Positions 1 through 53,068 of a stretch of 53,068 nucleotides of DNA are shown here, in pieces; within the stretch, counting starts at the first letter, position 1; every line of letters begins with the position of its first letter. Made by a program: the position numbers and the translations under genes. The stretch spans positions 1-53,068 of the forward strand of contig JBGGMJ010000192.1 of assembly GCA_041288095.1 (NCBI GenBank), written 5' to 3'. Origin of the DNA: Myxococcota bacterium (GTDB taxonomy: Bacteria; Myxococcota; XYA12-FULL-58-9; JALHOP01). A model generated the notes under the pieces. That model worked only from the letters and a program-made list of their open reading frames with translations, was not told where the DNA came from and made no database searches.

Positions 1-877
1 CGCCGACGAAGTAGCTGCCGTCGTCGTTGCCGACCGCGAAACAGGTCGCGGCCGGATGCTTTTCGATGAGCCCGAAGAGAGTTCGCACGGGATCGATGAC
101 GGCTCCGCGAGGTGTTTTCAGTCGCGTGGCGCGCGCCAGGACGATCTTCTCCATGGCGCCGGCACCGATGACCTCGCACGCTGCCTCGACGCGCTTCGCC
201 CATGCATCTTCCGCCTCGAGCGAAACCCAGGCGTTGCGGCCAACGCGGGGCGCCATACTTGGCGCTTGACCATGACGGTGCGCTGGCGTACGCCCCAGCG
301 CCGCAAGCTCGGCGAGCAACGTCGTGACGATGGCGTCGCGTTGATCGGCGGGTCTGACCCAGGTCGTGATCACGGCCCGGGGCTCGCCGTCGCCGGCAAG
401 CAACATGGTGCGTGGGATCCAGAAGCGCGCATCCGGCCAGCCTGCCCAGGCCTCGGCCGCGAAGAGCTCCTGACGTTTCGAGCCGCTCTCAGCGAAAGCC
501 GCCCCGCCTACCCACAGCGGAGTTCGCTCCGAGACCCCGACCATTTTGAGTTCACGAACGCGTGAACAATGTTCCATCGCCGATGCGAAGCGCGAGGCAG
601 CGGCGCCGTGCGCGATCTCGATGGGGCCCCAGGCGATGATGGTTTGCTCGCCACGTGGGCGGCGCAACACGAAGGGGAGCTCGGCGCCGAGCGCGAGGGG
701 CGCGTAGCGCGCGAGGATATCGACGTCTCCCAGAGCGAATTCGCAGCGCAGAAGACAGGGAGCGGCGCTCTCGCGAGCCGCCGCCAAAGCGTGGTCGACG
801 TCGGCCAAATGGTTGGCCGAAAGGGTCGGGTGGGTGGCGCTTTTGCCGTTCGAAATGCCCAGTGCTGTTGCCTGCAT
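1..877 (-). CDS. menF: Isochorismate synthase (MenF/chorismate-binding family), 3' end truncated by the window edge
   Basis: Not in the ORF track because it runs off the window. Manual translation from ATG 877 is open to base 1 and includes LWVGGAAF, WAGWPDARFWIP, EKIVLAR and TCFAVGNDDGSYFVG, typical of isochorismate synthases. AGAGG RBS lies upstream. Confidence 0.8.
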   Translation of the reverse strand, partial: MQATALGISNGKSATHPTLSANHLADVDHALAAARESAAPCLLRCEFALGDVDILARYAPLALGAELPFVLRRPRGEQTIIAWGPIEIAHGAAASRFASAMEHCSRVRELKMVGVSERTPLWVGGAAFAESGSKRQELFAAEAWAGWPDARFWIPRTMLLAGDGEPRAVITTWVRPADQRDAIVTTLLAELAALGRTPAHRHGQAPSMAPRVGRNAWVSLEAEDAWAKRVEAACEVIGAGAMEKIVLARATRLKTPRGAVIDPVRTLFGLIEKHPAATCFAVGNDDGSYFVG

Positions 878-894
878 GGCGTTCGGCCTCTTGC

Positions 895-918
895 GTTGTT
901 CACGACTTTGTGAACAAC
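895..918. promoter_or_regulatory. Operator-like palindrome GTTGTTCAC-N6-GTGAACAAC between menF and the divergent regulator
   Basis: Perfect 9-bp inverted repeat. It overlaps the predicted start of a minus-strand TTGCCA(952-947)-N18-TATAGT(928-923) promoter. Confidence 0.7.
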
Positions 919-945
919 TTGGACTATAGTTGAGTGGGGCGCGAC

Positions 946-1527
946 ATGGCAAGGCCAGCCGAAACAACAACCCACGCAAAATCCCGCCTCGACCGGCGCA
1001 TCGATGACGTGTGCGACGCCGCCGGCGCCTTCATCGAGTACTGGGGCTTCAAACACGTCCTCGGACGAGCTTGGGCGCACCTGGCGCTGCACGTCGGGCC
1101 TATGTCGCAGATCGACCTCGCCGAGCGCATGGATGTCAGCCGCTCGCTCATGAGCGGCGTCATCGCCGAGCTCGAGAAGCGCGGGCTCGTGCGCGCGGTC
1201 TCGCAGCACCGTAATGCGCCTTACGACGCCAACATGGACGTCTGGCCAACCATCGCCGAGGTGCTTCGGTCACGTGAATGGATGCTGCTCGAGCGCGCCC
1301 GCAATGCCCTCGAGGCCGCCATCGAAGAGGCCGACATCGCCGTCGACGCCGGCGAGCTCATCCCCTACGACGTCGGTCGCATGCGCTTGTTGCTCGCGAT
1401 GACGGATGCGGCGCAGAGCTTCTTGCGGATGCTCATCGGCATGCGCGTGCCGCGCGCGGTCGAATCTTTCGGCGGTTGGGTTGCAAAAGCCGCGACCATC
1501 ATTCAATCCATCCGCCGTGGAGAATAG
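946..1527 (+). CDS. GbsR/MarR-family winged-helix transcriptional regulator
   Basis: G-x-F-x-E-x-WGF...GRAWAHL...PMSQIDLAERMDVSRSLMSGVIAELEKRGLV is a GbsR-type HTH; divergent from menF. Confidence 0.8.
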   Translation: MARPAETTTHAKSRLDRRIDDVCDAAGAFIEYWGFKHVLGRAWAHLALHVGPMSQIDLAERMDVSRSLMSGVIAELEKRGLVRAVSQHRNAPYDANMDVWPTIAEVLRSREWMLLERARNALEAAIEEADIAVDAGELIPYDVGRMRLLLAMTDAAQSFLRMLIGMRVPRAVESFGGWVAKAATIIQSIRRGE

Positions 1528-2440
1528 TCAGCCTCTCGCTCCGGCGAGCCAGACCCCCGAGCCCGTGCATCCCGAAGATGGGTTCCGCGCGGGCGAGCCG
1601 GTGATCGTCTTCGATCGCAAACACCGCTCCTTCCTCGTGTTCCCGCTTCCCGGTAAGCGCCTCTCGGTCCAGGCCGGCGCCTTCGACAGCGAGCTGCTGT
1701 TCGGCCAACAACCAGGCACGCGCATCGTCACCATGAAAGGCGAATACCTCACCGCCTATCGGCCGACGCTCGAGGAGTACATCCTCTTGATGCCGCGCGC
1801 CGCGCAGATCATCCCTCCCAAGGACCTGGGCTACATGCTCACCATGGCGGACGTCTTCCCCGGCGCCCACGTGGTCGAAGCGGGTATCGGCTCCGGTGCG
1901 TTGACGTTGGTGCTGCTGCGCGCCGTCGGTGAGCGGGGCAGCGTCACCTCGTACGAGCTGCGCGACGACCACGCCAACTGCGCGCTCAAGAACGTCGAGC
2001 GCTGGCCGGAGTCCGAGCTCATCAAGCGGCTCACCGTCCACAAGATGGACGTCCTCGAGGGCTTGAAGGCCAAGACACGCGTCGACCGCATCTTCTTCGA
2101 TTTGCCGGAGCCCTGGCTCGCGGTGACCGCCGCGGCGGACGCCTTGAAGCCCGGTGGCCTCATGCTTTGCTACTTGCCGACCATGCGTCAGGTCGATCAG
2201 CTGGTGCTCACCATCCTCGACGAGCCGCGCTTCGCCATGCCCGAGGTCGCCGAGGTCATCCTGCGGCCGTGGATGGCGGACCGCACACGATTGCGTCCGG
2301 TGATGCGCATGGTCGGGCACAGCGGCTTCCTCGTCTGTGTACGCCGGCGCGGACCGAAGCCCGACGACGCGAAGGGCGTCCAGGAAGCCATCGATGGTCT
2401 CGATGCTTCGGTCGCTGGCGACCCGCCGCTCGCCGACTGA
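1517..2440 (+). CDS. trmI: tRNA (adenine-58-N1)-methyltransferase
   Basis: MPRAAQIIPPKD, VVEAGIGSGALT, SYELRDDH, FFDLPEPW and HSGFL motifs. GTG start overlaps the regulator stop. Confidence 0.9.
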   Translation: MENSQPLAPASQTPEPVHPEDGFRAGEPVIVFDRKHRSFLVFPLPGKRLSVQAGAFDSELLFGQQPGTRIVTMKGEYLTAYRPTLEEYILLMPRAAQIIPPKDLGYMLTMADVFPGAHVVEAGIGSGALTLVLLRAVGERGSVTSYELRDDHANCALKNVERWPESELIKRLTVHKMDVLEGLKAKTRVDRIFFDLPEPWLAVTAAADALKPGGLMLCYLPTMRQVDQLVLTILDEPRFAMPEVAEVILRPWMADRTRLRPVMRMVGHSGFLVCVRRRGPKPDDAKGVQEAIDGLDASVAGDPPLAD

Positions 2441-2463
2441 AGGCTTGGGGCGACCGCGCCGCT

Positions 2464-2964
2464 TTACTTGTAGCGGCTGTCCCCGAGCGATGACTTCCAG
2501 CCGACGACCTGACAGCGGTGGAGGGCCTGCGCGAGCTCTCCCTCGAGAGCGGCTTTGATCGCGGCGACTTCCTCGGCCGCCTTCTGGTGCTGCCCTGCTT
2601 GGCATGCGAGCTGGTCGAACTTTTGGACTACGTCGGCTCTCAGGATGTGGAACCCGGCCTCCTCGAGACTCTGCTTGTCCGGCCGGGCTTTAGCGAGCGC
2701 GCCTGTCGCGACCCCGACGCCGGTGAGCAGGGCGCCGACCTCTCGCAGCTCGGCATGCGCTCGCGCGCAAGCGGCGCGCAACTCCTCGGGATCCGAGGCG
2801 GCGGACTTGAGCGCACTCTCGAGAGCGGCAACACGCGGCGCGGTACGATTCGCCAGCAGCTCGACTTCTTGGCAGTACTCGCCGCGCGAGCGCTCCCAGC
2901 TGGCGTCCCCGGCGCAGGCGGTCATGGACAACAACAACAACGGTAGAAGCAAGCGCGTCGTCAT
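2464..2964 (-). CDS. Hypothetical helical lipoprotein
   Basis: MTTRLLLPLLLLSMTAC lipobox; coding-like codon bias. Confidence 0.65.
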   Translation of the reverse strand: MTTRLLLPLLLLSMTACAGDASWERSRGEYCQEVELLANRTAPRVAALESALKSAASDPEELRAACARAHAELREVGALLTGVGVATGALAKARPDKQSLEEAGFHILRADVVQKFDQLACQAGQHQKAAEEVAAIKAALEGELAQALHRCQVVGWKSSLGDSRYK

Positions 2965-3022
2965 GACGTACTTGTCGGCGATGCGAGACCACATCGTCAA
3001 ATTGCTCACCCATCGCCGCCGC

Positions 3023-3889
3023 TCAACGCGTGGCGGTGTAGAGCTCCGGGTCGCCGGTGACGACGCTCGTGAAGAAGATGCGCGTCATGTCGTCGTTCAT
3101 CCAGGGATCATCGTCGTTCGCGCCGCTGTTCAGCGAGCTCAGTGGCTGCGGCGTCCCGAAGGCGTCGTTCAAGGCGGCGCGCGTCACGACGTAGAGGTCG
3201 CCATCCGAATAGGCGAGCGTGAGGCCGTCGTTGCGCATCCAGGGGTTGGCCCCCGCGACGCCGAGCATGGTGGTGGTGCTGACATCGAAGTCGGTGCAGC
3301 TCGAGGCCTCTCGCAGGGCTTGCCAGAGCTGGTTGCTGCCGCTGCGGTTGCTGAAGAAGACGACGCCGTAGCCATCGAGAAACTCGGCGCAGCCGGTCTC
3401 ACCGAAGGCGGTGTCGAGGCGATCCAAGCGAACCGGGTTCGACCAGCTACTCGCGCGATCGGGCCGCGTCGCCTCGTACAGATCCGCCTGTACCGAGGGC
3501 AGCGTCGTTGCAAACCGAAGCCGTAGGCCGTCGCGCGACACTTCAGGGGTGTTCGCGCCGAGGCCGTCGAATTCGCTGACCGGCGTCGGTGGGTCCCACG
3601 CATCGTCGGCGGTGTCGCGTGTCGCGTGCCAGATGCGGGAGGTGCCGGAGCGTTGCGATTCGAAGAAAATCTCCAGCATGTCGCCGGTCAACGTCGGATC
3701 GTCGTCCCCGCCCGGAGCGGCGAGCTCCGTGATCAACGTCGCGGGGCCGAACTGTTGCGACGGCACGACGCCGAGGTCGATGACGGGTGGGGTGCAGAGC
3801 TCCTCGGTTCGCGCGTCGAGAAGGGCGGTGCGGCCGCAGGCGACGAGGAGCACTGGAACCAGCAAGCACTCGGCAACGCGTAGTGTCAC
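3023..3889 (-). CDS. Lipoprotein with PD40/WD40-like (TolB-like) beta-propeller repeats
   Basis: LLVAC lipobox; repeated DDDP-x-LTGD-x-LEIFFES-x-R-x-G...W units. Confidence 0.75.
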   Translation of the reverse strand: MTLRVAECLLVPVLLVACGRTALLDARTEELCTPPVIDLGVVPSQQFGPATLITELAAPGGDDDPTLTGDMLEIFFESQRSGTSRIWHATRDTADDAWDPPTPVSEFDGLGANTPEVSRDGLRLRFATTLPSVQADLYEATRPDRASSWSNPVRLDRLDTAFGETGCAEFLDGYGVVFFSNRSGSNQLWQALREASSCTDFDVSTTTMLGVAGANPWMRNDGLTLAYSDGDLYVVTRAALNDAFGTPQPLSSLNSGANDDDPWMNDDMTRIFFTSVVTGDPELYTATR

Positions 3890-4917
3890 GGGCCGTCGTC
3901 GACCTCGTCAGCGAGTGTCGGCTCGCTCACGATCTCGTTGAGCACCACGGTGGCATAACCGCCGGCCGGCAGCTCGAAGCGCACGACGAAGCCGTCGTCG
4001 ACCGCGTCGAAGCCGAAGTCATCGAGTGACAAGCGGTAGGGCCGGCGTGTCCCCGGTAGCTCACGCTTGCGAGCGAAAGCGGCGCGATCGAGACCGGATG
4101 CGGCCAGCACCGCCGCTTCGCGCGTAGCGACCTCGTGACGCGCCTCGCGCATCTTCGGCCCGAACATCGGACCCATGGTGACGACACGGCCGGCGCGCGC
4201 CCGCTCTTCCTCGACCCCGGCGTCGATGGCGACGCTGATGATCCCCAGCTTGCGGTCCGCGATGACGTCGCCGCGCAAGACCCGCGCGAACAAGCCGTCG
4301 GCGACCCGCGCCGCGAGACAAGCGTTGAACAGGGCCGACTGCACGCTCGACAAGGCAAGGCGCCCCAGCATTGCATTGAGCTTGAGCATCTCGCCGCCGA
4401 TGAGCTTGCGGCCAATCACCAAGGTGTTCCCGTCGCGCCCGAAGCGCTGCGGTCCGAAGTAGTTGGGGATGCCGCTGCCGCGCAGCGCTTCGACGAGGCC
4501 GCGCGCGCGTTCGATGTCGGCCGGGGCGACCCCGCGTACGCGAATGATGAAGCGGTTACCCTGGAGGTGCCCGGTGCGCAGGCGTGTCGTGTCGCGTGAG
4601 ACCCTGAGCACCTTGAGCGTCTCATCCTCGATAGCGGACAGGCGGCTCTCGACCCTCGCCGGCAGCGACAACCACTGCCTGGTCACGGCGCGCGCGTCCT
4701 TCAAGCCCGCCGAACCGATCTCGCGGGAATCGAGGTTCAAGCCGCGCGTCAGCCGTTGCATGAGCTGATGCACCGGCAAGTTGCGCTTCTCGATCCAGAC
4801 GTAGAGGTGCTCGCCGCTGCCCGAAGGCTCGGCATCCGGGATCTCCTCGACGATGAAGTCCTCGGGCTCCGTCTTGAGGTGGCCGTGAACCGGCGCGCCA
4901 GCGCTGATCCGCAACAT
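3886..4917 (-). CDS. truD: tRNA pseudouridine(13) synthase
   Basis: PEDFIVEE, AGLKDARAVTRQW, GHLQGNRF, PNYFGPQRFG, FELPAGGYAT. Confidence 0.95.
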   Translation of the reverse strand: MLRISAGAPVHGHLKTEPEDFIVEEIPDAEPSGSGEHLYVWIEKRNLPVHQLMQRLTRGLNLDSREIGSAGLKDARAVTRQWLSLPARVESRLSAIEDETLKVLRVSRDTTRLRTGHLQGNRFIIRVRGVAPADIERARGLVEALRGSGIPNYFGPQRFGRDGNTLVIGRKLIGGEMLKLNAMLGRLALSSVQSALFNACLAARVADGLFARVLRGDVIADRKLGIISVAIDAGVEEERARAGRVVTMGPMFGPKMREARHEVATREAAVLAASGLDRAAFARKRELPGTRRPYRLSLDDFGFDAVDDGFVVRFELPAGGYATVVLNEIVSEPTLADEVDDGP

Positions 4918-4967
4918 CGCGGTCCATGGCGCCTGTGCCCACCGCGTGAGCTGTGCCGGGTCCGTGC

Positions 4968-5330
4968 TCAGCTGACCACTCCCCAGCGCTTGAGCTGCGA
5001 ATACGCCGCGTTGATTTCCTTGGTCTTCTTCTCGGCGACGTCGCGGAACTCGACCGGCATCGTGGCAACGAGGTCGGGATGATACTTACGCACCAGCGCC
5101 TGGTAGGCGGTGCGGATCTCGGTGGCGGTCGATCCGCGGCTCACGCCCAGCACGGCATAGGGCGAATCCATACCCTCGGCGGCCGGTGGCGGTGAGGGCT
5201 CGGCGGGCCGCGGCCCCGCTTGGAAGCGCGGCCCGGTGGGCGCGCCCTGGCCCATCATGGTCCGGACCCGCTTCCAAATCAGGTAGATGACGAGCGCCCA
5301 GAACAAGAGGCGCGCGAGCTGCATCAGCAT
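4968..5330 (-). CDS. Membrane-anchored J-domain (DnaJ-like) protein
   Basis: N-terminal TM helix (LLFWALVIYLIW); C-terminal J domain PYAVLGV...YHPD...EINAAY. Confidence 0.85.
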   Translation of the reverse strand: MLMQLARLLFWALVIYLIWKRVRTMMGQGAPTGPRFQAGPRPAEPSPPPAAEGMDSPYAVLGVSRGSTATEIRTAYQALVRKYHPDLVATMPVEFRDVAEKKTKEINAAYSQLKRWGVVS

Positions 5331-5404
5331 CACGTCGCTTATCGCACGTTCGCTCCACTCCTTGAACCCCTGGGACAACTTGTGTAGCGTCGACGCGGCC
5401 TTAT

Positions 5405-6970
5405 ATGCGCGGAACCCCTGCCTTCAGCGGCCTCGTTGCCCTAGCGGTCACCTTCGCCACGGGATCAGTGTGGGCCCAGGCCGACGAAGGTACGCCCAAG
5501 AAATCGCGGATCGTCTCGATCGTGCGTGGCACCGGCGCCGGGTCCGATAAAGCGGCCGGATTCGTCGGGCACTTCATGCGCGAGGCGCTCTACGCCGATG
5601 AGCGCTACGAGCTCGTCACCATCGACAGCGCCCTCGGCTCCACCGACGATCCACAGCAAGTCCTTACGCGCGCTCAAAACCTGCTCACCCAGGGCCGCGA
5701 CGCCTACGACTCTCTCGATCTCGATCAGGCCGTCGAATACCTGAACGGCGCCCTGCGCGAGCTCGAGCGCCGCGCCTACGTGGTGCGCGACATCAAGCGC
5801 GTCTCCGAGATCCTCATGTTGCTCGGCGCTACCCACATCTTGCGCGGCGAAGACGCCAAGGGCCGCGAGCGTCTAGCGCAGGCTATTACGCTGGACGGCG
5901 CCGCCGAGCCCGACCCGACCATCTTCAACCCGAGCATGCGCACCATCTTCAAGTCGGCCCAGGCCTCGGTGAACAAGGCGCGCAAGGGCTCGATTGCCGT
6001 GAGCTCGAACCCCAGCTACGGCGAGGTCTTCGTCGACGGCAAGTTCGTCGGCATCGCGCCCGTGACCGTCGACAGCACCCTGGAAGGCCGGCACTACGTG
6101 CGTGTCATCCGCGAGGGCTACCGTGAATACGGCACCGTCATTTCCGTCAAAGGCAATGCGGAAGCCAGTGAGGTCGCCGAGCTCGCTCCTTCGCCCAAGC
6201 TCGACGAATACGAGCATCTCGTGAACCTCACGATCGACGCGCGGAACGAGGTCATGCAGAAGCCGAACCCCAAGCCCAACGAGGATCTGCTGACCCTGGC
6301 GTCGCAGCTCGGTGTGCTCTTGGGAGTCGAGCAGGTCTTCCTCACCGATGTGCGCCTCGACGGCGAGCGTGTGCTATTGCGGACGACGCAATTCGATCTC
6401 ACGACCGACGAGAAGATGAAGAGCGCCTCGCACAGTTTCACCTACGACACCGTGGCCGCGAGCTATCAGCGCGAGATCAAGCTGATGATGGAGCGCCATT
6501 TCGCCGCCGAGACGCTCGCCAAGAAGACGGAAGGCTCGATCTTCTACGGCCGTTGGGACACAGGCGGCGGCCTCGTGCACGCGGGCTCCAACGTCTGCAT
6601 GGGCGAGAGCTGCCAAGAGTTCCGTCGCCGCGTGCTCTTCTATGGCGGAATCACCGCGGGCGGGCTGCTGGTCACCGGCGGCATCCTGGCCTACCTGGGC
6701 AAGCACAACAACGACAAGTTCCGCGAGTCACCGCAGGGGACGCCCGAGGGCAACAGCGCCCGCAGCGCCGGTAAGATCGAGGCGATAGCCGGCGACGTGC
6801 TCCTAGGCCTTGGGGTCGCCACCGTGGTGACCGGCACCATCTTGTATTTCTTCTATCATCCGTCGCCGTCGTCGGATGACGTGATGTCGAGGCGCGCGTC
6901 GCTGGTGCCGCAGCTGGACATCGCGCCGATGGTGCGTGGCGGCGCCATGGTGGGCACATGGACGTTCTGA
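5405..6970 (+). CDS. Exported TPR + PEGA domain protein
   Basis: Signal peptide; helical TPR-like region; PEGA (VSSNPSYGEVFVDGKFVG..P...GRHYVRV.REGY); C-terminal hydrophobic hairpins typical of myxobacterial PEGA proteins. Confidence 0.8.
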   Translation: MRGTPAFSGLVALAVTFATGSVWAQADEGTPKKSRIVSIVRGTGAGSDKAAGFVGHFMREALYADERYELVTIDSALGSTDDPQQVLTRAQNLLTQGRDAYDSLDLDQAVEYLNGALRELERRAYVVRDIKRVSEILMLLGATHILRGEDAKGRERLAQAITLDGAAEPDPTIFNPSMRTIFKSAQASVNKARKGSIAVSSNPSYGEVFVDGKFVGIAPVTVDSTLEGRHYVRVIREGYREYGTVISVKGNAEASEVAELAPSPKLDEYEHLVNLTIDARNEVMQKPNPKPNEDLLTLASQLGVLLGVEQVFLTDVRLDGERVLLRTTQFDLTTDEKMKSASHSFTYDTVAASYQREIKLMMERHFAAETLAKKTEGSIFYGRWDTGGGLVHAGSNVCMGESCQEFRRRVLFYGGITAGGLLVTGGILAYLGKHNNDKFRESPQGTPEGNSARSAGKIEAIAGDVLLGLGVATVVTGTILYFFYHPSPSSDDVMSRRASLVPQLDIAPMVRGGAMVGTWTF

Positions 6971-7851
6971 CCCTCCCACGTTTGGCTCTCGCGGTAGCGC
7001 TCGCAACCGCCGCTGCTTGTTCGCTGACCTACGACTGGGACCCCGACGGGCAGCCCTGCCGTCAAAGCGGAGCCGGGGCTACCGCGAGCTTCGAGTGCGA
7101 TGAAGGCTTCAGCTGCTATCAGCGCGCCGGCGTCGCCGTCACCGAGTGTGTCCGCGATGGCAGTCGCCGTCGCGGTGAGGGGTGCTCGCTCGATTCGATG
7201 TGCGAGGAGCCCCTGCAATGTGTCGACGGCGCTTGCCGCGAGAGTTGCGGCGCCAACTATTTCTCGCCCACCGCCTGCCGCGGCGACGAGTTCTGCAAGC
7301 CGTTCCCCAACGAGACCATCGGCTTCTGCACGCGCAGCGAGTGCCTCAACGAGACCTGCCCGACGGGCAACATCTGCGCCGAGATCAAGGACGGCGCTGG
7401 CGCTTGCTTGATCGAGTGCACGCCGAGCTTCACCGACCAATCCTACAGCGACAACTGCGGTAGCACGGGCGGCGAGAACTACTGCCAGGCGGTCGGCCGC
7501 GGCGCGCAACGACGCCTGGTTTGTCTCGACACCTCGCGCAACGGCCAGCCGATCGGCACCTTCTGCAACGTCATCGATCAACCGTGCGCCGCCAACCAGA
7601 CCTACACCGACGGCGCCGGCCAGGTGCGCGTCTTCGGCCTCACCTGCGCGACCAGTCAGTGCGTCGAGCTTTGCGATCCCACGCTCCCGAACCCCGGTTC
7701 GAACACGACGGACTGCGGCGCCAGCACCGCGCGCGGCGCGACCTACTGTTGCGAGCAGATCGGCGCTCGCGACGCTGGTGGCAATCCAACGCGCTGGGGC
7801 ATTTGCATCCCGTTCGGCGGCAGTAGTACCTGCGATCCCGAGCTCTACTAG
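6958..7851 (+). CDS. Cysteine-rich lipoprotein
   Basis: TAAAC lipobox; many short-spaced Cys; overlaps the PEGA gene end, so likely one operon. Confidence 0.75.
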   Translation: MDVLTLPRLALAVALATAAACSLTYDWDPDGQPCRQSGAGATASFECDEGFSCYQRAGVAVTECVRDGSRRRGEGCSLDSMCEEPLQCVDGACRESCGANYFSPTACRGDEFCKPFPNETIGFCTRSECLNETCPTGNICAEIKDGAGACLIECTPSFTDQSYSDNCGSTGGENYCQAVGRGAQRRLVCLDTSRNGQPIGTFCNVIDQPCAANQTYTDGAGQVRVFGLTCATSQCVELCDPTLPNPGSNTTDCGASTARGATYCCEQIGARDAGGNPTRWGICIPFGGSSTCDPELY

Positions 7852-7858
7852 CGAACGC

Positions 7859-8203
7859 TCAGTTACGCAGGAAGTCGGCGAGTCGCACGCGGTCGTCTTC
7901 GGTCATGTCGACGAACTCGATGCCCATGCCGGCGTTGCCTTTGACGCGCGGGTCACGGGTTACCCAGACGACGCGGCCGAGGGCGCGCACCGGGTCTTGT
8001 TCGGGCAGCGGGATGGCCATCTCTAGCTGATCGCCGAGCTCGAGGAGCAAGTCAGAGCGCAAGAAGGCGCCGCCGATGCTGACGTCGACGCTCTCGAAGA
8101 CCAGCTCGCCGCTGCGGTCACCAGTGGCCGCGGCATGTACGTCCACGGAGATGGGACGGCGCGAGTGCTTGCGCTTCGACGAGAGGTTCTTGTCGCTGCT
8201 CAT
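7859..8203 (-). CDS. PilZ domain protein
   Basis: KRKHSR (RxxxR), DVSIGG (DxSxxG), GRVVW, GMGIEF. Confidence 0.85.
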   Translation of the reverse strand: MSSDKNLSSKRKHSRRPISVDVHAAATGDRSGELVFESVDVSIGGAFLRSDLLLELGDQLEMAIPLPEQDPVRALGRVVWVTRDPRVKGNAGMGIEFVDMTEDDRVRLADFLRN

Positions 8204-8264
8204 GGCGTCCTGAAAGCGTAGCACGAAGGCGACTTCCAGCAACTTTCGCTGGCCGTGCCCGAGG

Positions 8265-8711
8265 TCAAACCCGGTGGTACTTCTCGCCGCGGAGAATGGT
8301 GTGCGCGCGGTAGAGCTGTTCGAGCAGCAGCATCTGCGCCATGCGATGCGGCAAGGTCAGTCGCGACAACGCCATGGTCGTGCGCGCCCGTGCTTTGACG
8401 TCGGGATGGAGGCCGTCGGCCCCGCCGAGCACGAGCGCAACCGGCGCCGCGCGTTCCATCCACTGCCGGCACCAGCCGGCGAGCTCCATCGTCGTCGGCT
8501 CCTTGCCTCGTTCGTCGAGAGCGACGACGACGTCGGCCGGCTTGATGAGCTTGAGCAACCCGTCACGTTCGCCGGCCATGTCGCTTTCGCGGACCATCAA
8601 CCGCTCGAGCGGAGCGTAATGCTCGAGGCGCTTGGCGTAGTCGTCCCCGGCCTCGAGTAGCGGGTCGTTGGCTTTACGGCCCACCCACAGGATGCGGTAC
8701 GCGAAGCTCAG
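8265..8711 (-). CDS. rlmH: 23S rRNA m3-pseudouridine-1915 methyltransferase (probable CTG start)
   Basis: ALDERG, LGGADGL, LSRLTLPH, EQLYRA..I..G..YH. The only plausible start before the conserved first strand is CTG overlapping the rsfS TGA. Confidence 0.9.
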   Translation of the reverse strand: MSFAYRILWVGRKANDPLLEAGDDYAKRLEHYAPLERLMVRESDMAGERDGLLKLIKPADVVVALDERGKEPTTMELAGWCRQWMERAAPVALVLGGADGLHPDVKARARTTMALSRLTLPHRMAQMLLLEQLYRAHTILRGEKYHRV

Positions 8712-9091
8712 GACAGTTGTTGGCGTGCTTTGGCGACGGCCGGTGCATTCGCTTCGACGCGGGTGCGGGGCGCTTTTTCGTACAGCGACTCGAGATCGTA
8801 GAGATCGCGCGCGAACTGATGGAAGACGTGGACCACGACGCCGCCGAGGTCGATGAGCGCCCACTGGCCTTCGCGAGCCCCTTCGGCGCCGACGATGGTG
8901 ACGTGCTCTTTCTTGAGCGTGACCTCGACGGACTCGGCGACCGACTGCACGTGGCGATCGCTCGTGCCCGAGGCGATGACGAGGAAGTCGGCGTAGGTGG
9001 AGCGGCTGCGCAAGTCGACGACGACGACGTTCTGCGCTTTCATGTCGAGAGCAATCGCGGCGGCGCGGCGGGCCAGGGCTTCAGTGTCCAG
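8708..9091 (-). CDS. rsfS: Ribosome silencing factor (Iojap family; probable CTG start)
   Basis: ADFLVIASGTSDRHV, WALIDLGGVVVHVF, YDLESLY. AGGAG-N6-CTG with an in-frame TAG just upstream. Confidence 0.9.
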   Translation of the reverse strand: MDTEALARRAAAIALDMKAQNVVVVDLRSRSTYADFLVIASGTSDRHVQSVAESVEVTLKKEHVTIVGAEGAREGQWALIDLGGVVVHVFHQFARDLYDLESLYEKAPRTRVEANAPAVAKARQQLS

Positions 9092-9176
9092 AACGTTCTC
9101 CTACGGGCGAAGATACGCTCGCTGACGCGATCTGTAAACGCCGTATGGACGCCTAACGACCCGGGGTGGCGGGGCG

Positions 9177-10106
9177 TCACTCCTTGGGCGGCAAGGGGTC
9201 CAGATGCTCCCGGAAGAAGCTCACGGGGTCGGCTGGCGGGGTAGCGATGCGGAACTCGGGAATGGCCGCCGGCGCCGTGATCTTCGCGACCTTACCCGCG
9301 TTTTTCACCGCACCCTCGTAGGTCAGGGTCATCTCGGTGACGCGGCCGTCCTTCTCCTCGACGGCGAGGCGGCCGCTCAGTGACAGCTTTAGCGGAGTGC
9401 CCGTGGCCTTGTCGATGAATAGACTCCCGGAGAGCTCGCGAGCCTTGGCCCGCTCGCGCCAACCCGCGGGCGCGGTCACCGCGAGCGTCGTCGGCGGCAA
9501 GCTGTCGACCTTGGGTTTGTTGTCGGGCTCGCTGGGCGTGAGGCTGAGGTCGAAGCGCACCGCCTCACGATCGCCCACGCGCGCCGCCCGGCCCGCCGAG
9601 AAGCGCAGTGACGGACGGAATGGCTCCATCGCTTGCGCCAAGCTCGACCAGGCGATGTCGCTCCAGCCCGGCGCTTGGAAGTCGTGGTTGTCGGCGACGC
9701 GCATCTGGCCCTTGTCCTGGCGGATGTACGTCTTGCGGTCGACGATGCTGACCTCGATCTGGTTCCCTGGTGTGTCGAGACGCACGTAGAGGTTGTCGTC
9801 CGCGTCCTGGCGGACCAGGTAGGCGTCGGCTTGCTCGCTGTCGCGGGTGCCCGAGGTCAGCTTGATCACGGAGGACGCTTCGAGCTCGAGCGAGCCCAGA
9901 CGGGCCGCGGCTTCGCCGAACCCCATGTAGAGGCAGCGGCGTTGCACCTTGGCCGACTTCTCGAAATCGTCGACGTCGATCGGGGAGGTGTCGAAAGTGA
10001 CCGGTTTGTGCGGCGCGATGGCGGCGGAGCCCGTGTCACCTTTGCAGGCTGAAAGGGCGAGAAGTCCCGCCAAGGCCCATCCAACGGCCAATATTCCGCG
10101 ATTCAT
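9177..10106 (-). CDS. Hypothetical beta-rich lipoprotein
   Basis: LALSAC lipobox; beta-strand-rich body, loosely LolA/LppX-like (unverified). Confidence 0.65.
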   Translation of the reverse strand: MNRGILAVGWALAGLLALSACKGDTGSAAIAPHKPVTFDTSPIDVDDFEKSAKVQRRCLYMGFGEAAARLGSLELEASSVIKLTSGTRDSEQADAYLVRQDADDNLYVRLDTPGNQIEVSIVDRKTYIRQDKGQMRVADNHDFQAPGWSDIAWSSLAQAMEPFRPSLRFSAGRAARVGDREAVRFDLSLTPSEPDNKPKVDSLPPTTLAVTAPAGWRERAKARELSGSLFIDKATGTPLKLSLSGRLAVEEKDGRVTEMTLTYEGAVKNAGKVAKITAPAAIPEFRIATPPADPVSFFREHLDPLPPKE

Positions 10107-10155
10107 CGCCGCTGGATATAGCGGGGCCCGAAGGCTCGCGCCACCGGTGATTCGC

Positions 10156-10184
10156 TTGCAGGGGCCTTTCCTGCATACTACCCT
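10156..10184 (+). promoter_or_regulatory. Putative sigma70-type promoter TTGCAG-N17-TACCCT
   Basis: Correct spacing just upstream of the S41 protease gene. Confidence 0.4.
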
Positions 10185-10193
10185 TAACTAGAT

Positions 10194-13100
10194 GTGCCGC
10201 GCCCTTGGAGAACGTGTTTGACGGCCGGCCAACGCACCACCCGCTTCATCGTTGCCGTCGCGGTGACGGTCGCGGTTCTGACGCTTGGCGCGGTGACCAT
10301 CACCACCCAAGGGTTTGGTGTGTTCGCGCGCGGCACCATCGAGCTCCCGGCGACCGACCTGGGCAGCGCCGCCGACTATCACGCCGACTACCCAGCGGGC
10401 ACCGAGAGCGCCGCCACCCTGGGCGGAGCTGCTCTCGACAGCGCGCCGACGCCGGTGGCGACACCGAGCTATGATCTCTCCGCGCACCAGACATTGAGCC
10501 GCGTCATCATTCTCCTCAAGGAGAACTACGTCGAGCCCGAGCGCATCAAGCCGTACGACATGTTCATCGCGGCGCTCGACTACATCCAGAAGACCATCCC
10601 CGAGGTCATCGTCGACGACAGTGAAGCGCCCCGCCGCATCAAGGTGGCGGTGATGAACAACGAGCACGTCTTCGATCTCGAACGGCTCGGCGGCCTCGAT
10701 CAGCTCTGGGAAGTCACCTTGGCGCTGCGCGACATCTTCCGCTTCATCCAGACGTACATCACCGACCCCGAGCAGCGGCACGACATCGAATACGCCGCCA
10801 TCAACGGCATGCTCTCGACGCTCGACCCGCACAGCGTCCTCCTGAAGCCCGAGAGCTTCAACGAGATGCGCTTATCGACGCGCGGCGAGTTCGGCGGCTT
10901 GGGGATCGTCATCTCCATCCGCGATGGCGGACTCACAGTGGTGTCCCCAATCGAAGACACGCCGGCCGCGCGCGCCGGCATCAAGGCGCAAGACCAGATC
11001 GTCAAGATCGGCGAAGAGTCGACCGTCAACATGGGCCTCGAGGAAGCGGTCGAGCGCCTGCGCGGCAAGCCCGGCTCGAAGATCAACATCTGGGTGAAGC
11101 GCAAGAAGTGGACGGAGCCCAAGCGCTTCGTGCTTACCCGTGCCGTCATCAAGATCCAGAGTGTCGCCTCGCGGCTGCTCGATCGCGGTGTCGGCTACGT
11201 GCGCATCAAGAACTTCCAGGCCAACACCTTCGATGATCTCCACGCGCACCTCGAAGGGCTGCGCAAGAAGAACAAGGGTGAGCTCAAGGGCTTGGTGCTC
11301 GACCTACGCAACAACCCTGGTGGTCTCCTCGACCAAGCGATCTTGGTCAGCGACCGCTTCATCGATCGCGGGCCGCTGGTCATCACGGTGGGTGAGGGCA
11401 ATCGTAAGCGCGACGTGAAGTCGGCGCATGCCCAAGGCACCGAACCGCCGTATCCCATGGCGGTGCTCGTCAACAGCGGTAGCGCCTCGGCGAGCGAGAT
11501 CGTCGCGGGCGCGCTGAAGAACCACGACCGCGCCGTCATCGTCGGTCAGCAGACCTTCGGTAAGGGCTCGGTGCAGGTCCTCTACGACTTCAAGGACAAG
11601 TCGGCGCTCAAGCTCACCATCGCGCAGTATCTGACCCCGGGTGACGTCTCGATTCAGGGCCTCGGCATCTCGCCCGACGTCGCCGTGCAGCAGGCCTCGA
11701 TCGAGGGTCACGACGTGCACGTGTTCGTGAGCGACGACGCGACGCGCGAGAAAGATCTCGAGCATCACCTCGAGGTGCCGCAGGTCGTCCGCGAAAGCGA
11801 AGACTTGGTGGTCGAGGGCGCCAAGAGCGCCACCGCTTCGCAGCCGTCGGTCACCATCGTGCATCTTGCCGAGGCCGCCGCCAACGAGGGTGAGCCCAAG
11901 ACCCAGGGCGACGACGAGCAGGAAGGGCCCAACGAGTTCGTCTACGACTTCGAGACGCAGCTGGCCCACGATTTGGTCGCCAACGCGAAGAGCTCCGACC
12001 GCAAGAAGATCATCGCCGAGAGCCGCACCGTCTTCTTGGGCCGCGCCGACGAGCAGGAGCAAAAGGTCGCCAAGCGGCTCGAGGGCCTCGGCGTCGATTG
12101 GGCCGCGGCCAAGGACGCCGAGAAAGGCGGGCGCGCCGAAGCGACCGTCGATCTGGCTATGACTCCACAAACGACGACCCGGCCGCTGACCGCCGGCGAC
12201 ACCGTCACTTTCACCGCGACTGTACGCAATACCGGATCGTCGCCGCTCTATCGGGTTTACGGCATCACCCAGTCGGAGAATCCGCTCTTCAAGAACCTCG
12301 AGTTCGCTTTCGGTCGCTTGGCGCCCGGTGCTTCGAAGAGCTGGACCACCGAGGTCAAGTTGCCGCGCGAGATGTCGGCCCGCGCCGACGACATGACCAT
12401 CAGCATCGGCGATCAGCAGCGTCGCCTCGACGCGGTGAAAACCGGGCTCGTCGTGTCCATCGAGGAGCAGAAGAAGCCGCGCTTCGCCTACAGCATGTGG
12501 CTCGATGACCGCAGCGGCGGCAACGGCGACGGCGTCTTGCAGGTCGGCGAGAAGGTGAACCTCATCGTCGACGTGAAGAACATCGGCACCGGCCAGTCCG
12601 ACGAAGCGGTGGTCAGCCTCAAGAACCTCTCCGGTGACGCGCTCTTTCTCGAGCGCGGCCGTGACAAGGTCGAGGCCCTCAAGCCGGGCAAGAACAAGTC
12701 AGTCGAGCTCAAGTTCTCGCTGCGCGTCGACCCCAACTCGCGCGACGGCAAGCGACCCGATTTGCGCGCCCATCCAGAGGACGGCGCACGCGACGAAGAT
12801 GGTAACGTCGACGAGGCCCCCAAGGCCGGCGACGCCATCGATCTGAAGGTCTCGGTTTGGGATTCGACGTACGGCGAGACGGTCTCCGAGCATCTGCACG
12901 TCCCGGTGCGCGAGCCGCGCAAGGCGCGCGCCGAGAATCGCCCACTCCTGCTCGCCGGCAACGACGAAGTGCCGATCTTCGCCGGCGCGGATGCGACGAT
13001 GCCGGTGGTCGCTTACGCCAAGAGCGGCGCGGCGATGCGCAGTGATGCGAGCTTCGACGGTTGGTATCGCGTCGAGGTGGGCAACGGCGCACCCGGCTAT

Positions 13101-13514
13101 ATCCGCGATAGCGATATCAAGCTCGGCGCCAAGGCCGCTTCGGCCCGCAAAGCCACGGTGCGCACCATCATGGCGCATTCGGTGCCGTCCATCGAGCTCG
13201 ACGTCCAAGCCCTGGTGACGCCGCAGCCTTCGATGCGTCTGTCGGGCTTCGTGCGCGACGAACAAGCGCTCAAGGACGTCTTCGTGTTCGTCAACGACAA
13301 GAAAGTCTTCTATGGCGGACTGAAAGAGATGCAGGCCGACAAAGGCGTCTACCGCGCCCCGTTCGATGTCACCGTGTCGCTCAGGACCGGCTCCAACACC
13401 GTCGCGGTGGTGGCGCGTGAGAGCAATGATCTGGTGACGCGCAAGATCTTCGGCGTCTATCGCTCCGATCCCGCGCTTGCCTCGGTCCGTGAGCCCAGTA
13501 CCTCGAAGCGCTGA
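10194..13514 (+). CDS. S41 carboxyl-terminal processing protease with PDZ and C-terminal Ig-like/SH3-like extension (MXAN_5808-like)
   Basis: LDPHS, GEFGGLGI (PDZ), LDLRNNPGGLL, SASASEIVAG, TFGKGSVQ; long C-terminal extension. Confidence 0.9.
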   Translation: MPRPWRTCLTAGQRTTRFIVAVAVTVAVLTLGAVTITTQGFGVFARGTIELPATDLGSAADYHADYPAGTESAATLGGAALDSAPTPVATPSYDLSAHQTLSRVIILLKENYVEPERIKPYDMFIAALDYIQKTIPEVIVDDSEAPRRIKVAVMNNEHVFDLERLGGLDQLWEVTLALRDIFRFIQTYITDPEQRHDIEYAAINGMLSTLDPHSVLLKPESFNEMRLSTRGEFGGLGIVISIRDGGLTVVSPIEDTPAARAGIKAQDQIVKIGEESTVNMGLEEAVERLRGKPGSKINIWVKRKKWTEPKRFVLTRAVIKIQSVASRLLDRGVGYVRIKNFQANTFDDLHAHLEGLRKKNKGELKGLVLDLRNNPGGLLDQAILVSDRFIDRGPLVITVGEGNRKRDVKSAHAQGTEPPYPMAVLVNSGSASASEIVAGALKNHDRAVIVGQQTFGKGSVQVLYDFKDKSALKLTIAQYLTPGDVSIQGLGISPDVAVQQASIEGHDVHVFVSDDATREKDLEHHLEVPQVVRESEDLVVEGAKSATASQPSVTIVHLAEAAANEGEPKTQGDDEQEGPNEFVYDFETQLAHDLVANAKSSDRKKIIAESRTVFLGRADEQEQKVAKRLEGLGVDWAAAKDAEKGGRAEATVDLAMTPQTTTRPLTAGDTVTFTATVRNTGSSPLYRVYGITQSENPLFKNLEFAFGRLAPGASKSWTTEVKLPREMSARADDMTISIGDQQRRLDAVKTGLVVSIEEQKKPRFAYSMWLDDRSGGNGDGVLQVGEKVNLIVDVKNIGTGQSDEAVVSLKNLSGDALFLERGRDKVEALKPGKNKSVELKFSLRVDPNSRDGKRPDLRAHPEDGARDEDGNVDEAPKAGDAIDLKVSVWDSTYGETVSEHLHVPVREPRKARAENRPLLLAGNDEVPIFAGADATMPVVAYAKSGAAMRSDASFDGWYRVEVGNGAPGYIRDSDIKLGAKAASARKATVRTIMAHSVPSIELDVQALVTPQPSMRLSGFVRDEQALKDVFVFVNDKKVFYGGLKEMQADKGVYRAPFDVTVSLRTGSNTVAVVARESNDLVTRKIFGVYRSDPALASVREPSTSKR

Positions 13515-13536
13515 GACCAAAGAGGACGCCCGCTAC

Positions 13537-14568
13537 GTGAAAGGTTTCGTTCTCGCCGCTGGCTTCGGCACGCGCTTGGCTCCGTTGACCCAGACGGTGC
13601 CTAAGCCGCTGTTCCCGGTTGGCCACGTCCCGCTGATTGGCTACGCCCTGCGTTTGCTCGCGCATCACGGCATCACCGACGTGATCGTGAACCTCCATCA
13701 CCTGGGTAAACAGCTCCGCGACGCGGTGGGGGACGGCTCGGCGTACGGCGTCTCGGTGACCTACAGCGAGGAGCCGGAGATCCTGGGCACGGGCGGGGCC
13801 TTAAAGAAGATGCACCACGCGCTCGACGACACCTTCGTGGTCGTGAACAGCGACACCATCCTCGACGTCGATCTGCACGCGGTCATCGCCGCGCACCGCG
13901 GCCGCAAGGCGCTCGCCACGATGATCCTGCGCCGCGATCCCGACCAGGGAAGCTACGGACAGATCGAGATCGACCACGACGGCCGGGTCCGGCGCATCTT
14001 GGGCCATATGAGTCCGACCGACGAGAAGAGGGCCAAGGAAGTCGAAGCGCAAATCACTCCGTACATGTTCACCGGCGTGCACGTGCTCGAGCCCGGGCTG
14101 CTCGAGTACCTGCCCGAAGGTGTCGAGACCTGCGTCATGCGCTACGGCTACATGAAAGCGATGAACAACGACGAGCTGATCCAAGGAGTCGTCACCAACG
14201 ACTACTGGGTCGACGCCGGCACTCCGAAACGTTACTTCGACGCTAACCTCGACGTGCTGACCGGCAAAGCGCGGGTCCGTTATGCCGGCAGCCTCCCGCC
14301 CGAGCGCGAACCGGGCGTGTGGGTGGCGCCGACCGCCGAGATCGCCGCCGGCGCGAAGCTGCAAGCACCCCTCATGGTCGGCGACGGCGCACGCATCGCC
14401 GATGGCGCGCAGATTGGACCGAACACCGTGCTCGCCGCCGGCGCGTGTGTGAGCCGCGACGTCGTAGTCGAGAACAGCATCGTCCTGGACGACGCGCGCG
14501 CCGACGAGCAAGCGATTGGCGTCATCGTCGGGAAGAAGGCTCGCGTCGAAGTGGCGAAGGACGCTTGA
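13537..14568 (+). CDS. NDP-sugar synthase / nucleotidyltransferase (mannose-1-phosphate guanylyltransferase-like)
   Basis: LAAGFGTRLAPLT..PKPL, EPEILGTGG, YWVDAGT; C-terminal hexapeptide repeats; GTG start after AGAGG. Confidence 0.85.
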   Translation: MKGFVLAAGFGTRLAPLTQTVPKPLFPVGHVPLIGYALRLLAHHGITDVIVNLHHLGKQLRDAVGDGSAYGVSVTYSEEPEILGTGGALKKMHHALDDTFVVVNSDTILDVDLHAVIAAHRGRKALATMILRRDPDQGSYGQIEIDHDGRVRRILGHMSPTDEKRAKEVEAQITPYMFTGVHVLEPGLLEYLPEGVETCVMRYGYMKAMNNDELIQGVVTNDYWVDAGTPKRYFDANLDVLTGKARVRYAGSLPPEREPGVWVAPTAEIAAGAKLQAPLMVGDGARIADGAQIGPNTVLAAGACVSRDVVVENSIVLDDARADEQAIGVIVGKKARVEVAKDA

Positions 14569-14575
14569 GCTCTCT

Positions 14576-14681
14576 CGCGTAGGCTGTGAGGTGGGAGAAC
14601 CTCACAGCCAGCACGCAAGGAGAAGAACGATCAAACAGCCGTATCCTATTGCCGTCACGTGGTGGTCGCCACGTGACGGCT
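14576..14681 (-). ncRNA. Putative sigma54-dependent small RNA (~100 nt)
   Basis: Begins ~12 nt after a near-consensus -24/-12 promoter. 12-bp stem at 14651-14680, CU-rich linker UUCUUCUCCUU, 11-bp stem at 14582-14609 with a UCUCCC loop. Confidence 0.6.
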
Positions 14682-14691
14682 GTTCTAATTG

Positions 14692-14707
14692 AGCAAGCGA
14701 TGTGCCA
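14692..14707 (-). promoter_or_regulatory. sigma54 promoter TGGCACA-TCGC-TTGCT
   Basis: Matches TGGCACR-N4-TTGCW with exact GG-N10-GC spacing. Confidence 0.75.
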
Positions 14708-14912
14708 CGGGTGGACCATCAGTCAGCCCCTCTCGAGCACGACGGAGGCGGCCGTTATGCCGATGGATTTTTCAGGCCGCCCCCCTGCCTACACGACCCT
14801 ACCTGCAAGAGAGGGTCGGCGAATCAGGACTTCTATGTCGTGGGGGTGACCGTAGGTGCCGCAATGCGCTGCGCCAACCGCGACGCGATGTCAGCGTGTA
14901 CGGAAGCGAGTG

Positions 14913-15365
14913 ATGACCAGCAGTAACAGTAGTAGTGGTCGCGAACGCCGAAGGGCGGAACGTCACCCAGTCATTCTCGACATCACCATGAACCTCGGAG
15001 GAGCCGCACCGGCACTCAGCGGGCGGTCGGTGGACGTGTCGCGCAGCGGCATTTTCATCATGACCGACGCGAGTATTGCCGCCGGGCGCCGGGTCGATCT
15101 CGTGATCAAAGGCGAGCCCAACGAGCCGCCCGTGCTCACCAGCGGCACCGTCGTGCACGTGGTGCACTCGATCGGCGTGGGTATCCGCTTTAGCACTCAG
15201 ACGGCGATGACCCGCCAGCGCATCGAGCACCTCATCGAAAACTTCTACGAGCGCAAGGCCGACCGCGAGGACCAGACCGATCAGACCGAGCCGTCGGTCC
15301 GCACGATGGTCGAGCTTAGCCGTGGATCGGAAAAATCAGGTCGCGAACCGATACGAAAACGATGA
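14913..15365 (+). CDS. PilZ domain protein
   Basis: ERRRAER, DVSRSG, GTVVH, GVGIRF. Confidence 0.8.
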   Translation: MTSSNSSSGRERRRAERHPVILDITMNLGGAAPALSGRSVDVSRSGIFIMTDASIAAGRRVDLVIKGEPNEPPVLTSGTVVHVVHSIGVGIRFSTQTAMTRQRIEHLIENFYERKADREDQTDQTEPSVRTMVELSRGSEKSGREPIRKR

Positions 15366-16350
15366 GCGCGAGGATCAGCACGAAGCCGACGGTGTGAACC
15401 ATCGCTTCGATGCGCTCGTTGACCGGGCGACCACGCAGCGCTTCGGCGATCAGGAACACGAGCCTACCGCCGTCGAGCGTCGGGAAGGGGAAGACGTTGA
15501 AGATGCACAAGCCGAGCGAGACCGCGGCGAGGATGAGCATGAACTGTTCGAAGCCACGACTCGCGGCGCCTGACATGATGCGCACCATGCCAGGTAGCCC
15601 CGAGAGCGTGGCGTCGTTGGTGCGCATGATGAGACCGGCGATGAGGCGCACCTGATCGACGGTGCGGCGCCAGGTCTCCTTGACCGCGAAAGCGATGCCG
15701 CCGCCGATGCTCTCGCGCTCACGGACGGTGCTCTGCTGTACACCGAGCATGCCGTGGCCTTTGCCGTCGTTCTTGGGCGTCACCTCGAGCACGAAACGCT
15801 GGCCCTCGCGCTCGACTTCCACGGGCACCGCTTGATCGGGGTGCGCGCGCACCGAGCGGACGACATCGGCCCAGTTGGTGGGGACGTCGCCGGCGAACTT
15901 GAGGATGGTGTCGCCCGGTTGCAGCCCCGCGTCTTGCGCGGCGCTACCGTCGACGACGACACCCAAGCGCGGCGCGTCGTCGGGTCGCTCGTAGCCGACG
16001 CTCATGACGAGCACGCCGATCAGAAAGGCGGCGATCACCCAGTTCATCACCGGGCCCGCGGCGATGACGGCCGCGCGCATCCAGATGGGGCGATTGCGGT
16101 AGTTACGCGCGTCGTTCTCGTAGACGTCGGTCTCTTTCGGCCCCATGCCGTCGACCTGCACGAAGCCGCCGAGCGGAATCGCGGCCAGCTGCCACTGGGT
16201 CTCGCCGAACGTGCGCTTGGCGATCACGGGGCCGAAGCCCAACGAGAACTTCAGGACCCGCATGTTGCACCACTTGGCGACCAAGTAGTGGCCGAGCTCG
16301 TGCAGGATGATGAGCACCGAAATGCCGAGGATGCTGGTAGCGACGGACAT
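15316..16350 (-). CDS. rseP: RIP zinc metalloprotease (M50) with PDZ domain
   Basis: HELGH, FSLGFGP, IPLGGFV, AGPVMN, FNVFPFPTLDGGR. Confidence 0.9.
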   Translation of the reverse strand: MSVATSILGISVLIILHELGHYLVAKWCNMRVLKFSLGFGPVIAKRTFGETQWQLAAIPLGGFVQVDGMGPKETDVYENDARNYRNRPIWMRAAVIAAGPVMNWVIAAFLIGVLVMSVGYERPDDAPRLGVVVDGSAAQDAGLQPGDTILKFAGDVPTNWADVVRSVRAHPDQAVPVEVEREGQRFVLEVTPKNDGKGHGMLGVQQSTVRERESIGGGIAFAVKETWRRTVDQVRLIAGLIMRTNDATLSGLPGMVRIMSGAASRGFEQFMLILAAVSLGLCIFNVFPFPTLDGGRLVFLIAEALRGRPVNERIEAMVHTVGFVLILALIVFVSVRDLIFPIHG

Positions 16351-16399
16351 TGGGCGCGTCTGTAGCGCAAAGGGCGGCGGATGCGAAGGCCGCGACGGC

Positions 16400-17686
16400 C
16401 TAGAACCGCTCGATCTCGAGCTCGTCGGGTTTGGCGGCCGGACGCTGGCCGGTGGCTGGTGCTGCTTGTTGCGGCTGCGGACCGGTGGTGCGTCGTGGCG
16501 GCCCGGGCGGCTGCGGTTGCGCGGCCGCGGGTCTGGCGGGCGCTCCTGGTTTCCGCGATGGCGCACCGGTGCCGGCGGAGGGGCCTTCGAAGCCGTCCCA
16601 GCTGCTGTCGCTGGTGCCGCTGATACCCGAGACGCGCAGGGCGAAGTCGTCGGGGTTCGAGGACTGCCGCAGCGCCTCTTGGTAGGTGATGGTGCCGGCT
16701 TGCAGATGCGCCATGAGCGACTGATCGAACGACTGCATGCCGTAGGTGATGTGGCCGCCGGCGATGGCCTCGGGGATTTCCTTGGTGTGGTCCTCTTGCT
16801 CGATCAGCTCGCGCACGCGGGCGGTGGCGCGCAGGACCTCCATGGCGGCGATGCGTCCGCGGCCGTCGGCGCGCGGGACCAAGCGTTGGCTGATGACGGC
16901 GCGCAGCGTGGACGCGAGCTGCATGCGGATCTGCTTCTGTTGATGCGGCGGAAAGACGCTGACGATGCGGGTGATCGACTCGGTGGCGTCGACGGTGTGC
17001 AGCGTCGACATGACCAAGTGGCCGGTCTCGGCGGCGGTGAGCGCGATTTCGATGGTCTCGATGTCGCGCATTTCGCCGACCAGGATGACGTCGGGGTCCT
17101 GGCGTAACGAGCTGCGCAGCGCCGACGCGAAGCTCGGCGTGTCGACGCCGACCTCGCGCTGATTGACGATCGAGCGCTTGTCGCGAATCAGGAACTCGAT
17201 CGGATCCTCGATGGTGAGCAGATGCGCGGTGCGGTTGGTGTTGATGTGATCGATCATCGCCGCGAGCGTCGTCGACTTACCGGAGCCGGTGGCGCCGGTG
17301 ACGAGCACCAGGCCGCGCTGTTCGAGCGAGATCGACTCGATGACCTTGGGCAGCCCGAGCTGCGCCAGCGTTTGGATCTGCAGCGGGATGACGCGGAAGA
17401 CGGCGCCGAGACTGCCGCGTTGCTGGAAGACGTTGACGCGGAAGCGGCCGAGGCCCGGCACGCCGTGCGCCATGTCGAGCTCGTTCTGGACGCGAAAGCG
17501 CTCCTTCTGGAAGTTCGTCATGATGCTGAACACCAGACGCTGCACTTCTTCCGGCGTGAGGCGTTGCGCGTCCTTGAGCGGGACCAAGGCGCCGTCGATG
17601 CGGAACATCGGCGGCAGACCGGCTTTCATGTGGATGTCGGAGGCGTTGCCTTTGTGGGCGATAGCGAGGATGTCGTTCAGCTCCAT
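16400..17686 (-). CDS. pilT: Type IV pilus retraction ATPase, PilT/PilU family
   Basis: ASDIH, GATGSGKSTT, TIEDPIE, LRQDPDVILVGEMRD, AETGHLVMSTLHT, GMQSFDQ. Confidence 0.9.
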   Translation of the reverse strand: MELNDILAIAHKGNASDIHMKAGLPPMFRIDGALVPLKDAQRLTPEEVQRLVFSIMTNFQKERFRVQNELDMAHGVPGLGRFRVNVFQQRGSLGAVFRVIPLQIQTLAQLGLPKVIESISLEQRGLVLVTGATGSGKSTTLAAMIDHINTNRTAHLLTIEDPIEFLIRDKRSIVNQREVGVDTPSFASALRSSLRQDPDVILVGEMRDIETIEIALTAAETGHLVMSTLHTVDATESITRIVSVFPPHQQKQIRMQLASTLRAVISQRLVPRADGRGRIAAMEVLRATARVRELIEQEDHTKEIPEAIAGGHITYGMQSFDQSLMAHLQAGTITYQEALRQSSNPDDFALRVSGISGTSDSSWDGFEGPSAGTGAPSRKPGAPARPAAAQPQPPGPPRRTTGPQPQQAAPATGQRPAAKPDELEIERF

Positions 17687-17952
17687 CGACTAGCAGTGTA
17701 CGCAGCTTTCGCCCCCTGCGATGGAAAATACGTCGCCATGTCGTGGGTGTAGCTGGCAAAAGCTCGCCAAAAACCTACAAGCTGGTGAAAATGGCGGTTT
17801 TTCCAGGGGTTGCAACGCCGCGACTGCTCTACGCTAGCGCCTGAGGGCGTCGCATGCGACACTGAGCGCAACGCTTTTTCCCCCCCTTTTGTGCGCCTCG
17901 CGAGGTGAAGTCAGGACTCATGTCGACGGTTGGCTCGGGACGCGATAGCCGC

Positions 17953-20430
<2,478 letters not shown>

Positions 20431-20432
20431 CA

Positions 20433-20448
20433 CGGCACGCGCCATGCA
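20433..20448 (+). promoter_or_regulatory. Putative sigma54 promoter CGGCACG-CGCC-ATGCA
   Basis: GG-N10-GC spacing with two deviations from consensus, about 30 nt upstream of ATG 20477. Confidence 0.5.
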
Positions 20449-20476
20449 CCATTGGTTCCCCAAGGGGGAATATCCA

Positions 20477-20857
20477 ATGGCTAGGACCAAAACTACCTCA
20501 CGTCGCCGTCGCACGTCGGGGCGTAAGTCCACACGTACCGCGCGGCGAACCACCGGTTCATCGCGCGCGCGTCGCTCAGCGACCCGTGGCGGTCGCAAGA
20601 GCCGCGCCCGTCGTTACAGCGAAGGAGCGTCGCGGAAGATTGGCAAGGTGATGCACGAGCTCAAGGAAGGTACCTTGCGCTCGGGTGGCAGCGGCAAGAA
20701 AGTCCGCAATCGCAGACAGGCGGTTGCCATCGGCATCTCCGAGGCGCGCCGCGCCGGTAAGAAGGTGCCGAAGCGCCGCAGTGCCGCGAGCAGCCGCGGT
20801 GCAAGCAGCAGGACCGGGGCGAGCAGTCGCGCCCGCCGTAGCACCAGCAAGCGCTGA
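20477..20857 (+). CDS. Highly basic DUF6496-type protein with Arg/Ser/Thr-rich tails
   Basis: Core KIGKVMHELKEGTLRSG..KKV.NRRQAVAIGISEAR recognised as DUF6496-like; GGGGGA RBS. Confidence 0.8.
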   Translation: MARTKTTSRRRRTSGRKSTRTARRTTGSSRARRSATRGGRKSRARRYSEGASRKIGKVMHELKEGTLRSGGSGKKVRNRRQAVAIGISEARRAGKKVPKRRSAASSRGASSRTGASSRARRSTSKR

Positions 20858-20908
20858 GTTTTGGCGCAGCCAGCCCGCGGTCCGAGATCGCGGGCTGGTC
20901 GTCGGTCG

Positions 20909-21976
20909 TCAGCTCCGGTGCAGCACGTAGATGGCTTCGCCCGGGCCGCTGATGGCGCGCGCGAAGGCTCGGAAGACGCGGTGATCGATGACCTGACAAC
21001 CGCGACTACCCACGGGATAGAGCGTGCCTTGGTGCATGATGGCGTCAGCGTGGAAGGTGATGGCGCTCGTCGACACCAGTCGCATTTCGCCGCGATCGAG
21101 CGCGCCGCTACGGTTGGTGTCGCGGTTTGCCCGCGAGGCGTTCACGACGAAGCTCCCCAGCTCGCCGCCGATCTGGCGGCTCACGCGGTAGAACGGCTCG
21201 GCGCCGGGCCGGATGTCGGGGATGTACGGCGCGTCGACGCGGCGACCCGTGTCTTTGCGCAGGATACCTTCCGTCCACGTGGGTTGCGATGTCGAGCGGA
21301 AGGTCCCCGCGAGGCGGGGCTCACCGCCGTTGTTGGTGCGGAAGACGTACGTCGTGCCCTTGAGCTCGCCGAAGTTGCGCGTCGTGTTGTTGCGATCGAT
21401 CTGGACGATGTAGACCTGATTGGGCTGCAACTGTCCGGGCACACGCTCACGCAGCAACTGGAGCGCCTGCTCCGTCGTTCCGCCATAGCGGCCACGACTC
21501 GGATCACCCTGGCTGATGCGAAATTCGCTGGTGTCGGCTTCCGCGACTGGACCTCGTGTCGCGACTGCCCGCGGTGTCGGCGAGCCGGGTGCGACCGCGC
21601 GTGGCGTTGTCGCTCGCTCGCCGGCGTCGGCGCGTCGCTGGCTGCGCGGTGCCGCTGGAGCGGTGCGAGGCTCTTCGGTGCGTGGCTGGAAGAAGCGACT
21701 CCAGAAACTACCGGCATCCGAGGCGTGCTCCGGCGAGCGATAGCGCTGCGCCTGTTGCAAGGCCGCCGCGTTCGGCCGGTAACCGTAGCGACGCAGAGCG
21801 GCGATGGTGTCGGGGCCGAGTCCGGCCTCGTTGATGTTGTTGCGCCGCTGGAAGATACGGAGGTTGACCTCGGGCGGGTCAGCGAGCTCTCGCCCCCAAA
21901 AGCGCTCCAGGGCGCCATGCAAAGCAGCCGCGGTTTCGGGCCGGTAGACGCGAGATGTGGGAGCGGGGGACGCCAT
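20909..21976 (-). CDS. Orphan protein with C-terminal L,D-transpeptidase-like (YkuD-type) His/Cys motif
   Basis: FH-X14-SRGCQ near the C-terminus; DTNRSGALD loop; Pro/Ala/Thr-rich N-half; AGGAG RBS; no signal peptide. Confidence 0.6.
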   Translation of the reverse strand: MASPAPTSRVYRPETAAALHGALERFWGRELADPPEVNLRIFQRRNNINEAGLGPDTIAALRRYGYRPNAAALQQAQRYRSPEHASDAGSFWSRFFQPRTEEPRTAPAAPRSQRRADAGERATTPRAVAPGSPTPRAVATRGPVAEADTSEFRISQGDPSRGRYGGTTEQALQLLRERVPGQLQPNQVYIVQIDRNNTTRNFGELKGTTYVFRTNNGGEPRLAGTFRSTSQPTWTEGILRKDTGRRVDAPYIPDIRPGAEPFYRVSRQIGGELGSFVVNASRANRDTNRSGALDRGEMRLVSTSAITFHADAIMHQGTLYPVGSRGCQVIDHRVFRAFARAISGPGEAIYVLHRS

Positions 21977-22005
21977 CGTGGTGCGCACTCCTGGCTGTAT
22001 CCGAA

Positions 22006-22032
22006 TTATCGGCTGCCAGGCCGGCAGGTTGC
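22006..22032 (-). promoter_or_regulatory. sigma28 (FliA/WhiG)-like promoter GCAAC-N14-GCCGATAA
   Basis: Perfect GCCGATAA -10; same motif and spacing as the two copies at 34.0 kb. Confidence 0.65.
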
Positions 22033-22064
22033 GCGAAAACGCGCGCACCACGGGGCTTTAGCGG

Positions 22065-23381
22065 TTAACGCCGCCCGAAGACGTTTCTGACCAGATCGCG
22101 CAAACCGCCACGTGACTCCTCGGGGCCGGCGGCATCCGCGGTGGGACCAAAGCCGGGCATGTTCGGCGGCAGCGGCGGCACCTGGTCGGAGATCTCGGGC
22201 TCGAAGGGGCCGCTCACCGTGTCGACGAGGGTCAATGAGTCACCCTTGTCGAGCGAGTCGCCGACCAGGGCGGCGCCCAGCGCCACGCTCTCGTCGGGAT
22301 GCACGCCTTTGCGGGGCTGCTTGTTGAAGTGCGCGGCGACGCTGTCGATGACCAGCGGCATGCGCGTCTGGCCGCCGACCAGGACGAGCTCGTCGATGCT
22401 CTCCTTCGAGATCTTGCGGCGCTCGAGCAGGATGTCGACGACCTGCAGCGAGCGCAGCACCAGATCGCTCGTGAGGCTGTTCAAGGTCTCGCGGCCCATC
22501 ATCAGCTCGACGTCCACCGGCTTGCCGCGCCGCTCGAGGAGAGACGGGAGGCGCAGCTGAGTGTTCGCCAAAATGGACAGCTCGACCTTGGCGCGCTCGG
22601 CAACGCCGCGCAGGCGCTGCAACACCGCCGGGTCCTCGATGCTCTCGACCTTGGTCTGCTTCTTCACTTCGTGGACGATCCAATGAAGGACGCGCTCGTC
22701 GAAGTCGGCACCACCCAGGAAGACGTCACCGCCGGTCGCCAGTACCTCGAAGGTATTGTTGCGGACGTCGAGAATGCTGATGTCGAAGGTGCCGCCGCCG
22801 AAGTCGTAAACCAGCACGCGCTGGGCGAAGCTGCGGTTGAAACCGTACGCTAGAGCGGCTGCTGTCGGCTCGTTTACGACGCGACGTACTTGGAATCCGG
22901 CGCGCTTGCCCGACTCGATGACGATGTTGCGCTGGCGTTCGTTGAAGTAGGCGGGCACCGCGATGACCGCTTCCGGCACGTCCTCGCCGAGGTTGATCTC
23001 GACGTAACGTTTCATCTGCGCGAGGATCACCGTCTGTACGTCGGCGGCGGTGTGGATCTGCGAGCCGACACGCACGGCGGATTCACCGTTACTGTCGGCC
23101 ACCACGGCGTAGCGCACGCGGTGTGAGAGTGCCTCGGCCACCTTGCTAGCGAAGGGACGGCCGATGAGACGCTTCGACTCCGGCACCGTGGCGGCGGGTA
23201 AGGTGACGCCGAGCTCTTTCGCGGCCTGACCGACGTACACCGAGCCGTTCGGATGGTAGGTGACCACGGACGGCATGGTGTTGAAGCCGGACTCGATCGG
23301 GATGATGCGCGGGATCTTGTTGACGACGTGCGCGGCGCAACTGTTGGTCGTCCCGAGATCTATGCCGACGATTTTACCCAT
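22065..23381 (-). CDS. Hsp70-family protein, nucleotide-binding domain only
   Basis: GIDLGTTNS, VPAYFN, NEPTAAALAYG, DFGGGTFD, LVGGQTRMP, PDESVALGAA; ends shortly after the linker with no substrate-binding domain. Confidence 0.9.
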   Translation of the reverse strand: MGKIVGIDLGTTNSCAAHVVNKIPRIIPIESGFNTMPSVVTYHPNGSVYVGQAAKELGVTLPAATVPESKRLIGRPFASKVAEALSHRVRYAVVADSNGESAVRVGSQIHTAADVQTVILAQMKRYVEINLGEDVPEAVIAVPAYFNERQRNIVIESGKRAGFQVRRVVNEPTAAALAYGFNRSFAQRVLVYDFGGGTFDISILDVRNNTFEVLATGGDVFLGGADFDERVLHWIVHEVKKQTKVESIEDPAVLQRLRGVAERAKVELSILANTQLRLPSLLERRGKPVDVELMMGRETLNSLTSDLVLRSLQVVDILLERRKISKESIDELVLVGGQTRMPLVIDSVAAHFNKQPRKGVHPDESVALGAALVGDSLDKGDSLTLVDTVSGPFEPEISDQVPPLPPNMPGFGPTADAAGPEESRGGLRDLVRNVFGRR

Positions 23382-23411
23382 GTGGAAGCAAACGCAGCGC
23401 TCGCTTTGGCA

Positions 23412-23440
23412 AGTCTAGGAGGCGCCCCCTAAAGAATCAA
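23412..23440 (-). promoter_or_regulatory. Putative sigma70 promoter TTGATT-N17-TAGACT for the Hsp70-like gene
   Basis: Exact 17-nt spacing, about 30 nt upstream of the ATG. Confidence 0.55.
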
Positions 23441-23460
23441 GGAACGCGCACGAAGCTTCG

Positions 23461-24099
23461 CTAGTGCTTGGGGCGGGCCTTCGAGACGTACGGGCTGTCC
23501 ACGTAAAACCGCCACGGCAGCTCGACCGCCTTGCTGATGCCGATGCGGGCGGACACCCGCACCGGTCGCATGCCGGCGGTGTCTCGGATGGTGAGGGTGC
23601 CACGGGTCATGTCGGCGCCGTTCTGCGAGGAGCCGATCGCGAGGGCCTGAGCGAGCTTGCCCGGACCGCGCATCAGCTCTCGGTGGGGCACCTCGCCACG
23701 ATAGGCGCGCATGGCGGCGATGCCCGCGACCGGCTCGAGAGCGCGCACGAGCACCGCGGCGGCGAAGTCGACGGGGCCGGTCACCACGTTGAGCATCCAA
23801 TGCATGCCGTAGGAGAAATAGACGTAGGCGTGACCAGCGCGGCCGTACAGCCCTTCGACCCGCGCGGTGCGGCGTTGGTAAGCGTGGCAGGCAGGCTCGC
23901 TGCCCTCGTACGCTTCGGTCTCCACGATGCGTCCGCCGAGGAGGACACCGCCGACCTGGTGGACCACGACTTTGCCCAGGAGCTCGCGCGACACGGTGAC
24001 GACATCGCGCTCATAAAACGAGCGCGGCAGGGGCTTCGCGCGACGCACGCTGGCCTCGCTCAAAGAGGGCTCGGGTAGCGCCTTGGGTGCCGGTAACAT
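23461..24099 (-). CDS. mpg: DNA-3-methyladenine glycosylase (AAG/MPG family)
   Basis: GRIVETEAY, YVYFSYGMHW.LNVV, AVLVRALEP, GPGKL, RIGIS...PWRF. Confidence 0.93.
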   Translation of the reverse strand: MLPAPKALPEPSLSEASVRRAKPLPRSFYERDVVTVSRELLGKVVVHQVGGVLLGGRIVETEAYEGSEPACHAYQRRTARVEGLYGRAGHAYVYFSYGMHWMLNVVTGPVDFAAAVLVRALEPVAGIAAMRAYRGEVPHRELMRGPGKLAQALAIGSSQNGADMTRGTLTIRDTAGMRPVRVSARIGISKAVELPWRFYVDSPYVSKARPKH

Positions 24100-24201
24100 C
24101 GCGTTTTCTCGGTAATCGAGCGCACCCTGACATCGCGTCATCCGGGGGGCCCTGCGGCCGTGTATGTATCACCAACACCCCCGCTTTTCTTGGAGTTGTC
24201 G

Positions 24202-25029
24202 ATGAACGGCACTCGTTCAGATGGCCTCGTGTTGTCCGCGGAGCCGGTCTCCGGAGCAAAGCTCGCCGCCGAGTGGCTTGCCGCTCACGAGAGAGGCGCG
24301 GCGCCTGTCGGTTATGGCGTGCAGAACATCGTGCGTGTCGCCGACGAGCTCGGGGTTTCGCGCGAGGATGCGATCGCGGACTTCTTCTCCATGGTCGACA
24401 GCGAAGAAATGGCGACGCGGCCGGCGTCGTTGCAGGACATCGTCTTGCTGGCGTTGTCGCAGGGCGTGATCTTCGACAGCAGCACACAGGCGTTTCTGCT
24501 CGACCTGTGTGAGCGCCTCGACGGCGAGCCGCGCCTCGATGTTCCCGCCAACGCGAGCAAGCTCACGGAAGAGCTGCAAGTGCTGGGGCGCATCTTGAAC
24601 GAGCTCATGATCTCGGGCGGCTACGCCGGCAGTGACGCGGCGCTGGCGGCGCAAGTTTGGCGTATCGAGACGGTGACCACGCACGAGCGCCAGCTCAACG
24701 CCATCGCGCATCAGGCCGCGGCGCGCGCCACGATCATGCGCCGCCACGGACTACACTATTTCGAGAAGGAAGACATGCAAGCGCTGGCGAAGGCGCTCGT
24801 GCAAGCCCGCGACATCGGCCAGGAGCCCGGTACCGTCTCGAAGGCCGCGTGGAAAGCGCTGGCCCGCGGTGTCGTGGCCTGCTTCTGGGTCCCAAGCGAG
24901 GAGCGCGGGTTCATGCTCGATCAAATCGCGAGCTATCTTCTCGAGGAAGCCGAGCTGGTCATCGCCACGGACGCGCGCGCCATCATCCAGGCGGTCGCTG
25001 ATGGCCGAGCGGGTCCGGTCGCGGCCTAA
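24202..25029 (+). CDS. Hypothetical alpha-helical protein
   Basis: Long ORF with coding-like codon bias and a GGAG RBS; no motif recognised. Confidence 0.65.
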   Translation: MNGTRSDGLVLSAEPVSGAKLAAEWLAAHERGAAPVGYGVQNIVRVADELGVSREDAIADFFSMVDSEEMATRPASLQDIVLLALSQGVIFDSSTQAFLLDLCERLDGEPRLDVPANASKLTEELQVLGRILNELMISGGYAGSDAALAAQVWRIETVTTHERQLNAIAHQAAARATIMRRHGLHYFEKEDMQALAKALVQARDIGQEPGTVSKAAWKALARGVVACFWVPSEERGFMLDQIASYLLEEAELVIATDARAIIQAVADGRAGPVAA

Positions 25030-25074
25030 CGAGTTGACCCGCGGCCCGGCATAGCCGACGAACACTCTCGCTCG

Positions 25075-27177
25075 ATGAGTGTTCCGCGCATTACCTATGA
25101 CGCCCATGGCACGCCGGGGATCCTCGCCGAAGATCCGGTGAGCGCCTTTCACGGCCTGGGTTGGTTGCATGGCCGCCATCGCCCGGTGCAGACGCTGCTC
25201 ATCGCGGCCGCGGCGCGGGGCGAGCTGGCCAAGACCATCCTGCCGCGCGGCGACTTGCTCGACCTCGACCGGCTCGTGCATCGCCATGACATCCCGCGCA
25301 TCGGCGCTTCCGAGGTGAAGCACCTCGCCGAGCACGACCGACGTTGTCTCGACGCCTTCGTCGACGGCATTGCCCGGGCCTTCCGTGAAAACGGCATGCC
25401 CATCGAGCTGCGTGTCCTGGGCTGCCGCATTCCGCCGCCGAGTCCCGAGACGGTGCTGTCGGGGTTCCTGGTGAGCGCCTTTCTCGGCCTCGCTCAGGCG
25501 CAGGAGCGCATGGAGCGGGCGCTCGTCGATGCCTTGTCTTTTGGAGCGGACGCGACCCTGCTCGAGACCATCTTCGCGCCGCACCTTGCGGGCTGGCGGC
25601 CCGAGGTGCTGCGCCGGGTGCTGCGTCATGGTGAGTTGGCGCCGAGCGTGCGCGGCATCGTGCAGCCCGCGGGTGGCAGCAACGCCTGGGCGGTCGGCCC
25701 GCAGCGTAGCGCCAGCGGCAAACCGTTGCTGGCTGGTGATCCGCACCTGCAAGCCAATCAGTTGCCGTCGCTCATGTTCGAGGTACGGGCACGCGTCGGC
25801 GAGGATTTCTGGCTGGGCGCGACCATCCCGGGCTTGCCGGGAGTTGGGGTCGGCCGCAACCGTCGGGTCGCGTGGTCAGGGACATTCGGCGTCGCCGACA
25901 ATGTCGACCATTGGCTCGAGCCGATCGAGGGCGGCGTGCTCGTCCGCGATGGTAAACGGCCCGCTGGGCGCGACCTCGAGATCGGGCGGCGCTTCCTCAC
26001 GAGCTTTCGCGAGACGCTGTGGAGCTCGCCGCGTGGAGCGCTGGCCTGGGACGGCAACGAGGACGGCACGACACTGTCGGCGCGCTGGGCGGCAACCGAA
26101 GCAGGCATCGCACCCACGCTCTCGGCGTACATGCGGCTTGCCTCGAGCACCAGCGCCGCGGACGCCGAGCGTATCCTCGAGGACGCCCAGACGCTGACCC
26201 TGCATTTCGTTTTAGCGGACGTGTCCGGCGACGTGCGCTACGTGCAGGTCGGGCGCATTCCGCGGCGCAGCGGCGGCTGGTCGGGCTTGTACCCCGCGGA
26301 TCAACAGGAATGGCTCGGCGTGTACACCGGCAAGCACTTGCCGCACGCGCTCGCGATCGACGGCATCGAGGCTTCGGCCAACGAAGCGCGGCGCGGTGAT
26401 GACGGCGCCACTCTGTCGACCTTCGCGCAGCCACCTTACCGGCGGACGCGCATCTTCGAGCTCCTCCACGCCCGGCACGACCACGACCGCGCCAGCATGC
26501 AGGCTATCCAGCAAGACCTCTTCTCGCTGCAGGCGCATGCGCTCCGGCCGCTGTTCGTGCAAGCGCTGGCCGATGGGCCGCTGCGGCGGACACTCGCTGC
26601 CTGGGATTGCCGCTACCATCCCGACAGTGTCGGCCCGCATGCATTCGAGCTGGCGCGCGCCGCCGCCCTCAGGGCCCTGGCTCCCGAGCTTGGCGGCGAC
26701 TGGTTCACGCACATGCTCGATGAGAGCGAGCTGAGTGTCTGGTGGTGCACGGCGCTCGACCGTCTCTTGTCGCGGACGCTCTCGCGCGAGGAGACGCCGG
26801 CGATGCGCGTGCGCGCGGAGCTCGCCAAGATCACGGGTGTAACCTCGTCGCGTTGGGGCGACGTGCAACGCGTCCACTACACGAATCTCATCCTGGGTGG
26901 GCTGCCGTCGTGGCTGCGCTTCGATGCCGGGCCCTATCCCTTGCCGGGATCGATCGCCACCGTGTCGCAAGGCAACGTCGTGCGCTCCGAGGGCACGAGC
27001 GTCTGCGTCGCACCGGTCTATCGCTTCGTCACCGACCTCGCCGAGGACGCCGCCTGGACGTCCGTACCGGGCGGGGTCGACGGCTCACGCTTCGATCGCA
27101 CGTATCTTTCCTGGCTGGACGAGCATCGCGCTGGCGTCTATCACCGCATCGCACCGCCCGACCTTTCAGAGACTTAG
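25075..27177 (+). CDS. Penicillin acylase family Ntn-hydrolase (S45)
   Basis: ITYDAHGTPGI.A, GGSNAWAV (beta-subunit Ser nucleophile), GKPLLAGDPHL, GATIPGLPGV..GRN, ASAN. Confidence 0.88.
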   Translation: MSVPRITYDAHGTPGILAEDPVSAFHGLGWLHGRHRPVQTLLIAAAARGELAKTILPRGDLLDLDRLVHRHDIPRIGASEVKHLAEHDRRCLDAFVDGIARAFRENGMPIELRVLGCRIPPPSPETVLSGFLVSAFLGLAQAQERMERALVDALSFGADATLLETIFAPHLAGWRPEVLRRVLRHGELAPSVRGIVQPAGGSNAWAVGPQRSASGKPLLAGDPHLQANQLPSLMFEVRARVGEDFWLGATIPGLPGVGVGRNRRVAWSGTFGVADNVDHWLEPIEGGVLVRDGKRPAGRDLEIGRRFLTSFRETLWSSPRGALAWDGNEDGTTLSARWAATEAGIAPTLSAYMRLASSTSAADAERILEDAQTLTLHFVLADVSGDVRYVQVGRIPRRSGGWSGLYPADQQEWLGVYTGKHLPHALAIDGIEASANEARRGDDGATLSTFAQPPYRRTRIFELLHARHDHDRASMQAIQQDLFSLQAHALRPLFVQALADGPLRRTLAAWDCRYHPDSVGPHAFELARAAALRALAPELGGDWFTHMLDESELSVWWCTALDRLLSRTLSREETPAMRVRAELAKITGVTSSRWGDVQRVHYTNLILGGLPSWLRFDAGPYPLPGSIATVSQGNVVRSEGTSVCVAPVYRFVTDLAEDAAWTSVPGGVDGSRFDRTYLSWLDEHRAGVYHRIAPPDLSET

Positions 27178-27185
27178 CTCCTCCC

Positions 27186-29636
27186 ATGCTGCTCCTTCTG
27201 CTCATCGGCTCCACCCTTACGAGCCCAGACCGACCTACCGCCGGCGCCATCATCGATCCCATCGCCGGCGAGACAGTCACCGCGCGCGACCGCGATCTGC
27301 TGCCGACCGGCCACAACTTGGGCGAGCTGTCCGACCTCTGGTTCGCCTCCATCGTCAACCAGCAGGACAGCGACGGCGGCATTGGCGCCTTCGATCCGCT
27401 GCGCCTGTCGTCACACGGCCGCTCTTGGACCCTGTTGCGGCACACGTTGAATGGACTGTCGATCGACGATCCCGGTCGCCCTGGCTCACCGGTGATCGAC
27501 CTGCCGTATTCGTCGTGGGACACGCTCACCTATCAGTCGCTGTGGACAGCGACGCCTGGTTTCTCGGCCACCATCGGCGCGACACCGGGGGTGCGGCCGA
27601 CGCGGGCCTGGTTGCGTGGCAGCCTCGGCAACGAGCTCGGCGGGCCGACCTTGGTCCCGCGCAATTTCATGAACCGCGATCCCGCGACCGAGGCGGGCGC
27701 TTCACCCATTCGCCGCAAGTTACGGCTGTCACGTGAGCTCGAAGGTCAGGTCAGCGTCGGCACCGAGACGTTCGGTGCGCGTCTCATCTACGAGCATCGT
27801 GACCAGGACAACCGGTACCCGACGCTGGTGTCGGACGCCGACGGTAAGCGCGTCGATGACAGCTCGCAGCGCGACACCATCATGGCGGTCGGTGAGCTGA
27901 GCGTGGGCGGCCTACCCGTGACCGCTATCGCGGCTTTGCAGAAGCGCTCACGATCGCACGAGGGCGCGGAATTCCGGTTGCCCTCGTTCTATACCCAGAG
28001 CAACGAAGGTGAATCCTATCTCTTGCAGCTGGGCACGTCCGGCAATCTCACGCCGTCGATGGTCTTCGACGGCGCCATCGGCCTGTCGTATCGTAACGAC
28101 GTCGCCGAGCAGAACAGCGACCGGTCCATCGTCACCGACATCGAGCGCGAGTGGTTGTGGTTGCAGCGGCCGACGCCGGCCGAGCATCTGACGCGCACCG
28201 CGATAGATCTCAACGCGGGGGTGACCTGGGACGCGGCCCTGCCCATCGAGATCCGCCTCACCGGCAACCAGTCCTTCTTGCGCCGGCGCGCACGTTTCGC
28301 CGGCGACGTGTCGGCGACGACATACGAGCGCTCGGACGTCGACCGCTCGCGCGACATCACGCTCTACGAACCGCCGGCGCGCGGCGAGGAGTGGCTGCGG
28401 TCGCTTCGCCTTGAGGGCAACACGCACACAAGTTTGGGCGGCATTACCCTGCGCGGCACGCTGGCGATCGATCATGGCGCTGTTGGTGTCACCGATGGGC
28501 CGGGCGTGTCGTTTTGGACGCCGGCCGCTGGAGTCGCGGCGAGCCATGGCTTCGCGAACGGTGGCGAGCTCTTCACCCTCCTACGGCGTGAGCCCGATCG
28601 TCTCACCGCCGAGGTGGCGCGCTTCCTCGACCCCGCCGTCGGCAACGGTGAGCGCTACACCTGGGACGACAACGGCGATCTGTTACCGTCGGCGGACGAA
28701 GCCGGCGGTCTGCAAGCGCGGACAGGCGGCCGCTATCACACCGTCGATCCCAATCTCGCTCGGCCGACGAGCAATCAGTTCGCCATCGGTTGGCTAACCC
28801 CGCGCTTCGGCCCGTTCCGCGCCGTCATGACCGGCACGCTGCGCTTCCACCTCGACGCCTTCGTCGCGCGGCTCAACGGCGCTTCGGAGGACAGCTATCA
28901 GCGCACGACCTTCTTCGACCCGGGCGGTGACGGGCGTGGCGAGGATGTGCTGCCCGGCGGTGGCCAGAACCTGACTGCTTACGAGCGCATCCCCGGCACC
29001 GAGGGCCAGGAGCTCTATCGCCTCGAAAACCGGCGGCGCGACAACCGCTTCATCGGCGCCGAGCTGCAGCTGGTGAGCGTCGAGGCCGACGAGGTCGGCG
29101 ATCGGCGGCCGTGGTTCTTGAACCTGACGGCGGCCGGCTACTGGGACGTCGGCAGCGGCACCTTCGGAGCATTTCCCGACCGCAACGATCCCGGCGTCAT
29201 CAACGAGAGCAGCGCTGACCCGAACGCGCGCGTCAACGACCGCGGCCGCTTCGATCACGACCGCGCGTTCTCCATCAAGTGTCTGGCCGGGGTGACGCCG
29301 ATCGACGGTCTCACGCTCTCGACGGCCATCCGCTATCGCGATGGTCAACCGTTTTCGCGCATCGCCGTCGCCGAGCTGCCGCAGGGACCGACGCCGATCA
29401 TGGCGACCTGGCGCGGCGCCGTCCGCCACACCTTCCACATGACCGCCGACGTGAAGCTGCGCTGGGCGTCGCGGATCAAGATGTTCGACTACGCAATCAG
29501 CGGCGAGGTCTACAATCTCTTCCAGCAGAGCCTCGAGCTGGTCGAGGACCCACGCACCGGCCGCGCCTTCAGGCGTGCGCTCGAGATGACGCCGGGGCGG
29601 ACTGGGTTCGTCACGCTCGAGCTCGCACTCCAGTAG
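27186..29636 (+). CDS. TonB-dependent receptor-like outer-membrane beta-barrel
   Basis: Hydrophobic N-terminus; plug-like segment (LNGLSIDDP); amphipathic strands; C-terminal EVYNLF...PGRTGFVTLEL. Confidence 0.65.
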   Translation: MLLLLLIGSTLTSPDRPTAGAIIDPIAGETVTARDRDLLPTGHNLGELSDLWFASIVNQQDSDGGIGAFDPLRLSSHGRSWTLLRHTLNGLSIDDPGRPGSPVIDLPYSSWDTLTYQSLWTATPGFSATIGATPGVRPTRAWLRGSLGNELGGPTLVPRNFMNRDPATEAGASPIRRKLRLSRELEGQVSVGTETFGARLIYEHRDQDNRYPTLVSDADGKRVDDSSQRDTIMAVGELSVGGLPVTAIAALQKRSRSHEGAEFRLPSFYTQSNEGESYLLQLGTSGNLTPSMVFDGAIGLSYRNDVAEQNSDRSIVTDIEREWLWLQRPTPAEHLTRTAIDLNAGVTWDAALPIEIRLTGNQSFLRRRARFAGDVSATTYERSDVDRSRDITLYEPPARGEEWLRSLRLEGNTHTSLGGITLRGTLAIDHGAVGVTDGPGVSFWTPAAGVAASHGFANGGELFTLLRREPDRLTAEVARFLDPAVGNGERYTWDDNGDLLPSADEAGGLQARTGGRYHTVDPNLARPTSNQFAIGWLTPRFGPFRAVMTGTLRFHLDAFVARLNGASEDSYQRTTFFDPGGDGRGEDVLPGGGQNLTAYERIPGTEGQELYRLENRRRDNRFIGAELQLVSVEADEVGDRRPWFLNLTAAGYWDVGSGTFGAFPDRNDPGVINESSADPNARVNDRGRFDHDRAFSIKCLAGVTPIDGLTLSTAIRYRDGQPFSRIAVAELPQGPTPIMATWRGAVRHTFHMTADVKLRWASRIKMFDYAISGEVYNLFQQSLELVEDPRTGRAFRRALEMTPGRTGFVTLELALQ

Positions 29637-29646
29637 CGCGTGGACC

Positions 29647-31002
29647 TCAGTAGCGGACGCCGAAGCGCACGAATAAGTCGTTGCTGAAGAAGCCCGCGCT
29701 TTGCGCCGGGAAGACTTCGCCGGCGAGCGCCTGATCGTACACGTAGTTCGTGCCGCGGAAGTCCAGTCGGTCGACGAGGGAGACGGTGATGAACTCGGTG
29801 ACGAAGTAGGCGATGGCCAAGCTCGTCTGGATGCTGTTGTCCTCGCGGACGTCGCTGCCGTCGTCGGTCGCGCCGCCGGTCGCCGCCGCGCCGCGCTGGT
29901 ACGAGAAGTTGTAGTACTCGAAGCCCAGACTCAGATTGAGCCGCGAAGCGATGGCTTGATCGAAGCGCGTGTAGGCCTTCCACATGGTGGCGTAGACGAA
30001 GATTGGAATGGGCTCGAGGGTGCGCATGCCGCCGAGCCGCAGCTTCGTGGTGGCGGTGGCGTTCCAGGTGAATTCGACCTGCGTGCCGATGGTGTTCTTG
30101 CTCGGGTCGAGGGCGGGCACCGTGTCGCTCGTGATGCCGGTGTAGCCGACCTTCAAGAGCGCCGAGATCTTGGGCGTGATGACGCCGTTCAGGCCGGCGG
30201 ACGCCGAGTAGATCCAGCTGTCGCCGTTGGCGAAGGCGCCCTGGGTTTCGCGGAAGTTGGTGAAGGTGGTCGTCGTCTCGACGAAGACCTGGGTCTTCGG
30301 GAGGAAGGACCAGGCGGCGCGGAGGGTCGGCGTGTAACGCTCGTTGTTCAAGAACTCCGGGGGAACTTGCGAGTCGTCGTCGTACCAGTCGAAGTACATG
30401 CTCATGTCCGCCGAGAGCTTGAGCGCGCCGCCACCGGGCTCGAGGTCGACGCCGACACCGGTGCTGTTGGTCCAGTGGTCGAACCGCTGAGTGAACGTTT
30501 GATTACCGGGCGCGGCGATGCGCGTCAGGCGCTCCGACGCGCGCAGCTGGAGCGGGCCATTCTTGTTGAAGTGGAGGTTGCCACCCAGCCCGCCCTGCCA
30601 TGACGAGAACTCGTCGTTGTCGACGTACTGCTGGCGCTCGACGTACGCTGTAGCGGAGAGGTCGAGATGCGGAGACGGGAGCTTGTAGTCCACGCCGGGG
30701 CGTCCAACGAAGTAGAAGTCGTTGCGTCGCCCGTCGAGGGCCGCGCTTTGATCGTAAATGGTGGAGCTGAAGCGGCCAGGGTTGTGGATGGCGTGCGCAT
30801 CGAGCTCGATGAACGGATGCAGCCTGCCGTCACCCAGCTTGATGCCCTTGCTCTCGGGCAAAAGGGGACTGGCGCGGACGTCACCGCCGCTGAAGAGGAC
30901 TTCTTGCGCCTCCGCGGGCGCCGCGGCGACGAGGATCGCGACCCCCAGGATACCGGCGCTGAGCGATCGCCTGACCGCTGCTTTGTCGTTCGTGCCGGTC
31001 AC
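29647..31002 (-). CDS. Outer-membrane beta-barrel of the polysaccharide-export porin type (EpsX/Wzp/VpsM-like)
   Basis: Signal peptide (AEA|Q); GIKLGDGRLHP N-terminal motif; alternating strands; terminal FGVRY. Confidence 0.7.
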   Translation of the reverse strand: MTGTNDKAAVRRSLSAGILGVAILVAAAPAEAQEVLFSGGDVRASPLLPESKGIKLGDGRLHPFIELDAHAIHNPGRFSSTIYDQSAALDGRRNDFYFVGRPGVDYKLPSPHLDLSATAYVERQQYVDNDEFSSWQGGLGGNLHFNKNGPLQLRASERLTRIAAPGNQTFTQRFDHWTNSTGVGVDLEPGGGALKLSADMSMYFDWYDDDSQVPPEFLNNERYTPTLRAAWSFLPKTQVFVETTTTFTNFRETQGAFANGDSWIYSASAGLNGVITPKISALLKVGYTGITSDTVPALDPSKNTIGTQVEFTWNATATTKLRLGGMRTLEPIPIFVYATMWKAYTRFDQAIASRLNLSLGFEYYNFSYQRGAAATGGATDDGSDVREDNSIQTSLAIAYFVTEFITVSLVDRLDFRGTNYVYDQALAGEVFPAQSAGFFSNDLFVRFGVRY

Positions 31003-31093
31003 GGTTTTTCCGACGCAGTCCCGAATACTTAACAGGGTAGGTCGTTCCAGGATGAAACGCCCACCAATCTAGTAACGACGCCCCCCTACACTG

Positions 31094-31780
31094 TCAAACC
31101 GTGGAACCTCTACCTGCACGCATGCGCAGGAGCGCCTCGGCGACGTGCAGGTCGTCGGCGTCGTCGATATCCAGGCTGCGCTGCTTCGGCATCGCTACGC
31201 CGATGCTCTTGCCCGCCACCACGAAGCGCTCGTGCTCGCGCAGCCACCGCGGGCTCGCGACATAGACGGCGCCGTTCAGCCGCCAGCAGGTCGGTTCTTC
31301 CTGTCGCCGGCCCGGTCGGCGCGGGCCCAATGCGACCAGCTTTTCGCCCCGCATGCCGAAGCGCAACGACGCCGGCGTATCGACGCACACGGTGGCCACG
31401 CCGACGCGGTGTCGCTTCCAGGCTCCGACCGCGTTGCGAATGTCTCGCGGCAGAGTGAGCGGTGTCGTCGCGGACAGGAGCACGACGAGGTCGCAATGGC
31501 TGCCGGCCAGCGCGTGCAGGACCACGTCAACGAGTCGGGCACGGTCACCGGCGAGCTCCTCGGGACGCTCGATGATGCTCGCTCCCGCCTTCCTGGCGAG
31601 CTTCGCGTACGCGGCGCTGTCGGTGCTGACGGCGATGCTCCAATGTTCGCCGCGGCGGACACTGGAGCGAGCGAGATGAATGGCCTGGCTGAGCAAGGCC
31701 TCGCCACCGACGACACGCACGTTCTTGTGGCGCAGCCCCTTCGAGCCGGAGCGTGCCGGGATGAGCGCCAGGACGTTCAC
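31094..31780 (-). CDS. Acylneuraminate (nonulosonate) cytidylyltransferase family protein
   Basis: LIPARSGSKGL..KN, VSTDS, RPEELAGD, NGAVY, SLDIDDADD; GTG overlaps the uvrC stop. Confidence 0.88.
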   Translation of the reverse strand: MNVLALIPARSGSKGLRHKNVRVVGGEALLSQAIHLARSSVRRGEHWSIAVSTDSAAYAKLARKAGASIIERPEELAGDRARLVDVVLHALAGSHCDLVVLLSATTPLTLPRDIRNAVGAWKRHRVGVATVCVDTPASLRFGMRGEKLVALGPRRPGRRQEEPTCWRLNGAVYVASPRWLREHERFVVAGKSIGVAMPKQRSLDIDDADDLHVAEALLRMRAGRGSTV

Positions 31781-33747
31781 GATGCGTCCTTGGCGGCCTT
31801 CTCGGCGAGGCCATCGAGTACTTTGCGGGCGGTGGCGGTGCCGACCACCTTGGCGACATCTTCGAAGCTCGCGGCGCGCAGACGGGTGATGGAGCCGAAG
31901 GTTCGCAGGAGTAACTTGCGACGTTTCGGGCCGACGCCGGGAATATTGTCGAGCGCGGTTCGCGTGCTCGCTTTGCCGCGGAGCTGGCGATGGAAGGTGA
32001 TGGCGAAGCGGTGGGCTTCGTCGCGAGCCCGCGTGAGCAAGAAGAGCTCGGCGGAGTTCTGGCGCAACACCACGGCGTCCTTGCGCCCGGAGACGAAGAC
32101 GCGCTCCGGTGAGCGCTGGATTTCGGTGGGCACGTCGGAGCTGTCGTACGTAGCCTGACTCATCTCGGTGACGGTCTCGGCGCCGGCGAGTGAGTCGCTC
32201 GCGGCTTCCAGCACCGCAAGGTCGCTCATGTCGACGGATGTGACGCTATCGCGGACATCATCGGTCTGGACACGGGACTTCGCGAGCGAAATGAGATCGA
32301 CGTCGTGCACCGCGTGGTCGTCGAGCGCCGCGCGCGCGGCCGCGAGCTGCCCCTTGCCGCCGTCGATGACGATGAGGTCGGGCAGGTCTTGCTCCTCGAG
32401 CCCGCGGCGGGCTCGCCGATTGATGACCTCGTACATCGACTGGAAATCGTCCTGACCAGCGGTCGTGCGGATCTTGTAGTGGCGGTAGAGGTCCTTGTTG
32501 GGCATGCCATGGTCGAAGCGCACCAAGCTGGCGACGATCTGACCACCTTGGAAGTGCGAGATGTCGAAGCACTCGATCCGCTCTGGCGGACGGCGCAGAT
32601 GCAAGGCCCGTTGCAGCCTCTCCACCGACGTCTTGGCGGCCCCGGCTTCGCGCATCTTGTCGACGAAAGCTTGATGAGCGTTCTTGCCGGCGAGCTCGAT
32701 GAGGCGCGCTTTCTCGCCGCGTTGTGGCGTGAGGACAGCCACCCTACGGCCGCGCTTTTCGGAGAGCAGGTCGGCGAGCGCCGCGTCCCACTCGAACTCG
32801 GGGGGGAAAAGAATCTCGTCCGGTACATCGCTCTCGGCGGTGTAAAAGCGGCCGGCGAAGTCGCTCAAGATCTCCGACGTCTCCTGCTCGAGGCCGTCGA
32901 ACGAATAGCGCTGCGCGTCGATGAGCCGGCCATCGCGTGTGCGCATGACGTGGATCTCGACGTTGGGACCCTCACGGTAGATGCCGACGACGTCGCGGTT
33001 CACGAAGTCGCTGGTCACCATCTTCTGGCGCTCGAGCGAGCGTTGCACGGCGAGCATCTGATCGCGGATCAACGCCGCGGCTTCGAAGGCCTCCTCGGTG
33101 GCGCGGGCGCGCATGCGCGTCTCGAGCGTGGTCACGAGCTCGGACTCCTTGCCCTCGAGAAAGGCGATGACACTCTCGACGTTCTGCGCGTACTCGCCTT
33201 GCGAGAGGTCGAACACGCAGGGCGCGGGGCAACGCTTGATCTGGTACTGCAAGCAGGGACGCACGCGGTTCGCGAGCACCTGGTCGTTGCAGGTGCGCAG
33301 CTGAAAATGCCGGTTCACCAGGCGGACGACTTCGCGCAGCGAATGCGCCGAGTGGTACGGTCCGAAATAGCGTGCGCCGTCCTTGCCGAAGCGGCGCACC
33401 ACCTGGAGGCGGGGATACGGCTCGCGGGTGTCGAGGCGAATGCACAGGAAGCGCTTGTCGTCCTTCAGATGGATGTTGAAGCGCGGCGTGTGCTCCTTGA
33501 TGAGCTCGCTCTCGACGAGCATCGCCTCCTTCTCGTTGTTGGTGAGCACGACATCGAGGTCGGCGAGCATCCGGTCGAGGAGCGAAACGAAAGGGCGGGT
33601 ATCAGATCCCGAGAAGTAGCTGCGTACGCGATCGCGGAGGCTCTTGGCCTTGCCGATGTAGAAGACGACGCCCTTCGCGTCGCGCATGATGTAGACGCCG
33701 GGACTGTGCGGCAGCGCGGCAATCTTGTCGGCGATGTGCGAGCGCAT
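31777..33747 (-). CDS. uvrC: Excinuclease ABC subunit C
   Basis: PGVY...YIGKAKSLRDRVRSYF (GIY-YIG), IECFDISH, PDLIVIDGGKGQL, RDEAHRFA, C-terminal HhH. Confidence 0.97.
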   Translation of the reverse strand: MRSHIADKIAALPHSPGVYIMRDAKGVVFYIGKAKSLRDRVRSYFSGSDTRPFVSLLDRMLADLDVVLTNNEKEAMLVESELIKEHTPRFNIHLKDDKRFLCIRLDTREPYPRLQVVRRFGKDGARYFGPYHSAHSLREVVRLVNRHFQLRTCNDQVLANRVRPCLQYQIKRCPAPCVFDLSQGEYAQNVESVIAFLEGKESELVTTLETRMRARATEEAFEAAALIRDQMLAVQRSLERQKMVTSDFVNRDVVGIYREGPNVEIHVMRTRDGRLIDAQRYSFDGLEQETSEILSDFAGRFYTAESDVPDEILFPPEFEWDAALADLLSEKRGRRVAVLTPQRGEKARLIELAGKNAHQAFVDKMREAGAAKTSVERLQRALHLRRPPERIECFDISHFQGGQIVASLVRFDHGMPNKDLYRHYKIRTTAGQDDFQSMYEVINRRARRGLEEQDLPDLIVIDGGKGQLAAARAALDDHAVHDVDLISLAKSRVQTDDVRDSVTSVDMSDLAVLEAASDSLAGAETVTEMSQATYDSSDVPTEIQRSPERVFVSGRKDAVVLRQNSAELFLLTRARDEAHRFAITFHRQLRGKASTRTALDNIPGVGPKRRKLLLRTFGSITRLRAASFEDVAKVVGTATARKVLDGLAEKAAKDAS

Positions 33748-33807
33748 CCGCCGCCGTTTCTAGAACGCGGTGTGTGTGACCGCAACGCCGCGCGGGTCGA
33801 AGTGCGG

Positions 33808-33851
33808 CAATAATGGCGCCCGAGATGGGGAGCTACCCCATCTCGGACACC
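33808..33851 (-). terminator. Terminator-like hairpin GGUGUCCGAGAUGGGG-UAGCU-CCCCAUCUCGGGCGCC-AUUAUU
   Basis: 11 perfect bp plus 5 bp with two G-U pairs on the minus strand only; the tail is AU-rich, not poly-U. Confidence 0.55.
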
Positions 33852-33866
33852 TGCGAGAATTCAGCT

Positions 33867-33940
33867 CGGGCAAGCTGGATCTCAATACGGGCTAACTTCT
33901 CGGCCGCCCGGGCAGGCGGCCCTCTAACAACGGGCTAACT
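33867..33940. repeat. Four phased CGGGCW repeats (period 21, 21, 22 bp)
   Basis: CGGGC at 33867, 33888, 33909 and 33931. Copies 1 and 3 are CGGGCA hairpin loops; copies 2 and 4 lie in the identical ACGGGCTAACT. Confidence 0.8.
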
Positions 33941-34003
33941 GGCGCAGCTTGGGAGCGAGAGCCAGAACGACGGTAAGGGCTGCCCCAAACATCGTTACTG
34001 AGT

Positions 34004-34030
34004 TTTTCGGCGAGCGGCTGACAAAGTTGC
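34004..34030 (-). promoter_or_regulatory. sigma28-like promoter GCAAC-N14-GCCGAAAA
   Basis: Same motif and spacing as the 22006-22032 and 34055-34081 copies. Confidence 0.6.
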
Positions 34031-34054
34031 TGAAAAACTGACGTGCCGCAGCAC

Positions 34055-34081
34055 GCAACACCGCCGTTGTCGGTCCGATAA
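34055..34081 (+). promoter_or_regulatory. sigma28-like promoter GCAAC-N14-TCCGATAA
   Basis: 53 nt upstream of ATG 34135; back-to-back with the minus-strand copy. Confidence 0.6.
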
Positions 34082-34134
34082 GGTGTCCACTTCCGTCACA
34101 CGGGCGTGGCGAAGTTTGGGAGCGAGAAAAAATT

Positions 34135-34896
34135 ATGACTTCTGTTCAACAGAAGGCTAGCAGCCTTGCTGACCGCGCTATCGCGGCCGGCGCTGAAGCC
34201 TCGGGCAAGTTGAAGGTAACTGGAACTATTGTTGCGGGCGTCACCGGTGTTGTGACTGTCCCCGCCGGCGCCGTCGTTGGTGGCGTTGGTAACGGCCTCA
34301 TCGAAGCCGGCAAGGGCGTGCGCGATGCGTATCGTCCCGGCGAGAAGGGCGCGCCGATCTTCAACCAGAACCGCACCATCCAGGCGGCGGGCATGCTCGG
34401 CGTTGCGACTGCCACTCTGGCGGGCGTTGCCGCGATCGCTGGTCTTTCGGTTCCGGGCCTCGGCCCCATCACCCTGCCGGCCGCCGGCGCTCTCGGCGTC
34501 TTCGCCGCTGGCGCGGGCTTCGTTGGCGCGGGCGTGGTCAACGGCGTTGTCGCCGGTGTCCAGGGCATGGGCGCGGGCGGACTCAAGGGCGCGAAGGCCG
34601 GCATCGGCGTGGCGAAGGCCACCGGTGCGGTCGCTCAAGAGATCACCGACGACGCGGTGAAGGTCGTCAAGCAGGTTGCCAAGGACGCGGTTCGCGCGGC
34701 CGGCATCCTCGTGCACAACGGCGCCGAGGCCACTCGTGAAGGTTACGAGGAGCTGAGCGTCAAGGAAGCCGACGGCGCGCAGATCGTTGCCGACGCCCTC
34801 AAGGCGAAGGCGAACGCGGTTGCCAACGGTGGCCCGCGCTACGACGCGAACGGCAAGAAGCTTGCGGACTTCCCCCCGGATTACAAGCAGCTGTAA
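34135..34896 (+). CDS. Gly/Ala/Val-rich glycine-zipper protein (orphan, possibly membrane-active)
   Basis: GGGAG RBS; long hydrophobic GxxxG runs; no Sec signal; own terminator. Confidence 0.8.
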   Translation: MTSVQQKASSLADRAIAAGAEASGKLKVTGTIVAGVTGVVTVPAGAVVGGVGNGLIEAGKGVRDAYRPGEKGAPIFNQNRTIQAAGMLGVATATLAGVAAIAGLSVPGLGPITLPAAGALGVFAAGAGFVGAGVVNGVVAGVQGMGAGGLKGAKAGIGVAKATGAVAQEITDDAVKVVKQVAKDAVRAAGILVHNGAEATREGYEELSVKEADGAQIVADALKAKANAVANGGPRYDANGKKLADFPPDYKQL

Positions 34897-34930
34897 AGGC
34901 TGGTCGCGATAGCGATCACATAGAATAACG

Positions 34931-34977
34931 AAGGGGCGTCGCTCGCTGTCAAAGGCGGGCGACGCCTTTACGTTTTT
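34931..34977 (+). terminator. Intrinsic terminator of the glycine-zipper gene
   Basis: GGCGTCGCTCGC...GCGGGCGACGCC stem (plus-strand G-U) followed by TTTACGTTTTT. Confidence 0.75.
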
Positions 34978-35166
34978 AACGGCCCGCAGGGGCGGGCCTA
35001 TCGTCGAGATCGCCGCAAAAAAACGGCGGCTAACCCGACGCCAGTTGCCGGTGGCACTTCGAGCGCGCCGGGTTGCGGCAACGTGGTGGCGCCGCGCGGG
35101 AATGACCGGGCTCTCTCGTCTTGCACCGCAACGTTGTCGCCCGCGCTCTGCTTGCCGGTCGTGCTC

Positions 35167-37182
35167 TTACGCCGCGTCGTCGCCGCTGCCGCCGAACGCC
35201 AGGTAGACCTGCTCCAGCTCCTTGATCCGATCCCGCAACTGCGCCGCCCTCTCGAACTCCAGCGCATCCGAAGCCTTGTGCATGTCAGCCTTCAGCTTCT
35301 TCAGGAGATCCGGAATCTCCTCCGCCTTCATGTCCCGCTTCGCCGTCCCGTCATCGACCAAGAGATTGTCCGTCTGCACCGGCGACATCTCGCGGATGGC
35401 CTTGCGGATCGTCTGCGGCGTGATTCCATTCGCCTGATTGAAGGCAACCTGCCTCTCGCGGCGTCTGTTGGTCTCTTCGATGGCGGAGCGCATGGAGGCC
35501 GTCATGGTGTCGCCGTAGAGCACGACCCGGCCTTCGATGTTGCGGGCGGCGCGGCCGATCGTTTGGATGAGCGACGTGCTCGAGCGCAGGAAACCTTCCT
35601 TGTCGGCGTCGAGCACCGCGACCAGCGCCACCTCGGGTAGGTCCAAGCCTTCGCGCAACAGGTTGATGCCCACCAGCACGTCGTAGGTGCCGAGGCGCAG
35701 CTCGCGCAGGATTTCGATGCGCTCGAGCGTGTTGATGTCCGAGTGCAGGTAGCGCACCCGAACTCCCGCTTCGGAGAGAAACTCGGTGAGGTCCTCCGCC
35801 ATGCGCTTGGTGAGAGTCGTGACGAGCACGCGCTGCTTCTTGTCGACCGTCTTGCGGATCTCTTCGAGGAGGTCGTCGACCTGGGTGCTCGCCTTCTTCA
35901 CCTCGACCTGGGGATCGACGAGCCCGGTCGGCCGGATGATCTGCTCCACCAACACGCCCTGCGACTGTTCGAGCTCGTAGTCGGAGGGAGTCGCCGAGAC
36001 GAACATGGCGCGGTCGACCAGTCCTTCGAACTCGTCGAAGCGCAGCGGGCGGTTGTCGAGGGCACTGGGCAGGCGGAAGCCGTAGTTCACCAATGTCTCT
36101 TTGCGGGCGCGGTCGCCGCGGTACATGGCGCCAATCTGCGGCACGGTCTGGTGCGACTCGTCGATGACCAGCAGGAAGTCGTCCGGGAAGTAGTCGATGA
36201 GCGTCGGCGGTGGCTCGCCTGGTTGTCGGCCGGTGAGGTGACGCGAGTAGTTCTCGATGCCGTTGCAGTAGCCGAGCTGTTCGATCATCTCGAGGTCGAA
36301 CATCGTGCGTTGTTCCAGGCGCTGGGCTTCGAGGAGCTTGCCGGCGCCACGCAACATGTCCAGGCGGTCGCGTAGCTCGTCGCGGATGGTCCCCATGGCG
36401 CGGGTTCGGATCTGTGACGTCGTGACGTAGTGGGTGGAAGGGTAGATGGCCACCTTCTCGACGTCGGCGATCTTCTTGCCGCGGAGCGGATCGATGATGG
36501 CGATCTGATCGATCTCGTCGCCAAACCACTCGATGCGCACCGCCCGTTCCTCTTCGTGGGCGGGAAACACCTCGAGCACGTCGCCCCGCACCCGGAAGGT
36601 GCCGCGATGGAAGTCGATCTGGTTCCGTTCGTATTGGATCTCGGCCAGCTTGCGCAGCACCGCGTCACGGTCGACCGTCTCGCCTTTCTGCACGAACACG
36701 AGCTGATCGTAATACGCCTCCGCCGAGCCGAGGCCGTAGATGCAGGAGACGCTCGAGACGATGATGACGTCGTTGCGTTCGAGCAGCGCCCGCGTCGCCG
36801 AGTGACGCATGCGGTCGATGGCTTCGTTGATGCTCGAATCCTTCGCGATGTACGTGTCCGACGACGGCACATAGGCCTCGGGTTGGTAGTAGTCGTAGTA
36901 CGACACGAAGTATTCGACGGCGTTGTCGGGGAAGAGCTCCTTGAACTCGCCGTAGAGCTGCGCCGCCAGCGTCTTGTTGTGCGCGATGACGAGCGTCGGC
37001 AGTCCGAGCCGCGCGGCGACGTTCGCCATGGTGAACGTCTTGCCCGATCCGGTGACGCCGAGGAGCGTCTGACGCTTCTCGCCACGACCAAAACCGGCGA
37101 CCAATTCCTCGATGGCGCGAGGCTGATCACCACTCGGTGTGAGCTCTGTGCGCAAAACGAAGCGATTTTGTGCTCTCCGCAT
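35167..37182 (-). CDS. uvrB: Excinuclease ABC subunit B
   Basis: [52 protein letters not shown]-terminal UVR domain. Confidence 0.98.
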
Positions 37183-37395
37183 GAACTTTTTTTCCTAGCC
37201 GCGTACGCGCCGCGATCGCGCCAAAATCGCCGAAAAATCGTGTGTCGCTATAGCGCACACGGATCGATTTGAAGGCTCAATCATGCGGCTCTGCGGTGTC
37301 CGTTGTGGCGGATGGCGGGCGAAATTTGGTCTCGCGAAGCGCGACTTTAGCTCACGGAATCGCGGCCAGCGCCGCGTAACTACGTAAGTAAATCG

Positions 37396-37423
37396 TTGAC
37401 ACCAATTGTACGCGCGTTACACT
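37396..37423 (+). promoter_or_regulatory. sigma70 promoter TTGACA-N16-TACACT
   Basis: Consensus -35 and near-consensus -10 upstream of the microprotein ORF. Confidence 0.7.
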
Positions 37424-37461
37424 TGACATTGTTTCCCTAACCACCTTCTAGGAGGTTGGCA

Positions 37462-37551
37462 ATGGCTACTGCGAAGAAGAAGAAGGCTACTAAGAAGGCG
37501 AGCAAGAAGAAGGCGAAGAAATCTTCGCGCAAGAAGGCTAAGCGCAAGTAG
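37462..37551 (+). CDS. 29-aa Lys-rich histone-H1/protamine-like microprotein MATAKKKKATKKASKKKAKKSSRKKAKRK
   Basis: AGGAGG RBS, ATG, TAG; own promoter and terminator; below the ORF-track length cutoff. Confidence 0.85.
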   Translation: MATAKKKKATKKASKKKAKKSSRKKAKRK

Positions 37552-37582
37552 TTCGCGCATGGCTGCTCGTTTCTGAGTAGCG

Positions 37583-37615
37583 AAAGGGCAGCCGGTTGGC
37601 TGCCCTTTTTCTTTT
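37583..37615 (+). terminator. Intrinsic terminator AAAGGGCAGCC-GGTT-GGCTGCCCTTT-TTCTTTT
   Basis: Perfect 11-bp stem plus T tract. Confidence 0.9.
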
Positions 37616-37642
37616 CTGCCATCTGCTAACGCGGAGCCCCCC

Positions 37643-38530
37643 ATGCGCGTCTTCGTTACAGGCGGAACCGGCTACATCGGCGCCGCCGTCGCCCGTTGTC
37701 TGAAGAGCCGCGGTCATCACGTGACCATCCTGGTGCGGCGTGACGAAGCGGAGATAGCCGCGCGTGCCGCCGGCTACGACGTCATCCGGGGCGGGCTCGA
37801 GGACGCTTCGGCGCTCGCCAAGGGCGCGCTGGAAGCCGACGCGACCGTGCATGCCGCCACTACCGGTGATGACCACAGAGCGGCGGCCGATCTCGCAGCC
37901 GTGCGCGCCGTGGTTGGCGCCACGCGCGGTAGCGGCAAACGTTTCATCTACACCGGCGGCTGCTGGAGCTACGGCAACACCGGGAGCAAGGCCGCCGACG
38001 AGCTGACGTCGACCGCCGGAGCGACTCCTCTTTCCGCATGGCGCAACGCCGTCGAAGACGAGGTCGCGGCGGCGGCCGGCCACAATCTTCGTGTCGTCAT
38101 CATGCGTCCCGCGGTCGTCTACGGTGACATGGGCGGTTTGGTCGGCATGATGGCCGAGAGCGCCAAGAAGCAGGGCGTTTTGCGCTACGTCGGCACGCCG
38201 ACGACGCGTTGGACCTTCATTCACCTCGTCGATCTCGCGAATCTCTACGCACAGGTCGTCGAGCGGACGCCCGAGGGAGCCACCATCCTCAACGCGGCGA
38301 GTGACCAAGTGCTGCCGCTTGGGGAGGTCGCCTTGGCGGTGGCGCGAGCGCTACGCGTCGACCGCGTCGAGCCGTGGGCGGTCGACGATGCGCGCAAGAC
38401 GCTGGGCGCGTTCGCTGATGCGTTGGCGCTGGATCAGAACGTGAGCGGGAAGAAAGCGCGGCAGATGTACAAGTGGGCGGCGACGCAGCCGGGGGTGATT
38501 GCGGATTGCGCGGGGTTTGCGAGGTTGTGA
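37643..38530 (+). CDS. NAD-dependent epimerase/dehydratase (atypical SDR)
   Basis: VFVTGGTGYIG Rossmann motif; RPAVVYG; FIHLVDLANLY. Confidence 0.88.
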   Translation: MRVFVTGGTGYIGAAVARCLKSRGHHVTILVRRDEAEIAARAAGYDVIRGGLEDASALAKGALEADATVHAATTGDDHRAAADLAAVRAVVGATRGSGKRFIYTGGCWSYGNTGSKAADELTSTAGATPLSAWRNAVEDEVAAAAGHNLRVVIMRPAVVYGDMGGLVGMMAESAKKQGVLRYVGTPTTRWTFIHLVDLANLYAQVVERTPEGATILNAASDQVLPLGEVALAVARALRVDRVEPWAVDDARKTLGAFADALALDQNVSGKKARQMYKWAATQPGVIADCAGFARL

Positions 38531-38533
38531 CCG

Positions 38534-38561
38534 CCGATAACCGATAACCGATGGCCGATCA
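38534..38561. repeat. Heptamer tandem repeat CCGATAA-CCGATAA-CCGATGG-CCGATCA between convergent genes
   Basis: Read directly from the sequence. Confidence 0.7.
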
Positions 38562-39698
38562 GAAGCGGGTGCCGGTGGGGTAGCCGGTCTGGTGATTCAT
38601 CGGGGCGCGCAGCCGCTCGCGTGCGTCCGCCGAGCTGATCACCAGGTGATTGCGATAGAGGTCGAGGTCGTCGGTGCCGGCCCCGACACGGATGGCGGTG
38701 GCGCATGCCAGTTTGAAGGCGCCCTCGAGATCACGCAGGTCGATCTCCTCGCAGGCCACCTTCGTCGCGCCTTGGTTGTGGTAGTTCGCGAGCGGCACGG
38801 CGATACCCGCCGCGGCATAGCCGAAGGTGAGGAACGGGGTGGCCTCGCAGGTTCCACCGAGCATCATGCCGACCTGGTAGTCGAATTTCTTCTCGGCGAG
38901 TTGCTTCGCTGCCCCGAGGACCGTGGCGGCGGCGCGTGGATCGAAGGGACCATGCCGGTCGCCCAAGCGGACCACCGGCCCCTTGCCGAGCACGATATCG
39001 CCGAGAGCGGCGCTGCATTCGACCGACACCACGAAAGCGTCACGCGGGATGCGATAGTCGATGGCGAGCGAGAGTGAGCCGATGAAACCGACCTCTTCGG
39101 CGCGGGTGAAGACGCCGATGACGTCGACCGGCGCTTGGCCCTTGGCGAGCGCGGAGAGCGTCGCCACCACCGCGACACAACCGGCGAGGTCGTCGCACAC
39201 CCGCGCCTTGATGCGGTTGTTCACTTTCGCGAACGCCGGCAGATCAAGAACCGCGTAGTCGCCCGGCTCGGGCTTGGCGCTCTTGGCGCCGAGCTTGACG
39301 ACGGCAGTCGCGAGCTTCACGCGGCCGTCCTCTTCGCGCGTCTTCACCGCCGTCACGACACCACTCGCGGGTCCGGCTTTGCAGCGCGGGAACACGACCT
39401 TGGCGCCTTTGAGGCTCTTGAGCGGCTGTCCGCCTTCACCGACGCAAACGACGCCGGCGGCGCCGACGCTCTCGACGCGCAAGCCTGGATGGTCCAAGTG
39501 GGCAACGAGCGCGATCGGCCGGCGCGGCATCCCGCGGCGAACGCGGACCAAGGTATTGCCGTAGGAGTCGACCTCGAAGGTGAGCTTGAGCTCCTCGAGC
39601 CAGCGATGGAGCGCGTCGCGTGTCGGGATCTCTTCGAAGGGGGCGGTCGCGTGCTCGCCGAGACGGCGGACACCTTGGGCGAGCTCGTTAACTTTCAT
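38559..39698 (-). CDS. M20/M28/M42-family metallopeptidase
   Basis: DSYGN, AHLDH, ARVCDDLAG, AEEVG, GGTCEA and NYHN metal-ligand motifs. Confidence 0.8.
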   Translation of the reverse strand: MKVNELAQGVRRLGEHATAPFEEIPTRDALHRWLEELKLTFEVDSYGNTLVRVRRGMPRRPIALVAHLDHPGLRVESVGAAGVVCVGEGGQPLKSLKGAKVVFPRCKAGPASGVVTAVKTREEDGRVKLATAVVKLGAKSAKPEPGDYAVLDLPAFAKVNNRIKARVCDDLAGCVAVVATLSALAKGQAPVDVIGVFTRAEEVGFIGSLSLAIDYRIPRDAFVVSVECSAALGDIVLGKGPVVRLGDRHGPFDPRAAATVLGAAKQLAEKKFDYQVGMMLGGTCEATPFLTFGYAAAGIAVPLANYHNQGATKVACEEIDLRDLEGAFKLACATAIRVGAGTDDLDLYRNHLVISSADARERLRAPMNHQTGYPTGTRF

Positions 39699-40578
39699 TA
39701 CCAACCTTGGGAGGGGCCTGCGGGCTCGCCGCCACCGCCTTGGCGTCGGCACGCTCGCGTCTGCGCCGCTTGAAGAACACGACTTCCTCGACAAGCCCAT
39801 AGGCCACGTAGCCCGAGACGAAGGCAAGCAAGGCGAAGGTCGGGTGTAGCAGCCAGGCAATCACCGCGAAGGCGGCGAGGAGCGCGAGGAACACGCCCGC
39901 CGATGCCGCCGACAGCTTGATGTCCTTGAAGGTGCGATAGCGGACGTTCGAGATCATCAGGTAGGCGACTAGGAAGGTGACCGCCATGACGATGGTCGGG
40001 GGCAGCACGAAAAGCGGGTCCGGCCGCTGGTGCACCATGCACAGCGACATCATCACACCGGCGGCGAGCGGGATGGGCAGACCGACGAAGAATTTCGACG
40101 AGCCGGAGCCGCGGGCGGCGAGCACGTTGAAGCGAGCGAGGCGCAGCGCCCCGCAGGAAGCGTAAACGAAGCCGGTGAAGATGCCGAGCAGGCCCAGGTC
40201 ACCGAGCGTCCATTTGTAGAGCACGACCCCAGGCGCGGCTCCGAAGACGATGACGTCGGCGAGCGAGTCGAGCTGCACCCCGAAGGCACTTTGGGTGCGG
40301 GTCATGCGCGCGACACGCCCGTCCGCCATGTCGAAGAACAGACCGAAGAAAATGGCTAACGCGCTCTCGTGCAGCCGGCGGGGCGTGACGTCGGCCGATA
40401 GGGAGACGATGGCGTAGAAGCCGCAGAAGATGCTCGAGACCGTGAACAGGTTGGGCAAGACGAACATCGCCTTGCGCAGGTTCAAGGTAAGACGTGGCCC
40501 ACGCGGCCGGCGCCGTCTGCGCTTCCCGGTCTTCTGGGGACCGGCTTCGGGGAGCCCGTCGGTGTTCGCCGTGCTCAC
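39688..40578 (-). CDS. pssA: CDP-diacylglycerol--serine O-phosphatidyltransferase
   Basis: LPNLFT, DMADGRVAR...FG.QLDSLADVI.FGAAP, LRLARFN, FVGLPIP. Confidence 0.92.
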   Translation of the reverse strand: MSTANTDGLPEAGPQKTGKRRRRRPRGPRLTLNLRKAMFVLPNLFTVSSIFCGFYAIVSLSADVTPRRLHESALAIFFGLFFDMADGRVARMTRTQSAFGVQLDSLADVIVFGAAPGVVLYKWTLGDLGLLGIFTGFVYASCGALRLARFNVLAARGSGSSKFFVGLPIPLAAGVMMSLCMVHQRPDPLFVLPPTIVMAVTFLVAYLMISNVRYRTFKDIKLSAASAGVFLALLAAFAVIAWLLHPTFALLAFVSGYVAYGLVEEVVFFKRRRRERADAKAVAASPQAPPKVGNES

Positions 40579-40847
40579 TGGTACGCGAGGCCGCAGGCGG
40601 CGAGGTCGCCTTGGCCGAGCTTGTCGCAGGTGCACTCGTCGAGCAGCCGCTCGCACTCGGCCTTCTGCGCCTCGGTGGGGCGCGCCACCGAGGTGTCATT
40701 GTTGATGCGTTGGACGCACGCGTCCTGCTCGTTCTGCGTCCGTCCGCAGCGGCAGATTTCCTTCGCGAGCGCCTCACAAGCGTCGCCACAAGCGCTGGTC
40801 CACGCGGCCGCCAGGATGACCCCTAAGGTCATCGTCAGGCGCCTCAA
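40575..40847 (-). CDS. Small Cys-rich lipoprotein
   Basis: TTG start gives MRRLTMTLGVILAAAWTSAC lipobox; several further Cys. Start position uncertain. Confidence 0.7.
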   Translation of the reverse strand: MRRLTMTLGVILAAAWTSACGDACEALAKEICRCGRTQNEQDACVQRINNDTSVARPTEAQKAECERLLDECTCDKLGQGDLAACGLAYQ

Positions 40848-40927
40848 GTAGACGCGCGCGCTCTCCCCGTGTAGCTTCGCCATGAGCCAGCGCCGAATAG
40901 CAGCAACCGGAGCGGCCACGCAACGCC

Positions 40928-42109
40928 ATGAGTGAGCTCAATGAAGCCTACTGCATTGGCCTTTTGGGCGACGTCGAAGCCCAATTGCCTCTCTTGGTGC
41001 GCGAAATGGAGCAGGCCCGGCGGCGGGCCGACGCGGTGGACGCCGAGCTCTCCAGCTTGGTCCGCAGATTCGACGACGCGCGCATCGCCCAGGAGGACGC
41101 GCAGTCACGCGCCGGCAAAGCCGCCCAGATCGTCTCCGACGGTAATGCCAAGATCGCCTCGCTCCACCAGGAGACCGCGACCCTCAAGCGCCGCGCCGAG
41201 GACATCAAGATCGAGATGGATCGCGTCGGCCCCGGCGCTATCTACCAGCGCCTGCGTCGTGAGCGCGCCCGCTTCCTGGTTCAAATCGAAGACCGCGAGA
41301 AGATCATCGCGACGCAGCGCGAGGTCATCGACAAGGCCCGCGTCGAGCTCACCGAAGCCGAGACCGCGTTCGAGGGCGAGCGCGAGCGATCACGGGCCAT
41401 CGTCAAGTCTCTCGACGCTCTACAGAGCCAGTTGCCGCGCCCCCGGTTGTTCGCCGACCTCTTCGCGGCCCGCGCCGGCCTCGCCCACTGCAAGCTCTTC
41501 CTCGGGGAGAACGTGCGGGTCTGGCAAAGCGACGTGCGCGTCGCCATTGGCGACATGAAGCGCTTGCACAGCGAGTTGCGCGCGGGCAAGTACCGCCTCG
41601 ACAAGAACAGCGATCTGGTCGGCGGCCGCGCCACCGAGAGCGCCGACGCCGTCTATGCGGCGGTGGCCATCGGCGACGGCAATCTGGCGCGCGAGCTCTT
41701 CGAGCTGATCACCGACCCCACGCTCTATTTTCACAACATCTTCAACGTCTATCGCCTGTGGGCCCTGGGGCTTTACCTGCAAGAGCGTTGGCCGGAGCTC
41801 GGTACGCTATTGCGGAATCACCAATACGAGGGCGCTCTCGGTGGCGCCTATGCCTTGGCCTTCCGTTCAATCCTCGAGCGTGACCGCGCCTCGCTCGCCC
41901 GAGCGCTCACCGCCATCGCGCAAAAAGAGTGGAGCCAGTGGCAGAACCCGCGCCTTGCACGCGCAGCCGGAGTCGTGAGCTTCGGCGCCGTGGCCTTGGC
42001 CCGCTTGGCGCGCCGGGCCGGCATGGAGCTTGCGCCCCCACATGCCACCGTACCCGAGCGACTTTACGGCGAAGTTTCCAAAGCCCAGCGTCCAGCATTG
42101 GGTCGGTAG
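40928..42109 (+). CDS. Coiled-coil protein with C-terminal Imm49/DUF1910-like domain
   Basis: Heptad-rich N-half; C-half AVAIGDGNLAR...ILERDRASLARAL...VSFGAVALARLARRAGM...VPERL resembles Imm49. Confidence 0.6.
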   Translation: MSELNEAYCIGLLGDVEAQLPLLVREMEQARRRADAVDAELSSLVRRFDDARIAQEDAQSRAGKAAQIVSDGNAKIASLHQETATLKRRAEDIKIEMDRVGPGAIYQRLRRERARFLVQIEDREKIIATQREVIDKARVELTEAETAFEGERERSRAIVKSLDALQSQLPRPRLFADLFAARAGLAHCKLFLGENVRVWQSDVRVAIGDMKRLHSELRAGKYRLDKNSDLVGGRATESADAVYAAVAIGDGNLARELFELITDPTLYFHNIFNVYRLWALGLYLQERWPELGTLLRNHQYEGALGGAYALAFRSILERDRASLARALTAIAQKEWSQWQNPRLARAAGVVSFGAVALARLARRAGMELAPPHATVPERLYGEVSKAQRPALGR

Positions 42110-42138
42110 GCGACGGAGGGCGGCGGCCGCGCTGATCC

Positions 42139-42167
42139 TTGCCGGATCGGGCCGCGACCGTTACGAT
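42139..42167 (+). promoter_or_regulatory. Putative sigma70 promoter TTGCCG-N17-TACGAT for the orf-nrdJ operon
   Basis: 17-nt spacing; implies a nearly leaderless mRNA for ATG 42178. Confidence 0.5.
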
Positions 42168-42177
42168 CTCATACGTC

Positions 42178-42549
42178 ATGGCTCCGCCGCCCAAACCACT
42201 CACCGACGAAGACTCGCGCGTCGAAGCCCTCCCGACCGCGGCTGGGTCCAAGGCCAAGCGCGCCCTCGGCAAGATGGACGACGAAGCGTCGGTCAGCATC
42301 AGCCAACCGTCCCCGCTCAAGAAGGGCACACGCAACGTACCGCGTGGCACGGTCGGCTTCCGTGCCGCGTCGCAACGCGAAGCTCCCCCCGAGAAGGTGC
42401 TGGCCGCCCGCAGTGACGCCGAGGCCCGTGTGAACGCCAAGAAAGACGAACGGCGGCAGAAGGTCTGGGACAAGCTCGACGCCGCCCGCAAAGCCGCTGA
42501 CGAGCGTCTTCCCCGCTACACCTCGTTTCAGCCCAAACGCGACAAATGA
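42178..42549 (+). CDS. Hypothetical charged/disordered protein
   Basis: ATGA overlap with the nrdJ start; no motif recognised. Confidence 0.55.
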   Translation: MAPPPKPLTDEDSRVEALPTAAGSKAKRALGKMDDEASVSISQPSPLKKGTRNVPRGTVGFRAASQREAPPEKVLAARSDAEARVNAKKDERRQKVWDKLDAARKAADERLPRYTSFQPKRDK

Positions 42550-44762
42550 GCGCGAAGGCGGCCGAGCGCAGGGCCAACCTGCGCGTCACGCGGCGATTCA
42601 CCGCCGCTGGAGTCGACCCCTTTTCGACGGTCGAATGGGAGCGTCGAACCGCCCTCATCTCGGGAGCGGACGGTAGCGTCGTCTTCGAGCAACACGACGT
42701 CGAAGCACCGAAGGCCTGGTCGCAGCTCGCCACCAACGTGGTTGCCTCGAAGTACTTTCATGGACGCATCGGAGCACCCGAACGGGAGAACAGCGTTCGC
42801 CAGCTCATCAGTCGTGTCGTTGGCGCGTTACGCGGCTGGGCGGCGGAGACGCGCTTGTTCGCGACACCCGAGGATCTGTCCGCCTTCGCGGACGAGCTCA
42901 TCCATGCGCTCCTGCACCAGATGGTGTCGTTCAACAGTCCGGTCTGGTTCAACGTCGGCATCCACGACAAGCCTCAGGCGTCGGCGTGTTTCATCAACTC
43001 GGTAGAGGACTCGCTGCAGTCGATCTTGGAGCTCGCCAAGACCGAGGCCTTGCTCTTCAAGTACGGCAGCGGCACGGGCACCAACCTCTCGCCCTTGCGT
43101 GGCAGCAAAGAGCCACTCTCGGGCGGCGGTACGGCGAGCGGACCGGTGTCGTTCATGCGTGGCTTCGATGCCTTCGCCGGCGTCGTGAAGAGTGGCGGCA
43201 AGACACGACGTGCCGCGAAGATGGTGCTCCTCGACGTCGACCATCCCGACATCGTCGCGTTCATCCGCTGCAAGGCCGACGAAGAGAAGAAGGCGTGGGC
43301 CCTGATCGATGCCGGCTACGACAGCGCTATCGACGGCGAGGCTTACGGTTCGGTCTTCTTCCAGAACTCGAACAACTCGGTGCGGGTCAGCGACGACTTC
43401 ATGCGCGCCGTCGAGGAGGGCAAGCCGTGGGCGACCAAGCGGCGTACCGACGGTGCGGTCGCGGACACCCACGATGCCGCCGCCTTGATGCGCGAAATGG
43501 CGGCGGCGGCGCATCTCTGCGGCGATCCCGGATTGCAGTTCGATACCACGATCAACGCGTGGCACACCTGCAAGGCCACCGATCGTATTCACGCGTCCAA
43601 CCCGTGCTCGGAGTTCATCTTCCTCGACGACACGGCCTGCAATCTCGCGTCCCTCAACTTGATGCGCTTTCACGATAACCGGGGACGCCTCGATGTCGGC
43701 GCCATCAAGCACGTCGTCGACCTGACGATCACCGCTCAGGAGCTCATCGTCGATAACGCCGGCTATCCGACGTCCGCCATCGCCGAGCGCTCTCGCGACT
43801 TCCGGCCGCTAGGCTTGGGTTACGCGAACCTCGGCGCGCTGCTGATGGCGCATGGCCTCGCGTACGACAGCGCGGCTGGTCGCGGGCTCGCCGCGGCCGT
43901 GACGGCCATCATCTGCGGCGAAGCGTATGCGCAGAGCGCGCGACTCGCCGAGCAGCGCGGACCGTTCGCTGGGTTCTCCGCGAATGCGACCGCCATGCGC
44001 GAGGTCATCGGCATGCATCGCCGCGCCGTGGACGCGATCACGGATGCGCCAGAGGATCTGGTCGAGGCCGCGCGCAGCGCCTGGGTCGATGCGGTGCGTC
44101 TCGGCAACTTGCACGGCTACCGTAACGCGCAAGCGACAGTCATCGCGCCGACCGGAACCATCGGCTTCATGATGGATTGCGACACCACCGGGGTCGAGCC
44201 CGACATCGCGCTGGTGAAGTACAAGAAGCTCGTTGGCGGCGGCGTCACGAAGCTCGTCAACGGCACGGTGCCGCTGGCGTTGGCGGCGCTCGGCTACGAC
44301 GCCGACGCGACGGCCCGCATCGCCGCGCACATCGACACACGCGCGACCATCGAGGGCGCCGCCGACCTCGCGGACGAGCACCTACCGGTCTTCGACTGCG
44401 CCTTCACGCCCGAGCATGGCAAGCGCAGCATCGCGCCCATGGGGCACCTGCGCATGATGGCCGCGGTACAGCCGTTCGTGTCCGGCGCCATTTCGAAGAC
44501 CGTCAACCTACCCAGCGACGCGACCGTCGACGATGTCGCTGAAGCGTACATGGCGGCGTGGAAGCTCGGCTTGAAGTCGATCGCCATCTATCGTGATGGG
44601 GCCAAGCGCGTGCAGCCGCTCGCCACCAAGGCCGACCAACCTATCGCGGTCGCGCGCCCCGAAAGCGACGTGCCGCCGTGCAACGAGTGCGGCACGGCAA
44701 TGGTGCGCAGCGGTACCTGCTTTCGCTGCATGAACTGCGGCACCGTCAACGGCTGCTCTTAA
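42546..44762 (+). CDS. nrdJ: Vitamin B12-dependent (class II) ribonucleotide reductase
   Basis: FNSPVWFN, SACFI, GGKTRRAAKM, ASNPCSE, ACNLASLNL, IAPTGTI, ISKTVN, YRDG; C-terminal Zn ribbon ending GCS. Confidence 0.95.
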   Translation: MSAKAAERRANLRVTRRFTAAGVDPFSTVEWERRTALISGADGSVVFEQHDVEAPKAWSQLATNVVASKYFHGRIGAPERENSVRQLISRVVGALRGWAAETRLFATPEDLSAFADELIHALLHQMVSFNSPVWFNVGIHDKPQASACFINSVEDSLQSILELAKTEALLFKYGSGTGTNLSPLRGSKEPLSGGGTASGPVSFMRGFDAFAGVVKSGGKTRRAAKMVLLDVDHPDIVAFIRCKADEEKKAWALIDAGYDSAIDGEAYGSVFFQNSNNSVRVSDDFMRAVEEGKPWATKRRTDGAVADTHDAAALMREMAAAAHLCGDPGLQFDTTINAWHTCKATDRIHASNPCSEFIFLDDTACNLASLNLMRFHDNRGRLDVGAIKHVVDLTITAQELIVDNAGYPTSAIAERSRDFRPLGLGYANLGALLMAHGLAYDSAAGRGLAAAVTAIICGEAYAQSARLAEQRGPFAGFSANATAMREVIGMHRRAVDAITDAPEDLVEAARSAWVDAVRLGNLHGYRNAQATVIAPTGTIGFMMDCDTTGVEPDIALVKYKKLVGGGVTKLVNGTVPLALAALGYDADATARIAAHIDTRATIEGAADLADEHLPVFDCAFTPEHGKRSIAPMGHLRMMAAVQPFVSGAISKTVNLPSDATVDDVAEAYMAAWKLGLKSIAIYRDGAKRVQPLATKADQPIAVARPESDVPPCNECGTAMVRSGTCFRCMNCGTVNGCS

Positions 44763-45337
44763 GGCCCGCCCATCCAACGGTGGTCCGTGATCACGGAGTT
44801 GATCACGAACAAGCAATGGTCCGAGCCGGTGCGCATGCAACGCGTTTGCTTGATGGTGCACGGCGCGCCGGCGGCTTGGAGCGCCGCGCCGACGATGCCT
44901 TCTTCCATGGCGCAGTGATGAGGCGTCGTCTTCTCCAAGTGCGCGAGCCCCGGCTCGAAGAGCACGACGCGCCAACCGCCGATGCCGTCACCACGGTTCG
45001 CGTGATGGTACATGGCGTCCAGGCCCTCGATGACCTCGCGCGCGCTCTTCGGGGCGACGCGTTGCTCGTGCGAGAGCTTGAACAGCAGCCGTCCCATCTG
45101 GCGGAGCCCTTCGACGCCGAGCTTGGTGTCGATGCGTTCCATGGCCTCGAGCAACACCGAGATGGGGTACCAGCCGTTCGCATCGACCGAGGCGAGGTTA
45201 TCCGAGGTGTCTTTGCCGAGGGTCAGCTGCGGTAGCTTCAAGGAGCGGACAACGGCGAGGATATCCGAACCGATAGTCTCGTGGTTATGTCCGGTATAGC
45301 CGCGAGGACGGTATTTTATCGGGCGGGACGTCAACAC
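44759..45337 (-). CDS. V4R/H-NOX-like small-ligand-binding domain protein
   Basis: WYP...GR.LF, TPHHCAMEEG, QTRCMRTGSDHC (V4R-type Cys pattern). GTG or TTG start uncertain. Confidence 0.65.
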   Translation of the reverse strand: MLTSRPIKYRPRGYTGHNHETIGSDILAVVRSLKLPQLTLGKDTSDNLASVDANGWYPISVLLEAMERIDTKLGVEGLRQMGRLLFKLSHEQRVAPKSAREVIEGLDAMYHHANRGDGIGGWRVVLFEPGLAHLEKTTPHHCAMEEGIVGAALQAAGAPCTIKQTRCMRTGSDHCLFVINSVITDHRWMGGP

Positions 45338-45410
45338 GGGCGCCAACCTAGCTCGACCCCGGTCCTCGAGTGAACCCAGAAAGCCACCGTTCAGCAAACC
45401 CAAGTCGCAA

Positions 45411-46676
45411 ATGACCATCTCGACGAGACCAAGCACCGCGGCCCGCGCCCCAATTGTCCGCAATTCCGAGCAAGTTGCTCAGAGCGGCGCGTCGCGGCCG
45501 ATTCTCGAGGGCTTGTATGCCGCGCCCCCGCGGCTGGTTGCCGAGCCAGCCCCGTCGGCGCTCGCACCCGCGGTGGCGGATCCCCGAGAGGTGGCCTACC
45601 AGCGTGCTCTGAGCGCTCATACCGCCGCCTTCACGAGCTGGCAGAACGAACATGCCAAACCGTATTGGGCGCGCGTCAGCGAGACGCGCACGGAGCGCCG
45701 CGCGCGTCCATGGACCGAGCAGCACCAGGGGCCGTTCGTCGATACGCATCCGCCGCTCTACAGCGGTCCGCCAAAACCGAATCGCGCGGATTTCGGGCTC
45801 GACCCGGATCCACCGCGACCGACGCGTCGCATCGCCGACTTCGTCAGCGCCGCCCGTGATCAAGGCTATCGCTTCGATTTCGCTCCGCAGGATGCGACGG
45901 CAGCGCAAGCCGGCGCCTTCGAGACGCAGTTTCGCCGACGTTATGTCCAAGCAGCCTTGGCGGCCGGCTTCAATCGCGATCAGACCGTCGGTGTTTACGT
46001 CTTCGAGACGGGTGGTGATGGCAGGCACACCGAGCTGCATCCCAACTCGGCGGCTGTCGGCTACGCCCAGCTTCTCATTGCCAACTCGATCACGACCACC
46101 GTCGCGGAAGGGCAGGCCATCGCCGACCGCCTGCGGGCGCAAGGGCTGACTGCTAAAGCAGACCTGGTGCTGCGTATGCGCGCCGATATTCTGCGCGCAA
46201 ACGGCGGCAGGCCCCCGACCTGGGAACACGCCGAGGGGGTGATGTCAGCCACGCCGCTCGGCCGCGCCGTCCACGCGGCGAATCTCGACCTCGACATCGG
46301 TCCGCAACTGCAGATCACCAAGCTCATGAAGACCGCGAGCGACTATCGCGACTATTCGCGGCGCACCAACACGCAGCGCGAGCTCACGGCCGAGATTCTC
46401 GAGGCGATGAACCTCGGGGGCCCAGTGAACGGTTTCTGGCTGGGGCACCCGCGTACCGCCGAGCGCCTGACGGTGAACTTCTTCCTCCGCAACGGCTACG
46501 AAGGGAATCCCGTGCTCTCGGAGCTGGTCGACGGCGAACGCCGTGCCCGTACCGCCGGAGGCTTCATGACCCGCATGAGCGAGATCATGCACGGGGAGCG
46601 CCGCACACGTGCCGGGACGCAGGAAATCATGCGTATCTTCGACGAGTTATCGCCGCCCACGCCTCCCGCGCGCTGA
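45411..46676 (+). CDS. Orphan protein with lysozyme/lytic transglycosylase-like motifs
   Basis: VYVFETGG (candidate catalytic Glu) followed by SAAVGYAQL (AxGxxQ); S/T/P/A-rich N-terminus without signal peptide. Confidence 0.55.
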   Translation: MTISTRPSTAARAPIVRNSEQVAQSGASRPILEGLYAAPPRLVAEPAPSALAPAVADPREVAYQRALSAHTAAFTSWQNEHAKPYWARVSETRTERRARPWTEQHQGPFVDTHPPLYSGPPKPNRADFGLDPDPPRPTRRIADFVSAARDQGYRFDFAPQDATAAQAGAFETQFRRRYVQAALAAGFNRDQTVGVYVFETGGDGRHTELHPNSAAVGYAQLLIANSITTTVAEGQAIADRLRAQGLTAKADLVLRMRADILRANGGRPPTWEHAEGVMSATPLGRAVHAANLDLDIGPQLQITKLMKTASDYRDYSRRTNTQRELTAEILEAMNLGGPVNGFWLGHPRTAERLTVNFFLRNGYEGNPVLSELVDGERRARTAGGFMTRMSEIMHGERRTRAGTQEIMRIFDELSPPTPPAR

Positions 46677-46742
46677 GCACCGGCGGCTGCCGCGGCGCAG
46701 AAACCACTCAATCCTTCCCCGACGATGTGACGTAGCCCCTCC

Positions 46743-47864
46743 GTGAGCCTGCGATCTCGAAGGAGTCTCCGAGCCGACCGCGACAGTCTCTCCGCCGAGC
46801 GTCGCGGTGGGGTCCTCGTGGTCGGTGATGACGCCGACGAGCGCGCTCGCATCCTCGACGTGCTCGGGCCCCTGCAGACCGAGACTCTCGAGGTGAGCGG
46901 CAGCGCCGCGGCCCTCGAGCTCCTCGGCAACGAGCCCACGGTCGACGTGATGATCGCCATCCACGAGCAAGAGGGCATGTCCGGTGGCGCGCTCTGCCAG
47001 TACGCCCGCGGTCACGCCCGGCTTGCCAACATCTCGACCGTGCTCATCGCCGAGGCCGATGCCATCGCGTCGTTGCGACTCACCGCCCGCGCCGCCGACG
47101 ACTTCCTGCCGCGGCCGGTCGACGCTGATGCCCTTCGGCAGGTGGTGCGCAACGCGCTGCGCGCACAGGCTCGTCGCCGGCTCATTGCCCGGCAGGAGCG
47201 TCGCCGCGCCATCGATTGGCTCGCCATGGTCCTGTCGCACGAGATCAACAATCCGCTCGCCGCAGCCATGGCCAACCTCTCGCTGGTGCGCGAGCGCGCC
47301 GACGACGAAGAGCTGTCGCAGCTCGTCGAGGAATCGCACGCCATGCTCGAGCGGATTCGCGAGCGCACGCACGCGATTCGCTTGCAAACCAAGGCGCTCC
47401 ATCACCAGCCGTCGGTGGTCACCGGTCCGGAGTTGCTCGAGAGCTTGCGTCAACGCCTGACGCGGCACGGCCGCCCAGTCACCGTCGACTCCGAGCTCGC
47501 CGGCAACATCGGGGGCGAGGCGCGCTGGCGCTTGCTCGTCGATGCCGCCGACGCGGTCGTCGAAAACAGCTTGGCCTACTGCACTGGCCAGGTCTTCGCG
47601 CGGGTTCACCTCGAGGAGTCGCGGCTCGCGGTCGTCGTTCGCATCGAGGGCGCGGCCGAGGACGACCCGGAGATCATCCTCGAGCCACGTCTGCTATCGC
47701 GGGACGGCGAGTCGCCGCGCTTCTACGCCGGCCTTTCGATGCTCGAGCAGGCGTTCGCCGAGGCGGGCGGCCAGCTTTTCGCGCGGCCCGTGGCGGACGC
47801 TTGGCGATTCGGTCTCACCATCCCGGTCGACCCGGCTGGCGGCAGTACCCACGAAGAACCTTGA
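46743..47864 (+). CDS. Degenerate hybrid receiver-HisKA-HATPase protein
   Basis: Receiver-like N-terminus lacking the phospho-Asp; intact LSHEINNPL H-box; eroded G boxes. Confidence 0.75.
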   Translation: MSLRSRRSLRADRDSLSAERRGGVLVVGDDADERARILDVLGPLQTETLEVSGSAAALELLGNEPTVDVMIAIHEQEGMSGGALCQYARGHARLANISTVLIAEADAIASLRLTARAADDFLPRPVDADALRQVVRNALRAQARRRLIARQERRRAIDWLAMVLSHEINNPLAAAMANLSLVRERADDEELSQLVEESHAMLERIRERTHAIRLQTKALHHQPSVVTGPELLESLRQRLTRHGRPVTVDSELAGNIGGEARWRLLVDAADAVVENSLAYCTGQVFARVHLEESRLAVVVRIEGAAEDDPEIILEPRLLSRDGESPRFYAGLSMLEQAFAEAGGQLFARPVADAWRFGLTIPVDPAGGSTHEEP

Positions 47865-47904
47865 GCTTGCTTAGGTCTCGCCGTTCGCCGTAACGCTCGT
47901 CGTC

Positions 47905-49218
47905 ATGATGAACGGCCTTTGGGTCGGCATGGTGCTCATCGCCTTGCTGACCGGAGCAGCCACCGGCACTCTCGATGCTGTCGCTAAAGCGGTTACCGAC
48001 AGCGCGGGCGCCGCGGTGACGCTGTCGCTCGGGTTGGTGGGGACGATGGCGCTGTGGCTCGGCCTGATGCGCGTCCTCCAGCAAGCAGGGTTGCTCAAGA
48101 TCTTCGCGCGTATCATGCGGCCGATCTTGCGGCGCTTGTTCCCCGAGCTGCCCGACGGTCATCCCGCGCTCAGCATGATGGTGCTCAACATCGCCAGCAA
48201 CATGCTGGGCCTCGGCAACGCCGCGACGCCGTTCGGTCTCAAGGCGATGACCGAGCTCGACACCTTGAACCCTGAAAAGGGCACCGCGACCAACTCGATG
48301 GTGCTGTTCTTGGCGATCAACACCGCGGGCTTCTCGCTCATCCCCACCAACGTCATCGCCATCCGGGCGGCCATGGGCTCGGCTCAGCCCGGCTCGGTCT
48401 TTCTCACCACGTTGATCGCGACCTCGTGCTCGACACTGTCCGCTATCGTGGCCTGCAAGCTCGCCGAGCCGTTCTTCAGGAGGGCGGCTCCCGCTGTCGT
48501 CGTGCCGGCGGCTCCCGCGCCGCTCGGCCCCGACGTAAGCGAAGCGCAAGCGCTGATCGAAGGCGCCGCATTGCAGCCGAGCATGAAGCGACGCCTCCTC
48601 GCGGCGGGTGTCGCCCTGGCGCTGGTCGTGGCCATGGGGTTGGCGCTGGCGCGTCGCGCGACGGGTGAGGGCGGTGTCGGCTGGTCGCTCGCCGTGCGCG
48701 ATGCCATGTCGCAATGGCCGCTCGCGGTCATCCTCGGCGCCATCGTCATCTATGGCTTGGCGCGCGGTGTGAAGGTCTACGACTGCGTCGTCGAGGGCGG
48801 CAAAGAAGGCTTCTCGGTCGCGCTGCGCATCATCCCCTTCCTGGTGGCGATGCTCGTCGCCATCGGCATGTTGCGCGCTTCGGGTGCGCTCGGCGCTCTG
48901 GTCGGGATGTTGTCGCCGGTGACCGAGCTGATTGGCATGCCGGCGGATGCCTTGCCGATGGCCCTCTTGCGGCCACTCTCAGGCTCGGGCGCCTTGTCGT
49001 TGATGACCGAGACCATGAAGACCCATGGACCCGACTCGCTCATCGGGCAGATGGTCTCGACCATGTACGGCGGGACCGAAACGACGTTCTACGTGCTCGC
49101 GGTCTACTTCGGCGCCGTCGCCGTCCGCAATACCAGACATACGCTGATCCCGTGCATCACCGCGGACGTGGTCGGGGCGCTCGCCGCCGTCTGGGCGACG
49201 CGCTGGTTGCTGGGCTAA
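47905..49218 (+). CDS. spmAB: Fused SpmA-SpmB (Gate/nucleoside-recognition domain) membrane protein
   Basis: NMLGLGNAATPFGLKAM (SpmA); LLRPLSGSG and TETTFYVLAVYFG (SpmB). Confidence 0.9.
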   Translation: MMNGLWVGMVLIALLTGAATGTLDAVAKAVTDSAGAAVTLSLGLVGTMALWLGLMRVLQQAGLLKIFARIMRPILRRLFPELPDGHPALSMMVLNIASNMLGLGNAATPFGLKAMTELDTLNPEKGTATNSMVLFLAINTAGFSLIPTNVIAIRAAMGSAQPGSVFLTTLIATSCSTLSAIVACKLAEPFFRRAAPAVVVPAAPAPLGPDVSEAQALIEGAALQPSMKRRLLAAGVALALVVAMGLALARRATGEGGVGWSLAVRDAMSQWPLAVILGAIVIYGLARGVKVYDCVVEGGKEGFSVALRIIPFLVAMLVAIGMLRASGALGALVGMLSPVTELIGMPADALPMALLRPLSGSGALSLMTETMKTHGPDSLIGQMVSTMYGGTETTFYVLAVYFGAVAVRNTRHTLIPCITADVVGALAAVWATRWLLG

Positions 49219-49946
49219 CGCGACGGCAAGAGCGGACGCATCTTGCGCTGTTGTTGCGGCTTCAAGCTGTCGGCGCGCACGTAGGCGGCGTGCGCCTTGT
49301 TGGTATTGCCGGTGCGCTCGTAGAACTTGGCGAGACGATACTGGTGATACGCGACGTTCGGTTGCAAGCGCGTGATCGTCTGCAGGGCCGCCTCGGCATC
49401 CTCCAGGCGTTGAGCGTTCTCGTAGACTTCCGAGAGCGCCGAGAGCGCGCCGATGTGCGTGGGGTCGCCGCGCAGGAGCACCTCGAAGGCGCCGATGGCG
49501 CCCGTGAGATCGCCGCTCATGCGTAATGCGTTCGCGAGCTGGAATTGCGCGTCGTACAGCTGCGGCCGACGCTCGATCGCTATGGCGTACTGCTTGGCGG
49601 CGTCGGAGAAGCGGCCCTTGCGATCGTATGCCAGCCCCAGGTGGTAACGCGCCTTGGGATTCTCCGGCTCGAGCCTCACCGCGGCTTCGAGAGCGTCGAG
49701 CGCGCGCGCGCTGTCCGGATCGACGGTCTGCTCGGCGATGCCGAATGACAAGTGCGCGAGGCCCCAATCGGGGGCGGCTTCCCTCGCCGTCGCGAAGGCG
49801 TCACGGGCCTCTTCGGTGCGACCGGCGTCCATGGCACTCGAGCCGCGAGCAAAGGCGTTACGGGCGACGCCGCCGTCGTTCGGTGCGGCCTCGGCCAAGC
49901 TCGCGGTGAACAGGCCGACGAGTACGAAGGCGATTCGAGTGGACAT
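49215..49946 (-). CDS. Exported tetratricopeptide-repeat protein
   Basis: Signal peptide [20 protein letters not shown]; tandem TPRs. Confidence 0.85.
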
Positions 49947-50018
49947 GCCCTTGGGGTGATATGCGACGGATCGCGCCTCGGCAAGAAATGTAATACGTCC
50001 ACGAGCTGGAGATACGGC

Positions 50019-50813
50019 ATGCTTCTCGCCATCGATGTGGGCAATACCAACATCGTCGTCGGTGTCTATGACGGTGAGCAGCTGCGCCATCACGTGCGCT
50101 TGTCCACGGATCGCAGCCGCACCGATGACGAATACGGCATGCTGCTCGGCAATCTCCTCGGCGAACAAGGACTTGCCTGGAACGACATGCACGCGGCGGC
50201 TCTGGCAAGCGTGGTGCCACCGCTCACCGAGGTGTGGCGCCGGGTGTGCGTGCGGAGGATGAAGGGGGCGGAGCCCTTGGTGGTGGGACCGGGGGTGAAA
50301 ACCGGCATGCCGGTGCTCTACGAAAACCCGCGCGAGGTTGGGGCTGACCGTGTGGTGAACGGTGTCGCCGGCTACGAGCGCTTCCGGCGTGACCCGGGTG
50401 GCCCGCATGGCGTCATCATCGTCGACTTCGGCACCGCCACGACGTTCGATGTGGTCTCGCCGAAGGGGGAGTACCTGGGCGGGGCCATCGCGCCGGGGAT
50501 CGTGATTTCGACGGAGGCCCTGTTCATGCGCGCCTCGAAGCTGCCGCGCGTCGATCTCGAGGTTCCGGGCAGCTCGATCGGGCGCACCACCGTGACCAGC
50601 ATGCAGGCTGGTATCCTTTACGGGTATGTTGGCCTGGTGGACGGTCTGGTGACGCGCATGCGTGGAGAGCTCGACTTCGAGCCGCGCATCCTCGCGACCG
50701 GCGGGCTCGCCGCCGTCATCGCCAAGCACGCCACGACCATCGAGGCGGTGGACGACAACCTGACGCTCGAAGGTCTGCGCATCATTCACGGCCGCAATCG
50801 GAGTGGCTCGTGA
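50019..50813 (+). CDS. coaX: Type III pantothenate kinase
   Basis: [47 protein letters not shown]. Confidence 0.95.
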
Positions 50814-51979
50814 GTCAGGCCGACATCGCCGCCGAGCTCTCTCCAGCACATCGCAAGCCGCTCGACCCGGCCTCGCCGATGCCGGCGCGCATGATGGCGG
50901 CGCGGGGCATGGCGCCGCTGCCGCCTCGCGAGATGGTCATGGTCCTCGCCGGCTTGTCCCTCGACACCGATGCCGCTTTAGCGGACGCAGCGAGGGCGTC
51001 ACTCGCGAAGCTGCCCGACAAGTTCTACGATACCGCGCTCGCGGGTGCTCTGCCGGGCGCCGCCTTACCCCCCGTAGCCCTGGCGCTCGCCGGCCGCGAT
51101 GGGCCGCTGGAGAAGCTGGTGCTGGCGCGTGGCACGCCGGACTCGGTCGTGGCGCTGGTCGCCGCGCATTGCTCCGAGAAGATCGCCGAGATCATCGCCA
51201 CCGATCAGGAGCGCCTGCTGCGCTCGCATGATCTCGTGGGCGCGTTGCGCACCAATCCAGCGCTCCTACGCTCGAGCTTGGACCGCGTCTTCGACTTCTT
51301 GGTGCGCGCCGGCGTCATCTACGACGACTTTTCGGAAGCCGCCGACGCTCTGGCTCGTTTGTCGTCGACCGACTTCGAGCAGGCGGCGGCGAAGATCGAT
51401 TTACCGCCGGAGGTGCAGAAGCTGCTCGAGCCCGACAACCCCGCGGTACCCGCGGCCGTGGCGGAGACACCGCCCGGGCCCGACGACACGGTAGAAGGTC
51501 AGGCACCCGTCGCGGAGCTCGACGAAGTGCTCGAGGCCAACGTCTCGCAGGAAGAAAAAGAAAAGCGCGTGCCGATGCTCAAGCTCGTCGGTCAGCTCAA
51601 CATCGCGCAGAAAGTCGCCTTGGCCATGCGCGGCAACAAGGAAGCGCGGTCGCTCTTGGTGCGTGACTCGAACCGTTTGGTGGCGGTAGCGGCGATCCGC
51701 AGCCCGCGCATCACCGACGGCGAAGTGAAGACGGTCGCGTCGAGCCGCACCGTGTGTGACGACGTCATTCGCATCATCGGCAACTCACGCGAGCTCTCAC
51801 GCAGCTACGGCGTGAAGGTGGCCCTCGCGAGCAATCCCAAGACGCCGTTGCCGATGGCGATGAAGCTGCTGCCGCTCTTACGCGACGCCGAGATCAAGGT
51901 CATGGCCAAGTCGAAGAATGTCTCGGCGGCTATCTCGACCCAGGCGCGGCGCATGCTGCAGACCCGTGGTCAGAAGTAG
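50810..51979 (+). CDS. Conserved helical-repeat hypothetical protein
   Basis: [25 protein letters not shown]...SPRIT...ALASNPKTP pattern, recalled from deltaproteobacteria; GTGA coupling to coaX. Confidence 0.75.
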
Positions 51980-51986
51980 CGCGCTC

Positions 51987-52445
51987 CTAAGTGAAGACAC
52001 CGACACGCCGTCCGGGCGCCGGCGGCGCGAGCTGAGCCGTGACGCTATTGCGGCCGGGCAGGTGGCTCTGGTCGTTGCAGCCGTAGAGTGGCTCGCGACC
52101 CGATTGCTGCTCGCGTTGCATTTCGTCGCGGAGACCGAGCAGGGCCTCGAAAGCCGCCTGACCGCGCAGTGGCGGCCCGCCGAGTGACGTGTGGCCCCGG
52201 ATGCCGACCTCCAGGCCATCGAGCGCCTTGGGATCGTGGTTTTGCAGACCCGCGAGCCGCGAGATCTGATAGTCCAGCGTCATCGCCGAGCCGTTGCCGA
52301 GGGTCAGCTCCTGGCCGTTATGACGCATGACCGCGCGGGTTTCGCAGTCTTGGGCGCCGGCTGGGGGCCAGCTCGTGGCCGGTGTGTCTTGAGCCCGCGT
52401 CACCGCGGACGGGCTACTGCCTTGAATTGTCGGTAAAGCCGTCAT
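51987..52445 (-). CDS. Hypothetical protein with S/T/P-rich N-terminus
   Basis: ORF fills the gap between genes; GGTGG-type RBS; no motif recognised. Confidence 0.5.
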   Translation of the reverse strand: MTALPTIQGSSPSAVTRAQDTPATSWPPAGAQDCETRAVMRHNGQELTLGNGSAMTLDYQISRLAGLQNHDPKALDGLEVGIRGHTSLGGPPLRGQAAFEALLGLRDEMQREQQSGREPLYGCNDQSHLPGRNSVTAQLAPPAPGRRVGVFT

Positions 52446-52495
52446 CGCCACCACCACGTGTGGATACATACCCCGATGCGCATGGGGGCGGCTGG

Positions 52496-53068
52496 TCAGC
52501 GCAGCTTGATGGGCACGCCGAGGACGCCGAGCGGGTCGACATGGCTGCCGTAGCGCATGACCTCGAAGTGCAGGTGCGGACCGGTGGTGCGTCCGCTCGT
52601 ACCGACGAGCCCGAGAGCTTCACCGGCTTCCACGATTTGCCCCTCGTAGACCAGGGTCTGCGAGAGGTGCGAGTAGCCGGTCTGGAAGGCGCCAGCGTGC
52701 GTGATGGTGATTTGGCGGCCGTGGCCGTGGTTCCAACCGACCGTCGAGACGCGGCCGGCGGCGGCGGCGCGCACGACCTGACCATATTTCGCCTCGAGAT
52801 CGATGCCGTAGTGGAAGCGCGCATCCCCCTCGAGGGGGTCGGCGCGGTCACCGAAGGCGCTGGTGACGCCGGTCGCCGGTAGCGGCCATTGCAGCATCAT
52901 GATGCGTGGTGCTTCGGGCAGGGTGATCCAAAATTCAGGCGCGGTGCCGAGCACCGGTTCGTCGCTCTCGTCGATGGGCCCGCCCATTGCGCCCTTGTTG
53001 TCCGCTATAGCGACACCTGACGGGTTCGCGGGCTCGATGGTGACGACGCTATCGTCGGCGAGCGAGAC
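52496..53068 (-). CDS. M23 family metallopeptidase (5' end outside the window)
   Basis: TSAFG.R.DP, HYGIDL, YSHLS, TGPHLHFEV; frame is open to the window end. Confidence 0.9.
   Translation of the reverse strand, partial: VSLADDSVVTIEPANPSGVAIADNKGAMGGPIDESDEPVLGTAPEFWITLPEAPRIMMLQWPLPATGVTSAFGDRADPLEGDARFHYGIDLEAKYGQVVRAAAAGRVSTVGWNHGHGRQITITHAGAFQTGYSHLSQTLVYEGQIVEAGEALGLVGTSGRTTGPHLHFEVMRYGSHVDPLGVLGVPIKLR

Follow-up and report, generated by a model that had tools for sequence, protein, structure and literature searches.

The locus treated here raises the question of whether a small RNA, encoded back to back with the gene for an orphan protein of 253 aa, could control translation of its neighbour's mRNA. 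The source DNA is contig JBGGMJ010000192.1 from a Myxococcota bacterium, and we refer to the whole stretch that was analysed, 53,068 nt in length, as the window. The locus sits between uvrC and uvrB, flanks which had been assigned in the initial annotation and which Pfam searches bore out, and a 387-nt intergenic region holds the promoters and the RNA. The genes that frame it are as follows.

31777 to 33747, minus strand: uvrC (Pfam), on the same strand as the RNA and 3' of it
35167 to 37182, minus strand: uvrB (Pfam)
34135 to 34896, plus strand: ORF for an orphan Gly/Ala/Val-rich protein of 253 aa
34932 to 34969, plus strand: terminator-like hairpin with a U-tract, after the 253-aa gene (scan; the equivalent was flagged in L001)

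We compared the window with 3 related loci (L001, L002 and L003), giving 4 genomes, 2 of which are close to each other (86% protein identity); beyond these, the locus is known from a few short contigs, and all of its sources are uncultured organisms. Four-fold sites, which served as a neutral yardstick, are 53–74% identical to the 3 relatives. Gene order was identical in all 3 related loci, the uvrC start codon was kept among the compared genomes, and every element of the earlier description recurred in the 3 related genomes. By Pfam, the neighbours of the 253-aa gene are uvrC, uvrB and genes for a cytidylyltransferase and an epimerase. A blastn search of the intergenic region against plasmids gave zero matches, and an earlier description of the locus was not found in the literature searched. 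The literature that we found on Myxococcota sRNAs, in its available portions, concerned mainly the sRNA Pxr.

Transcription of the 2 genes appears to depend on copies of a single promoter motif, a third copy of which lies elsewhere in the window.

34004 to 34030, minus strand: predicted leftward ECF-sigma-like promoter, GCAAC-N16-CGAAAA (exact motif match)
34055 to 34081, plus strand: predicted rightward ECF-sigma-like promoter, GCAAC-N16-CGATAA (exact motif match)
22006 to 22032, minus strand: third exact match to the promoter motif, 5' of a 355-aa ORF

We observed 3 exact copies of GCAAC-N16-CGAWAA in the window versus 0.05 expected, and 0 of 100 shuffles contained at least 3; with one mismatch allowed, the motif count is not significant alone (13 of 100 shuffles reach 3). 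The back-to-back arrangement that had been pointed out is conserved as a divergent pair in the 4 genomes, with 2 motif copies per locus in each of the 3 related loci, and the motif was unchanged in 9 of 9 aligned instances. At the leftward promoter GCAAC and CCGA-AA are invariant in all 4 genomes around a variable 16-nt spacer, and the rightward promoter is 85–96% identical to the 3 relatives, as compared with 53–74% at four-fold sites. These sequence properties are consistent with a bidirectional promoter pair of the extracytoplasmic-function (ECF) sigma type, presumably read by one sigma factor of that class, and they would place the leftward start site near 33997 and the rightward one near 34088. 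The available text of PMC6061681 gives the ECF promoters of M. xanthus a common AAc at -35 and cGT at -10, whereas the -10 element here is CGA. Pfam scanning of 48 window ORFs detected no sigma factor gene, and scans for sigma-70 promoters found 0 in the window region and the 3 related loci. A sigma-54 reading of GGCTGACAAAGTTGC (34016 to 34030, plus strand) was rejected, as its GG is not conserved and its spacing is one base too long.

Downstream of the leftward promoter, the initial annotation had noted hairpin-rich sequence on the minus strand. Comparison of the 4 genomes predicts that this sequence specifies a structured RNA, and that the structure belongs to the minus strand specifically.

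33808 to 33997, minus strand: predicted structured RNA of about 190 nt, both ends predicted (RNAalifold; compensatory changes)
33966 to 33996, minus strand: 5'-terminal hairpin P1 (fold; compensatory changes)
33939 to 33965, minus strand: anti-SD hairpin, with a CUGGC/GCCAG stem and a 17-nt loop that contains UCUCGCUCCCAAGC (fold)

The RNA is laid out as a 5' hairpin, the anti-SD hairpin, 2 hairpins with UGCCCG loops and their linkers, and a closing hairpin of 16 bp. RNAalifold gave -62.9 kcal/mol for the minus strand, with a covariation term of -5.25 and 15 compensatory pairs among 52, as compared with -50.1 kcal/mol, a term of -0.75 and 8 compensatory pairs among 37 for the plus strand. The 15 pairs of 52 that change on both sides exceed the 5.0 ± 1.8 seen in shuffles, 0 of 500 of which reach 15, although it should be noted that the consensus structure was derived from the same 4-genome alignment on which these pairs were counted. 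Read on the minus strand, 200 of the 207 cells pair (96.6%), 31 of them as G-U; for the plus strand these pairs fall to 170 of 207, and just one is G-U. Shuffled and slid controls lay far under the observed pairing values. In P1, for example, the U-G cells become C-A mismatches if read on the plus strand. Taken together, the compensatory changes and the strand-specific G-U pairs argue for constraint at the level of RNA. Rfam returned chance-level matches only at E values up to 10 (best 15–18 bits, against gathering thresholds of 46–60), and nhmmer with the RNA alignment detected no paralogues in the window and loci. A conserved small ORF inside the RNA was considered and set aside, since indels in the RNA alignment are, by inspection, not multiples of three.

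The feature of this RNA that bears most directly on our question is the loop of its second hairpin, which carries UCUCGCUCCCAA, the exact complement of TTGGGAGCGAGA at the Shine-Dalgarno (SD) site of the 253-aa gene.

34116 to 34127, plus strand: target core TTGGGAGCGAGA, which contains a GGAG Shine-Dalgarno sequence 12 nt before the ATG

As had been reported, 33940 to 33960 and 34107 to 34127 form a direct repeat that matches at 19 of 21 positions, a figure that none of 1000 dinucleotide shuffles of the 387-nt intergenic region attained (maximum 17). The duplex of 20 pairs in 21 that had been projected was likewise recovered: aligned by hand, the window and L001 each give a contiguous duplex of 21 positions (19 Watson-Crick pairs, 1 G-U and 1 mismatch), L002 one of 13 bp and L003 one of 18 bp. 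The anti-SD sequence does lie within the CUGGC...GCCAG hairpin, and in its loop; that hairpin folds in all 4 genomes equally well on either strand, and so is uninformative as a strand test. The anti-SD core (33949 to 33960) is 100% identical in the 4 genomes and the target core is also invariant, although translation alone would suffice to preserve the SD copy. Conservation of the 21-nt pair in relatives had been proposed as a check, with covariation as its companion. The 12-nt core stood up to the first part; covariation between the partners was absent, because the core never varies.

Thermodynamic predictions pointed in the same direction. The target core has an unpaired probability of 0.67–0.70, and the anti-SD core is moderately accessible (0.46–0.63). 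Co-folding of the 2 RNAs gains -20 to -34 kcal/mol in all 4 genomes, and the predicted contacts between the molecules fall on the SD core and on the mRNA's 5' hairpin. Among 46 gene starts tried with the anti-SD hairpin, the 253-aa gene ranked first (-40.2 kcal/mol versus -31.7 for the next), and the window contains only 3 sites that are fully pairable with the anti-SD core. In these computations the putative seed behaves as would be expected of an ECF-dependent sRNA, being an accessible segment in a conserved loop that is predicted to pair with the leader of its target. MicA, RybB and MicL are sigma-E-dependent base-pairing sRNAs of E. coli.

On this evidence we propose, with a probability of roughly one half, that the minus-strand transcript is induced together with the 253-aa gene, next to which it is encoded, and represses that gene's translation by base-pairing. 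The rightward ECF-type promoter would transcribe the gene for the orphan, membrane-type protein, and the leftward one the structured RNA of about 190 nt on the uvrC strand, whose loop UCUCGCUCCCAAGC would base-pair in the cell with the single-stranded SD segment of the neighbour mRNA. Pairing over the Shine-Dalgarno sequence would block ribosome binding, and the RNA therefore probably limits how much 253-aa protein is made. If one sigma factor induces both RNAs, protein synthesis should require that the mRNA outpace the RNA; the outcome could be a threshold or a delay, as in an incoherent feed-forward loop. Of the control that had been suggested for this locus, the promoter pair, the minus-strand RNA and the invariant anti-SD loop are upheld, and the part that made the protein a toxin, pore-former or secreted product is not.

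The direction of regulation deserves comment, since translation can also be activated when an sRNA pairs with a leader, an example being GsrN with katG (PMC5869019, in its available text). GsrN of Caulobacter resembles the RNA described here in being an sRNA from an ECF-type promoter, dependent on sigma-T, whose most conserved part is a C-rich loop that pairs with a G-rich tract in the target leader, according to the same portion of PMC5869019. However, katG, which GsrN activates, lies outside the sigma-T regulon (PMC5869019, same portion), whereas the target here has the same promoter type and is the immediate divergent neighbour. Also, the pairing site here includes the SD sequence, from which repression would be expected, unlike the case of GsrN.

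A different account of the RNA begins at its 3' end, where a long stem had been predicted with G-U pairs on the minus strand.

33815 to 33851, minus strand: closing 16-bp hairpin, possible terminator or attenuator, 67 nt before the uvrC ATG

The inverted repeat at 33815 to 33830 and 33836 to 33851 (16 nt) is 88% complementary as DNA, and in the minus-strand RNA all 16 positions pair, two as G-U, in agreement with that prediction; six pairs change on both sides. The U-tract that follows is weak (CAUUAUUG, with 4 U in the next 8 nt). The terminator scan left the full stem unflagged in all 4 genomes, and in L003 flagged only a 5-pair sub-hairpin inside it. The minus RNA may thus end before uvrC or also serve as the uvrC leader, and part of the transcription might read through the weak closing hairpin into uvrC. 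According to the best-surviving alternative, which we regard as unlikely, the RNA is nothing other than a long uvrC 5' leader whose hairpins act in cis, in attenuation or stability, and the 12-nt element has no connection with RNA-RNA pairing. The RNA is on the same strand as uvrC and 67 nt 5' of it, with 0 sigma-70-like promoters between them; the closing hairpin lacks the canonical U-tract that the terminator of the 253-aa gene possesses; and the arrangement 5' of uvrC is retained in 3 of 3 related loci. Yet the 67 nt from the closing hairpin to the uvrC ATG, the part of such a leader next to the uvrC start, are its least conserved stretch (27–49% identity to the relatives), and since this stretch is unconstrained, regulation of the uvrC ribosome site seems an unlikely role for the conserved RNA. 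We saw no complement to the uvrC start region. A purely cis-acting leader also leaves unexplained why an invariant loop should show perfect complementarity to the neighbour's SD region in all 4 genomes, and why GCCCG motifs, described below, should recur periodically. Leaders that also act in trans are known, and a leader function can coexist with the trans action that we favour.

Beyond what had been noted earlier, we observed that the RNA carries an array of GCCCG motifs complementary to a loop in the neighbour mRNA.

33931 to 33935, 33909 to 33913, 33888 to 33892 and 33867 to 33871, minus strand: four accessible GCCCG motifs, within 33867 to 33935
34089 to 34115, plus strand: 5' hairpin of the mRNA, with apical loop ACGGGC at 34100 to 34105 (fold)

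The motifs are 21–22 nt apart, two in the UGCCCG hairpin loops and two in UUAGCCCGU linkers. Each genome has 4–5 copies versus 0.6–1.0 expected, numbers reached by 0 to 14 of 1000 shuffles, and the mean unpaired probability of the motifs is 0.21–0.82. In the hairpin at alignment columns 144–159, 4 pairs change on both sides. The GCCCG motifs complement the ACGGGC apical loop, whose unpaired probability is 0.94–0.98, although one CGGGC could well arise by chance in a GC-rich leader of 47 nt. In L002 and L003 a U-G to U-A change keeps the stem of the mRNA hairpin on the plus strand. In the regulatory scheme proposed above, the four GCCCG(U) motifs would dock on the ACGGGC loop while the anti-SD loop covers the ribosome-binding site.

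Such an array also brings to mind protein-sequestering RNAs. CsrB and RsmZ bind CsrA and RsmA through multiple GGA motifs, and the RNA described here is like them in having a short motif repeated at regular spacing in hairpin loops and linkers. One could suppose that its GCCCG motifs titrate an RNA-binding protein and that the anti-SD match is secondary, a supposition favoured by the presence in all 4 genomes of 4–5 regularly spaced motifs per RNA that alternate between loops and linkers. We consider this improbable. The motif is GCCCG rather than the GGA of Csr/Rsm systems, there were zero Rfam matches, and there is no known candidate for the binding protein. Further, the mRNA leader contains the complement, CGGGC, and not GCCCG itself, which fits an RNA-RNA contact better than a protein shared by the 2 transcripts; the presence of that complement in a hairpin loop of the target suggests kissing contacts between RNAs instead of protein capture. 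That a transcription factor binds the DNA of the repeated elements, which would flank and loop the divergent promoters, is the least probable account that we considered, for although TTGGGAGCGAGA occurs twice at core-to-core distances of 167, 167, 167 and 168 bp in the four genomes (about 16 helical turns), CGGGC has a period of about 21 bp (two turns) and a related site lies 3' of the third promoter, the motifs are in loops of helices whose compensatory changes and strand-specific G-U pairs denote RNA-level constraint, the core is not palindromic, and its distance to the GCCCG array varies by genome (86–141 nt).

The product of the rightward gene has the composition that had been described, a GxxxG-rich ORF with a terminator-like site of its own. 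Alanine, glycine and valine make up 20.9%, 17.0% and 12.6% of its residues, respectively, and it contains 7 GxxxG motifs. Uncharged hydrophobic stretches at residues 28–56 and 81–150 are followed by a charged, helical C-terminal part; by eye only, there is no signal peptide. Glycine zippers are runs of the GxxxGxxxG type in hydrophobic segments, and the protein contains such runs: G133-G137 and G144-G148-G152-G156 do not vary among the 6 sequences compared, and neither does the N-terminus MTSVQQK. An exhaustive search for homologues gave only 6 matches (4 at E ≤ 1e-10), and every locus seen has the family at one chromosomal position, between uvrC and uvrB. We obtained zero matches in Pfam, NCBIfam, PADLOC and a PDB profile search, zero copies by tblastn of plasmids and phages, and from the ESM Atlas a best score of 0.80, under the level deemed meaningful; an AlphaFold2 model made with 9 sequences was unusable (pLDDT 31.9). 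NCBIfam gave a single line, for flagellin at E 0.032, which we regarded as noise.

The earlier suggestion that this protein is a toxin, a pore-former or secreted drew no support from family matches, from the structure model (pLDDT 31.9) or from the neighbourhood, in which no export genes were found, and nothing in our results supports a toxin or bacteriocin role. CdzC and CdzD of Caulobacter are glycine-zipper bacteriocins, and the 253-aa protein is like them in its Gly/Ala/Val-rich hydrophobic segments with conserved GxxxGxxxG runs. Family searches and neighbouring genes set it apart: homology to a known family was not detected, no secretion or immunity genes are adjacent, and the gene occupies a conserved chromosomal position between uvrC and uvrB. 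Homology, a leader peptide and export or immunity genes, the marks of Cdz-like or class II bacteriocins, were not seen at the locus.

A kinship with type I toxin-antitoxin systems such as tisB/istR-1 and dinQ/agrB, in which the protein would be a glycine-zipper membrane toxin and the RNA its antitoxin, has likewise become highly doubtful. The RNA is divergent and has limited complementarity to the mRNA 5' region (19 of 21 positions; 13–21 pairable in all 4 genomes), and the protein contains long stretches of uncharged Gly/Ala/Val sequence in which GxxxG runs are conserved. In both respects the locus resembles IstR-1/tisB, OhsC/shoB, OrzO/zorO and AgrB/dinQ, which also consist of an RNA gene back to back with a gene for a hydrophobic protein, and in which a short, imperfectly complementary stretch in the 5' part of the mRNA takes the place of full antisense overlap. 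A link to DNA-damage genes is a further likeness, and the available part of PMC4147584 describes three E. coli type I toxins as inducible by DNA damage. However, a type I toxin usually has fewer than 60 aa (PMC11264685, in the part available), and SymE, at 113 aa, is already called large among them (PMC4147584, same part as above), so that a protein of 253 aa lies outside the class in size. The place of pairing differs as well, being over the SD here and further upstream in a long 5'UTR for those antitoxins (PMC4147584, again in part). Toxin and antitoxin would, moreover, have one inducible promoter type in common, as both partners here carry one alternative-sigma motif; no sequence relationship to that group and no homology to known toxins was found; and the family is fixed at one chromosomal position, with no plasmid or phage copies.

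If translational repression by the neighbour-encoded RNA is correct, the locus would provide the Myxococcota lineage with a regulatory RNA that acts by base-pairing and whose target is defined, and a compact case in which one bidirectional control region lets a sigma factor induce a gene together with its RNA repressor. An anti-SD loop joined to a periodic loop-docking array would be an unusual design, and the orphan membrane protein would gain its first functional handle. As a long shot, one could picture a DNA-repair-linked growth-arrest switch, composed of a shared stress sigma factor, a 253-aa glycine-zipper toxin and a multi-site RNA antidote. In such a switch the antidote RNA would hold several mRNAs by kissing loops and mask the ribosome site; being the uvrC leader too, this one RNA would set both repair capacity and membrane shutdown; and it would reach a second member of the regulon, the ORF behind the third promoter.

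20912 to 21976: 355-aa ORF with no Pfam match, behind the third promoter copy
21888 to 21899, minus strand: TTGGGGGCGAGA, possible second target, inside the 355-aa ORF

The homologue of this ORF in the genome of L002 has YWGRT where the window has FWGRE, so the full pairing site cannot persist there. In the window, TTGGGGGCGAGA can pair with the anti-SD core at 12 of 12 positions (one as G-U), with a predicted duplex energy of -41.4 kcal/mol, and the pattern TTGGGRGYGRGR has 3 matches versus 0.10 expected.

The window has a G+C content of 66%, and its gene content is Myxococcota-like, including among others PEGA-domain Ser/Thr kinases and PilZ proteins. The initial annotation had proposed that the region between uvrC and uvrB encodes a divergent small RNA and glycine-zipper protein, with the RNA being antisense to the ribosome-binding site of its neighbor. 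All of the sequence elements listed for that proposal are present in the window, although the interpretation given to them is only partly supported. The region is laid out as follows.

31777-33747, minus strand: uvrC
387-nt intergenic region, between uvrC and the 253-aa ORF
34135-34896, plus strand: 253-aa ORF
34932-34969: terminator-like hairpin after the 253-aa ORF
35167-37182, minus strand: uvrB

The family of the 253-aa protein is tiny. We obtained 6 clusters in a word-indexed search and 6 matches in an exhaustive HMMER search of 1.84 billion representatives (E<=1e-10 for 4 of the 6, the 2 weakest being long repetitive proteins), and a scan of genome contigs located homologues of the gene at 3 loci.

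L001, in a MAG labelled Bdellovibrionales: 86% identity
L002, in a MAG labelled Myxococcota: 66% identity
L003, in a MAG labelled Myxococcota: 57% identity

The order uvrC (-), gene (+), uvrB (-) is common to all 3 wherever the contig extends to uvrB. We assigned the start to the ATG at 34135 because the relatives have an invariant N-terminus, MTSVQQK. The window protein is stored as a gene call of 214 aa that starts at residue 40 (GTG); since the relatives, of 232-253 aa, share MTSVQQK, the gene caller apparently missed the first 39 codons (34135-34251).

Two exact copies of the motif GCAAC-N16-CGAWAA form the back-to-back promoter pair that had been noticed initially. There are 3 exact copies in the window, vs 0.05 expected, and the motif is found twice at each of the 3 related loci; if one mismatch is tolerated, the number of copies is not significant by itself (3 copies are reached by 13 of 100 shuffles). 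In the alignment of the intergenic region from the 4 genomes (A2), GCAAC and CCGAAAA of the leftward promoter are invariant and the 16-nt spacer is variable, a pattern that is usual for promoters, and the rightward promoter is 85-96% identical to the window in the 3 relatives. None of the 4 genomes gave a sigma-70-like promoter when the region was scanned, and a sigma-54 reading was rejected on inspection of A2. ECF-sigma promoters of M. xanthus have AAc at -35 and cGT at -10 in common (PMC6061681); the motif described here shares this AAC/CG frame but has CGA at -10. An 11-nt inverted repeat, AGTTTTTCGGC / GCTGAAAAACT, flanks the leftward promoter (34001-34039), and a T-rich tract lies upstream of the -35 box in the leftward and third promoters; these could represent an operator or a UP-like element.

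At four-fold degenerate sites in the 2 flanking genes, identity between genomes is 53-74%. The 53-nt 5'UTR of the 253-aa gene is 89-100% identical to the window, and the upstream copy of the shared 12-nt core, TTGGGAGCGAGA, is 100% identical in all 3 relatives. The 67 nt from the closing hairpin of the predicted RNA to the uvrC ATG are 27-49% identical to the window. The core-to-core distance is 167, 167, 167 and 168 bp in the 4 genomes, and is held despite 2 extra bases in the 5' hairpin of L002.

The RNA predicted between the leftward promoter and uvrC would consist of 7 parts, in 5' to 3' order:

33996-33966, minus strand: 5'-terminal hairpin
33965-33939, minus strand: anti-SD hairpin, with UCUCGCUCCCAAGC in its 17-nt loop
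linker with UUAGCCCGU
hairpin with loop UGCCCG
second UUAGCCCGU linker
second UGCCCG-loop hairpin
33851-33815, minus strand: 16-bp closing hairpin

The closing hairpin is the inverted repeat noted earlier (33815-33830 / 33836-33851), the 16-nt arms of which form 16 consecutive pairs on the minus-strand RNA. RNAalifold gave -62.9 kcal/mol (covariation term -5.25; 52 pairs, 15 compensatory) for the minus-strand alignment (A3), vs -50.1 kcal/mol (covariation -0.75; 37 pairs, 8 compensatory) for the plus strand. We observed that 200 of 207 cells are paired in the minus-strand structure, 31 of them as G-U, vs 170 of 207, with one G-U, for the same columns as plus strand, a count biased towards the minus strand by the choice of structure on that strand; the hairpins that show the asymmetry are nonetheless symmetrical as DNA. 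Examples seen in A3 are U-G pairing in the 5' hairpin (window, L002 and L003), a U and a G inserted as a pair in L002, and G-U pairing in the closing hairpin (window, L001 and L002). The anti-SD hairpin folds equally well on either strand and is uninformative in this respect. Paired cells amounted to 96.6%, vs 89.0 +/- 1.3 in shuffles, and 15 pairs were changed on both sides, vs 5.0 +/- 1.8 in shuffles (reached by 0 of 500) and 0-2 in slid controls. With 4 sequences, 2 of them close, we regard the evidence for a minus-strand RNA structure as good but not overwhelming. RNAalifold also proposed a long-range helix in which the 5' arm of the anti-SD hairpin takes part, and CUCCCAAG is predicted to be unpaired in either alternative. 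The 5' hairpin contains CGAUGUUUGGG (33984-33994, minus), a 10/11 copy of CGAAGUUUGGG in the mRNA (34110-34120, plus), which could bind the anti-SD loop of the same RNA and keep it closed; the window, L001 and L002 retain this element, and in L003 it is degenerate.

The 21-nt direct repeat at 33940-33960 and 34107-34127 does match at 19 of 21 positions, a score reached by none of 1000 dinucleotide shuffles of the intergenic region (maximum 17). The mRNA is predicted to form a 5' hairpin (34089-34115) with apical loop ACGGGC, next to a single-stranded stretch containing the core and, 12 nt ahead of the start codon, GGAG. Counted by hand in A2, the duplex between loop and SD region has 19 Watson-Crick pairs, one G-U and one mismatch over 21 positions in the window and L001; in L002 its length is 13 bp and in L003 18 bp, and it covers UUGGGAGCGAGA in all 4 genomes. 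Co-folding placed intermolecular pairs over the SD core in all 4 (gain of -20 to -34 kcal/mol). Against 300 shuffled RNAs, the long-range duplex energy was unbeaten in the window and L001, with one shuffle as good in L003 and 13 in L002. Of the 46 gene starts compared across the window, that of the 253-aa gene is the best partner of the anti-SD hairpin (-40.2 vs -31.7 kcal/mol for the runner-up). The core is invariant and thus shows no covariation between the partners, and the argument for the putative pairing rests on the upstream copy staying invariant in a variable context.

New in this analysis is an array of GCCCG, present in 4-5 copies per RNA vs 0.6-1.0 expected (reached by 0 to 14 of 1000 shuffles, depending on genome). 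Most copies follow one another at 18-27 nt, 4 per RNA being predicted to be accessible, and GCCCG(U) is complementary to the mRNA apical loop, (A)CGGGC; in the co-folds this complementarity is longer in L001 (8 nt) and L003 (10 nt). The array suggests loop-loop docking that would help the anti-SD loop to locate its site, which we infer only, since a GC-rich leader could contain one CGGGC by chance.

From these sequence comparisons, we consider the most likely mechanism, at a probability of about one half, to be translational repression of the 253-aa gene by a co-induced RNA encoded beside its target. Mechanistically, the closest parallel is with ECF-sigma-dependent small RNAs whose C-rich loop is conserved, for example GsrN, which is described as activating a target outside its own regulon (PMC5869019). 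No description of the locus was among our literature search results.

The initial annotation had also considered that the RNA might be a uvrC leader. Its closing hairpin is conserved, with 6 compensatory pairs, and is followed in the window by CAUUAUUG; the terminator scan flagged the full closing stem in none of the 4 genomes, and in L003 flagged only a 5-pair inner sub-hairpin. The terminator of the 253-aa gene has a clear U-tract. Given the weak terminator features of the closing hairpin, and since uvrC has no recognisable promoter of its own, transcription plausibly reads through into uvrC, and the RNA may be a leader as well as a trans-acting regulator. Poor conservation beside the start of uvrC speaks against cis action on its ribosome site. 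In architecture, the locus resembles the divergent type I pairs tisB/istR-1, shoB/ohsC, zorO/orzO and dinQ/agrB, but it falls outside that class in toxin size and in pairing site (PMC4147584; PMC11264685), those antitoxins being described as leaving the initiation site uncovered (PMC4147584). A toxic, pore-forming or secreted role for the protein is not supported by anything seen.

The 253-aa protein (A 20.9%, G 17.0%, V 12.6%) has uncharged hydrophobic stretches at residues 28-56 and 81-150, followed by a charged C-terminal part, and all 6 sequences share its GxxxG runs, G133-G137 and G144-G148-G152-G156, without change. A membrane location is likely. No family was found for it in Pfam, NCBIfam, PADLOC, PDB, plasmids or phages, an Atlas search gave nothing useful, and its AlphaFold2 model was unusable (pLDDT 31.9).

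The third promoter copy lies elsewhere in the window.

22006-22032, minus strand: third exact promoter copy, ahead of a 355-aa ORF

This ORF, which has no Pfam match, contains TTGGGGGCGAGA (21888-21899, minus), about 107 nt downstream of the promoter copy and pairable with the anti-SD core at 12 of 12 positions, one as G-U (predicted duplex, -41.4 kcal/mol). Only 3 sites in the window are fully pairable with the core, vs 0.10 expected, the other 2 lying in the RNA gene and at the SD site. The only homologue found for the ORF, in the genome of L002, has YWGRT where the window has FWGRE, and the complete TTGGGGGCGAGA site is therefore not conservable there. Together, the promoter copy and pairable site point to a possible regulon with the 253-aa locus.

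Finally, the region upstream of uvrB contains a lysine-rich 29-codon ORF (MATAKKKK...; 37462-37551, plus), below the ORF-list length, preceded at 6 nt by GGAGG and followed, past its stop, by a hairpin.
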